Below are positions 1 through 64,000 of a stretch of 64,000 nt of DNA, piece after piece (position 1 is the stretch's first letter; every line of letters starts with the position of its first letter). Position numbers and translations under genes: made by a program. The DNA comes from Octopus vulgaris (taxonomy: Eukaryota), in contig OX597835.1 in assembly GCA_951406725.2 (NCBI GenBank), positions 40,486,001 to 40,550,000 on the forward strand, read 5' to 3'. Under the pieces are notes generated by a model. It was not told the DNA's origin, did not search any database, and saw only the letters and a program-made list of their open reading frames with translations.

Positions 1-358
1 GACACTCTGCCAGATCAAGATTGGAGCCTGGTGCAGCCATCTGGTTCACCAGTCCTCAGTCAAATCGTCCAACCCATGCTAGCATGGAAAGCGGACGTTA
101 AACGATGATGATGATGAGTACTGGGGTTGATGTGATTGATTTATCCCTCCTCCTCCTCAAACTTGCTGGCCTTGTGCCAAAATTTTAAATCATTATTATT
201 ATTATTTGGACAGGAGATTGGCACAGTTGTTGGAGCATCAGACTAATTGCTAATGATTTTTGTTCTGGTATTTTACATTCCGAATTCAAATCCTGCTTAA
301 ATCAACTTTGCCTTTCGTCTAGGGTCATTAAAAATAAAGGACCAATTAACTACTGGTA

Positions 359-858
359 TTGAGCAGGGTCTGGAAGAGTAGAGACATCAGACTCGCTACC
401 AAATGCAGATTGGTGAATGCAATTGTCTTCCCAATAACAACATATGGATGCGAGACCTGGACACAAAATAAAGCTGACCAGAAGAGAATTAATGCATTCG
501 AGCTTTGGTGTTGGAGAAGACTTTTATGGATTCCATGGACAGCAAGGCTCACCAATGGAGAAGTTCTTAAGCAGATAAGGCTGAAAATGTCGCTAGAAGC
601 TAGGATCACCAAACGTAGATTGGCATATTTCGGTCATGTTATGCGGAGAAAATCTCTGGAGAAGGACATCATGCTCGGAATGGTCAGTGGCAAGAGAGGA
701 AGAGGCCGACCAAGAACCCGCTGGCTTGACACCATCAAGAGTGATACCGGAATGGACATAGCCAATCTGAAAGAAGCGGCCCAGGATAGAACTGACTGGA
801 GGACACTGATCCATCGAGTAACCGAGAGTCGACTTTGACTGAGTTGATAGATAGATAG
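359..858 (+). mobile_element. RTE-clade LINE, 5'-truncated 3' end
   Basis: ORF with YGCETWT, AFELWCWRRLL, YFGHVMR and GKRGRGRPRTRWLD, followed by a (GATA)n tail. Confidence 0.85.
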
Positions 859-946
859 GTAGTTGATCTAATTATACCCATCACCTCAAATTTTCAGCCT
901 CAGCTGTGTTAAAAATTATTATCTGCATGCCATTCTTGTATTTCAG

Positions 947-1147
947 GTTTCCAAAATCAGTGAAAATGGGGAGAACTGCCCACCATCACCATCTCTGTCT
1001 GAAGACCAACGTGCCAAAATTGAACAGAATCGGTTAGAAGCCCTTGCTAAACGCCAAAAGAGTATCTCAGATGGTTTGTTGGTGGATGTTGGTGATTCCT
1101 GGTTGAAACTTCTGGAACCAGAAACTAAAAAAGATTATTTTCAATCG
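947..1147 (+). CDS. UNG: Uracil-DNA glycosylase, first coding exon visible in the window (internal exon; true N-terminus lies upstream)
   Basis: tttcag acceptor, gtatta donor, 201 nt. Translates VSKISENGENCPPSPSLSEDQRAKIEQNRLEALAKRQKSISDGLLVDVGDSWLKLLEPETKKDYFQS, matching the human UNG RPA-binding helix and GESWKKHL region. Confidence 0.9.
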
Positions 1148-1333
1148 GTATTATTTATTTATTATTATGAGTTTTTTTTCTTTCAATTTTTCTCTGCTCC
1201 TTTCTCCTAGCCAATTAATTGTTCATGTCTTCCCAACACCTAGGGCAAAAAAAAAAAAAACCTCACTGTATACATTAATAGGCCAAAGTCAAATAAAGTT
1301 TTGTAGAAAGAAGAAAAAAATTATCTATATAAT

Positions 1334-1497
1334 AGGCGCAGGAGTGGCTGTGTGGTAAGAAGCTTGCTTACCAACCACATGGTTCCGAGTTCAGTCCCAC
1401 TGCGTGGCACCTTGGGCAAGTGTCTTCTACTCTAGCCTTAGGCCGACTAAAGCCTTGTGAGTGGATTTGGTAGACGGAAACTGAAAGAAGCCCGTCG

Positions 1498-1553
<56 letters not shown>

Positions 1554-1769
1554 CATACATACACACACACACACACATGTATGTGTTCCCCCAACATTGC
1601 TTGACAACTGGTGCTGGTGTATTTACATCCCCGTAACTTAGCGGTTTGGCAAAAGAGACCGATAGAATAAGTACTAGGCTTACTAAGAATAAGTCCTGGG
1701 GGTCGATTTGCTCGACTAAAGGCAGTGCTCCAGCATGGCCACAGTCAAACGACTGAAACAAGCAAAACA
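1334..1769 (+). mobile_element. tRNA-derived SINE family A (about 400-450 bp, internal TA/TG microsatellite)
   Basis: A-box-like tggctgtgtgg, B-box-like ggttcagtccc, ccttgggcaag core, gtaaaaga tail. Further copies near 4368-4743, 14545-14911(-), 27207-27570, 27811-28168, 37261-38173, 39561-39970, 40146-40470, 40747-41168(-), 45260-45677(-), 48213-48626(-), 49671-50095 and 59837-60248(-). Confidence 0.85.
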
Positions 1770-1778
1770 GTATATAGG

Positions 1779-2190
1779 TTATCGTTCCCACAGTGACTGG
1801 CTCTTCTCAATACATGTGACCAACCAGTTAAGACAATCTTTTGTACTTCTTGCAGGAATCATTCTCAAAAAATTTCCTTTTTTGGTCATTCCTATTGGTC
1901 CTGCAATCACTGATATTGAAATTGCCTTGAGATGCCACTGTTTTTTTTTGTTTTCTTTCATTGAACAAATCTTTATATTTTCTGAACTCATCAAATTTGC
2001 TGAGATACGACCACAAGGAATGCATTTGTCAAACAATAAACGGACTTTAATGTTTTGGTCTTTCACAGCAACATCTGGTTTATTAGCTTTGGTGATTCTG
2101 TCAGTATCTACAGGAAAGTTCCAAAGAATTGTATCTTTTCCCAACATATTAACCAGTGTTAATGTCATGAATTGATTTATATCCAACTGG
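1779..2190 (-). mobile_element. R4/Dong-like (RLE-type) non-LTR retrotransposon relic
   Basis: ILWNFPVDTDRITKANKPDVAVKD...VIAGPIG, resembling the restriction-like endonuclease region. Confidence 0.55.
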
Positions 2191-2313
2191 TGCTAAAACT
2201 TCACATCCAGAGATTAAGTGGTCCACTGTTTTAATTTCATCGTTGCAAAATTGGCATTTTGGATCTACTCTATTTTTCAAGACATTGGCTTGGTAGTTCA
2301 GGGTCAGTAAGCT

Positions 2314-2766
2314 TTAACCCTTTCGTTCCTATATTTATTTTGAGATGCTCCGTGTTTCTTTCAATTACTTTAACCCTTTCGTTACCAACCCGGCTGAAAC
2401 TGGCTCTGGCTCTGAGTACAAATGTCTTGTTTTCATAAGTTCTGAATTAAAATCTTCCAGCAAACCTTAGTCACAATTTATGTTCCTAACAGTAGCTAAA
2501 TGATAACTAAGTTATTTTACGAAATTCTTTGTAATATTTAAAGTAATTGAAAGAAACACAGAGCATTTCAAAAGAAATACAGTAACAAAAGGGTTAAATA
2601 TAACAAAGAATTAAGTAAAATAACTTAGTTATCATTAAGCTAGTGTTAGGAACATAAATTGTGACTAAGGTTTGGTGAGAGATTTTAATTCCAAACTTAT
2701 GAAAACAAGACATTTGTACTACAGAGCCAGAGCCAGTTTCAGCCGAGTTGGTTACAAAAGGGTTAA
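2314..2766. mobile_element. piggyBac-type MITE with a second copy nested in inverted orientation (2370-2597)
   Basis: TTAA|CCCTTT...AAAGGG|TTAA termini; the inner copy is flanked by duplicated TTAA. Other copies at 3117-3339, 24959-25186, 33907-34135 and 45148-45812. Confidence 0.8.
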
Positions 2767-5277
2767 TGTTGAGCAGTTAAGATAAAGCCACTACCCTCTG
2801 CCTTTAGCCCCTGAGCTTTGTAGCCATTGATAGGTGTGCTTCTGGTTACATCGGCTTGGTTGTTACAAGCCACATATTTGTCATGCAGAGGTTTCCGCTC
2901 CTTTCTCCGAGCCAATTAATTGTTTGTGTGCTTTTCTCTTTGCCATTAATTTTACCTTCTTTGCAACAGCAGTTGCCACACTTCTCTCAGATTGTTCAGT
3001 CTTGGTGTCCATTCATGAAGTCAGTAGCAAATTTTTTGTTTTTCAATATAGACTGAAGCTTCTTATGCCTCTTAGGATTTTCAATGAGTTTCAACCAGCA
3101 TCCAGTCGTTTATTGCTTAACCCTTTCATTACCGTATTTATTTTGAGATGTTCTGTGTTTCTTTCAATTACTTTAAATATAACAAAGAATTTAGTAAAAT
3201 AACTTAGTTATCATTCAGCTAGTGTTAGGAACTTAAATTGTAACTAAGGTTTGGTGGAAGATTTTAATTGAAACCTTAAGAAAACAAGACATTTGTACAA
3301 CAGAGCCGGTTTCAGCCGGGTTGGTAACAAAAGGGTTAAAGATATTTGGCTTGTCCAATTGCGGTGGTTTTGTAAGAAAGTTCAAACTGGATCAAGCCTC
3401 AACCTCCTTGGACTCTGTGAAGGCAAAGATGATCCACATCTGCATTTGGGTGGTGCATCTTATTAGAAGTCAACAGCTTATGAATTTCTCTCTCGATTTT
3501 CTTTATTTCACTGATATTCCAGTTCCAACACATTGCAGTTATGAGTAACAACTGGAACTGCTAAGAAATTTATGGCTAACACCTTATTATGTGCATTTAG
3601 CCTAGATTTCAGAACTATTCACACCCTCCTATAACAGTCTTAATCTTCTCTTTCATGGTCAGTGCCAGAACCTTCATTTATTCCTTTTTATTTATAAGCT
3701 TGTTCCTACTCAAAATCGTTAGCATACTGGGCAAAATGCTCAGTGGCATTTCATCAGCCTTTATGGCCCAGTGGTTAGGGCAGTGAACTCGCGGTCAGAG
3801 GATTGTGGTTTTGAATCTCAGACCGGGCATTGTGTGTGTTTATTGAGCGAAAACACCTAAAAGCCCCATGAGGCTCCGGCAGAGGTTGGTCATGACCCCT
3901 GTTGTACTCTTTTGCCACAACTTTCTCTCAGTCTCTCTTCCTGTTTCTTGAGTAACGCTGCAATGGACTGGCATCCTGTCCAGCTCGGGGGAACACTTAT
4001 GCCACAGAAACCGGGAAACCGGGCCCATGAGCCTGGCTAGGCTTGAAAAGGGCAATGTTTATCATTTTTTTTTATGTCCCAAGTTTAAATCCCACTGGGG
4101 TTGATTTCACCATTTCCATCCTTTCTGAGTCAATAAAAAAAGATACCAGTTGAGTACTGGGGTCGATGGAAACTTAGCCCTTCCCTCAAAAGTGATGGCC
4201 TTGTGCCAAAATTTGAAACTATTATTATTAACTTTTAATATCCTGTTAAAAACTTTTTCATTCAAAAGCTCAGCTCTGTAAATGATTGAGCAGAAAATAA
4301 TTAAAACTGGGCATGTTTATTCAAATGCATATTCAACCACATGGTTCCGGGTTCCGTCCCACTGTGTAGGTGCAGGAGTGGCTGTGTGGTATGTAGCTTG
4401 CTAACCAACCACATGGTTCCGGGTTCAATCCCACTGCATGGCATCTTGGGCATGTGTCTTCTGCTATAGCCCCGGGCCAACCAATGCCTTGTGAGTGGAT
4501 TTGGTAGACAGAAACTGAAAGAAGCCTGTCGTATATGTGTGTGTGTGTGTTTGTCCCCCTAGTATTGCTTGACAACCGATGCTGGTGTGTTTACGTCCCC
4601 GTCACTTAGCGGTTTGGCAAAAGAGACCGATAGAATAGGTACTGGGCTTACAAAGAATAAGTCCCGGGGTCGATTTGCTTGACTAAAGGCGGTGCTCCAG
4701 CATGGCCGCAGTCAAATGACTGAAACAAGTAAAAGAGAGAGAGTATTTGTTGTGAGATTATTTTGAAAATCAGTGGCATTGCAGAAAAGACTTATCTCCC
4801 TTTTTAATACGAGAAGTCATTTGTGCTAAAAATAATATAAAGCAATTGGTGAAGGTACATGGCTCAGTGGTTAGAGAACCAGACTCACATTCATGGGTTA
4901 GTGAGTTCGATTCCCAGACAGGGCTGTGTGTTGTGTTCTTGAGCAAGACACTTTATTCATGTTGCTCTGATTCACTCATCTGTAGAAAGGAATTGTGATG
5001 TCACTTGTGCCAAGCTGCACAGGTTTTTGCCTTTCCCTTGGATTACATTGGTGATGTCGAGAGGGGAGGCTGGTATGCATGGATGACTGCTGGTCTTCCA
5101 TAAACCACCTTGCCCAGCCTTGTGCCTCAGAGGGTTAATTTCTGGGTGCAATCCCATGGTTATTCATGACCGAAGGGTGTCTTTACCCTTTATTGGTGTT
5201 AGGAAGGGCATCCAGTCATAGAAACTTTGCCAAAGTAGGAATTGGAGACGAAAACATACCAGCAAGGGAAACAGATA

Positions 5278-5823
5278 TTAACCCTTCAGCGCTTAAATAG
5301 GCCAGATCCAGCCTCTCACACTTATCCTGCAATGTCATTCTATAAATAAACAATCACATCATCAAAATCTCTTAGCTACAAGATAACACATGATTAATTC
5401 AAAACAATATAAATAAAACTATTGCAGCGTGGAAGGTGTTTGTAAGCCATTTAAGAAACACACAAAACTGTTAGATTCACTTCAACATATAAATTTAATT
5501 TGTCAAAATATTTTCATTGCTTTGAGTCCGCAACCTGTTCACTGACAAAACTGAGATGCAGCACAAAGTTTTGTCAGTGAACAGGTTGCGGTCTGAAAGC
5601 GATGAAAATATTTTGACAAATTAAATTTAAATGTTGAAGTGAATCTAACGGCTTTTGTGTGTTTCTTAAATGGCTTATAAACACCTTCCATGCTGCAATT
5701 GTTTTCGTTCAAGCACACGATCTTAGATCAAGTCACTCGCTATGCAAGTACATCTCCGTAATAAATATAAATAAATGAATAAGAATTCCATTTCACTGAA
5801 TAATCTGAATGTTAAATGGTTAA
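5278..5823. mobile_element. Second TTAA MITE family, interrupted by the hammerhead palindrome
   Basis: ttaacccttcagc...taatctgaatgttaaatggttaa; related copies near 10825-11036, 11212-12458 (split by a LINE) and 32620-32842. Confidence 0.6.
5570..5620 (+). ncRNA. Type I hammerhead-like ribozyme with G3-C8 core variant (mirror copy on - at 5499-5549)
   Basis: Stem I TTTGTCA/TGACAAA, core GTGAACA, stem II GTTGC/GCGAT, GAAA, palindromic stem III AATATT. Confidence 0.55.
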
Positions 5824-5936
5824 ATGATATTTTTTTTTTTTGAAGATGCTGATGAAGAATGTTATGGCCATTATATTATTTTATATTTTGTATTGCTAAA
5901 AGGTTTTATCTTTCCATCACTTTTATTGTAAAACAG

Positions 5937-6032
5937 CTGTCAAAGTTTGTTGCTGCCGAGAGAAACAAGCACACCATCTACCCTCCAGCCAACGAAGTGT
6001 TTTCATGGACTCAGTTGTGTCCCCTTAAAGAT
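5937..6032 (+). CDS. UNG: UNG exon (96 nt)
   Basis: aaacag/gtaagt; LSKFVAAERNKHTIYPPANEVFSWTQLCPLKD. Confidence 0.95.
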
Positions 6033-6537
6033 GTAAGTTAAACCCTCTTCACTCCTCCTCCCCAATCCCTCCTCCTCCCTCTCTTTAATGGTGTCTTTCA
6101 GACAACACTTATATAGAGTTGGTCCTTCTTAAAATTCCGCCGAGGTCGATTTTACCTTTCATCCTTTCGGGGTCGATAAATAAAGTACCAGTTATGCACT
6201 GGGGTCGATGTAATCGACTTAATCCGTTTGTCTGTCCTTGTTTGTCCCCTCTGTGTTTAGACCCTTGTGAGCAGTAAAGAAATATATATCATCATCATTT
6301 AGCGTCCACTTTCCTTGCTCGCATGGGTTGGATGGTTCAACTGGGGTCTGGGAAGCCAGAAGGCTGCACTAGGCCCAGTCTGATCTGGCAGAGTTTCTAC
6401 GGCAGGATGCCTTTCCTAATGCCAACCACTCCGTGAGTGTAGTGGGTGCTTTTTACGTACCAGGCATGGCTGGCGAACGGCCACGGTTGGATAGTGCTTT
6501 TTACGTGTGAGGCGAGGCTGGCAACGGCCACGATCGG

Positions 6538-6880
6538 ATGTTAAGAATGGCACTCAATGTCTCCTGGAAGAGTCATACAACAAATGCTGACTTGTACCAG
6601 GGACTACCAAAAGTAACATTGAAGACACAGCATAGAAGGATGAGGCTAGCTGGACACTGCGTCAGACACACTGATGAAATTGCTAACAAGCTGGTGCTCT
6701 GGCAGCCAACAAGAAGGAAGAACCAAGAGAGGAAGACAACCTATATCGACAACTTGCTGGAGGTTACTAGTATGGAAGGGGTACAAGAGCTGAGGACCAT
6801 TATAGAAGATCGAGATGAATGGGGAAAAACGTGTGGAAACAGTCTTGGGGGTATCCTATGGGATGACCTAGATGAGATGA
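6538..6880 (+). mobile_element. RTE-like LINE fragment
   Basis: MLRMALNVSWK...RMRLAGHCVRH...LVLWQP, a typical post-RT region of RTE LINEs. Confidence 0.7.
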
Positions 6881-7148
6881 GATTCTGTTCTGGTTCATTT
6901 AGAAAAAGAAAATTTTATTTCATGGTTTATTTTTGTTTATATTTTGAATTACATGTGTGTGTGTGTGTGTGTGTGGGCACCAAAATGTTCTAGGTGCTTA
7001 GGGCCTGTATAGGTCTTGATTTGGCCCTGCCCACCCCTTCCGAAAGACTAAAAATTGTACAAGTACAGCAGTGATTTTCTGGATGACTGGCTTTCCAAAC
7101 CAAGTACAGTCACCTTGGACATCATGCTTTAAACAAATATTAAATTTA

Positions 7149-7672
7149 CTTAAATATGAAATGTAGGTACCTTAAATACAATATGCAGGTACCTTAGACA
7201 TGACACGCAGGTACCTTAGACACGACACGCAGGTACCTTATACATGGCACGCAGGTACCTTAGACACATCATGCAGGTACCTTAGACACGTCGCGCAGGT
7301 ACCTTAGACACGTCGCGCAGGTACCTTAGACACGGCACACAGGTACCTTAGACACGGCACGCAGGTACCTTAGACACGACACGCAGGTACCTTATACATG
7401 GCACGCAGGTACCTTAGACACGTCACGCGGGTACCTTAGACACGGCGCGCGGGTACCTTATACATGGCACGCAGGTACCTTAGACACGTCATGCAGGTAC
7501 CTTAGACACGTCACGCAGGTACCTTATACACGGCACGCGGGTACCTTAGACACGGCACGCGGGTACCTTAGACACGGCACGCGGGTACCTTAGACACGGC
7601 ACGCGGGTACCTTAGACACGGCGCGCGGGTACCTTAGACACAACACGCAGGTACCTTAAATATGAAATGCAG
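7149..7672. repeat. 22-bp minisatellite (about 23 GGTACC cores)
   Basis: GGTACC recurs every 22 nt from about 7165 to 7649; consensus close to GCAGGTACCTTAGACACGGCAC. Confidence 0.95.
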
Positions 7673-7919
7673 ATAGCAGTACATAAATATAAATATTACA
7701 AGTTTATTAATGCTGTCCTGTGCAAGATACTGTTAAACAGGGATGCCCAGTTAACTAGTCTGCTGGCCATGGGAGTTTGAAGTCCCAGCTTGTAAATTAT
7801 AAGAGGTTCTGGGCCATCTGTGTCTGAAAAGTCAGTGTTGCACCTGTATTTGCTTGAGTAAATATGATGAGTTGTAAAATTCTTTAAAGAAACTCTTTGA
7901 GTTCCATTTCTATTTTCAG

Positions 7920-7974
7920 ATTAAAGTAATCATTGTGGGACAAGACCCTTACCATGGCAAGAACCAAGCTCATG
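7920..7974 (+). CDS. UNG: UNG exon (55 nt) with catalytic water-activating loop
   Basis: tttcag/gtaaga; IKVIIVGQDPYHGKNQAH(G), containing the GQDPYH motif. Confidence 0.96.
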
Positions 7975-8872
7975 GTAAGACAAATGTTTATCATCACATT
8001 AACGATGTTTACTGTAGTTATTATTTATCCTAAGTCAGTTTTGAAATAAATCTTGCATTAAAAAGGGATTTCCCATCTTGGCAGATACTGGTCTCCCACT
8101 TCCCCTCATCGTTTAGCGTCCGCTTTCCATGCTAGCATGGGTTGGATGGTTCAACTGGAGTCTGGGAAGCCAGAAGGCTGCACCAGGCTCCAGTCTGATC
8201 TGGCAATGTTTCTACGGCTGGATGCCCTTCCTAACGCCAACCACTCCGTGAGTGTAGTGGGTGCTTTTTACGTGCCACTGGCACAGGTGCCAGACGAGGC
8301 TGGCAAACAGCCACAATCGGATGGTGCTTTTTACGTGCCACTGGCATGGGGGCCAAGGCGAGGCTGGCACGTGGTGGGTGTATTTAAGGATTGAGATGGG
8401 GACAGCTAAGTGGCTATCATTTTCATTGTTTTAATATCTACTTTTTCATGCTTGCTTGCATAGGGTAGATTGAATTTGTTGAGGTAGTCTTATGGCTGGA
8501 TAACCTTCCTAGTGTCAACCGTCGCCTGTTTCCAAACATCGTATTTCCCCATGGTTGGGCATGCTTCCATGGAAGATCAGAAACAAAGGACACTGCTTGT
8601 GTGACAGGGACATTCGTTTACAACCATCATACAATGTCAAGGCATCACACACCCACATCGTTGTCATGAGCATTTAACATCCACTTTTCCGGCTTCTTTC
8701 AGTTTCCGTCTACCAAATCTAAGGTTTGAATTGGACTGGAACTATTGTAGAAGATACTTGCCAAAGGTACCACACAGTGGGACTGAACCTAAAACCATAT
8801 GATTGAGAAGTAAGCTTCTAAACCACACAGCCATGTCTTTGTTCTCTCTCTCTCACTCTCACCCCTCTTCCC

Positions 8873-8925
<53 letters not shown>

Positions 8926-8928
<3 letters not shown>

Positions 8929-9222
8929 GAGGCGCAATGGCCCAGTGGTTAGGGCAGTGGACTCGCGGTCGTAGGATCGCGGTTTCGATCCCCAGACAGG
9001 GCGTTGTGAGTGTTTATTGAGCGCAAACACCTAAAAGCTCCACGAGGCTCCGGCAGGGGGTGGTGATCCCTGCTGTACTCTTTCACCACTCTTTCTCCCA
9101 CTCTTTCTTCTGTTGGCCTGCTCGCTTAGACAGTGGGGTGGCGTCATTCGAAAGCTAAAACAATGCGAACGCATTGTGACCAGCGATGTGTAACTACATC
9201 TGATGGACTGGTCAGTCACGTG
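8926..9222 (+). mobile_element. tRNA-derived SINE family C
   Basis: gtggaggcgcaatggcccagtggttaggg...ggtttcgatccc head; related copies near 3763, 4850, 15631, 22207, 30210 and 31471. Confidence 0.75.
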
Positions 9223-9484
9223 ATATATATATCATCATCATCATCATTTAGCGTCCGCTCTCCATGCTAGCATGGGTTGGACGGTTCAACTGGGGTCTGT
9301 GAAGCTGGAAGGCTTCATCAGGCCCAGTCAGATCTGGCAGTGTTTCTACGGCTGGATGCCCTTCCTAACGCCAACCACTCCGTGAGTGTAGTGGGTGCTT
9401 TTTACGTGCCACCTGCACAGGTGCCAGACAGAGCTGGCAAACGGCCACGAACGGATGGTGCTTTTACGTGTCACCTAATATATA

Positions 9485-10370
9485 TTAGGTCATCCCATAG
9501 ATAGTGTGGCTTTTTCAATAAGTCAGCGGGGGATGGGATAAACTACCTGCATCAACTTGCTATAAAAGCAGGTAGTAATTTACCTTGTATTTATTCTTAG
9601 TGTAAGTTTTTAAGAGTGCAGTTCAATTTTAACATTTTTTTTCCAAGCTATAATGGAAGTGACAAACAAGTATTTTCGGCATGTTTTACTTTATAAGTTC
9701 AATAAAGACAACAACACAACAGAAAGTGTGAGAAATATTAAATGCAGTGTATGGGGATCGGATGATAAGCATTAGCCAGTGTCAACAGTAGTTTCAGAAA
9801 TTCCGAGCTGGAAACTACAGCCTAGAAGATGAGCGTCGTCCTGAAAGATCTCTAGAGTTTGACAAGGACATCCTGCAAACTCTGGAACAAAATTCCATCG
9901 TAAGTATTGAGGACTGAGCAGAGAAGCTTGGATTTGGTCGTTCAACCTTTCGTTGACACCTGCGTGCCATCAGAAAAGTCAGCAAATTTGGTCACTGGTT
10001 TCCTCAAACTTTCCAAGAGTGAATGTGTGTTCTTCTTTGCTGTCATGTCTCACAAATGAACCTTTTTTGCCCCACTCACCACATTCGCCAGACATTGTCC
10101 CATGTTATCATTTATTCCGTAGTCTTCAAAATCATTTGGACGGAAGAAATATGAATCCTGTAGACGAGGTCTGAATAGTACTGAAGGAGTATTTTTCGTC
10201 ACAGATTAGTGAATTTTAGAAGAGGGGCCTTGCAAGTCTACCAGATAAATGGAAGAGCATTGTAGAAAATTAAGGAGAATATATTCCAGATTAAAAAAGG
10301 ACTTTGTTTATCTTAATTTTGAAAAATAAAATAAATATAAAAAAGCTGCATTATTTATGGGATGGTCCAA
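9485..10370 (+). mobile_element. Decayed mariner transposon with internal deletions
   Basis: Imperfect TIRs ttaggtcatcccatagatagtg / cattatttatgggatggtccaa; transposase remnants FQKFRAGNYSLEDERRP and HSPDIVPCYHLFRSLQNHL (YSPDL-like motif). Confidence 0.8.
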
Positions 10371-11419
10371 TGTATCAAATGTACAGAAAACAAAAGACAG
10401 ACAGGTGAGGAAACAACAAACAGGTGTATTAGTTTGTTGCTTGGGAAGAATGGAAAAGTTTTTGACATTTTGAAATACTCTTTGACAGAAAGAGATGAGA
10501 GGGAAAAATGGGGAGAAAGATTATGTGTTGGGATTAACAGTTTAAGTGACTGGAAGAAAAAGGCTAAGCACACGCACACACACACTGGCTTCTTTCAGTT
10601 TCCGTCTACCAGATTTACTCAACAGGCCTTCATTGGCCTGGAGCTTTGGTAGAAGACACTTGTTCATGGTGTAACAATGGGGCTGAATGCAAAACTATAT
10701 TGTTGGGAAGCACATTTCTTCACCATAAAATCAACCTTATTCAATCAGAATGATTTTAATTATTTTTAACGAATCCAACTCATTAAGTTAATTATAATGT
10801 TACAATCTTTATTTTGTTTTCTCATTAACCCATAAGCATTTGAACCAGCCATGCCTGGCCAAAAATATTCTATTTTATGCTCCTGGCCTCTCACACCAAC
10901 CCTACAACATCATTCTAAAAGTTATGTTAGCTCATCAAAATCTCAAAGCTACAAAGATAATACGGGATTAATTCAAAAACAATGTGAATAAGTAAGCATT
11001 TCATTTGACAGAGGAATCTGAATGCTAAAGAATTAATGGGGTTGGGGGCAGGGGCTATATCATTTCATCAATATCTAATGGGATGTAACGGATCCTGACG
11101 TTTCCATGTTAAGACTCACTACTTTAGATAATCTTGTGGCATCCACATTCTAACACTTAGAGTACCTTGAAAATATTTACAACTAAGAATCTAGTTGTCT
11201 TCCAATTATTTTTAACCCTTAAGCATTTAAATCAGTCATGTCTGACCCAAATATTCTATGTTTTATGTTCAAACTAGCTGGACCTAGCCTCTCAGGTTTC
11301 TTCCTATAATGTGATTCTAAAAGTAAATAATATCATTGAAATCTCAAAGCCACAACATGATGCACGATTAATTTAAAGCAATGTGAATAAATAAGCATTA
11401 CATTTGACAGATGGTCTAC

Positions 11420-12140
11420 TAGGTGGTCAGGTGGACAGAAACTTCACAGTGAGTGGGCTTGAGGATCAGCCAGGAAAAGACAAAAGTGCTGTGCATCAAC
11501 AACAAGCAGGAAGAGCCAATCACAATCGAGGTGACACCTGTAGAGGACGTTAGTGAGTTTGTCTATCTTGGCAGCAAGATCAGAAAATCAGGTGGATCAG
11601 ACGAGGACATCACGGCAAGAAGGCTTGGCAAGCCTTCGCTATTCTTCGGCCGGTATGGAAGTCCACTGCCATCTCAACTCTGCTTATTTAGTTCAGACGT
11701 AAAATCTGTGCTTTTGTATGGCTCTGAAACATGGAGAGCCACCTGCAACAACTACAAGAAGATCCAGACCTTCATCAACAAATGTCTCCAGCAGATCCTC
11801 CATCTGAAGTGGTTCAACAGAGTGCCAAACACCGACCTGAGGGAAAGGACCAACCAGGAACACATACTTATTCAGATTAGACAAAGGAAATGGATCGGAC
11901 ACACACTGTGGAAAGAACCCTCAAATGTGACACGACAAGCACTTGACTGGAACCAGCAGGGGAAAAGGAATCGAGGACGCCCAAAGCAGACATGGAAGAG
12001 GAGCATTTTGGATGAGCTCAGGACCACCGGCCTGACATGGGAAGCAGCCAAGAATCATGCCAATGACCGCAAAAAGTTGAAAACAACTGTTGAGGCTCTA
12101 TGCTCCATAAGAGGCAAAAGGATTAAGAAGAGAAGACATA
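11420..12140 (+). mobile_element. RTE-like LINE fragment (RT C-terminal half)
   Basis: GLRISQEKTKV, FVYLGS, SVLLYGSETW, WIGHTL, GKRNRGRPKQTW; frameshifted. Confidence 0.8.
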
Positions 12141-12680
12141 ATAATCATCATCATCGTTTAGCGTCCGCTTCCCATGCTAGCATGGGTTGGACGGTTCAAC
12201 TAGGGTCTGGGAAGCCAGCAGGCTGCGCCAGGCCCAGTCTGATCTGGCAGTGTTTCTACAGCTGGATGTCCTTCCTAACGCCAACCACTCCGTGAGTGTA
12301 GTGGGTGCTTTTTACGTGCCACCTGCACAGGTGTCAGACGAGGCTGGCAACGGCCACAATCGGATGGTGCTTTTTTTTACGTGCCACCGGCACGGAGGCC
12401 AGTCAGAGCGGCGCTGGCAACGGCCACGTTCGGATGGTTCTGAATGCTAAAGGGTTAAACTAGCCATATCCAACCCCAAAATTCTATCTTATGTTTGAAC
12501 CTGTCAGATTCAATCTCTCACACCTACCCTTCAATGTCATTCTGAAAATAAACAATCACATCATTGAAATTTCAAAGCTATAAGTTAATACAGGATTAAT
12601 TCAAAATAATTTAAATATATAAGCTTTACATTTGACAGAATGCTAAAAGTTTAATCATTTTTGATTTTTTTATCTATATA

Positions 12681-13313
12681 CTAGCAGTATCGCCCGGCGT
12701 TGCTCGGGTTTGTAAGGGAAATAACTATATAAGCATTTTTAGAGAGTTATAGCCAAAAAATAGCAAAAAAAAGGATTAAAAATGGAAAAAATATGATGGT
12801 AAATTTTTTTTAAATCGTTGACTCATCGTAGACATTTTTAGAGAGTTACTTCCCTTATATAATAGCGAAAAATGCATTAAAATGGGAAAAAAACGATGGT
12901 AAATTTTTTTTTAAATCGTAGACTCATGTAGACGCTTTCTTAGCCATTTCTGTTTTGGTGTCTTCAAGCCATGAAGTCGTTGTTCTAAAAGAACACTGGT
13001 CTCCTTGACAACGCATTACGACGTTGATTTCCTTACACTGCCTTCCCCACAGGTGCAGGTGTGAGCGTGGACGCCAACTCCGCCGCCATCGACACACGAA
13101 AAATTATGCATTAAAATGGAATAAAAAATGTTAAATTTTTTTTTAAATCGTAGACTCATCGTAGACGCGCGCTAATATTCAGACGGGCTCGATATGAATC
13201 ATGACTATAAGCTACCCGAATTTGGTTAAACTGTACCGCAAAATGTGGGAGTAGTTAGGAATCTAAATCGAAGGGGACAGACACTCACACAACTACAGTT
13301 TTATATATATAGA
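12681..13313 (-). mobile_element. Non-autonomous Helitron-like element
   Basis: On minus: 5' TC start, 3' hairpin cccgagcaacgccggg and CTAG end, inserted at A|T. Related partial copies near 25760-26048 and 37470-37720. Confidence 0.6.
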
Positions 13314-13729
13314 TATACATAGCGCAGTAGTGGTGAGATATGACAGCAAAGAAAAGCATACATTCACTCTCTGCATGCAATTAGACTCGGAAAGTTTGTG
13401 AGGAACCCATTGACCCAATTTGCTGACTTTTCCGATAGCACACAGGTGTCAATGAATGGTTGAATGACCAAATCCAAGCTTCTCTGCTAGTTCCTCAACA
13501 GTTACGATGATATTTTGTTTCACCAGGGTTTTCAGGATGTCCTTGTCGAGTTCTACAGATCTTTCAGGATGAGGCTCGTCTTCTAGGCTGGAACCACCAT
13601 TGACACTGCCTTACGCTTATTGTCCAATCCCCATATACTGCATTAATATTTCTTGTACTTTGCACACATTTATATTCTGTTATTCTTTTATATGTTTCAG
13701 CCTTGAGGTTGTGGCCATGCTGGATCATG

Positions 13730-13992
13730 TGTGTGTGTGTGTGTGTGTCTATCTGTCTGTCTGTCTGTATGTATATATGTATGTGTATGTGTGTGAACAA
13801 TAATATTTTCAACAGATGTGTTGCAAATGTATCTGATTGTTCTCAAGCTTCAATACTGTGTGTGTGTGTATGTGTGTGTGTATGTATGTATATGTATGTA
13901 TGTATGTGTGTGTGTATGTATGTATGTGTGTATGTATGTATGTGTGTGTGTATGTGTGTGTGTATGTATGTATGTATGTATGTGTGTATGTT
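13730..13992. repeat. (TG)n / (TGTA)n microsatellite block
   Basis: Direct inspection. Confidence 0.9.
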
Positions 13993-14441
13993 TACTTTAT
14001 TACTAATTACTCTCTTCCAAGAACATTTTCACTCACTCTTAGCTCCCCATACATTTTACTCATGTATCTATCAGCGTCATAGACAGAATACTTTCACTTT
14101 AGTCTTCCTCAAATCACTCTGTCGCTATTTACTTTCATTTTATTCGTTGCCCACTGTGTGTGTGCGTTTGCATGTGGTGTAAACCAGACTAAGAAAAGCA
14201 TTTGACACACACACCAGAATGTGAGTTTTCTGTAAATTTTGCTTAATTGGAGTTTAAATTTTAAAAACTGGACCTGGCATGACGCGATGCATTGTACTCT
14301 CAAAAATGCTAGGTAAATTGTAATTGAAGAAATGCTATATTGTAGATTTGTATAACTCCCAAAGGGAGGCAGATAAAATCTGCCTTTTATAATAAGAGAT
14401 ATTTATTTATATTTTATTCTTTTTTTTCATCTCTTCCTTAG

Positions 14442-14484
14442 GTTTGTGTTTCAGTGTGAAGCCTGGGGTTAAAACCCCTCCAAG
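14442..14484 (+). CDS. UNG: UNG exon (43 nt)
   Basis: Polypyrimidine tract + ttag acceptor, gtaaag donor; (G)LCFSVKPGVKTPP(S); phases fit both neighbouring exons. Confidence 0.93.
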
Positions 14485-14937
14485 GTAAAGATTTCTTCAT
14501 CTTTTAAATACTCTTCCTTTTTAAACCCTTCTCTCCTAATTTTACTGGTTTCAGTCATTTGACTGCGACCATGCTGGGGGCACTGCCTTGAAGAATTTTT
14601 AGTTAAATGAATGAACCCCAGTATTTATTTATTATTTTTTTAAAGCCCAGTATTTATTCTGTGGGTCGCTTTTGCCAAACCGCTAAGTTATGGGGATGTA
14701 AACACACCAACACTGGTTGTCAAGGAATAGGGGCAGGGGACTTACAAACACTCACAAGACTGGTTTCTTTCACTTTTCATCTACCAAATCCATTCAAAAG
14801 GCTTTGGTCGGCCTGAGGTTATAGAAAACACTTGCCCAAGGTGCCATGCAGTGGGATTGAACCTGGAACCATATGGTTGGGAAGCAAACTTCTTACCACA
14901 CTGCTGCGCCTATGTATGTAGTATGTATGTATGTGTG

Positions 14938-14974
<37 letters not shown>

Positions 14975-15083
14975 GTATGTATATATATATATATATATAC
15001 ATATGTGTAAATGTAATATGTGATAATTATTCGGTAGCCAAGATAAAACTCTGAGTTTCGGATACCGAGATGGAAATCCACCG

Positions 15084-15143
15084 GATAACTGAAGAGATGG
15101 TGGTGTGGATTTCACCTCGGCATCCGAAACTCAGAGTTTTATC
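15084..15143 (+). ncRNA. Type I hammerhead-like ribozyme in palindromic insert
   Basis: Stem I GATAA/TTATC, CTGAAGA, stem II GATG/CATC, GAAA, stem III ACTC-A-GAGT, GUU triplet. Confidence 0.6.
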
Positions 15144-16189
15144 TTGGCTATTGAATAATTGTCACATATTACATTTACAGATAAATTCCTCTATTTACAT
15201 AATATTGAGGTCTCTTTCTTTCTTATGTTATCTTACCGTTTTTACAAATGAGTGGCTGTGTGGTAAGTAGCTTGCTAACCAACCACATGGTTCCGGGTTC
15301 AGTCCCGCTGCGTGGCATCTTGGGCAAGTGTCTTCTGCTATAGCCCTGGGCCGACCAATGCCTTGTGAGTGGATTTGGTAGACGGAAACTGAAAGAAGCC
15401 TGTTGTGTATGTATGTATGTATATATATATGTATGTGTGTGTTTCTGTGTTTGTCCCCCTAGCATTGCTTGACAACCGATGCTGGTGTGTTTATGTCCCC
15501 GTTACTTAGAGGTTCGGCAAAAGAGACTGAATAAATGCAAAGCTTCGTGGTTAGGAAGCAAACTTCTTAACCATACAGCCACGCCTGTACCTTTATGTCT
15601 GTGTGTATGTATATATGTGTATATACAGACGTGGAGGTGCAATGGCCCAGTGGTTAGGGCGGCAAACTCGCGGTCAGAGGATCGCAGTTTCGATTCCCAG
15701 ACTGGGCATTGTGAGTGTTTATTGAGCGAAAACTCCTTAAACTCCCCGAGGCTCCGGCAGGGGGCAGGTGGTGAACCCTGTTGTACTCTTTCACCACAAC
15801 TCTCTCTCACTGTTTCTTCTTGTTTCTGTTGTACCTGTATTTCAAAGGGCCAGCCTTGTCACACTCTGTGTCACGCTGAATCTCCCCAAGAACTACGTTA
15901 AGGTTACACGTGTCTGTGGAGTGCTCAGCCACTTGCACATTAATAAATGAGCTGCATCGGTGCCAAGCTGTATCGGCCCCTTTGCCTTTCCCTTGGATAC
16001 CATCGGTGGTGTGGAGAGGAGAGGGTGGTATGCATGGGCAACTGGTGGTCTTCCATAAACAACCTTGCCCGGACATGTGCCTTGGAGGGTAACTTTCTAG
16101 GTGCAATCCCATGGTCATTCATGACCGAAGGGGGTCACAACAACACAACATACACACACACTGAGTAGCCTTCTGTCTTTAACCAAGTA

Positions 16190-17225
16190 TATGTATTAGG
16201 GTGTTAGGGTATTAGGGTGTTAGGGCTAAATTTGATGTTTTGTTTCCTACTCTCAGGAGAAACTTGATGTATCAGAGACCATAAAGATTAATGTTTTTGT
16301 TGAGAAAAAGTTAGCTTACATGGAGGACTGGAAGCCATCTGAATATTGGAAAAGAGTTCCCTGTATTGTGATGGTTCATGCTGAGACCATGACTGCTGCT
16401 CATTGCTCTGTGAACACTGTAAAGGCTGTTGGACATGACATGGGCAATTGCCATGGAGACGTCCAGTAGGAATTGACATGGCAAGTATTCTTGCTGTGTC
16501 TGCATGTCAGGACTCATTCTTACATCCTTGAACAAGACTTTCGGCTCAATTCAGACAGCTATGTGAAGATGCTGGGAGGCCAGACTCTGCACCTTGCCAT
16601 ATCTCTAGGGAGAGTCAGAAGTGGCTGTCAGAGAATTTCTTATTTCTTTATTGCCCGCAAGGGGCTAAACATAGAGAGGACAGACAAAGGAATTAAGTCA
16701 ATTACATCGACCCCAGTGTGTAGCTGGTACTTAATTTATCGACCCTGAAAGGATGAAAGGCAAAGTCGACCTCAGCGGAATTTGAACTCAGAATGCAACG
16801 GCAGACAAAATACCACTAAGCATTTCATCCAGTGTGCTAACGTTTCTGCCAGCTTGCCGCCTTTCAGAGAATTTGGCTGTCAGAGAGTTTCTACAGCTTC
16901 ACCAAATCCAATTCCCCCGATAGTAATCATGGATTTCTATGTGAAACATAGTTGAAAAAGACACCAACAGCTCTGCCTGCTACAACAAGGCCAAGGAGGT
17001 GTTTGAAGATCTTCTCAGGGGCAACAATAAGGAACACATGCACCGATTCCATAGCCATTTTGAGACTGGTGGAAGCTGAGGGCGACTGCTTGGAGTAAAC
17101 TGTTGTCTCCCAGTCATAATCTAGTTAATATTTTTAGATTTTTAAAAAATACTTTTATTTTTGGATAGGATGTTGTTTTCTTTTCCTTTTATGCAAACTA
17201 TTGAATTTACTCTGAACACTCTCTA
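16190..17225 (+). mobile_element. Decayed Tc1/mariner-superfamily element interrupted by a SINE
   Basis: Remnants EQDFRLNSDSYVKML and PNSPDSN...VEKDTN (SPD-N-type motif); SINE at 16639-16863 with TSD tcagagaattt. Confidence 0.45.
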
Positions 17226-17291
17226 TATATTGTGTGTGTGTGTGTGTGTGTGGAGAGAAGTGTTGTCTGATGTTAAGATATCTATTTGCAG

Positions 17292-17380
17292 TTTAGTGAA
17301 TATTTACAAAGAGCTCGAAACTGATATTCCTGGTTTCCAGATTCCAAACCATGGCACACTTACAGGATGGGCAAAGCAAG
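17292..17380 (+). CDS. UNG: UNG exon (89 nt)
   Basis: ttgcag/gtaggt; (S)[29 protein letters not shown](G). Confidence 0.95.
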
Positions 17381-17819
17381 GTAGGTTGTTGAATTAAATA
17401 TCTAATTTGATGAATCTTATATTAATAATAATCTGGTGGAATGGTAGAGCAAGAACGTTTTGTCCCATTCTTTGGAGATGAGGCCTACGGCTGTTTTTAC
17501 ATTGAGAATGACATCCATTTTAATCAGCTTAACAATGTTACCCTTCTGCAAATAGACATTATATTCTTTTATTTGTTTCAGTCATTTGACTGTGGCCATG
17601 CTGGAGCGCTGCCTCGAAGGGTTTTAGTTGAACAAATTGACCCCGGGACTTATTTTTTAAGCCTAGTACTTATTTTGTCAGTCTCTTTTGCCAAGCTACT
17701 AACTTATAGGGACATAAACACAACACCAGTTATCAAGCATTGATAGGGGGGACAAACACAGATACAAGGACACGTAACACATAAATTTGTGTGTGTCACA
17801 TCACATCATATATGATGTG

Positions 17820-18130
17820 CCATACTAATACATACACCAACTAATACATACTAATACGTACTAATACATACTAATACATACACCAACCCTATACATACAC
17901 ACGTCCAGACCCCTCATACGCACTTATACTCTCTCATACACACACACACACACACTTATACATACTAATACGTACTAATACATACTAATACATACACCAA
18001 CCCCATACATACGCACGTCCAGACCAATCCTACGCACTAACACTCTCTCATACACACACACACACCCTTATACATACTAATACATACACCAACCCTATAC
18101 ATACACACGTCCAGACCCCTCGTACGCACT
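17820..18130. repeat. Tandem degenerate repeat (about 90-130-bp units built on catactaata) upstream of the 18291 hammerhead
   Basis: Three recurrences of catacaccaaccc...cacgtccagacc. Confidence 0.7.
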
Positions 18131-18290
18131 ATTAGCTGGTCCTTCAACCCTATTATCTCCCCTTATTTCGCTCTCGCGTCTCATGTTTGATCTTTGACCT
18201 CTGGCCGAAATCAGATCGCCATGTTGATTCGTTAGCTACTGCACGCATTTTTTTCTCTCCTTCTTTCTGTGTTTTTTTTCTCTCTGTGTA

Positions 18291-18328
18291 TCTTTCTGTT
18301 GAAGAGCGTAGGCTCGAAACGTTAAAGA
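18291..18328 (+). ncRNA. Minimal hammerhead-like motif (Penelope-type), A6U core variant
   Basis: TCTTT-CTGTTGA-A-GAGC-GTAG-GCTC-GAAA-CGT-T-AAAGA. Confidence 0.55.
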
Positions 18329-18425
18329 CTTGTTTTATTTATATTTCCTGAGCGCCATACTAATACAATTGTTCGTTTGTTTTTCACCTGCCTTCGTCTT
18401 TTGTCTATTTTCATAAAGCTTCCCG

Positions 18426-18459
<34 letters not shown>

Positions 18460-19576
18460 CAAAATACAAAGCTATATCTTGAGATCGCTAGTGACAACAA
18501 CACTCAAAATATATAACAGACTGGAATTGTAGTGCTCAAATGAGCTGTATACACTTATTAATCCAAGGGGAGGCAGTGTGAGCAGCAACTACAAGAACAT
18601 TACAAAATCCACAGAAAGATCAAACACATACATATATTCATATATTCATTTATATCTACAGAACAGATATAAAGTCCGACGTTTAAAAATATAGTAATGT
18701 ATATATAACAAATTGAGATAGGGGTTGTGAGTGCAACCCACCATGGGATAACATATATCCAATATACTGCTAGTACAGCACCCAACAAAGTTAATACATA
18801 AATGTTAAGAATTGCAATGCAATTAATTCATTTATTGTATTATATGGGCAAAGGTAAAATGTTTTACCACAAATTCATAATACAAAATAAGGAAATGGAG
18901 AAACATATCTTAATCAATGATCAACTACCAGATAATACCCAATCACAATTTATTAAACCACTATATATGAACATTAAGGTCAAACAATAATATAGAACAA
19001 AACAATGTACATCAATGAGTAGTATGATACAATAAGTACAGCATGTATAAGTGAATATAAATAAATACAAATATAAATATATTATCTGGTAGTTGATCAT
19101 TGATTAAGATGTGTTTCTCCATTTTCTTATTTTGTAATATATCATCATCGTCGTTTAACGTCCGTTCTCCATGCTAGCATGGGTTGGACGGTTCGACCGG
19201 GGTTCTGGGAAGCCAGAAGGCTGCACCAGGCTCCAGTCTAATCTGGCAATGTTTCTACAGCTGGATGCCCTTCCTAACGCCAACCACTTCGAGAGTGTAG
19301 TGGGTGCTTTTCCATGCCACAGGCACGGGGGCCAGTTAGGCGGTACTGGCAACAACTTCGCTCGAATGTCTTTTCACACTCGAATGGTGCCATTTACATG
19401 CCACTGGCACGATATATACATACACATATATATCTATATATATGACGGGCTTCTACCAAATATAAATATATATATTTATATTATGTATGTGTTTGATCTT
19501 TCTGTGGATTTTGTAATGTTCCTTTAGTTGCTGCTCACATTGCCTCCCCTCGGATTAATAAGTATATATATATATA

Positions 19577-19610
<34 letters not shown>

Positions 19611-20930
19611 CATACACATACATACTATAAAGTATATGGAAAGGAAAAAAATATATAGGTGTAGACGATCTTTAATTGCTTGGATTGTACCTGTGGACTT
19701 GGATGTTTGACATCCCTTTGAAGAATTTCGATCCTCACCTCCTTTGTGATGTCATCATCATCACCGTTTAACGTTCGCCTTCCATGATAGCATGGGTTGG
19801 ACGATTTGACTGGGGACTGGCGAACCAGACGGCCGCACCGGGCTCCGATCTTGATCTGGCAGAGTTTCTACAGCTGGATGCCCTTCCTAACGCCAACCAC
19901 TCCGAGAGTGTAGTGGGTGCTTTTCCATGCCACAGGCACGGGGGCCAGTTAGGCGGTACTGGCAACAACTTCGCTCGAATGTCTTTTCATACTCGAATGG
20001 TGCCATTTACATGCCACTGGCACGATATATACATACACATATATATCTATATATATGACGGGCTTCTACCAAATCCACTTACAAAGCTTTGGATTGATCT
20101 GAGGCTATAGTAGAAGACACTTGCCCAAGGTACCACACTGTGAGACTGAACCTGGTACCATGTGGTTGGGAAGCTAGCTTCTTACCACACAGCCATACAT
20201 TGTTTAACATACACTTTTCCATGCTTGCATGGGTCAGATGGAATTTGTGGGGAGAGATTTTCTCCAGCCATATGCAATTCCTGTCACTAATTCTCGCCTG
20301 CTTCCAAGTAAGGTAATATTTTTCAATGGCCAGGCATGGTTTTCATGGATGTTCTTAAAATGAAGAATATTGCTTGTATGATAGTGACATTTATTTACAA
20401 CAAATACCTGATATCAAGACAATTATCATCGTTTAACGTTCGTTTTCCATGCTAGCACAGGTTGGACGGTTCGACCGGCGTCTGGGAAGCCAGGAGGCTG
20501 CACCTGGCTCCAGTCTGATATGGCAGTGTTTCTACAGCTTGACGACCTTCCTAACACCAACCACTCCGAGAGTGTAGTGGGTGCTTTTACGTGACACCAG
20601 CACAGAAGCCCGTCAAAGTGGCGCTGGCATCAGCTACGTTCGGATGGTGCTTTTTTACATGCCACCGGCACGGGTATCACAACTACAATTTCCATTTGAT
20701 ATTTATTAGGAGACACTAATTCATACACATGTTCAATGGGATTCTTTCAGTTTCCATCTAAATCCATTCACAAGGATTTGGTCAGCCTGTCACTATACAC
20801 AGTGGAACTGAACCCAGAACTAAGTTGTTTGGAAGCAAGCTTCTTAACCATACAGCCACTCCTGTGCCTCTGGTAAAATGGAATAAGCCTTCACAGTCGC
20901 ACTTTTATTCTGCTGTTTTCTGGACATACA

Positions 20931-21347
20931 CCTATTTCTTTACTACCCACAAGGGGCTAAACACAGAGGGGACAAACAAGGACAGACAAACGGATTAAGT
21001 CGATTATATCGACCCCAGTGCGTAACTGGTACTTATTTAATCGACCCCGAAAGGATGAAAGGCAAAGTCGACTTCGGCGGAATTTGAACTTAGAACATAA
21101 AGACAGACGAAATACCTATTTCTTTACGGTCCACAAGGGGCTAAATACAGAGGGGACAAACAAGGACAGACAAATGGATAAAGTCGATTATATTGACCCC
21201 AGTGCGTAACTGGTACTTATTTAATTGACCCCGAAAGGATGAAAGGCAAAGTCGACCTCGGCGGAATTTGAACTCAGAACATAACAGTAGACGAAATACC
21301 GCTAAGCATTTCGCCCAGTGTGCTAACGTTTCTGCCAGCTCGCCGCC
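20931..21347 (-). mobile_element. SINE family B, dimer
   Basis: One head plus two bodies of about 185 bp; TSD ttttctggacataca. Confidence 0.85.
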
Positions 21348-21516
21348 TTTTCTGGACATACAGAAATAATGAACGAAATAATATTTGTAGCTCTTGTTTA
21401 AAATCGATTTGTTTTCGCCGTATTTAAGGCTAAATTTTCATGACATTTTGTGTGTTTCTCTTTTTCCATTAAATTCCATTCTGACTGAGTAATTTCCATT
21501 ATCTTCTGATTGTCAG

Positions 21517-21695
21517 GTGTCTTACTTCTCAACTCCTGTCTCACTGTCCGAGCTTCACAGGCTAATTCTCACAAAGACCGTGGCTGGGAGCAACTGACCG
21601 ATGCTGTTATCAGATGGCTTAATGATAATTCTTCTGCTCTTGTCTTTGTCCTATGGGGAGCATATGCTCAAAAGAAAGGTGCTTTCATAAACAAG
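21517..21695 (+). CDS. UNG: UNG exon (179 nt)
   Basis: tgtcag/gtgagg; (G)[59 protein letters not shown], containing the uracil-specificity VLLLN motif. Confidence 0.96.
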
Positions 21696-23378
21696 GTGAG
21701 GAATATACATCATTATTTTGGCTTTGGGCATCTCTTTTTACCTACTTCCAAAATGTGTGGAAATCTTTTGTAGTAATTTCAATGCTTAATTGTTTCCCAA
21801 ATTGGAATTCTACTCGTATATCTTGGACAGTACTGTTGCTACACACCCAAACATTGGAGGTGCATGGCTTCGTGGTTTTTTATATATATATATATATAAT
21901 AAGGGTAAAATTAATTAATAATTTTACCAAGTAGTGCTCAGTATGTAAAAAGACCATTTATGGTATATGTAAAACATTACGTTATATAATTAGGGTTCAG
22001 CCAAAGAATTTAGCTATTTCCGAATAGCTAAATTCTTTGGCTGCTATTTCTAAAAGTTCAGTGTGTGGTAAAGTAAATTTTTTTGCTGAACCCTAATTAT
22101 ATATATATATATATATATATATACATACATACTATAAAGTATACGGAAAGGAAAAAATATATAGGTGTAGATGATCTTTGATTTTAAAATTTCCAAACCT
22201 GTGACATTGGAGGTGCATGGCTTAGTGGTTAGGACGTTGGGCTCATGATCATAAGATGGTGGTTTCAATTCCTGGACCAGGCGACGCGTTGTGTTCTTGA
22301 GCAAGACACTTCATTTCATGTTGCCCCAGTCCACTCAGCTGTAGAAATGAGTACCACTAGTGGAGGCGCATCACTTTAAGGGCGTTATATTCACGATTGT
22401 AGGATTGTGGTTTTGATCCCTAGACTGGGTGATCCGTTGTGTTCTTGAGCAAAACCCTTCATTTCACTTTGTTCTAGTCCACTTAACTGTAAAAATGGAT
22501 TTAGTCTGGAGAGGGATGGGCTCCACCAGGTTTTCTCACCCTAGCTACGCTGCATGGTTGCAGCGCCCTAACGACCTCAAAGGGGTTAAGGGGCTTGTCA
22601 CTGAAGTGGCAGTAGTAAAAACTGTAGTGGGGGTAGTTATGGGGAATCTTTATGATTGCTGTCACATCATCATCATCATTTAGCATCCGCTTTCCATGCT
22701 AGCATGGGTTGGACGGTTCAACTGGGGTCTGGGAAGCCAGAAGGCTGCACCAGGCTCCAGTTTGATCTGGCAGTGTTTCTACGGCTGGATGCCCTTCCTA
22801 ACGCCAACCACTCCGTGAGTGTAGTGGGTGCTTTTTACGTGCCACCCGCACAGGTGCCAGGCGGAGCTGGCAAACGGCCATGGACGGATGGTGCATTTTA
22901 CGGGCCAGGCGAGGCTGGCAACGACCAATTTTAAAATTAAGTGAAAATTTTCAAATTTGTTACATTGATGTAATTTTTCATGCTGAATCCAAACTTTGGA
23001 TTTGTTTATTCTCAGAAAAATTTAGAAAAATGTTAGAGGTTCACAGTCTGGTCATTTTTAGTCCAATCATAAAACAGTAATTGGAAGCCCTGCAGAAAAT
23101 GCATGGTAACTATCTGTTACAAAATGACAACAGGCACAGAATGACATTGCTTGTCAAAAATTTGTGGTGGTGAAAGTGTCACAGTTGCACTTGGTACAGC
23201 ATTCTGGTTACTATGAAAACAAGGAAGGCTACAACTTTGTTGCTATGGAAACAGACACCAATGTGAGATTTATGGCTATCTCTATAACGATGGCTTTCAA
23301 TTGGCTAAAATTACCCAAGATTTTCAAACTTTAAAAGGTATTAACTTTATTAGTTTATGACAAAAATGAATTTCATTT

Positions 23379-23798
23379 GGATCTTTTCGGTTTGAACGGC
23401 AGTTTTTTCTAGCGGTGTCATATGAAATTGTCACCCATAATTATGACCCTAGTATCAATCTATTGCATTTCAATCTGTTTTAGGGTTATAGCTAGGGTTA
23501 GGGGTGGGGGGAAGGGTATCTTTTTTTTTTTTCTTCAGAAATGTAAATAAACCCAATCTGTTTCTTAAACGAGGGACATATTCATACGGCACAGAATGTT
23601 TTCAGCTCAATAGACGTCAGTGATTGGTTGAAATTGAAGAAAAAAAAACCCCAAATATCTTACAAACTATAGAATTTTCTCAATAAAGCCAAGAGAAAAA
23701 GATGTTTTATAAACACATTCTACCAGTATACGAAGTTTAAAAGTGTTTAGTTACATGGAAATTATTTTTAAAAACTGCCGTTCAAACCAAAAAGATCC
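23379..23798. mobile_element. MITE with GG...CC termini and 8-bp TSD (Merlin-like)
   Basis: TIR ggatcttttcggtttgaacggcagtttt / aaaactgccgttcaaaccaaaaagatcc; TTTCATTT on both sides. Confidence 0.75.
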
Positions 23799-24087
23799 TT
23801 TCATTTTCATAATTTGCATACAAAACCAAATCTGTATAACCAAATTTTAAAATTGGGACAAAATTAAAAAAAATACGAAATTTGACAGCAACTGAAGATC
23901 TGGTTGTGGGAATGGTAAAGATTTATGTCTTGGAATAGGAGAGTTGTAAGAGTGGTAAAGACTAGTATAACTGGAGGGGGAGGTTATGAGAAGGATAAAG
24001 ATTTGGGGGTCATGTATATATGGTAAAGATTTTATATTTCATTTTGCTGTTTTGTTTCATTTCTTTTTACTTTTTCTCTGCTTTCAG

Positions 24088-24231
24088 CAAAAACACTGCA
24101 TCCTAAAAAGTGCCCACCCATCTCCTTTCTCAGCCAACAACGGGTTCTTTGGTTGCAAACATTTCTCCAAATGTAATGCCTACCTTTCAAAAAACAAGAA
24201 AAAGACCATTGACTGGAAAAAAGTTCTGTAA
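24088..24231 (+). CDS. UNG: UNG last coding exon with stop
   Basis: tttcag acceptor; [47 protein letters not shown]. Confidence 0.96.
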
Positions 24232-26309
24232 ATTTCTTTCAAATCATATTTTTAGAAAATAACTTCAAAGTTCATTTTTTTTTAAAAAAAAGAGAAAAAA
24301 ACCTTCAAACAAAAACTTTCATCAAGATTTGATTTTTTAAATTTTGTTTTTAAATTCAAAATCTCATTTTTATCTTTATTAACCAACTTGCATCTGTTAA
24401 ATATCTTTTTTACCTCATTCCAACAACATTAACGGCGACTTCAAGACTGTTTCTTCTTCACATTTCCATTACATCTTGTTGAGAAGCTTTCTAGCTCTCT
24501 CAATCAGTAACCCCTGGATCTCTCTATGCCAGTGCTTTTCAAACTTTTTGCTGGAGCGGAACCCCAAGGAAACATTCCACTGGCTTGAGGAACCCCTGTG
24601 CAATAATTTAATAGTCTTATGCACACATATCTGCACAGGAGAATTAAAAATTACTGCCGATTTTAGCAACTTCTTACGGAAGCCCTGGACTGTACTGGCG
24701 GAACCCTGGTTGAAAACCACTGCTATATGCATTGAATGGTGCATTGAATAGTGTCATACAGTATTTTTATATGTTTTTAGCTACATTTATGTTTGCATTT
24801 GGACTTGCAGAGTCTTTCGTGATTTGTACTATTAAGTTAATTGCCTCCAGTCCGAATTTTGTTTGTTTGCAGCTGTTTCGTCACTTATTGTCAGAAGTAA
24901 CCTAATCTGACCTCTAAATCAGAGCCTGGACAATGCATCTATATTGATCATTACCTGTTTAACCCTTTCGTTACTGTATTTCTGTTGAGATGCTCTGTGT
25001 TGCTTTCAATTACTTTAAATATAACAAAGAATTTAATAAAATAACTTAGTTATCATTAAGCTAGTGTTAAGAACATAAATTGTGACTAAGGCTTGGTGGA
25101 AGATTTTAATTCAGAACTTATGAAAACAAGACATTTGTACTCAAAGCCAGAGCCGGTTCCAGCCGGGTTGGTAACGAAAGGGTTAATGTTATGATGTACG
25201 TGATCATTTCTTAAAAACTCAGAGCAACTCCAGTAACACTTCATTTGATGTGTGAATGTAATATATTTGTATATTTGCAGGGTGGCAGAATCGTTAGGAT
25301 ACAAGACAAAATACTTATCAGCATTTTGTCTGTCTTTTAGTTCCGAGTTCAAATTCTGTCACAATCGAATTACCTCCTCCCTGCTGAAATTACTGGCCTT
25401 GTGCCAGAATTTAAAACATGTATATTTGAGAGTGTAGGTAAAGTAGTCGTGACATTGTTTTACAATTGGGCGGGTTTGTGTTCGATTCTTTTGCATGGCA
25501 TCTTGGTCAAGTGTCTTCTATCAAGTGAAATTTGAGAGAAACTCTGCAGGATCCCAATTGTGTATCCTTTGCACCTGGGCTGCTGTGACCACTGTGTCCT
25601 ACTTAATGTCTGGCAGATTGGTTTTTTAGACATGCATAAATTGTGGTTGGCATTAGGTTATTCAGTCACAGATTATTGCCTCAAGAAATCTTGTCCGATT
25701 AATACTAGCATAGAAAAGTGGTACAAGAAAAAAATTGTGTGTGCACATATATATATTTATCGCTCAGGTTTGTAAGGGAAATAACTATATAAGCATTTTT
25801 AGAGAGTTACTTCCCTTATATAACCCGAGCAAAAATCATTAAAAATGTGGAAAAATGATGGTAAATTTTCTTTAAATCGTACTCATCATAGACGCGCGCT
25901 AATACCCAGAAGGGCTCGATATGAATGACGACTATAAGATACCCGCTTTTGGTTAAACTGCACTGCAAAATGTGGGAGTAGTTAGGAATCTAAATCAGAG
26001 GAGACAGAGTCTCACACGCACACACGACTTCAATTTTATATATAAAGATTAAGAATCTGCCAAGTGACATTTAACCTATTCCTGCTATAGCAAGAATATG
26101 GCAGAACAGAGTTAAACATCAGTTATTAGATTGGTACAAACTTTAAAGCAAATATGTTCATCCATAAGCTTCTGTACAGTTTGTAGGCCAAATCCCCCTT
26201 TAAAATTGTATGTTAAGCTTGAAAATCTCATGGTTGCAAAATATAATCCTTAATCCATGAAGTCCTAGTTATGTCTATATATGTATATTTTAATGAAAAT
26301 ACAAACTCC

Positions 26310-26470
26310 TTAACCCTTTTAAGGTTGGGTATAAATAGCAAGTCTTTTTATGCAGGCCACAAAAAAAAAAAAGTGATCAAATAGCTTATAACACAAATGT
26401 GGCTTATATACCATACCCATCTTCAGAATTTAGCAATATCAGTAAGCCACACTCAGCCTTAAAGGGTTAA
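26310..26470. mobile_element. Short TTAA-flanked MITE
   Basis: ttaacccttttaaggttggg ... ctcagccttaaagggttaa terminal inverted repeats. Confidence 0.55.
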
Positions 26471-26890
26471 TCATAAAACCCTGCTTGTACTTAGATATTT
26501 TACTCAGTTTTCCAATATCAAACTCATCCTCATTTAGGTTTCGATGTTAAGAGAGTGACTCAAGACAGACAGCAACTTTCTTTTCTTTGTAAAACAAAGC
26601 TTCAAATGTTTTTCAGTTCTAACATTTGAATTTTCTGTTTTGATATAAATATTCGTTTTTTTAAAGGTTTTGTCTCCTTTGTAATTTCAGAATTTTATTT
26701 TTAGCTCATATTTAGAGTATTTCAACCCGTGCTCTTAACCACTATGCCATATGCCCATGTGGCGTAGCAGTTAAGAGCACGGGCTACTAACCCCAAGATC
26801 CCGAGTTCGATTCCAAGCAGTGACCTGAACACTAATAATAATATCGAAAAATACCTTAGGAATGAGAACCCAGGTTCGACATTTCCCCAA

Positions 26891-26934
26891 GACACCTGAA
26901 GAAGGCTGGAAGGTATATCAGCTGAAATGTTGTT
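26891..26934 (+). ncRNA. Hammerhead-like motif at the 3' part of a tRNA-headed element
   Basis: GACAC-CTGAAGA-A-GGCTG-(10 nt loop)-CAGCT-GAAA-TGTT-GTT. Confidence 0.55.
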
Positions 26935-28558
26935 AACAAATAAGATGAGGACAAATATCCGTCTAATGTAAATAAAACAGTTTCACTTCACTGGACCTAC
27001 AATTCAAAATGTTGGTTAAAAGCTGCTTGGCCTTAAATAAAAAAACACCCTCAGATCATACAAGAAATTAGATAAATGTAGCACTGTACGCTCTACAAGA
27101 AATGGCTGCCAAATCTCTCAAATTATACAGAGTGCTAAAAGGTTCCTGGCTTTAAGAGTATCACAAAAGGTCTGGTTGGAGGCTCAATATTTTGAGTTCT
27201 TTAACAGTGCAGGAGTGGCTGTGTGGTAAGTATCTTGCTTACTAACCACATGGTTCCGGGTTCAGTCCCACTATGTAGCGCCTTGGGCAAGTGTCTTCTA
27301 CTATAGCCTCGGGCTGACCAAAGTCTTGTGAGTGGATTTGGTAGAGGGAAACTGAAAGAAGCCCGTCGTGTATATATGTGTGTATATGTGTGTCTGTGTT
27401 TGTCCCCCCAACATCGCTTGACAACCGATGCTGGTGTGTTTACGTCCCCATAACTTAGTGGTTCGACAAAAGAGACCGATAGAATAAATACTAGGCTTCC
27501 AAAGAAGTCCTGGGGGTTGATTTGCTCGATTAAAGGTGGTGCTCCAGCATGGCCACAGTCAAAGACTGGAGCAAAAAAAAAAAAGTGGACTAGAAAAACT
27601 GAAGGAACAACAAAAGGGTGAATCTGAGAGAGGAGTATTTTGAATAAAATAACTGATCTTTCTGTATTTTCTTTTAGCCAAAACCAGGAACTTTTTAGCA
27701 CCCTCCCATACAAATCATCATTTTCTTTAAAAGCAAAGAGACTGCATAATGTAGCTTGGGCTAGTCACCACTTAGGATAGGCAAGGAAATGATGTACCTA
27801 TTCAAAAAAAAGTGGCTGTGTGGTAAGTAGCTTGCATGGTTCCGGGTTCAGTCCCACTGCATGGCACCTTGGGCAAGTGTCTTCTACTATAGCCTCGGGC
27901 CGACCAAAGCCTTATGAGTGGATTTGGTAGACGGAAACTGAAAGAAGCCCGTCGTATATATGTATATGCGTGTGTCTGTGTTTGTCCCCCGAGCATTGCT
28001 TGACAACCGGTGCTGGTGTGTTGACGTCCCTGTCACTTAGCGGTTCGGCAAAAGAGACCGATAAAATAAGTACTGGGCTTACAAAGAATAAGTCTCGGGG
28101 GTCGAGTTGCTCAACTAAAGGCGGTGCTCCAGCATGGCCGCAGTCAAATGACTGAAACAAGTAAAAGAATTTTGATACTAAACATAGAAAAGAAAAAATT
28201 TAAAAAACTTAAAATTTTATTCCAAGAAGTGAAACGCTCCAATTTTAAGATGAAAGTATTGACCTACGCTGGTCCAGTGTTCATACGGGAGAGTTTCATT
28301 TGTTTGACCAATAAAACATGGCTTCTTAAATTAAGGTTACATGATTTGTGTGAGTTGAATGGCATCAACAAAATAATACATAATCATCATTCCTGCTGTA
28401 GACTACAACTACATTCATTTCTCTTAACACCACCCAGAGGTAGTTTGAAGCTGATGATAACTAAATTTAATGTTATCAGTCTTTTGTGTTAGTCCTGTAC
28501 AGCTCCTGACAGCAGCATCACCAACTGTGAAAAGGAGAACATTAGCCATCTTGGTTTG

Positions 28559-28735
28559 TTAAAAGAAATAATCATCTTGGATAGAATCTGTATGAGGATG
28601 AACTCCACGTTCCAAAAGAGCTTTCTTCTTTCTTTCTTCCTCTTCCAATTGTCTCAGTTGCTGTTCCCTTTGCATCTCAAGTATTTCATCAATGGAGACC
28701 TGCTCCAGATCTTGGCTGTTTTCATTCTCCACATC
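28559..28735 (-). CDS. LSM1: LSM1 exon 4 with stop; LSM1-specific C-terminal helix
   Basis: Poly-T + gtag acceptor; DVENENSQDLEQVSIDEILEMQREQQLRQLEEEERKKKALLERGVHPHTDSIQDDYFF*. Confidence 0.93.
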   Translation of the reverse strand, partial: DVENENSQDLEQVSIDEILEMQREQQLRQLEEEERKKKALLERGVHPHTDSIQDDYFF

Positions 28736-28929
28736 CTACAAAAAAAAAATAAATAAAACCATCAATCAGTCCTCTACTCCAATTACTGAACTACTAGAAT
28801 ATCCCCCACACAGCTATCATTTTCCTACCCCCACTCCAATCCCTACACAGACACCTAAACCTTGCCTCCAATCTGTTAAGGAAACATTACCTATAATAAT
28901 CCAATGTGTAAGTTAATAGAACATCCTAC

Positions 28930-29170
28930 ATCATCATCATTGTTCGACCGTGGTCGAGACAATGGAATTTACTATGCTACGCCAGACTTCACGGTCCATC
29001 ATAGCATTACGGAGGTCCTGTTGCTGGATGCCTGTATCCCTGGAGATTACATCATGGTAGGAGAGTGTGCGCCCTCTGGTATCGCAAGTAGATGGCTTCC
29101 AGAGGAGAAGAGTAGAAATTACCTCGTTTTCAGCTCTACAAAATCCCACACACAGTCAACCATCAGGCTA
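28930..29170 (-). mobile_element. RTE-like LINE 3' end
   Basis: LLLWKP...RGRTLSY..VISRDTG...AMMDREVWR followed by a (GAT)n tail. Confidence 0.65.
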
Positions 29171-31256
29171 CTGCAGACGTTGTAACCTTTCTACCCTTCC
29201 ACTTGAGAATCAGCTGAAAGAAAAAGAAGAAAACTCCAGAAGTTGTCTGTTTTCCATGCTGGCACAGGTTAGTTTGAAAGGAGCTGGCAAGGCAAAGAGA
29301 TGCACTAGGTTTTATAGTCTGTTTTGACATGGTTTCTGTGGCTGGATGCTCTTCCTAATGCCAACCACTTTACAGAGTGTACTGGGTGTTTTCAATAAAT
29401 ATTTCAAAACTTTACATGAAATTTTGTGAAGCCACCAGAAGAAGGATCTACAGGTAGTTTTGAGTTATTGAAGTTGGGGACACAAAAACCACCTCAAAAC
29501 ACTGGAAAAGTCCTCAGGCTTGACCTGAATATTGTGATAAGATGGATTCTGCAAAAGTTACGTGGTGGTGTTTAGGACCAGCTGAGCTTACTGTGTTATC
29601 CAGGATTAGTGATAAATTATTGATAAATAAGGATACATGTATCAAAAATTTTTTATCTTGAAATACATTTTAAAATCTCTGCAGTACAGAGTAATAAAAA
29701 TAAATGCATCCTTTTAAAGCCTTTGGTGTCAATGAATCTAAGAAAAATGTAGAAAAATCTGGTTCTTTGAAGTATGAGTACGCAGATAAGCTGTATGGCA
29801 TTGTGAAAAGGTAGATTGTGGTGTTTATGGAGGGGAATGAGAGGTTTTGATATCACTTTGATGCTGACTTGTTTGACATCTACCTTTTTAATATTTCCCT
29901 CATTCTCTTACTCTGTGTGAATGCATTTCTCTGTACGAAGAGTGGGAAAGTGCTTCTGTCAATTGTGTTTAATAAATTGTGATGTCTCGCCCTATCCACG
30001 TGTATACTTCAGCATGCATGTGTGTTTGTACTCAGCAGCAAAACAATGTCTAGTCAGCATTCCAAACATTACCAGTTTTATCAAAAACCAGAACAAATGA
30101 AGGGTAACTTTTGAGACTCCTTGCAAACACCACCAACTCCAAAACATCCAATTCATCTTCAGAAGCTTTAATGGCTTAAATCTAATTCTCAAATGGTATT
30201 CTGTACTGAGTGGAGGCGCATGGCTTAGTGGTTAGGGTGTCGGCATCATGATCGTAAGATTGTGGTTTCGATTCCTGGACCGGGCGACTTGTTGTGTTCT
30301 TGAGCAAAACACTTCGTTTCACGTCGCTCCAGGCCACTCAGCTGGTAAAAATGAGTAACACTGTGATAGGCTGGTGTCCAGTCCAGCTGGGGAACACATA
30401 CGCCACTGAAACCAGGAAACCAGGTCCATGAGCCTGGTTAGGCTTTAAAAGGACACATTTTTATTACTCTGTACTGCAGAGATTTAAAAATGTATTTCAA
30501 GATAAAAAATTTTTGATACATGTATCCTTATTTATCAATAATTCATCACTAATCCTGGATAACACAGTAAGCTCAGCTGATCCTAAAGAAATGACACAGG
30601 AAAAGGTAGAGTACATTATGTTGGAAGCTTTGCTGTTGTTGGACGAGATTGGTGTCAATGAATCTACTCTCCGTTCCAGTTATGAAAGCATTTAATCCAA
30701 ACAAACCAATACAGATGAGTGTATTCTCTCTGTAGGAAAAGGTACTCTGTACCAGTGTACTTGTCTTTGGGGACATCATCATCGTTTAACAGATGGATAA
30801 AAATATTACCTCCCTTAGTTTAGAAATAAACTGTTCATGAATTGTAAAGTATAATAGCCATCTCATTAGCCCCAGGAGATCATCGTTTCCAGCTGGCTTT
30901 AGGCACACTATCTGTGCTCTTATGGTATTTGCAAAGGGAGGTCATCCCTTTCTCGTAAGCCTAAGTGATACGCACGGACCGCAGTTTCGAGGTAGTTGCC
31001 TCTTGTCAACGGGCGGTAATCACTGGTTTACGATGAAAAGGAAGACCTTGTATGCAAATACTTGAGTTTTGGTATCAATATACTTACCATTTTTACCTTT
31101 TACAAAAGTGCACAGAAAAGATTTATATATCAGTCTTTTGGGAACCAAAGTCCCTCTGATAAGCGACAATAGATCTACTAATGGTTGAGCATTTTGAACA
31201 ATGTGTGAACAATATTTTCTGCTTGTCTAAATTTTAAACTTCCCATGTGTCTAAAG

Positions 31257-31457
31257 CAGTGCTTTTCAACCTTTTTGCTAGAGCGGAACCCCAAGGAAAC
31301 ATTCCACTGGCTCGAGGAACCCCTGTGCAATAATTTAATAGTCTTATGCACACATATCTGCACAGGAGAATTAAAAATTACTGCCGATTTTAGCATTTTT
31401 GTAACTTCTTGCGGAATCCCTGGACTGTACTGGCGGAACCCTGGTTGAAAACCACTG
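31257..31457. mobile_element. hAT-type MITE (second copy at 24530-24722)
   Basis: CAGTG...CACTG termini with perfect 8-bp TSD GTCTAAAG; the other copy has ctctatgc/ctatatgc. Confidence 0.8.
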
Positions 31458-32092
31458 GTCTAAAGTAAAGTGAAGGCACATGGCTCAGTGGTTAGAGTGT
31501 TGCGTTTACGATTGAGGTTGTGAGTTCAAATCCCAGACCAGACTGCGTGTTGTGTTCTTGAGCAAGACACTTTATTTCACGTTGCTCCAGTTCACTCAGC
31601 TGTGAAAATCAATTGCGTCATCCCTGGTACCAAGCTGTATCAGTCCCTTTGCCTTTCCCTTGAATAACATTGATGGCATGAAGAGGGGGAGGCTGGTATG
31701 CATGGGCGGCTGCTGGTCTTCAATAAACAACCTTGCCTGGACTTGTGCTTGAGAGGGTAACTTTCTAGGTGCAATCCCATGGTCAGTCATGACCGAAGGG
31801 GGTCTCAGCAAAGTAAAGAAGTTCAGAACTACTGGTCTCTCAACAGAAGTGCTTATGATGTGATACCATATTAACTGCAGTGAGTGTGAATGTCTGGATG
31901 TCAAACTGGGGCAACTGGCCACATTTATTTCACCATTCTCATCTTTTACATCTTTATAGCTTTGTTATACATGCAATGATACATTGCAGCAGTAGTGCAC
32001 CGTTACAGGGCTTGGTACCATCACTTCAGAGACATCACCAACCTATAGCATCTAAATCTGATGGAGCCCTTCCATCTCCAGGTCTGAAAATA

Positions 32093-32326
32093 TATTTCTT
32101 TACTACCCACAAGGGGCTAAACACAAAGAGGACAAACAAGGACAGATACACGGATTAAGTTGATTATATCGACCCCAGTGCGTAACTGGTACTTATTTAA
32201 TCGACCCTGAAAGGATGAAAGGCAAAGTCAACCTCGGCGGAATTTGAACTCAGAACATAGCGGCAGACGAAATACCGCTAAGCATTTCCCCCGGCGCACT
32301 AACGTTTCTGCCAGCTCGCCGCCTTT
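32093..32326 (-). mobile_element. tRNA-derived SINE family B, monomer
   Basis: aaggcggcgagctggcagaaacg head, gagttcaaattcc B-box, gcctttcatcctttcggggtcgat central domain; TSD gtctgaaaata. Confidence 0.85.
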
Positions 32327-33242
32327 GTCTGAAAATAGTTGATTTCTTTCAGAGGGAGGAAAAGGAGACAGTGCTGAACTGGTATTTTATCAACATGAAA
32401 GGGACGAAAAGTTAAAGCTGGTTTGGTTGCATTTTGAGCACAGGGTTGGAACAAATACCAAAAGACATTCTAATCTGACACTAACTTCAAAACTTCCATG
32501 CTTCCTGAGATTCGCCAACACTACACCTGATTTTCTCCCCTCCATACACACACAAGCATGTATCTGACTCATACACTGTTCGCTCTCCAGACATTTGTAC
32601 ATTACCTCATATACTTTATCCCTTTAGTGTTTAAACCAGCCATATCTGCCCCAGATATTCTACATGTTTTATATTCAAACTGGCGATATCTAGCCTCTCA
32701 CACCTAACCTACATTGGCATTCTAAAAATAACCACTCACATCACTGAAACCTCAAAGCTAGAAGATAATGCTTGATTAATTCAAAACAATTTGAGTGAAA
32801 AACTATTACATTTAACAGAGTAATCTGAACACTAAAGGGTTATACACACTTTCTGACAAGTTGTGGTGCACCTGAGCACTGTATACAATAATTTCATTAT
32901 TATTATTATGATGATGATGATGATGATTATTAACAATTGCCACCTTAGTGTCCCCTATTGTATGGTTAGTCTACATTGCTCTGTGAAGAGTACAGGGCTA
33001 GTTTCCTGTCTCTCTGGTGTATATATTTCTCCCTGGACAGGACATTAGTCCTTCGCAGGATTATGCATTTTTTTACCAACTCAGTGGACCGGAACAGCAT
33101 GAAGAGGAGGTTTTGCTCAAGAACACAATACATTGCCTGCTCCAGGAATCGAAACCACAATCTTATGATTGCGAGTGCAACGCACTAACCCATGCACTTC
33201 CCCCATTGTATGTCCAGTAATAATAGAAAGAGTTCTACTTAC

Positions 33243-33358
33243 TATCTCTCCTAATAAAACAACATTTTCTCCACGGATAATGAAGATTCCACGAGGAATA
33301 TCACCATACTTCTTACCAACATGGATCCGTTCAATTGTTCGATGAAGAGCAAGGTTGG
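33243..33358 (-). CDS. LSM1: LSM1 exon 3 (116 nt), Sm2 motif
   Basis: ttacag/gtaagt; (A)[38 protein letters not shown]. Confidence 0.97.
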
Positions 33359-35970
33359 CTGTAATAGACATTGGAGAATTATATTACAAAATGATAAACA
33401 ATCAACTGCGGCCATGCTGGAGCACCGTCTTTAGTCGGTGCTCCAGCATGGCTGCAGTCAAATGACCGAAACAAGTAAAAGAATAATTAAGTCCACTTTA
33501 TCCCCATGCTCCCTTGAAAAACAAAAAACCAGCAATATCACAATTTCACTTTAAAAATTTAAGTCTAAACCTCTGACTAATAACTAAAGTTCTATATTTT
33601 TGAGACGAGGAATAATGTACATGATTTATAAAGGCTGGAGAGTAAATCAGCTGAATTGTGACAACAAACAGGGTGAGGACAACTTATCCGTCCATTGTAA
33701 ATAATGTAGTAACTACAGCTTCAAGATTATTAACCTACATAACCATTTTCAGCGTATACATGTCAGTGAAGCAACATTTTTAACCACAGGGTGGTTAATG
33801 AAACCAGTGTATGGTCTTAGGGCAGATGGATAGAAAAATATTACCTCCCTTAGTTTAAAAACAAAATGTTCTCTATTTGAATTGTTTGTACATAATCATC
33901 ATCATTTAACCCTTTCGTTACTGTATTTATTTTGAGATGCTATGTGTTTCTTTCAATTAAGTTTGAATATAACAAAGAATTTAATAAAATAACTTAGTTA
34001 TCATTAAGCTAGTGTTAGGAACATAAATTGCGACTAAGGTTTGGTGGAAGATTTTAATTCAAAACTTATGAAAACAAGACATTTGTACTACAGAGCCAGA
34101 GCCGGTTTCAGCCAGGTTGGTATCAAAAGGGTTAACGTCTGTTTTCCATGCTGGCATGGGTTGGACAGTTTGGCAGAGACTGGCTAGGTAGAAGAATGCA
34201 ACTGGCTTCACTCTGTTTTTGTGACTGGATGCCCTTCATAACTCCAACCACCTAACAGAGTGGACTGGGTGTTTTTTACGTGGCACTGACAAAGTAACAC
34301 AATAATGCAGTTTAGACAAACATTCTAAAGTCAAGAATTTCCAGGTTTCTAAGGATGGAAATTGTAAATTATTTTGAAGTTAGATACCCGACAAATAAAG
34401 TGAGTTCATGGCTCACAGGACAGCCTGCTGCGCTTACCTTGGATCGTAGAGTGACCTGCTGTGCTTGAGGAGACCTATTGAGTCAAGTACATCAACATCA
34501 TCATCATCATCATCATCGTCGTTTAACGTCCGTTCTCCATGCTAGCATGGGTTGGACGGTTCGACCGGGGTTCTGGGAAGCCAGAAGGCTGCACCAGGCT
34601 CCAGTCTAATTTGGCAATGTTTCTACAGCTGGATGCCCTTCCTAACGCCAACCACTCCGTGAGTGTAGTGGGTGCTTTTTACGTGCCACCTGCACAGGTG
34701 CCAGGCGGGGCTGGCAACGGCCACGGTCAGATTGGTGTATTTTATGTGCCACCGGCACGGAAGCCAGTCGAGGCGGTGCTGGCATCGGCCACGAGTTGGA
34801 TAGTGCTTTTTACGTACCACCAGACCAGGGATCCTGGCTGGTTCAATTCGATTTCGATTTCGCTTGCCCCAACATGTCTTCACAAGCAAAGGGGGTTGGC
34901 AAGTGTGCCTGTCGTACGGTCGCATTGGAGTATTTTACGTGCCACGGCCACGAGTCGGATAGTGCTTTTTACGTACCACCAGACCAGGGATCCTGGCTTC
35001 AAAATAAAAGTCAAACGGAAATTGTAGTTGTGATATCCATGCCGGTGGCACGTAAAAAACACCATCTGAACATGGCCGTTGCAAGCGCTGCCTTGACTGG
35101 CATCCGTGCTGGTGGCACATAAAAAGCACCCACTACACTACAGTGGTTGGCGTTAGGAAGGTCATCCAGCTGTAGAAACACTGCCAGATCAGGCTGGAGA
35201 CTGGTGCAGCCTCCTGGCTTCCCAGACCCCAGTCGAACCATCCAACCCATGCTAGCATGGAAAACGGACGTTAAATGATGATGATACTCTTCCTACAGCT
35301 CAACAACAATGTAGGAAGCTAACTTTTTCGCCCAGGTGCAATAATTGCTGCCAGTATGTTTAGATAATCTCACAACCTTTGACTTTCATTTTGTTTGTAT
35401 TTGTTCATCATCCTTTTAAAATCCACTTTTCTATGCTTGCATGGGTCGAATGGAATTTGTTGAGGCAAATATTTTCTATGGCTGGATGCCCTCCCTGTCA
35501 CCAACCCTCACCTGTTTTCAAACAAGGTAATATTTCCCCATGGCCAAACTTTTTGTTTTTTTTACAGGAGATTGGAATCAACATTGCCTGCATGATGAAG
35601 ACACTTGTGATGTCAAGACAAAGATATACACATACAAAGGGCTATCAAATCCACTCACAAGACTAGCCTGGAGCTATAGTAGAAGACATGCCCAAGGTGC
35701 CATGCAGTGGAATTGAACCAGAGACTGCACAGTGGGGAAGCAAGCTTCTTATCCACACAGCTATGCCTGCACCTGTTCTTATCTAAATGTAAACCTACCA
35801 TTACGATATCATGTAAGGTTCTGTTAAGTTAGTTTGCAAATACTAAAATGTTAATTTACTAATTAACTTCAAATTTCTTGATTTCAAAAACTCATTAAAA
35901 TCCACAGAAAGTGTATTTCATTACAAACAGAATCATGAAAAGATTTTATAAATTCAGGTAAAAATCTTAC

Positions 35971-36039
35971 CAAACTGGTCAACGCTTCGTAAGAAACCTA
36001 TTAATGTACGACCATCTCGGAGAACGACAAGCAGCTTTT
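35971..36039 (-). CDS. LSM1: LSM1 exon 2 (69 nt), Sm1 motif
   Basis: tttcag/gtaaga; (K)KLLVVLRDGRTLIGFLRSVDQF(A). Confidence 0.96.
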
Positions 36040-36128
36040 CTGAAAGACAAAAAAAAAAATAAAGTTTACTACACACAACCAATGGGGTATACAAGGGTTA
36101 CAATCACAAGGTACATCAGTTCAATACC

Positions 36129-36710
36129 TATTTCTTTACTACCCACAAGGGGCTAAACACAGAGCGGAGAAACAAAGACAGACAAACAGATTAAGTTGAT
36201 TATATCGACCCCAGTGTGTAACTGGTACTTATTTAATCGACCCTGAAAGGATGAAAGGCAAAGTCGACCTCGGCGGAATTTGAACTCAGAACGTAGCGGC
36301 AGACGAAATACCTATTTCTTTACTACCCACAAGGGGCTAAACACAGAGAGGACAAACGGATTAAGTTGATTATATCGACCCCAGTGTGTAACTGGTACTT
36401 ATTTAATCAACCCCGGAAGGATGAAAGGCAAAGTCGACCTCGGCGGAATTTGAACTCAGAAAGTAACGGCAGACAAAATACCTATTTCTTTACTACCCAC
36501 AAGATGCTAAACACAGAGAGGAGAAACAAAGACAGACAAACAGATTAAGTTGATTATATCGAGCCCAGTGTGTAACTGGTACTTATTTAATTGACCTCGA
36601 AAGGATAAAATGCAAAGTCGACCTTGGTGGAATTTGAACTCAGAACGTAGCGGCAGATGAAATACTGCTAAGCATTTTGCCCAGCGTGCTAACAATTCTG
36701 CTAGCCTTTA
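36129..36710 (-). mobile_element. SINE family B, trimer
   Basis: One head plus three bodies; 16-bp TSD acatcagttcaatacc at 36113-36128 and 36711-36726. Confidence 0.85.
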
Positions 36711-37417
36711 ACATCAGTTCAATACCACTAGTGTAAGTACTGGGGGAGCCAATAAGGGAACACTACATAGTCAACTTGATAGTAACTACACTTCCCTCAA
36801 ACCATTGGAAGGAAATGTTGGGAGCAGCTGTTTGGATGCTTATAATTTGGTCCAGTTCAGCTAACTGGAGATTGAGCCTCTTCAGGCAAACACACACACA
36901 TGTTTATAAAGAATCACTCCTTTGTTTACTTAAGTTTCAGTCTTTCCTTTAGTGATAATTGGTATGATTTATGCAGAACAGGTCTACTGGACACTTGTTT
37001 TGTCATTTATCTTTGTGCCATTATCCTTGAGAACTTTAAAAATAATGCTCACTTGACATCAAAGTTTTAGCTGTCTGGTATAAAAACCTCTTTGCTCAGG
37101 CATGAACAGAAATATACACAAACGGATAGAGAAACATTAAAACATATAATGTCAAATGAGTCAGTGTTGAATCAGAGATGCCAAAACGTCTTATACCCTC
37201 AAACCATAGCATGTTATCTTAGAAAAAGAAGTAGAGGTGTCATTGTATATTTAGGACATTAGGCGCAGGAGTGGCTGTGTGGTAAGTAGCTTGCTAACCA
37301 ACCACATGGTTCCGGGTTCAGTCCCACTGTGTGGCATCTTGGGCAAGTGTCTCGGGCCGACCAAAGCCTTGTGAGTGGATTTGGTAGACGGAAACTGAAA
37401 GAAGCCTGTCGTATATA

Positions 37418-37476
<59 letters not shown>

Positions 37477-38604
37477 GGCAGTTTGTCTGCGTAACCCTCA
37501 CTCTGACCACGGCTTTCAATCGAAGAAACTTGACACACACATAGCCCAATGTCAAATTCAAAACTACGCGAAAATTTTGACCCCCAGTTCTGAAAAAAAT
37601 CGATAAATTCGCATGGGGTCGAGAATCAGGACGCAACTCCAAATCTCAAAAAAATTTACCATCATTTTTCCCCATTTTTGGTATTCTATGCTTTATAGTT
37701 ATTTCGCTCTACTGCTAGTATATATATAAAGTTAATCCAAACAAGAAAGCACAAAAAACACAATAACACGAGGACGTGAGAAGGAGAAGGAAAGATCCAG
37801 AGAAGGGAAGCCACACACACGCAGTCACATTTTGAATAAAAATAAGTCTGGGCTTACAAAGAATAAGTCCTGGTCGATTTGCACGACTAAAGCAGTGCAG
37901 CATGCCGCAGTCAAATGACTGAAACAAGTAAAAGAGTATATATATATATATGTATGTATATGTTTGTGTGTCTGTGTTTGTCCCTCTAGCATTGCTTGAC
38001 AACCGATGCTGGTGTATTTACGTCTCCATCACTTAGCGGTTCGGCAAAAAAGAACGATAGAATAAGTACTGGGCTTACAAAAGAATAAGTCCCGGGTCGA
38101 TTTGCTCGACTAAAGGCGGTGCTCCAGCATGACCGCAGTCAAATGACTGAAACACAAGTAAAAGAGTAAAGAGTTATCCAATGTGTGAAAATTAGAGAGG
38201 GTTGGCTAGAAAAGCATTAACCAGAGATCTGCTCCACCAGGGCTAGTTTGGAACTAAATAACACCAGTGTCAGAGAGTGAGAGTTAGTTTAATATAGATA
38301 TAAAAAACAAAGGACGTCTATCTGTGTGTGTGTGTGTGTGTATATATGTAGTACATATATGCATTTCTACAGTTTTCAACCGATTTTCAAACTTCACTCA
38401 TGCATCACTTATGTGCCAAGGATGGTCCTGCACATTTTGCCCAGAGCTCCTGCGTAAAGTGAGAAACTGGGGAAAACTGCTTTTTACATGGATTTTTCTC
38501 TAAAAACGTCTGCAGTTTTCAACCAATTCTCTCCCTTTTCTCATTCTATTTCTCTCGCTTACTCATTCTCTCTCACCCTCTCTAATAGTTCCTCTCTTTT
38601 AGTC

Positions 38605-38980
38605 TAATAATAATAATAATGAAATTATTGTATACAGTGCTCAGGTGCACCACAACTTGTCAGAAAGTGCGTATAAAGCGTATGGAGTAATGTACAAATG
38701 TCTGGAAAGCGAACAGTGTATGAATCAGATACATGCTTGCGTGTGTATGGAGGGGAGAAAATCAGGTGTAGTGTTGGCGAATCTCAGGAAGCATGGAAGT
38801 TTTGAAGGATGCAGTGCTCCGACAACTAACAACTGATGCCGGCAGTTTGTTCCATGCTTCAGCAACTCTCAGCGTGAAAAAATGTTTCCTAAAGTCATGG
38901 GAGCTGTGCTGTTTTCTGACTTTGTAAATATGTCCACGGGTGTTAGACAGGTGGAGTTTGAAAAGGTGCTCAGAGAACTC
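38605..38980 (-). mobile_element. CR1/L2-like LINE 3' end with (TTA)n tail
   Basis: Minus strand encodes RKHFFTLRVAEAWNKLPASVV...FK; related copy at about 32480-32930 on +. Confidence 0.6.
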
Positions 38981-39518
38981 ATATACTTCTGTCTACAAAT
39001 CAACTTTCATGTATTTCGATTAGTCATGCGTAAAAGTCTCTTGCTACGGTTTTTGTACGTTCTCCCTGAAAAATAATATATTTTCTATTTTTGTTCACTA
39101 AGTGTTTAAATTTAGTTTTGTCATAATCTGCCTTAAAATTGATTTCAGTCTGTTTCAATCTTGTTTTGTGTGTAAATATATTTGTCTTTACAATATTTGC
39201 AGGTTCTTCATACAATCTACTTATTTTAAATACACTATTTACATTTCTCCCTCTATTGAAAAACATGCATGCGATCGTGCATGTGTGCGTATGACCGCTA
39301 TGGGCCACATACAGCTGATAAGCCTTTATTTCTGACCAATGAAATTTCAACCACACCACTGAGCGGTCATGCATTAGAAAAAACTATCTTAAAGTGACTC
39401 AAGTTTTTTCACTCAAACTATTTTCTTTTAGAGCTTTATACGCTCCAACAGTGAAAGAATAAAAATGTAACAATATTATAGGTTTGGGAATTCATAGGGA
39501 AGAGACAGAGAGACAAAG

Positions 39519-39563
<45 letters not shown>

Positions 39564-39968
39564 CGCAGGAGTGGCTGTGTGGTAAGTAGCTTGCTAACCA
39601 ACCACATGGTTCCGGGTTCAGTCCCACTGCATGGCATCTTGGGCAAGTGTTTTCTGCTATAGCCCCGGGCCGACCAATGCCTTGTGAGTGGATTTGGTAG
39701 ACGGAAACTGAAAGAAGCCTGTCGTATATATGTATATATATATATATGTGTATTTGTATGTGTGTGTGTTTGTGTGTCTGTCCCCCTAGCATTGCTTGAC
39801 AACCGATGCTGGCGTGTTTACGTCCCCGTCACTTAGCGGTTCGGCAAAAGAGACCGATAGAATAAGTACTGGGCTTACAAAGAATAAGTCCCGGGGTTGA
39901 TTTGCTCGACTAAAGGCGGTGCTCCAGCATGGCCGCAGTCAAATGACTGAAACAAGTAAAAGAGTAAA

Positions 39969-40013
<45 letters not shown>

Positions 40014-42401
40014 AGTCAGTATGTTGACAGAACTTACAAACCCTGTTGCATAAAACAGAATATTTGGGCCAGATATGGTCAGTTTAAATGCTAAAGGGTT
40101 AAAGATATGCCTAGAGGGCAATAAACAAGCATATTTTAAAAAGTCCAGTCCACTGCGTGGCACCTTGGGCAAGTGTCTTCTACTATAGCCTCGGGCCAAC
40201 CAAAGCCTTGTGAGTGGATTTGGTAGATGGAAACTGAAAGAAGCCCATCGTGAATATATGTATATATACATGTGTGTGTCTGTGTTTGACCCCCTAACAT
40301 CACTTGACAACCGATGGTGGTGTGTTGTCCCCGTAAATTAGCGGTTCGGCAAAAGAAAACGATAGAATAAGTACTAGGCTTCCAAAGAGTAAGCCCTGGG
40401 GTTGATTTGCTCGACTAAAGGCGGTGCTCCAGCATGGCCGCAGTCAAATGACTGAAACAAGTAAAAGAGTAATAAACTGGTTATATTTCTACGATACACA
40501 AAATGTTAATTTTTTTAATACAATTCCTAATAATATTTTATTATAAAAATAGGATTTTTTTAATAAACTGAATAGTTATTGATAAATAGGAATCAAAGGA
40601 GTCCATAGGCAAAAGAAATGGTTGAGAAACACTGCACTAGAGGCTCCTAATAGGTCCACGTGTTCAGTATGGTGGCCCACCACACAGAGAGGAGTAAACC
40701 CATTAAATTTTCTTGACTCAGAGAGTTGACATTTTACAAATATGGCTGTGACATCATCAGCATAATACTCTTTTACCTATTTCAGTCATTTGACTGCGGC
40801 CATGCTGGAGCACCGCCTTTAATCGAGCAACACGACCCCGGGACTTATTCTTTTGTAAGCCTAGTACTTATTCTATCGGTCTCTTTTGCCGAACCGCTAA
40901 GTAACGGGGAGATAAACACACAGGCATCGGTTGTCAAGCAATGCTAGGGGGACAAACACAGACACACAAACACGTGCATATATATATATATATATACATA
41001 TATACGATGGGCTTCTTTCCAGTTTCCGTCTACCAAATCCACTCACTAGGCTTTGGTCGGCCCGAGGCTATAGTAGAAGACACTTGCCCAAGGTGCCACG
41101 CAGTGGGACTGAACCCGGAACCATGTGGTTGGTAAGCAAGCTACTTACCACACAGCCACTCCTACGCCCACTTTTCCATGTTCAAATGGATTGGATGGAA
41201 TTTTGTTGAAGGTTTTCTACAGCCAAATGCACTTCCTGGCACCCACTCTTACCGGTTTCAAGGCAAAGTAATATTTCCCCATGACCAGACATGTTTTTAT
41301 GGAATACTGACAATGAAGGACACTGCTTGCATGGTGGTGACACTCATTTACAAATATTATGCAATGTCACCCCAAGGAGACAGTAACACACACACACACA
41401 CATGATTGGCTTCTTTCAGTTTCTCTCTACAAATTCACTCACAAGCCTTTGGTCAGCTCAGAGCTATAGTAGAATACTCTCTATATACCCTATTTTATAA
41501 CAGAATTTAACTAGGAAAAAAAAACTAGGCAGCAACTTAGATATGGGGCAAAGCTAAAACTTTGAAGGGAAAAAAAATTTGTACCAAGATTTAACACTAA
41601 ATTTGGGGTGCAATACAAAAACGAGTGGATACAGTATATTACAAAAATAGAATGAAACAAGAATGTCATCTACAAATGGTTAAGTTTCTGAGAAAGAATT
41701 GAAACCTTGTTTGCAAAAGGAGTCTGTTATGGTCGAGGATTTTTGAGGCCAAGAAATGAAAGTGTTATCTTTTAGGATTTAAATTTCAATTTTTTATAGT
41801 TATGGAGGGAAAAAAGTTAAGTTTGCTAGGGTTAGGTCTGAACTGAGAATATTAAGGGACTGCAATCTTCAATGAGAGAGAGAGAAAAGGGACGAAGTTA
41901 AAACTAAATTTGAAACCCTTATAAAATATTTCGTACAGTAAGTGACAAGCCCAAGAAAAATATGTACCCTAAAGATAGATTCAAAGAGCTGACGTTTATG
42001 TTTTACTGAAGTATAATTTTGAAGAAATATGTAAACAGGCCTAAAGTTGTTCATACCAGAAGGAAATTTTAAACTCAAATATTTCACAATTAAGAAATAT
42101 ACATTTTCTAAAAAAACGCAATTAATCGATTTTCTCTAACTTCGCTTTAATTAATCAACATGTAAATATTTGACTGTCACGAGTAAGAATATTTTTAATA
42201 ATTCTGAAATGTGTAGACCCATATAGGTTCTGTATTAATTTAAAAATTAACATGTCGATAAAGAACTTCTAATTTTGTGCAATATGAGGGCTTTAACAGG
42301 TGTGTGAGTGTGTATCCGTTTAGTATTGAGTGTCAGAACAAAGAGTACTCAATACCATAGCAGAGATTTAATAATATATTTTATTTTAGTCGAATCAGTC
42401 T

Positions 42402-42450
42402 CTGGCTACTCTGAGTTTCTCCCTGTGGGTACTGTGTGTCTTCAGGTAAG
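42402..42450 (-). ncRNA. Degenerate hammerhead-like remnant
   Basis: Minus strand CTGAAGA...GAAACTCAGAGTA; stem III of the same ACTC-N-GAGT type as 15084 and 62255; stems I and II decayed. Confidence 0.35.
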
Positions 42451-43443
42451 TTAATACTGCAAGACTAAAATATAATATCAACGTATATATTCTTTCTAAG
42501 TTGATTTACATTCGTTCCGACAAGGAGGAAATGGAATTCTGAGAAGCGACGGACTAATTACCTCTTGCATGAAATACACATTCTGATTGTTTGTATATCC
42601 AAACGTACATGTGTGAGTGTACGGGTTTTAATAAGTAATTGTCTTAGACATTTAAAAACATAGTTATATAAAGCGCAATATATATTTTAGCTGCGGCTCT
42701 TTACGTTCTAAGTTCAAATCCCGCCACTCAGAATGTCAACATAATATATTTATATTAAGACGAATACAAGTACATGCTTTTCGTTCAGGTTTTTTATTCC
42801 AAATAACAAAACCAGTCCTTGTTGCCTATTTTAATATAATCCTGTTCTCATAGGAAAACATGCTAACATTTATGATACAGTTCTTTATATTAATTTCAAA
42901 ATATTCGTTCTACATGAGGAGTTGGCTGTGGCACAATACGTTGTAAAAACACACACACACGAGTTTATAGTATATATGTTGTATATATAGTTTATAGTAT
43001 ATATAGTTTGTAGTATATAAGCTGTGGTGCACCTGAGCACTGTATACAATAATTTCATTATTATTATTATATATAGTTTTCAGTAATAAATTACAATTAT
43101 ACATTCATTTACTAGTGACAACATTCACTACTAATTACTGTGTGTGTGTACGTACGCAGTGGTTGTATGTAAATTAATTAAGGTGTATCAAAACAGTCCG
43201 GAACTTCGAAGTCACTGTCTTCATGTAAAAACAAACTATGTACTCTACAAAGAAGGACTGAGTATGTCTTGGCTTTAATGTTAAATTGTTTTTATTGTAA
43301 TCCAACAGAACGAAAGTCGCAGAAAGGAAGGACCTGGTCGCTGCGACTTCGTATCGAGGTTTTATTCAATAAATATAAACCAACTAATTTGTTTGTTTGT
43401 TTTTTTAATATGAATATATGTACGTAAGCGTGTACGAACTTAC

Positions 43444-43489
43444 TGTCTATTTCTTCGACCAAACTAGCAGTTCCGGGCAGATAAGACAT
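43444..43489 (-). CDS. LSM1: LSM1 exon 1 coding part (ATG at 43489)
   Basis: MSYLPGTASLVEEID(K) followed by gtaagt donor; matches the LSM1 N-terminus MNYMPGTASLIEDIDK. Confidence 0.93.
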
Positions 43490-43680
43490 CTCTAAATAGA
43501 GAAAAGCCGATGATGTCGCCGCGGCTGTTTCTTCAGCCTCCGCCGTCCTCTTCTCCGCAACAACTGAGTCGGTGCCCGGCCCGCGAACGCACCGCCACCT
43601 ACTGACATCTTTCAGAACTAGCATTCTCACAACGTCACACTAATTATCCCCCTTAGACGTTTCCCGTTTCAATTTATAGC
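43490..43680 (-). promoter_or_regulatory. LSM1 5'UTR / promoter, small CpG-rich island
   Basis: Locally GC- and CpG-rich unique sequence (gccgcgg, cccggcccgcg) directly 5' of the LSM1 ATG in an AT-rich background. Confidence 0.55.
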
Positions 43681-44150
43681 TTCTTCTTCTTCTTCTTCTT
43701 TTTCTTCTTCTTCTTCATCCCTCCTCATACGCCTCCTCTTTCCTCATCTCTTTCCTTCTCTCTCTTTCCTCTCTCTCTTCCCTTCTCTCTCTTCCCTTCT
43801 CTCTTTCCTCCTCTCTCTTCCCTTTTCTCTCTCCTCTCTCTCTTCCCTCCTCTCTCTTCCCTTCTCTCTCTCTTCCCTTCTCTCTCTTCCCTTCTCTCTC
43901 TCCACTTCTCTCTCTCTTCCCTTCTCTCTCTTCCCTTCTCTCTCTCCACTTCTCTCTCTCTTCCCTTCTCTCTCTCCACTTCTCTCTCTCTTCCCTTCTC
44001 TCTCCACTTCCCTTCTCTCTTCCCTTCTCTCTCTCCACTTCTCTCTCTCTTCCCTTCTCTCTCTCCACTTCTCTCTCTCCACTTCTCTCTCTCTTCCCTT
44101 CTCTTTCTTCCCTCCTCTCTCTTCCCTTCTCTCTCTCCTCTCTCCCTCCT
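43680..44150. repeat. Polypyrimidine/polypurine tract (CT-rich, 14-16-bp quasi-units)
   Basis: About 470 nt of almost only C/T on +; units cttctctctctcttcc and cttctctctctcca. Confidence 0.95.
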
Positions 44151-44403
44151 TTTGCCATTGCTGCTGTTGAATTTTATTACTGCAGTTATTGTGCATTTTT
44201 AGCCCTAGGTCAGACCTGTTCAACAGACTGATGATCGATAGTGTTACCCCAATTATTATTATTATCATTCGTAGTAGTAGTAGTAGCAGCAGTAGTAGTA
44301 GTAGTAGTAGTGGTAGTGGTGGTGGTGGTGGTGGTAGTAGTAGTAGTAGTTTGATCTGAGGAAGAAGAAAAGATGCCTTTAGTATTTTGTTAGAGAAGAG
44401 AGG

Positions 44404-44435
<32 letters not shown>

Positions 44436-45472
44436 AAGAGAGGGAGAGAGAGAGGGATGACAGAAGGTTCTGCCTGGAACTTTTAGTCCTCTCTTCATCA
44501 TGTTGGTATGATGTACACATTGAATAATGTACATAAAAGTACATTATTTAATATATTCTTTTTCAAAACAGTAGAATGTGATATAAAGGAAATTTTGGCT
44601 GAGAGTTTCCGGCAGATTCCGTGTCTCCATAAAGGCTCCCCATTGGCTCCAGTAACGAATGCAGTACAGTGTGTAAAGAAGGAATGTAATAGTGCATAGC
44701 AGTGTAGCATAACAGAGTGTTTTGTAGTGTAGTTATGATGTAGTGTATTGTAATATGTCATGAATTGTAGTGTTGTGTAGAATAATATGTAGCATAGTGT
44801 GTAGTCTAATGAATTATGGTTTAAAGAAGTGTAATGTGGTAGAGTGAAGTAAGGTAGTAAGATGGCAGAATCATTAGCACACTTAGCAGTATTTCATTCA
44901 TCTTTACTTTCTGTGTTCAAATTCTGTCAAGGTCGACTTATTTCATTAACCCTTTTGGGTTTAATGAAATAAATATCAGTTGAGCACTCCTCTGAAATTG
45001 CTGGCCTTGTGCCAAAATTTGAAACCAGTATTGTACTGTGAAGTCTTGTGTACTGAAGTATAATATAATGTACCAAAGTCCAAGGAAATTTAGTGTAGTG
45101 CAGTGGCTCTTAACCTTATTTTCTTTTTCTTTTTGCAGTGCCCCTTTTTAACCCTTTTGATACCAACCCGGCTGAAACCGGCTCTGGCTCTCATTACAAA
45201 TGTCTTGTTTTCATAAGTTTTGAATTAAAATCTTCTACCAAACCTTAGTCACAATTTATACTCGTTTACTCTTTTACTCATTTCAGTCATTTGACTGCGG
45301 TCATGCTGGAGCAAATCGACCCCAGGACTTATTCTTTGTAAGCCTAGTACTTATTCTATCGGTCTCTTTTGCCGAACTGCTAAGTAATGGGGACGTAAAC
45401 ATACCAGCATCGCTTGTCAAGCGATGTTGGGGGGACAAACAAAGACACACATACACACACATATATATATAC

Positions 45473-45520
<48 letters not shown>

Positions 45521-47243
45521 GACAGGCTTCTTTCAGTTTCCGTCTACCAAATCCACTCACAAGGCTTTGCTCGGCCCGAGGCTATAGTAGAAGACACTTT
45601 CCCAAGGTGCCACGAAGTGGGACTGAACCCAAAACTGTGTGGTTGGTAAGCAAGCTACTTACCACGCAGCCACTCCTAATTATGTTCCTAATGATAACTA
45701 ATTTATGTTCCTTAATGATAACCAAGTTATTTTACTAAATTCTTTGTTATATTTAAATTTAATTTAAAGACACACAGAGCATCTCAAAATAAATACGGTA
45801 ACGAAAGGGTTAGGTAGTAGTTATGCCTATCAGTCACGTAAATGGCTGGTGAGATATCACGACTAAACTAACTTAACAGGGATGATAAGTTCTAAAAATT
45901 ACTCAAATGGAGATCACAATATATGAAGAAAACGAGCAAGACTGCATGGCTAAAAGTTACCATTCAAGACAGACAACATTAAAAATGAATCATTCTTGTT
46001 CAAACACGTCTTTAGCCACGATATATACTTAATGACCATTACTAGTTTTATCATGTATAATATAATTACTACTATAAGTAAAATTTAGTATGTTAATTAT
46101 GCTACCTCACTCCCACCACCAACCCCTAAAGTCTAATGTCCCCTTTGACATGCCCAGTGCCACCAATTTTGACATGGCAGTACCACCAATTTTGAGAACT
46201 TTTGATGTTGTTTAATAGTGATTTAGTGTAATGTGAAATATGACTGTTTAGTTAAGAAGCTTGCTTCCCAACCATGTGTTTTGGTGTTTAGTCCCACTAG
46301 ATGGTACCTTAGGTATGTGTCTTCTACTATAATCCTTGGGCCGACCAAAGACCTTTGAGTGGATTTGGTAAACAGAAACTGAAAGAAGCCTGTTGTGTAT
46401 CATTATCATTATCGTTTTAGCATTCACTTTTCCATGTCTGCAAGGATAGAATGGAATTTATTGCTGTGCATTTTCTACGGCCAGAAACCCTTCCTGTCAC
46501 CAACCCTCACCTGTTTCCAAGTAAGGTAATATTTCCCTATGACCTGACATGTTTTTATGGAAGATTGGAAACAAAGGATATTGCTAGCATGACAATGATA
46601 CTGCAATCAGGCAATGATTTGCAAAATTGTTAGATTGTCAAATTAGATATAATATAATTTGTGCAGGTGGCACGTAAAAAACACCCACTACACTCGCGGA
46701 GTGGTTGGCGTTAGGAAGGGCATCCAGCCGTAGAAACACTGCCAGATCTGACTGGGCCTGACGAAGCCTTCCAGCTTCACAGACCCCAGTTGACCCGTCC
46801 AACCCATGCTAGCATGGAAAACGGACGCTAAACGATGATGATGATGATGATGATAATAACAATTTTGGTTCTCTGCATTATGAGCTTATATTGTGTCCTG
46901 GTGCGAGTAGCCAAAATTAATCACCCCACTATAGTAATAACCAATCCAACATGCAATTAACAGATAGGGCCATAAACCCAAATAGATCAGCAGGAAACAG
47001 CATGTTTAGGTTTCCATTGTATATGAACAGAAACATCATCTCCACAAGATAAATCAGTCACTTATCCCTAGCAGGATAGGTCGCCCTGCTAACGTTACTC
47101 AACAACTCGCAGCTCTTCCTTCACTTCCTTCATCAGAGAGCTTGTGGGTTGGGCAAGTGTCTTCTTTGGTTGGGTATTGGTCGGTCCTGGATTGATCGAT
47201 GTCTTGTGAGTGAATTTGGTGGACTGAAACTGTGTGGAAGCCC

Positions 47244-47284
<41 letters not shown>

Positions 47285-48435
47285 AGTTTGCTTAGGCATA
47301 GCAATACTAATAGCCTGGTGAAATTCATAATTGTGAAATTCATAATTCTTTGTCATTCTGATCTCCAATATACAATTCGAGATCTGAAATTTTTAGCAGG
47401 TGTAGACACATGGATAAATTTCTTTTATTGAATTGGAGGGCACCACCTGCTCCAGACTGAGTTGGTGCCTTGCAGACTTTGACAAATTCTCTGTTATTTT
47501 CTTCTAAACCAGTTGTATTTAATGAGCTTTCTGCAATCAGGGAGGACAAGGATCTTAGTTCTTGATTTCGTTTCTTTTTTCTCGTTCCATTTTTTGCACC
47601 AACCTTCTTCACGTATTTTCCATGTTTTTTTCTTATTTTCTTACTGGCCAGCATCCTTGTCTTTTAAAAATATATTTATAACACATAAACAGAGCCTGAG
47701 AGACTGCATTAAGATACATGGTGTATTATATAAATATGCCTGTTCAAGTATCATAATAGCATGAAACTATTGGTAGCTTTTTCGGTTGTGTATTTAATTT
47801 GATATTTGATATCTATTATATAAAATTCGTTCTGTCTGTCTGTGTGTGTCTTCTAGGATCTAGGGCATCCTCCATCCGATTGTGCTCAAATTTGATATGT
47901 AGATACTGATGGTATCAGGGCATGTATAAGTCTTGAAAAAATTACAAAAATCGATTCCTGGTGAGAATGCGATCAATAAAGCCGCGGGAACGTGCATTTG
48001 TATGTGCAAGTGCATCAGCTGTTGCGATCGATACTACACATACGCGAGAAAAGTGCATGTGCAGTTTGCGCCAAAAAAGCTGGCTGGCTTGAAATAATGC
48101 CACAAAATGGGACGGTTGAACATGTTGTTTGGAGAAAATTTAGTTTAAATGTTTGACAACTTAGCACCATCCATTGGATGGGAGGGGGGGCATTTTGCTC
48201 GCATATATATATACTCTTTTTACTCTTTACTCTTTTACTTGTTTCAGTCATTTGACTGCGGCCATGCTGGAGCACCGCCTTTTAGTCGATCAAATCTACC
48301 CCGGGACTTATTCTTTGTAAGCCCAGTACTTATTCTATCGGTCTCTTTTGCCGAACCGCTAAGTGACGGGGACGTAAACACACCAGCATCGGTTGTCAAG
48401 CAATGCTAGGGGGACAAACACAGACACACAAGCGC

Positions 48436-48468
<33 letters not shown>

Positions 48469-49065
48469 CGACAGGCTTCTTTCAGTTTCCGTCTACCAAA
48501 TCCACTCACAAGGCATTGGTCGGCCCGGGGCTATAGCAGAAGACACTTGCCCAAGGTGCCACGCAGTGGGACTGAACCCGCAACCATGTGGTTGGTTAGC
48601 AAGCTACTTACCACACAGCCACTCCTGATATATATATCATGGTATTGACCAGCCTATTGGATGTTGTTATACACCACTGGTCACAATGCGCTTCCTCACA
48701 TTGTTGTAGCCTTCAAATGATTCCACTCCACTGGTTAAGTGGGTAGGCCAACATTCCTTCTGAATGGGACTCCAGTCCATTCCAGCATCATCCATTTACC
48801 GTGCAGTGGACTGGAACCGCATGAAATGAAGTGTTTTGTTCAAGAACTCAATGCATCACCCAGACCAGGAATTGAAACCAGAATCTTACAATTTATGTGT
48901 ACAACACCCTAACTACTGGGCCACATGCCTTCACACACACACACACACACACACATACCAAGCTTTACATACACACACACACACGTATGAGTGTATTTGT
49001 GTGTGTGTGTACATGTGTGTGTGTGTGTACATGTGTGTGTGTGTGTACATGTGTGTGTGTGTGTG

Positions 49066-49103
<38 letters not shown>

Positions 49104-49842
49104 GCCTGGTACTTATTTTATTAGTCTCTACTGTTGAACAGCTAAGTAAAGGCAGATGTCAACAAACCAACAGCAGAAGTCAAGCAGTGGAGGGAGACAA
49201 GCAGACACATATACATATTCACACACACACGCGCACACATACACACACGCATGCACACACACACACAAATTCACACATACGCACGCGCGTGTGTGTGTGG
49301 GTGTGTGCGCACATGTGTGTGTGTGTATGTATATGTATATGTGTTTGCTTGTCTCCCTTCACTGCTTGACTTCTGCTGTTGGTCTGTTCACATCTCCCCT
49401 TACTTAGCTGTTCAACAGAAGAGATCAATAAAATAAATACCAGTCTTTACAAAAAAAAAACAAACAAAAAAACCTAAATACAGGTGTTGAATTGTTTGAC
49501 TAAACTAGCAGTTTCAAAACAGGGTCCATACGATCCTTGGTGGTGGGAGGTCCACATAATATTTTGTTATTAAAATTTACCTGCATTAAACTGGTCATAT
49601 TTCTACAACACAAAATATTTTAACAATATTTATACAACTCCCTAATAATATTTAATCATAAAAATATAAAAGGCATAGGAGTGGCTGTGATGGTAAGTAT
49701 TTTGCTTACCAACCACATGGTTCCGGGTTCAGTCCCACTGTGTGACACCTTGGGCAAGTGTCTTCTACTATAGCCTCGGGCCGACCAAGGCCTTGTGAGT
49801 GGTTTGGTAGATGGAAACTGAAAGAACCCCTTCATATATATG

Positions 49843-49891
<49 letters not shown>

Positions 49892-50284
49892 TTATGTGTC
49901 TGTGTTCATCACCCCAACATCGCTTGACAACCGATGCTGGTATGTTTACGTCCCCGTAACTTAGCGGTTCGGCAAACGAGACCGATAGAATAAGTACTAG
50001 GCTTACAAAGAATAAAGTCCTGGGGTCGATTTGCTCGACTAAAAAGGCGGTGCTCCAGCATGGCCGCAGTCAAATGACTGAAACAAGTAAAAGAGTAGAA
50101 CAGTAAACGTTGATTAGCTCTCAGGGACCCTCTCCCCTGTGTAAAATAGGAATCAAAGGGGCCCATAGGCCAAAAATGGTTAAGAAGCGCTCGACTAAGC
50201 CCTTCAGGGCAATGCACCATTCTGGTGCCAGACCAACGGCAGAAACCAGCGAAAGAGAAAGTAGAAGAGTATTTATGGAGTCGT

Positions 50285-50291
50285 TCTTTCT

Positions 50292-50326
<35 letters not shown>

Positions 50327-51005
50327 ATTATTTTCTCTTTCTTTTTCTCTTCATACTCCCCCCTCTCTCTCTCTCTCTCTGTTTGTCTTTCACTCCTTCT
50401 CTTTCTCTCTCTCTATCTCTATCTGTCTTTTGCTCTCTGTCCCATTTATGCTCCTGTGCATGTTCTTCCTTTCAACTCTCCCCTCTCTCTTTATTTTTCT
50501 TTCTTTCTCTCTTTCTCCTCTTCTCCCACCACCACTTCTTCCTCCTCTTCACCACTACCACCACCACTGACACTACCGCCACCACTGCTGCTGATACCAC
50601 CACCACCACCACCACCACCACCACCACCACCACCATCCACATCATCATCATCATCATCATCCACATCATCATCATCATACCACCACCACCACCACCACCA
50701 CCACCACCACCACCACCATCATCACCACCAACACCATCACCACCAACACCATCACCATCATCACCATCGCCACCACCAACACCACCACCATCACCATCAT
50801 CACCATCACCACCATCATCATCACCACCACCGTCATCATCATTTCCTTTTCTCTTCCTTTCTGCATCGGTTTTCCTTATCTCCTTACTCTCCTCTGTCAC
50901 TCAGTTTTTCTCCTTCCTCTTTTCTTTCCATTTCCTTTCTTCCCTGTCTCCCTCTTTCCCCCTCTCTCCCTCTCTCTCTCCCTCTCTCTCCCTCTCTCTC
51001 TCTCA
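50285..51005. repeat. Compound (CT)n / (CAC)n / (CAT)n low-complexity block
   Basis: Direct inspection. Confidence 0.9.
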
Positions 51006-51044
51006 CCAAACAAACAAACAAAGCCGCCTTCAACTTCCAACTTG

Positions 51045-51306
51045 TAATCTGCCACACAACAGATTAAGTAGGTGCAAGGGATTAACAGCCACAGATTAAT
51101 CCCTAATCTCCTTACAGCAGATTCTCAATGAATTGATAAATCATAAATAAGAAACAAACCAAGGAATCACATGACTTGTTAAGCCAACAGAATCAATATC
51201 AGCTTTCTGCGGCAAAAATTCATTGATATTTTGAGAGTTTACAGAGGAAAATGATTTTTCTCGTCTCTTTTTACTGTTACTGAATTACCATTCTATTTGG
51301 GTGAGT
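51045..51306 (+). promoter_or_regulatory. Candidate promoter and non-coding first exon of the P450 gene
   Basis: Island of unique sequence with six TAATCC/TAATCT-type sites (51045-51109) and a strong donor TGG|GTGAGT at 51300/51301. Confidence 0.35.
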
Positions 51307-51596
51307 AAGATTGCATTTTCCTCCTTTTTTTAACTCATATATTCTATCTTTCATCATTTACTTGTTTCAATCATTGAACTGCAGTCATGGTGGGGCACGG
51401 CCCCCCTTGAAGGGTTTTAGTCAAACAAATTCAACCCCAGTGAGTCCCTTTTTTTAATTTTATATCTGGTTCTTCAGTGGGGGTTTTTTTTTAAAGCCTT
51501 GTCCTTATTCTATCAGTCTCTTTTGCCAAACTGCTAGGTTACAGGGATTTGTGTCTGTAAGGTACTGACATAAAAACACACACACAGACACACATC

Positions 51597-51649
<53 letters not shown>

Positions 51650-52319
51650 ATTGGTATCACCTCTACTGCATTCCCCTCCACTCTCTCTGGTACCTACCTG
51701 CATACAATTATGTCCTCCCCTCAGTTGAATCTCTTCCCCCACAATATATCCCCCCTCCTAATACCCACTCCCCCTACCTGTGCCCACTCATTACATTCCA
51801 CCCTCCCATCTCTCACTCTCCAGTCACAATCTCATGAACTCACCACCCCCATTGATGCTCTCTAATCCCTAGTCCACTCTTCACTCTATACATCTCCTTG
51901 TAACTTGGTCTATGGTCCTTGCTCTTCTCTCCATCACATCCTTATTATCTCCCTCTCCCCTGTCTCTCCCCCTCTCACCACCTGAGGTACCCATGTTTCT
52001 CCTCTTATACAAGACACCTTTTCTGTCCCTTAATACTTCTCCCCCTAATGGTTTAACTGAGAAACCCCTTGGCAGCATTTCAATATATAACTGGCATCAC
52101 ACCAACGTACCCCTCTTACAGCACATCTAGATACCCTGCCTTACAAGCTCATCAAGATACCCCTTGCAGCAAACCCAGATATCCCTGCCAGCACCCCTAG
52201 AAACCCTGTGCAGCACACATAAAAACTCTGGCTCTCCTTGCACACATATCAGTATGCTATGGTACACCACTCAACAAATATTGTTTTAAGTAATAATGAT
52301 GTATTTTAATTCTACTTTG

Positions 52320-53477
52320 GTCTAAGGCAGGCATCAGGCAGAATCATTAATTCCCAAGACTAAATGCTTAGCAGCACTTCTTTCAGATTTACATTCTGAG
52401 TTCTACCAAGATCAACTTAGCCTTTCCTCCTTTAGGCTTTGGTAAAATAAGAACCAACCGAACGCAGAGGTTGATAGAAACAACTAACCCTCTCCATTAA
52501 AACTGCTGGCTTTGGGCCAAAATTTGAAACTATGATTATTATCAGTATTATTATCATTATTATTATCATTGTTATGGCTTTGTGCCAAAATTTGAAACCA
52601 TTCAAGTTGAGAGAATCGTTAGCATGCTGGGAAAAACGCTTAGCATTATTTCATTCGTTGTTACATTCTGAGTTCAAATTCTGCTAAGGTCAACTCTGCC
52701 TTTCCTCATTTTGGGGTCAATAAAATAAGTACCAGTCATGTACTAGAGTCTATGTAATCAACTTATTCCTCCCCCAAAATTGCAGGCCTTGTGCTAAAAT
52801 TTGAAACCACCATCATCATCATTATCATTATATGTTTGACTTTGGCTTTGTATTATTATTATTATTATTATTGTTGTTATTATTATTAAGACAGCGAGCT
52901 GGCAGAAACGTTAGCACACAGGGCGAAATGCTAAACTGTATTTTGTCTGCCGTTACGTTCTGAGTTCAAATTCCGCCAAGGTCGACTTTGCCTTTCATTC
53001 TTTCAGGGTCGATAAATTAAGTACCAGTTATGCACTGGGGTCGATGTAATCGACTTAATCCCTTTGTCTGTCCTTGTTTGTCCCCTCTGTGTTTAGCCCC
53101 TTCTGGGTAGTAAAGAAATAGGTATTTCGTCTGCCGTTACGTTCTGAGTTCAAATTCTATCGAAGTCGACTTTGCCTTTCATCCTTTTGGGGTCGATAAA
53201 TTAAGTACCAGTTACGCACTGGGGTCAATGTCCTTGTTTGTCCCCTCTATGTTTAGCCCCTTGTGGGCAATAAAGAAATAAGAATCTTTAGCACACTGGG
53301 CAAAATGCTTCACATCATTTTGTCTGTCTTTACATTCTGAGTTCAAATTCCACTGAGGTCAATTTGCCTTTCATCCTTTCAGGGTCAATTAGATAAGTAC
53401 CAGTTACGCACTGGAGTCAATGTAATCAACTTAATCCTTTCCCCAAAATTTGAGGCCTTGTGCTTTCAGTAGAAAGG

Positions 53478-53522
<45 letters not shown>

Positions 53523-53750
53523 AGGCGGCGAGCTAGCAGAAACATTAGCACGCCGGGCAAAATGCGTAGCAGTATTTCGTCTGCCGTTACATTCTGAGTT
53601 GAAATACCGCTGAGGTGACTTTGCCTTTCATCCTTTTGGGGTCGATAAATTAAGTACCAGTTACACATTGGGGTCGATATAATCAACTTAATCCATTTGT
53701 CTGTCCTTGTTTGTCCTCTCTGTGTTTAGCCCCTTGTGGGCATTAAAGAA
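52320..53750 (+). mobile_element. Cluster of SINE family B copies (old and young, some multimeric) separated by (ATT)n
   Basis: Repeated ttctgagttcaaattc...gcctttcatcc...aagtacca units. Confidence 0.75.
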
Positions 53751-53804
53751 ACAATTATTATTATTATTTTATTATTATTATTATTTTATTATTATTATTA
53801 TTAT

Positions 53805-54580
53805 TATTGTGGTGTGCAAGAGAGACATTTGCGCTGGTATGGACATGTGGCGAGAATGGATGAAGATAGTTGTGTGAAAAAGTGCCACACCCTAGCGGTT
53901 GAGGGAACCTGTAGAAGAGGCAGACCCAGGAAAGCCTGGGACGAGGTGGTGAAGCACGACCTTCGAACTTTAGGTCTCACTGAGGAAATGACTAGAGACC
54001 GAAACCTCTGGAAGTATGCTCTGCGTGAGAAGACCCGGCAGGACAAGTGAAACCATAACCCATGGCCTCTACCTGGGATGTAGCCAGTCCACTTATGCAT
54101 ACCTTTCCTTCTTGGGACACAAAACTCAACTTGTGAAGACCTGTTGAGGCAAGTGAGAATCAGAATCGAAATCGATCAATGGAAATTGCAGCTGAGTTAC
54201 CAGTGCCGGTGGCACGTAAGAGAACCATCCGAACGTGGCTGTTGCCAGCGCCGTCCCGACTGGCCTCATGCCGGTGGCACGTAAAAAGCACCATCCATTC
54301 GTGGCCATTGCCAGCCTCGCCTGGCCCCCGTGCCAGTGGCACATAAAAAGCACCGTGGCCGTTTGCCAGCCTTGTCTGGCACCTGTGCCGGTGGCACATA
54401 AAAAGCACCCACTACACTCATGGAGTGGTTGGCGTTAGGAAGGGCATCCAGCCGTAGAAACCTTGCCAGATCAAACTGGGCCTGGTGCAGCTTTCTGACT
54501 TCTCAGACCCCAGTTGAACCATCCAACCTATGCTAGCATGGAAAGCGGACACTAAAGGATGATGATGATGATGATGATTA
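53805..54580 (+). mobile_element. RTE-type LINE 3' end: ORF2 C-terminus, long 3'UTR and (GAT)n tail
   Basis: LRWYGHVARMDEDSCVKKCHTLAVEGTCRRGRPRKAWDEVVKHDL* continuing into the abundant ...catgctagcatggaaagcggac...gatgatgat repeat. Confidence 0.8.
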
Positions 54581-54912
54581 TTATTATTATTATTATATTC
54601 ATTATCATCTTCTTTCAATTATGTTTCCATTTCTTGCTGAGTGCCTTCCTGACACCTAGGGCAGAGAAATGCACTGTAATTTTTGGTAGGCCATTAAAAT
54701 AAATACACCAGATCGTTCATTTACAAAGTCATGTGAAAGAGAAAAAGGGGAAGAAAGACAGAGAGAAAAAGGAAAAAATAATTAAGTAAATTGCTGCCCC
54801 AGCATGACCGCAGCTTTGAAACTGAAACAATTTAAAGATTTAAAAAAAATAAAGGGGAAAAGTGAAAGAGAATTCACAGTATATGTGACGTACTGGCTAA
54901 TTATTATTATAC

Positions 54913-54978
<66 letters not shown>

Positions 54979-54985
54979 CATTATT

Positions 54986-55549
54986 GAGTGAGAGAGCAGT
55001 GTATACCATCAAAGTGACACTGGGGTAAAATATACGAAACCCAGTATACCCATCATGACTACCCGTCTGATAAGGGCACACCAGGCACATGCATCACAAC
55101 CATATGTGCACGACATGGTGATCTCATATCAAGATAAACAGAACATGACCTTGCAGGTGGACCCAGTTAGAATTTTCTTCTGGTTGAGTAACCCATCCTG
55201 CTCAAAAGGTCCCTGAATAAGGGTTGTTTAAGAATGTTGAACGAAACACCTATGTTTCCAGAGGTGAATTATTCAAACCCCAATAAAATAGTAGTAGTAG
55301 TAGTCGTAGTAGTCGCAATGATGCTCCCCCACTACTTCTGCTCGTGATCAGAGATGTACATATCGTCAGCCACTAAGGGACATGCTCAACTGGTTAAGAT
55401 CAAACAACTGACAAGCAAATCTGTGGTATTGAGCAGAATATTTGCTGTAGCCCATCTTTTATACCAAGACAAAACAATGTACATGATAACACTTCCAAAC
55501 AGTTAAGATCAGAAACCACAAGAGCCACTACCTGTACTGCATCAGGGCA
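54986..55549. mobile_element. About 560-bp element embedded in (ATT)n (second copy at 57717-58270)
   Basis: Two similar copies gagtgagagagcagtg...gcatcagggca, each with (ATT)n on both sides. Confidence 0.75.
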
Positions 55550-55799
55550 TATTATTATTATTGTTGTTGTTGTTATTATCAGGTGGTGAGCTGGCAGTAT
55601 CGTTAGCATGCTGGGTGAAATGCTTAGTGGTATTTCGCCCATTGCTATGTTCTGAGTTCAAAATTTCTCCAAGGTCTACTTTACCTTTCATCCTTTCGGG
55701 TTCAATAAAATAAGTACCAGTTGAACACTGGGGTCGATGTAATCAACTCATCCCCTGCCCGCAAAATTGATGCCCTTGTGGCAAAATTTAAAGCCCATA

Positions 55800-57470
55800 C
55801 CTTCTTCAACTTTCTAACACCCTCCTTGCTGTTCCTAACAAGGCTGGTTTTTGCAACAGCCCTGTTCTGGTAGTAATTCCTTACTTCTCAAGCCATACAT
55901 CCAACCTTTTACTAACTGCCCCCAGGGTGCCAACCACAATCAGTACCACTTCTAAGCGCCTGATTCTTCATTGTTTCCTGATTTCCCTCTTCAGCTCCTA
56001 ACATTTATCTACATTCTCACTTTCCTTCTCATTCATCCTGTGGTCCCATGGTGAAGTAATAATTGCTTTGTTCTTCCTCTTTTCTACAACAACAATGTCC
56101 AGTTTCCAAGCCACAATAAAGTGGCCACACTGGATGGTCATGTTCCACAAGATCTCATATTGTTTGTTTTCAGCAGCCCTTTCTGGTTGGCGCTCATAAC
56201 ATTTCTCACTTCTGTTCGTGTCATACTTATGACAGATCTTTCCACTGAACCAATCTGGCAATGTTGTTGTGCCTTCTCTTGTACTCTTTCTGAGCCATAC
56301 TGTTTCACTCCTCTCACCACACATTCTGCATTTGTCACTGTTGGTAGTGTTGTCAATTCTGCACTTTACATAGTTAGTCCTTAATGCTTGTTCTTAAGCT
56401 GCACATATAAGTTTTTCTGTCTCTCTCTTCAGGTCACTCCTCCTCATCCACAGTTTGTATCTCTTGTAAACTGACGGTACACTTTTTTCTCCTTCCGTGC
56501 TGTTTCTTTTTCATGTTCTTTTCCTCTTTGAGTTTTTCTTTCTTTACACAATTATCAGTTTTGATGATGTTGACCTTCTTCACATATTTCAACAATGGTC
56601 CCATGGTATTTTTTACATACTACCCTAAACGGCTTTCATTTACATTGATACAATCCTGACAATTGATCAAACCTCTCCCACCCTTCCTTCTGGACAAATA
56701 CAGCCAATTAATGTCACTCTTTGAGTGGAAGGTCCCGTGCACTGTCAACATTTTTATTGTCTTCATATTCATGTTCATCAGTTCTTTCTTTTGCCATTTT
56801 ATGATTCCAGCTCTATACTTAAGTGATGTTATTGCCCATGTATTAACTGTTTGGATTGTAATTCCATCCGGTCAATTTTGAGCACAATACCAGAAATATT
56901 CCATTCAAAGTTGTTCTTTCATTTCCTTTCCCATTATCTCATTGAATTCTAGAATGCCAACTTATTTGTAGCCTTCCATTTCAATTTGCTTAATCGGTTC
57001 TCTATTAGGTAATTCTGTCCCTGCCAGGGACTGTACCAGAAATATTCCATTCAAAGTTGTTCTTTCATTTCCTTTTCCATTATCTCATTGAATTCTAGAA
57101 TGCCAAGACATTTGTAGCCTTCCATTTCAATTTGCTTAATCGGTTCTCTATTAGGTAATTCTGTCTCTGCTAGGGACTGGACATTGCCTTTTTTCAGATA
57201 CATTATTCCTCACTTCTTGAGTTCGAATTCCATTTTAATACCAGCACTAAAACAGTGGACCATGTCCACCAAGGAACTCACTTGCGCCTCATCCTTGTCA
57301 AACAGCATCAAATCATCCATGAAGTGAAAATGGTTGATTGTTTGAGATTCTCCCTTTAGCTGATATCCTGGATTCATTTTCCCAAGTACCAAGGTCAGAG
57401 GGATCATGCAGAGTACAAAAAGCAATGGAGAGCTATGGCAAAAGAGGTTGTCTGATGGTTGAGGTTGAAA
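55800..57470 (-). mobile_element. R4/Dong-like RLE LINE relic with internal 146-bp tandem duplication (56888-57179)
   Basis: RT motifs SPLLFVLCMIPL and INHFHFMDDLMLF; downstream EILWNMTIQC...KLDIVVVEK endonuclease-like region. Confidence 0.65.
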
Positions 57471-57681
57471 GGCACCAGAACGAATACATTGCTCTTTGGT
57501 AAAGGCCTCATCAACATTTTCATGTTTCACTTGAAAAGAAAAGTGAGGATGGAGAGGGAGCTGCAGTCCTTGAAAGAATTTATCGAAAGGTAGATGAAAG
57601 TTGTGAAAATGGCAAGAGTAGATGGTGCCGTTCCAAAAGTTCCAAGTATTATTATTATTATTATTATTAATATTATTATTA

Positions 57682-57716
<35 letters not shown>

Positions 57717-58270
57717 GAGTGAGAGAGCAGTGCATGCCATCAAAGTGACACTGGGGTAAAATATACAAAGCCCAGTATACCCATCATGACTATTCGTCTG
57801 ATAAGGGTACACCAGGTACATGCATCACAGCCATATGTGTGTGACATTGTGATCTCATATCAAGATAAACAGCACATGACCTTGCAGGTGGAGCCCAGTT
57901 AGAATTTTCTTCTGGTCGAGTAACCCATCCTACTCAAAAGGTCCCTGAATAAGGATTGTTTAAGGATGTTGAAGAAACCACCCATGTTTCCAAAGGTGAA
58001 TTATCCAAACCTCTAAGAATTCCTTTCAAGACATGGCTATGATGCTCCCCCACTACTTCTGCTTGTGATCAGAGATGCACATATCGTCAGCCACTAACGG
58101 ACATGGTCAACTGGTAAAGGTCAAACAACTGACAAGCAAATCTGTGGTATTGAGCAGAATATTTGCTGTAGCCCATCTTTTATATCAAAACAAATCATGT
58201 ACATGATAACACTTCCAATCAGTTAAGATCAGAAGCCACGAGAGCCACTGCCTGGTACTGCATCAGGGCA

Positions 58271-58321
<51 letters not shown>

Positions 58322-58382
58322 CATCATCATCATTATTATTATTATTATTATTACAGAATCTTGCCCCTGGGATGAAAAGCTG

Positions 58383-58581
58383 ATGGCCAAAAGTAACAAA
58401 CTTCCTGGTTACTTAGGATGGCCCATAATAGGAGACAAGACTCATGATTTCTTGAAGAATCCAGTCAAGTTTTTTGAGAAGTATTCCGAAGTTTATAAAT
58501 CAGCCATATTCCTCACACGACTTTTTAACAAACCAACCATAATTGTTGGATCCTATGAAGGAGTAAAACAGGTTCTTTGTG
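58383..58581 (+). CDS. Cytochrome P450, CYP26-clan-like (CYP16/CYP120-like), N-terminal coding exon (exon starts at 58357)
   Basis: MAKSNKLPGYLGWPIIGDKTHDFLKNPVKFFEKYSEVYKSAIFLTRLFNKPTIIVGSYEGVKQVLC. The LPG-x-x-GWPIIG hinge and F-x-KPTI-x-V strand are typical of P450 N-termini. ttacag acceptor, gtgagt donor. Confidence 0.8.
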
Positions 58582-58614
58582 GTGAGTTTGATTTCTATCT
58601 TTTCTTTCATCACT

Positions 58615-58635
58615 GTAGTAGTAGTAGTAGTAGTC

Positions 58636-58709
<74 letters not shown>

Positions 58710-58710
58710 C

Positions 58711-58808
<98 letters not shown>

Positions 58809-58955
58809 TGTAGTAGTCGTCGTCATAGTAGTAGTAGTAGTAGTCGCAGTAGTAGTAGTAGTCGCAGTAGTAGTAGTAGTCGCAGTAGTAGTAGTAGTCG
58901 CAGTAGTAGTAGTAGTCGCAGTAGTAGTAGTAGTCGCAGTAGTAGTAGTAGTAGT
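58615..58955. repeat. (AGT)n microsatellite with (AGC)n and an 18-bp higher-order unit
   Basis: Direct inspection. Confidence 0.95.
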
Positions 58956-60299
58956 TGGTGTTGTTGTTTTTACTGTTGTTTTGATAGTATTGTTATTGTT
59001 TTTATTTCTGTTTTTCTTACATTTCTTTTTTGTAGTTATTGACATTATTACTTATGTGTGTATGTGTGTATGTGTGTGTATGTGTGTTTGTTTGAGTGTG
59101 TGTCTGTTCTCACGTCAGTAGCAGTTGCTGTTTTTCATGATGGTGATGATGATGAAAGATGATAATTAATGATGATCAAAAAAATATAAAATGGAAAAAA
59201 AATATGACAAAACAATGATAGACATCAACTCTAACATAAGCACATCATCATCACAACAATCACCATCATCATCATCATCATCATCATCACCACCACCACC
59301 ACCACCACCACCACCACCACCATCACCATCATCACCATCACCATCACCATCACCACACCACCACCACCACCACCATCACCAGTACCACCATCATCATCAC
59401 CACCATCACCATCACCATCATCATCATCATCACCACCAACCCATCAGTGTTTTACATCTGCTTTTTCATGTTGGCATGGGTTGGACAGTTTTTTTGTGAT
59501 GTAACATCAGAAATTTTTCGCATGAGAGAACTGTTAGTTGCATCAGTTCAAGTGCTTCACTGGGATTCTGTTTTATCAGCTTTGGAAGGATTAATGGTAA
59601 AGTTGACCTTTTCAGTATTTGACCTCAGAAAGCACCCAACTGTAAATAAACACAGCAAAGCAGTCTGTATCCACAGGAACCTAGATATTTTGGGGGAGGA
59701 CACTTGTCAAGTACTTATTGAATGTACTTGCCAAGTACTTATTTTATTAAAAGCTGAAGAATGAAACACAAAGTCAACATTGGCAGGATTAGAACTAAGA
59801 ATGCAAAATCTCTAATACCACAAGGTACTATTTTTATACTCTTACTTTTTTACTTGTTTCAGTCATTTTACTGTGGCCATGCTGGAGCACCACCTTTAGT
59901 CGAGCAAATCGAACCCGGGACTTATTCTTTGTAAGCCCAGTACTTATTCTATCGGTCGCTTTTGCCGAACCGCTAAGTGACGGCGACGTAAACACATCAA
60001 CATCGGTTGTCAAGCAATGCTAGAGGGACAAACACAGACACACAAACACACACACGCATATATATATATATATATACATATATATGACGGGCTTCTTTCA
60101 GTTTCCGTTTACCAAATCCACTCACAAGGCTTTGGTTGGCCCGAGGCTATAGTAGAAGACACTTGCCCAAGATGCCACGCAGTGGGACTGAACCCGGAAC
60201 CATGTGGTTGGTAAGCAAGCTACTTACCACACAGCCACTCTTGCGCCTATATGTTCATATGATTCTGTTAATCCCTGATTCTGTGAATTCCTTACCCTA

Positions 60300-60549
60300 T
60301 CTATTATATAAAATCCATTCTGTCTGTCTGTGTGTGTGTTGTCTAGGATCTCGGGCATCGTCCATCCGATTGTGCTCAGATTTGATATGTAGATACCGAC
60401 GGTATCAGGGCATGTATAAGTCTTGAAAAAAATTACAAAAATCGATTCCAGGTGAGAATGCAATTGATAAAGCCATGGGAATGTGCATTTTGGACTACGC
60501 TCCAGACGGAGTAACAAGGAATGTGGTTTACAAGGCTGCACTTCACTAG
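60300..60549 (+). mobile_element. Non-autonomous Helitron-like element (related copy at about 47812-48140)
   Basis: A|TC...CTAG|T termini; body shared with the 47812 copy. Confidence 0.55.
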
Positions 60550-60929
60550 TTTTTCCATGCTCTTGAACATCCCGTAAAGTAAGTTAGCTTAAAATTAGTT
60601 ACTTAGTTCCCTAGGTTGTTGCTTTTCATCAAAAATTGCCCCAAGTTGATTTCCTACATGTTTTATCGGATAAACTTATTATTGTCCCAGGTAAATCCCA
60701 GGTAAGTCGATAACATTGCTCCCTGTGTTCAACTGGTAATTATTTTATCAACCCTGAAAGGATGAAAGGCAAAGTCGACCTCAGCGGAATTTGAACTCAG
60801 AACCTAAAGATGAACGAAATACCACTAAGCATTCTGTCCAGTATACTAATGGTTCTGCCAGTTTGCGGCATTGACAGTAATAATCCTTTCTACTGTAGGC
60901 ACGAGGGGAAATGGCAGTTTTGAGAAGGA

Positions 60930-61330
60930 CCGAGAGAGAGCAATGGTGAGAGCAATGTGTGGTGTGAAACTATTGGATAAGAAGAAAGGCTGAGGACTTG
61001 ATTGGGATGCTGGGGTTGGAGGAATAGGTGGAACAAGTGGCAAGGGCGAGTGGAGTGCAGTGGTATGGACATGTGTTGAGGAGGGATGGGGATCATGTTC
61101 TGAGGAGAGTGCTTGAGTTTAAAGTGAATGAACCGCGAAAGCGAGGTCAACCAAAGGAAACATGGAGGGGTCAGGTGGAGGAGGAAATTGGGAGGGTTGG
61201 CTTGAGGAGAGAGGACACCCAAAACCGGGTGAGATGGCGAGATGGTGTGAGAGTGGTTGCTGTAAGAGTGAGGTAGATCTGGCCACCCCCGTTAACAGGG
61301 ATAAAGCCGGATATAAAATACTGGACATCA
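60930..61330 (+). mobile_element. RTE-like LINE 3' fragment
   Basis: VQWYGHVLRRDGDHVLRRVLEF...RKRGQPKETW. Confidence 0.7.
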
Positions 61331-61594
61331 ATCAACTATAGGCACAAGGCCTGCAATTTGGTCGGGGGGGGGGGAGATAGCCAATTACATCAATCCCAGT
61401 GATGAACTGGTCCAAATTTTATTGACCCCAAAAGAGCAAAGTTAAACCTCAGTGGACTTAACTCAGAGCATAAAAATGGATGAAATGTTGCTAAGAATTT
61501 TACCTGACAGGTTAACGATTCTGCCAGCTCACCGCTTTTTGGTTGATCAACATATTGTTTCCAATAACTTACTAAAATATTCCCTATTTTTCAG

Positions 61595-61672
61595 ACCGTA
61601 CCGAAGAGTTAAGTCATGGCTATAAATTGTTCCTGAGTGATTTGTATGGAGAAAATATATTTGTTGCAAATG
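61595..61672 (+). CDS. Cytochrome P450 next exon (78 nt)
   Basis: tttcag/gtaagt, phase 1-1 in frame with the previous exon; (D)RTEELSHGYKLFLSDLYGENIFVAN(G), resembling the B'-helix to pre-C-helix region. Confidence 0.75.
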
Positions 61673-62069
61673 GTAAGTATGATAATCAGATCTCGTTTAA
61701 TCTAATAATTAGTCAGCATTACAGAATACTGACCACTGGGGGGAGCTCGTTTCACTGTCCAGTTCCAGCCAGTTCATTTCAGTAATGTCCATGAATCTAT
61801 ACACACACACACACACACACACAAACACTCATGTACATGCTCACATACACACACACTCACACACACATTCACACACACCACATACACAAATACACACACA
61901 CACACACATGTATAAATATATATATATATAAAATAGATAGATAGATATAGATATATATACGTATATATATGTCCTGTTTTCCATCTTTTCTCTCGTTGTT
62001 TGTATAACTCATTTGTTTTCGTATTTCATGTTGTTTGCTGTTGGTGATGTCCTGTACCCATATATGAGC

Positions 62070-62100
<31 letters not shown>

Positions 62101-62254
62101 CACACATATATTATTTATATTATTATAGATATGTATGTATATGTGTGTGTGTATATATGTATAGATATAAGTAAGCAATTAATGCAAAACAAGCTGGAAA
62201 AAATAATACTTGAAAGTATTTTACTATTTTATTAAGGCTGAAAAACTCTCCACA

Positions 62255-62296
62255 AACTGCTACTCAGAGTTTCACATGACCATTCATCAGGCAGTT
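62255..62296 (-). ncRNA. Type I hammerhead ribozyme with canonical core
   Basis: Minus strand reads AACTGC-CTGATGA-ATGGTCATGT-GAAA-CTC-T-GAG-TA-GCAGTT: perfect 6-bp stem I, stem III ACTC/GAGT, GUA triplet; stem II weak. Confidence 0.68.
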
Positions 62297-62415
62297 GTGA
62301 TAATACTCTATCATCACAACAGTCCAATGAACAGTCATGTGAAACTATGAGTAGCAGTTTGCGAAGCTTTATTTCAGCTTTAATAAAGTAGTATATATAT
62401 ACATACATACATAGA

Positions 62416-62466
<51 letters not shown>

Positions 62467-62482
62467 GTGTATAAATATATAT

Positions 62483-63570
62483 ATCATCATCATCACGATC
62501 GTTTAACGTCCACTTTCCATGCTGACATAGGTTAGATGGTTTGACTGAGGACTAGTGAACCAGATGGCTGCATCAGGCTCCAATCTTCATCTGGCAGTGT
62601 TTCTACAGCTGGATGCCCTTCCTAATGCCAACCACTCCGAGAGTGTAGTGGGTGCTTTTACGTGCCACCGGCACGAGGGCCATCAGGCGGTACTGGCAAC
62701 AGCCACGCTCAAATGGCGTTTTTTACGTGCCACCTGCACAGAAGCCAGTCCAGCAGCACTGGCAATGACCTCGCTTGAATGTTGTTTTTCACAAGCCACC
62801 TGCACAGGTGCTAGTAAGGCTACACTGGTAATGATTACATTTGAATGGTGCTTTTTACATGCCACTGGCACAGGAGCCAGTCAGCGGCCCTGGCAATGAT
62901 CACACTCTGATGGTGCTCTTAACTTTCCAGTAGCACAGATGCCAGTCAGGCGGTGCTGTCATTGGCCACGTCAGCGAATTTGATTTTGATTTCACTTGCT
63001 TCAACAGGTCTTCGCAAGCAGAGTTTAGTGTCAAATGAAAGAAAGGTACACATAAGTGGGCTGGTTACACCCCTGGCATAGGCCACGGGCTATGGTCTCA
63101 CTTGGCTTGCTGGGTCTTCTCAGCATATTTCCAAAGTTCTCGCTCACTAGTCATTGCCTCAGTGAAGCCTAATGTTCGAAGGTCATGCTTCACTACCTCA
63201 TTCCAGGTCTTTGTGGGTCTACCTCTTCCACAGGTTCCCTCAACCGCTAGGATGTGACACTTTTTCACACAGCTATCCTCATCAATTCTCGCCACATGAC
63301 CATACTAGCGCAGTCGTCTCTCTTGCACACCAAATCTGATGCTTCTTAGGTCCAGCTTTTCTCCCAAGGCACTTACACTCTGTTGTGTATGAACACTGAC
63401 ATTACACATCCAACGGAACATACTGGCTCCATTCCTTGCAAGCTTACAGATGTCCTCAGCAGTCACGGCCCATGTTTCACTGCCATGTAGCATGGCTGTT
63501 TGTACACATGCATCATACAGTCTTTTACTATGAGCGAGAGACCCTTTGTCACCAGCAGAGGTAGAAGCAG
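62483..63570 (-). mobile_element. Same RTE-type LINE family, longer fragment
   Basis: MLHGSETWAVT...RWMCNV...RRLR / ARIDEDSCVKKCHILAVEGTCGRGRP, plus the same 3'UTR and tail. Confidence 0.8.
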
Positions 63571-63629
63571 AGCTGATTCAGCACCAGACAGCCTGGCCAA
63601 TCCAAGTGATATATATAGACATGCAAGCG

Positions 63630-63646
63630 TGCACACACACACACAT

Positions 63647-63727
<81 letters not shown>

Positions 63728-63763
63728 CACACACATACACACACACACACACACATGCACACA

Positions 63764-63847
<84 letters not shown>
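63630..63847. repeat. (CA)n microsatellite
   Basis: Direct inspection. Confidence 0.95.
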
Positions 63848-63850
<3 letters not shown>

Positions 63851-64000
63851 AAAGAGAGACCATGTGTTTTGACACTGATTATGAATATCAACATTGAAGT
63901 TAAGGGAAAGGACCTCAGGGATGCCTTCTGCATGTTTAATACACATCAAGCAAAATTTTGCATATCTCGAAGAGTGAATTCACTGTTGTGTGGTGTGTCT

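Follow-up and report, generated by a model that had tools for sequence, protein, structure and literature searches.

A Penelope-like element family of Octopus vulgaris with a family-wide, probably compensatory G3-C8 hammerhead core

The palindromic insert at 5415-5762 of the 64,000-nucleotide stretch of Octopus vulgaris DNA analysed in this study (the window) is made up of two stubs from the 5' end of a Penelope-like element (PLE), a short one and a tailed one, joined head to head. The hammerhead motif that it carries belongs to a repeat family, here termed family A, in which the core pair G3-C8 replaces the usual C3-G8, and is a hammerhead variant rather than a canonical CUGANGA member. Homology to the PLE hammerheads and family-wide fixation of G3-C8 are considered very probable. 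The fuller reading, in which the head-to-head pair of PLE 5' ends carries a likely compensatory G3-C8 swap and a motif that would cleave weakly after U17, as a dimer or helped by the element's protein, with the window copy inert, is judged fairly probable as a whole.

The palindromic insert and its hammerhead motifs

An earlier note on this DNA had described a near-perfect palindrome, and this was confirmed: the arms, of about 138 nt each, pair at 93% (5464-5552/5567-5655) and 94% (5415-5467/5653-5705) around a spacer of 14 nt, and the palindrome folds into one hairpin (z = -33) that none of 200 shuffles equalled in stability. The extent given there, 5421-5699, was too short, as the insert spans 5415-5762, its right arm bearing a tail of about 57 nt. 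Arm comparison identified the left arm (5415..5552, minus strand) as an inverted PLE 5' end with a short 3' end at about +36 of the ORF and no tail. The right arm (5553..5762, plus strand) comprises the PLE 5' UTR, the hammerhead and the first 31 codons up to a tailed 3' end at about +93, and matches the parent pLTR end in locus L122 at 88.5% over 209 nt. The ORF start (5670..5762, plus strand) contains one stop from decay and opens with the same codons as the ORFs of L121 and L122. The 3' ends of the copies fall into two groups, at +34/35 and +93 relative to the ATG at 5670, and the tail is the stretch between them (5706..5762, plus strand).

The insert is flanked by a 12-nt target-site duplication, the same 12-mer being present at 5406..5417, where its last 3 nt are common to the arm end, and at 5764..5775 (both plus strand). 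It interrupts a MITE-like host repeat with TTAA ends (5278..5824, no strand assigned, ends placed from the sequence), which is found whole at about 10886, 11286, 12505 and 32682 of the window. This TTAA-ended repeat is older than the insert and lies within a UNG intron. The earlier placement of the insertion in a MITE upstream of a UNG exon is therefore retained, the distance of 240 nt being corrected to 238 nt between 5699 and the exon start at 5937. The exon (5937..6033, same strand as the right arm) was assigned as UNG-like by motif match, with more UNG-like motifs at 7938 and 17350; a 32-aa piece of it alone gave no Pfam match. Pairs of the 5415-5705 type, which make up over half of the sampled copies, would form long hairpins in host transcripts, and these would likely be substrates for A-to-I editing or small-RNA pathways.

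The three-stem type I hammerhead topology, open at stem I and with a short palindromic stem III, was found as the note had quoted it, any one strand reading as a hammerhead in one arm only. The right-arm motif (5570..5620, plus strand), recognized by sequence reading and by a structural descriptor, has a 7-bp stem I (5570-5576/5614-5620), G3 at 5577, C8 at 5582, an extra G at 5584, a 5-bp stem II (5585-5589/5599-5603), GAAA at 5604-5607 and a palindromic stem III at 5607-5612, followed by U17 at 5613, after which the cut is predicted. Its mirror copy in the left arm, which the descriptor also matches, occupies 5499..5549 of the minus strand, where G3 is at 5542. No other site in the 64-kb window matched the descriptor when positions 3, 8 and 9 were unconstrained; across 30 dinucleotide-resampled windows there were six matches of any kind and none with stems as long. 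An Rfam scan returned no hammerhead match and 11 sub-threshold ones, mostly miRNA hairpins. Four CUGANGA-like sites from a loose scan (15089, 53980 and 61100 on the plus strand, 62290 on the minus strand) were all rejected by a stricter descriptor. Stem II of the window copy is CpG-decayed and C11.1 is lost; within the UNG-intron transcript the motif would be trapped in a 130-bp hairpin, and the window copy is predicted to be inert.

The parent element and fixation of the core

The parent element was found through a pattern for the recurring sequence that continues past the tail. A search by GIY-YIG family recovered other PLE families, and the parent was in none of the 13 stretches examined from it. 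Loci L121 and L122 have the arrangement pLTR-ORF-pLTR+tail, the ORF starting at the ATG of the arm (5670 in the window), and the ORF of L122 and L217 contains YVDD, DKS, a linker Cys motif and a C-terminal YIGET segment. The parent ORF itself had no Pfam match; among 30 of its aligned relatives, RVT_1 was matched in four and GIY-YIG in four, and comparison of the parent with an element positive for GIY-YIG/RVT_1 gave an E value of 7e-9. A PDB search yielded weak reverse transcriptase (RT) matches only, and the closest named protein match of the parent family is from Octopus vulgaris (54%). The link to PLEs, proposed earlier from the hammerhead type, is thus substantiated by a parent with RT and C-terminal GIY-YIG endonuclease motifs whose first codons are held in the arm. 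As in PLEs, the pLTRs hold the ORF start, occur in direct or inverted arrangement and have an optional 3' tail at one end. The non-LTR retrozyme class was rejected, copies of the approximately 210-nt repeat unit being single or head-to-head with no head-to-tail tandems. L217 has 1,025 open codons and is 97.7% identical to L122; with family copies 98% alike and one of them open over 1,025 codons, the family was recently mobile. The parent pLTR is about 1.1 kb long (L122:4675-5580), with long TACA-type microsatellite tracts upstream of the hammerhead.

The G3-C8 swap, noted earlier in the window copy, proved to be fixed among the genomic copies. The family A core pattern has at least 5,011 exact matches in the genome against none for a control, a lower bound in that one subfamily with a different loop II is missed by the pattern. 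The first 100 of these matches comprise 95 G3-C8, 3 G-T, 1 G-A, 1 C-C and no C-G, under a pattern that does not permit T at position 3. When 119 arms were collected by anchors outside the core, G3 was present in 118 and C8 in 111, and each of the columns U4 G5 A6, A9, G12 A13 A14, A15.1-U16.1 and H17 was kept in 115-119 of the 119. The stem pairings hold as well, the most frequent stem II (57 of 101 parsed) being a fully paired 5-bp Watson-Crick helix with G10.1-C11.1, and single arms fold into stems I and II in structure prediction. Subfamily-level changes affect none of 42 core/stem columns compared with 13 of 78 other UTR columns (p = 0.004, columns sorted by eye); those that do occur lie before stem I, within loop II and in the UTR that follows the motif. 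Loose-end consensus lines in contigs carrying three other organism labels also have G3-C8. The expectation that CUGANGA descriptors would miss the whole family is upheld, literal C3 and G8 being absent from its core.

The 3-8 pair among relatives and the question of cleavage

That the swap represents covariation and not decay was argued earlier from its presence in both arms. This argument carries no weight, since both arms were copied from one master; the claim itself gains support from sister families, whose motifs sit at the matching position upstream of homologous ORFs in the same genome. Family B, with 3,751 matches, is C3-G8 in 97 of the first 100, and an older relative of it shows the canonical core where still readable; for family C, with 2,105 matches, 89 among the first 100 are U3-A8. 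Among metagenome PLE loci with related RTs, a sense-strand motif was found in 29 of 76 with positions 3, 8 and 9 free (two matches on the minus strand, none in five shuffles); 28 of these are C-G and one is U-A, so that all pair 3 with 8, many of the 76 loci being near-duplicates and the independent lineages fewer than 29. A Watson-Crick 3-8 pair was found across families A, B and C and the metagenome relatives, in three states only, with the caution that two altered bases pair by chance one time in three. In a quick-search RT tree of 21 stretches, drawn from elements other than family C, family A is the sister of C3-G8 family B (SH-aLRT 98) among C3-G8 elements; given this nested position, G3-C8 is likely derived. 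Judged from these sequence comparisons, the swap is likely compensatory.

Other core changes were observed in the same clade. In young family B, which has intact 1,312-codon frames (L197:1353-1400), 91 of 100 copies carry C at position 9, and A9 is retained in an older B subfamily; metagenome locus L221 has C9 too, as do a few copies of family C. Family C (L356-L367) has a 3-bp stem I and a 4-nt palindromic stem III, and shows C3 opposite A8 in 7 of 100 copies, above other changes, possibly an intermediate lineage. The C9 of family B and the C3-A8 of family C, taken as sequence patterns, may indicate that selection on catalysis is loose in the PLE clade. A related metagenome PLE (L220:4965-5020) has a canonical core but U15.1-A16.1 in place of A15.1-U16.1. 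L135 has a possible U3-A8 motif at about 724, and L213, considered as a fourth core type, was revealed by its relatives to be a decayed C3-G8 family.

The type I hammerheads of metazoan PLEs (Cervera and De la Pena, 2014, PMC4209133) resemble the present motif, in the parts of that paper available, in their position in the pLTR upstream of the ORF, in an extra base between 9 and 10.1, in G10.1-C11.1 and a palindromic stem III, and in the occurrence of motif pairs on opposite strands. They differ in that all 56 representative motifs of Fig. S3 begin CUGA or UUGA, and in an extra base given as H in the consensus compared with G in family A. The hammerhead core pair C3-G8 was established via engineered swaps, and the natural forms in print, within the literature covered, are C3-G8 and U3-A8. 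Natural U3-A8 hammerheads have been published (Perreault et al., 2011, PMC3088659), including that of Schistosoma Cercyon (PMC4209133); they indicate that the 3-8 tertiary pair covaries naturally, and family C is such a case. G3-C8, in contrast, needs two transversions, reverses purine and pyrimidine and is not listed as natural in the available parts of PMC3088659 and PMC4209133. No natural G3-C8 hammerhead was found in a literature search of incomplete coverage, engineered ones only (PMC3884650, PMC11167929, PMC8495972), nor is one mentioned in the accessible portions of PMC6765202, PMC6155905, PMC11014351, PMC7229834 and bioRxiv 10.64898/2026.07.22.740005. A family with fixed G3-C8 offers the missing natural control for the hammerhead core pair, and three paralogous families with three pairs in one genome form a set in which to ask whether selection on PLE hammerheads favours cleavage. 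Ribozyme counts across genomes that rely on CUGANGA or YUGANRA are too low, by at least 5,011 motifs here.

Self-cleavage of the family A motif after U17, predicted by analogy with engineered ribozymes, is given a modest balance of probability. Within the available parts of the reports concerned, the engineered double mutation C3G/G8C brings back part of the cleavage of a PLE hammerhead that needs its protein (PMC11167929) and G3-C8 partly restores hammerhead activity in general (PMC8495972); G3-C8 was stated to be weaker with C17 than with G17, as data not shown there (PMC3884650), and the family A motif has U17. No read-end pile-up was seen at the cut site in one standard-library RNA run carrying another species label, 6% of which was examined; this run, uninformative on activity, covered the stub equally on both strands and the ORF at a depth of 0-7. 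Likewise, 5'-truncated copies show no enrichment of starts at the cut site: five of 34 distinct copies read by eye start within 1 nt of it, about the number expected from an even spread. As copies run through the intact motif, the template RNA was uncut. RNAcofold of two arms gave no stem III dimer, stems I and II being swapped instead.

These observations bear on an alternative, considered rather unlikely, in which the PLE origin is the same and the motif no longer needs to cut, persisting as a binding or translation-control fold or through youth alone, with G3-C8 reached by drift or for its shape. The lack of a cleavage footprint in the RNA run and in the 5'-truncated copies is consistent with this, as are the presence of C for A9 in L221 and in 91 of 100 copies of family B, the C3-A8 minority of family C, and the report that hammerhead mutants insert normally in vitro (PMC11167929, in part). 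However, U4, G5, A6, G12, A13 and A14 and the Watson-Crick 3-8 pair persist in all families seen, the pair is described for the active hammerhead conformation (PMC3884650, in part), and the anole PLE ribozyme likewise lacks a read-end signal yet cleaved in vitro with protein (PMC11167929, in part). In the preferred reading, selection on the parent lineage would keep the hammerhead fold. Tentatively, and with less confidence, the preferred reading may be extended: family A would be the first natural hammerhead family fixed for G3-C8, active in a recently mobile PLE, its clade having explored C3-G8, U3-A8, G3-C8, C9 and U15.1-A16.1, and the head-to-head stubs, in their thousands, would be traces of a two-ended insertion, with the two cut target ends primed from different internal starts and the template being sense RNA that is capped and uncut.

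It is quite improbable that an overlapping signal drove the swap, a splicing or promoter constraint having fixed G3 or C8 and the partner having compensated or followed. A polypyrimidine-CAG is present at G3 and CAG-G at C8, each CAG resembling a splice acceptor, a branch-point-like ACTAAC with YAG stands 20-40 nt upstream of the motif in the parent and in 1,026 matches, and the Drosophila virilis Penelope intron ends at helix I (PMC4209133, in part); yet no splice joint occurred at these CAGs in the RNA run, a weak point in that the stretch examined excluded the upstream exon, and short copies start at the upstream YAG with no upstream exon common to 73 copies. Practically negligible, and ruled out by the parent element, is a DNA transposon of foldback/MITE type, its inner repeats resembling a hammerhead by coincidence. 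The window copy alone, as a near-perfect palindrome with a target duplication, would suit that class, but fixed terminal inverted repeats are absent, arms are variably 5'-truncated, single copies make up 39 of 89, the arm corresponds to the 5' end of an ORF with RT and endonuclease, and relatives carry canonical hammerheads at the matching place.

Head-to-head pairs and their insertion

The 89 position-ordered copies comprise, besides the single ones, 50 head-to-head pairs. A short copy was joined to a tailed one in 46 of 47 classifiable pairs, and tail joined to tail in none; after removal of duplicated loci, an over-strict step that dropped 33 of the 89 loci with shared flanks, the figure was 23 of 24 (p = 2.6e-8 versus independent choice), and for the top-scoring palindromes 25 of 26. 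Outside (TA)n, 25 of 32 pairs have a flanking match of at least 12 bases, 1-3 of microhomology included, while mismatched flanks used as a control matched at 9 bases or more in 1.7% of cases; shared flanks were present in 3 of 17 single copies.

The right-arm 5' start (5553..5556, plus strand) reads G-A-G-A on comparison with C/T-A-G-A in the parent, and 30 of 73 short copies open with G in place of the C or T of the parent, although some of these Gs could stem from the other arm. As seen at window 5553-5556 and L122:1300-1325, short copies start with the extra G at the A of YAG. A conserved exon upstream of the short copies was sought; the longest candidate had one genome-wide match, and beyond GAG nothing was common to the 73 copies. 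The extra 5' G may mark the point where capped transcripts start, or else a splice acceptor that follows a tiny exon; for the right arm of the window, a transcription start with a copied cap G is likely.

In what we infer to be the simplest reading, the element's protein would make a staggered cut in AT-rich DNA, about 10-12 nt apart, reverse transcription would start at two sites in the element's own ORF (+34 and +93), one per target end, uncleaved capped sense RNA would be copied as far as its 5' terminus, and the resulting two cDNAs would be joined at their ends into the palindrome. Alternatives to the capped-RNA model are an extremely short first exon or the antisense self-priming proposed in PMC3846280. 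The strict short and tailed pairing, the approximately 12-bp duplications and the extra 5' G provide testable constraints on the unexplained head-to-head insertions of PLEs.

Similar features are known, from the available parts of the reports, in Anolis Poseidon PAc (Frangieh et al., 2024, PMC11167929), which has two 3' ends inside the ORF defining a tail, AT-rich targets, an uncut RNA template and no read ends at the cut site. There, however, G3-C8 is an engineered double mutant, and the start site was reported not to differ between target strands, whereas family A pairs are almost always short with tailed. The inverted pLTRs of Adineta Penelope (Arkhipova et al., 2013, PMC3846280) and Neptune/Nematis-type PLEs (Craig et al., 2021, PMC8557442) are also described, in the portions available, as head-to-head with a tail at one end, 8-10-bp target duplications, a pLTR with the first codons, a Cys linker and (TA)n targets. 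Unlike these, family A has ORF-less pairs as over half of its sampled copies and a tail of about 57 nt compared with 30-40 in published PLEs, and its extra 5' G speaks for capped sense RNA, in contrast to the antisense-template self-priming favoured in PMC3846280.

At L039, L041 and about 20 further loci on G000:C1, one identical truncated pair recurs with the same flanks, having been multiplied as part of a larger repeat. L127-L131 belong to another PLE family, separate and very young, in which many RT/GIY-YIG frames of 781 codons are identical.
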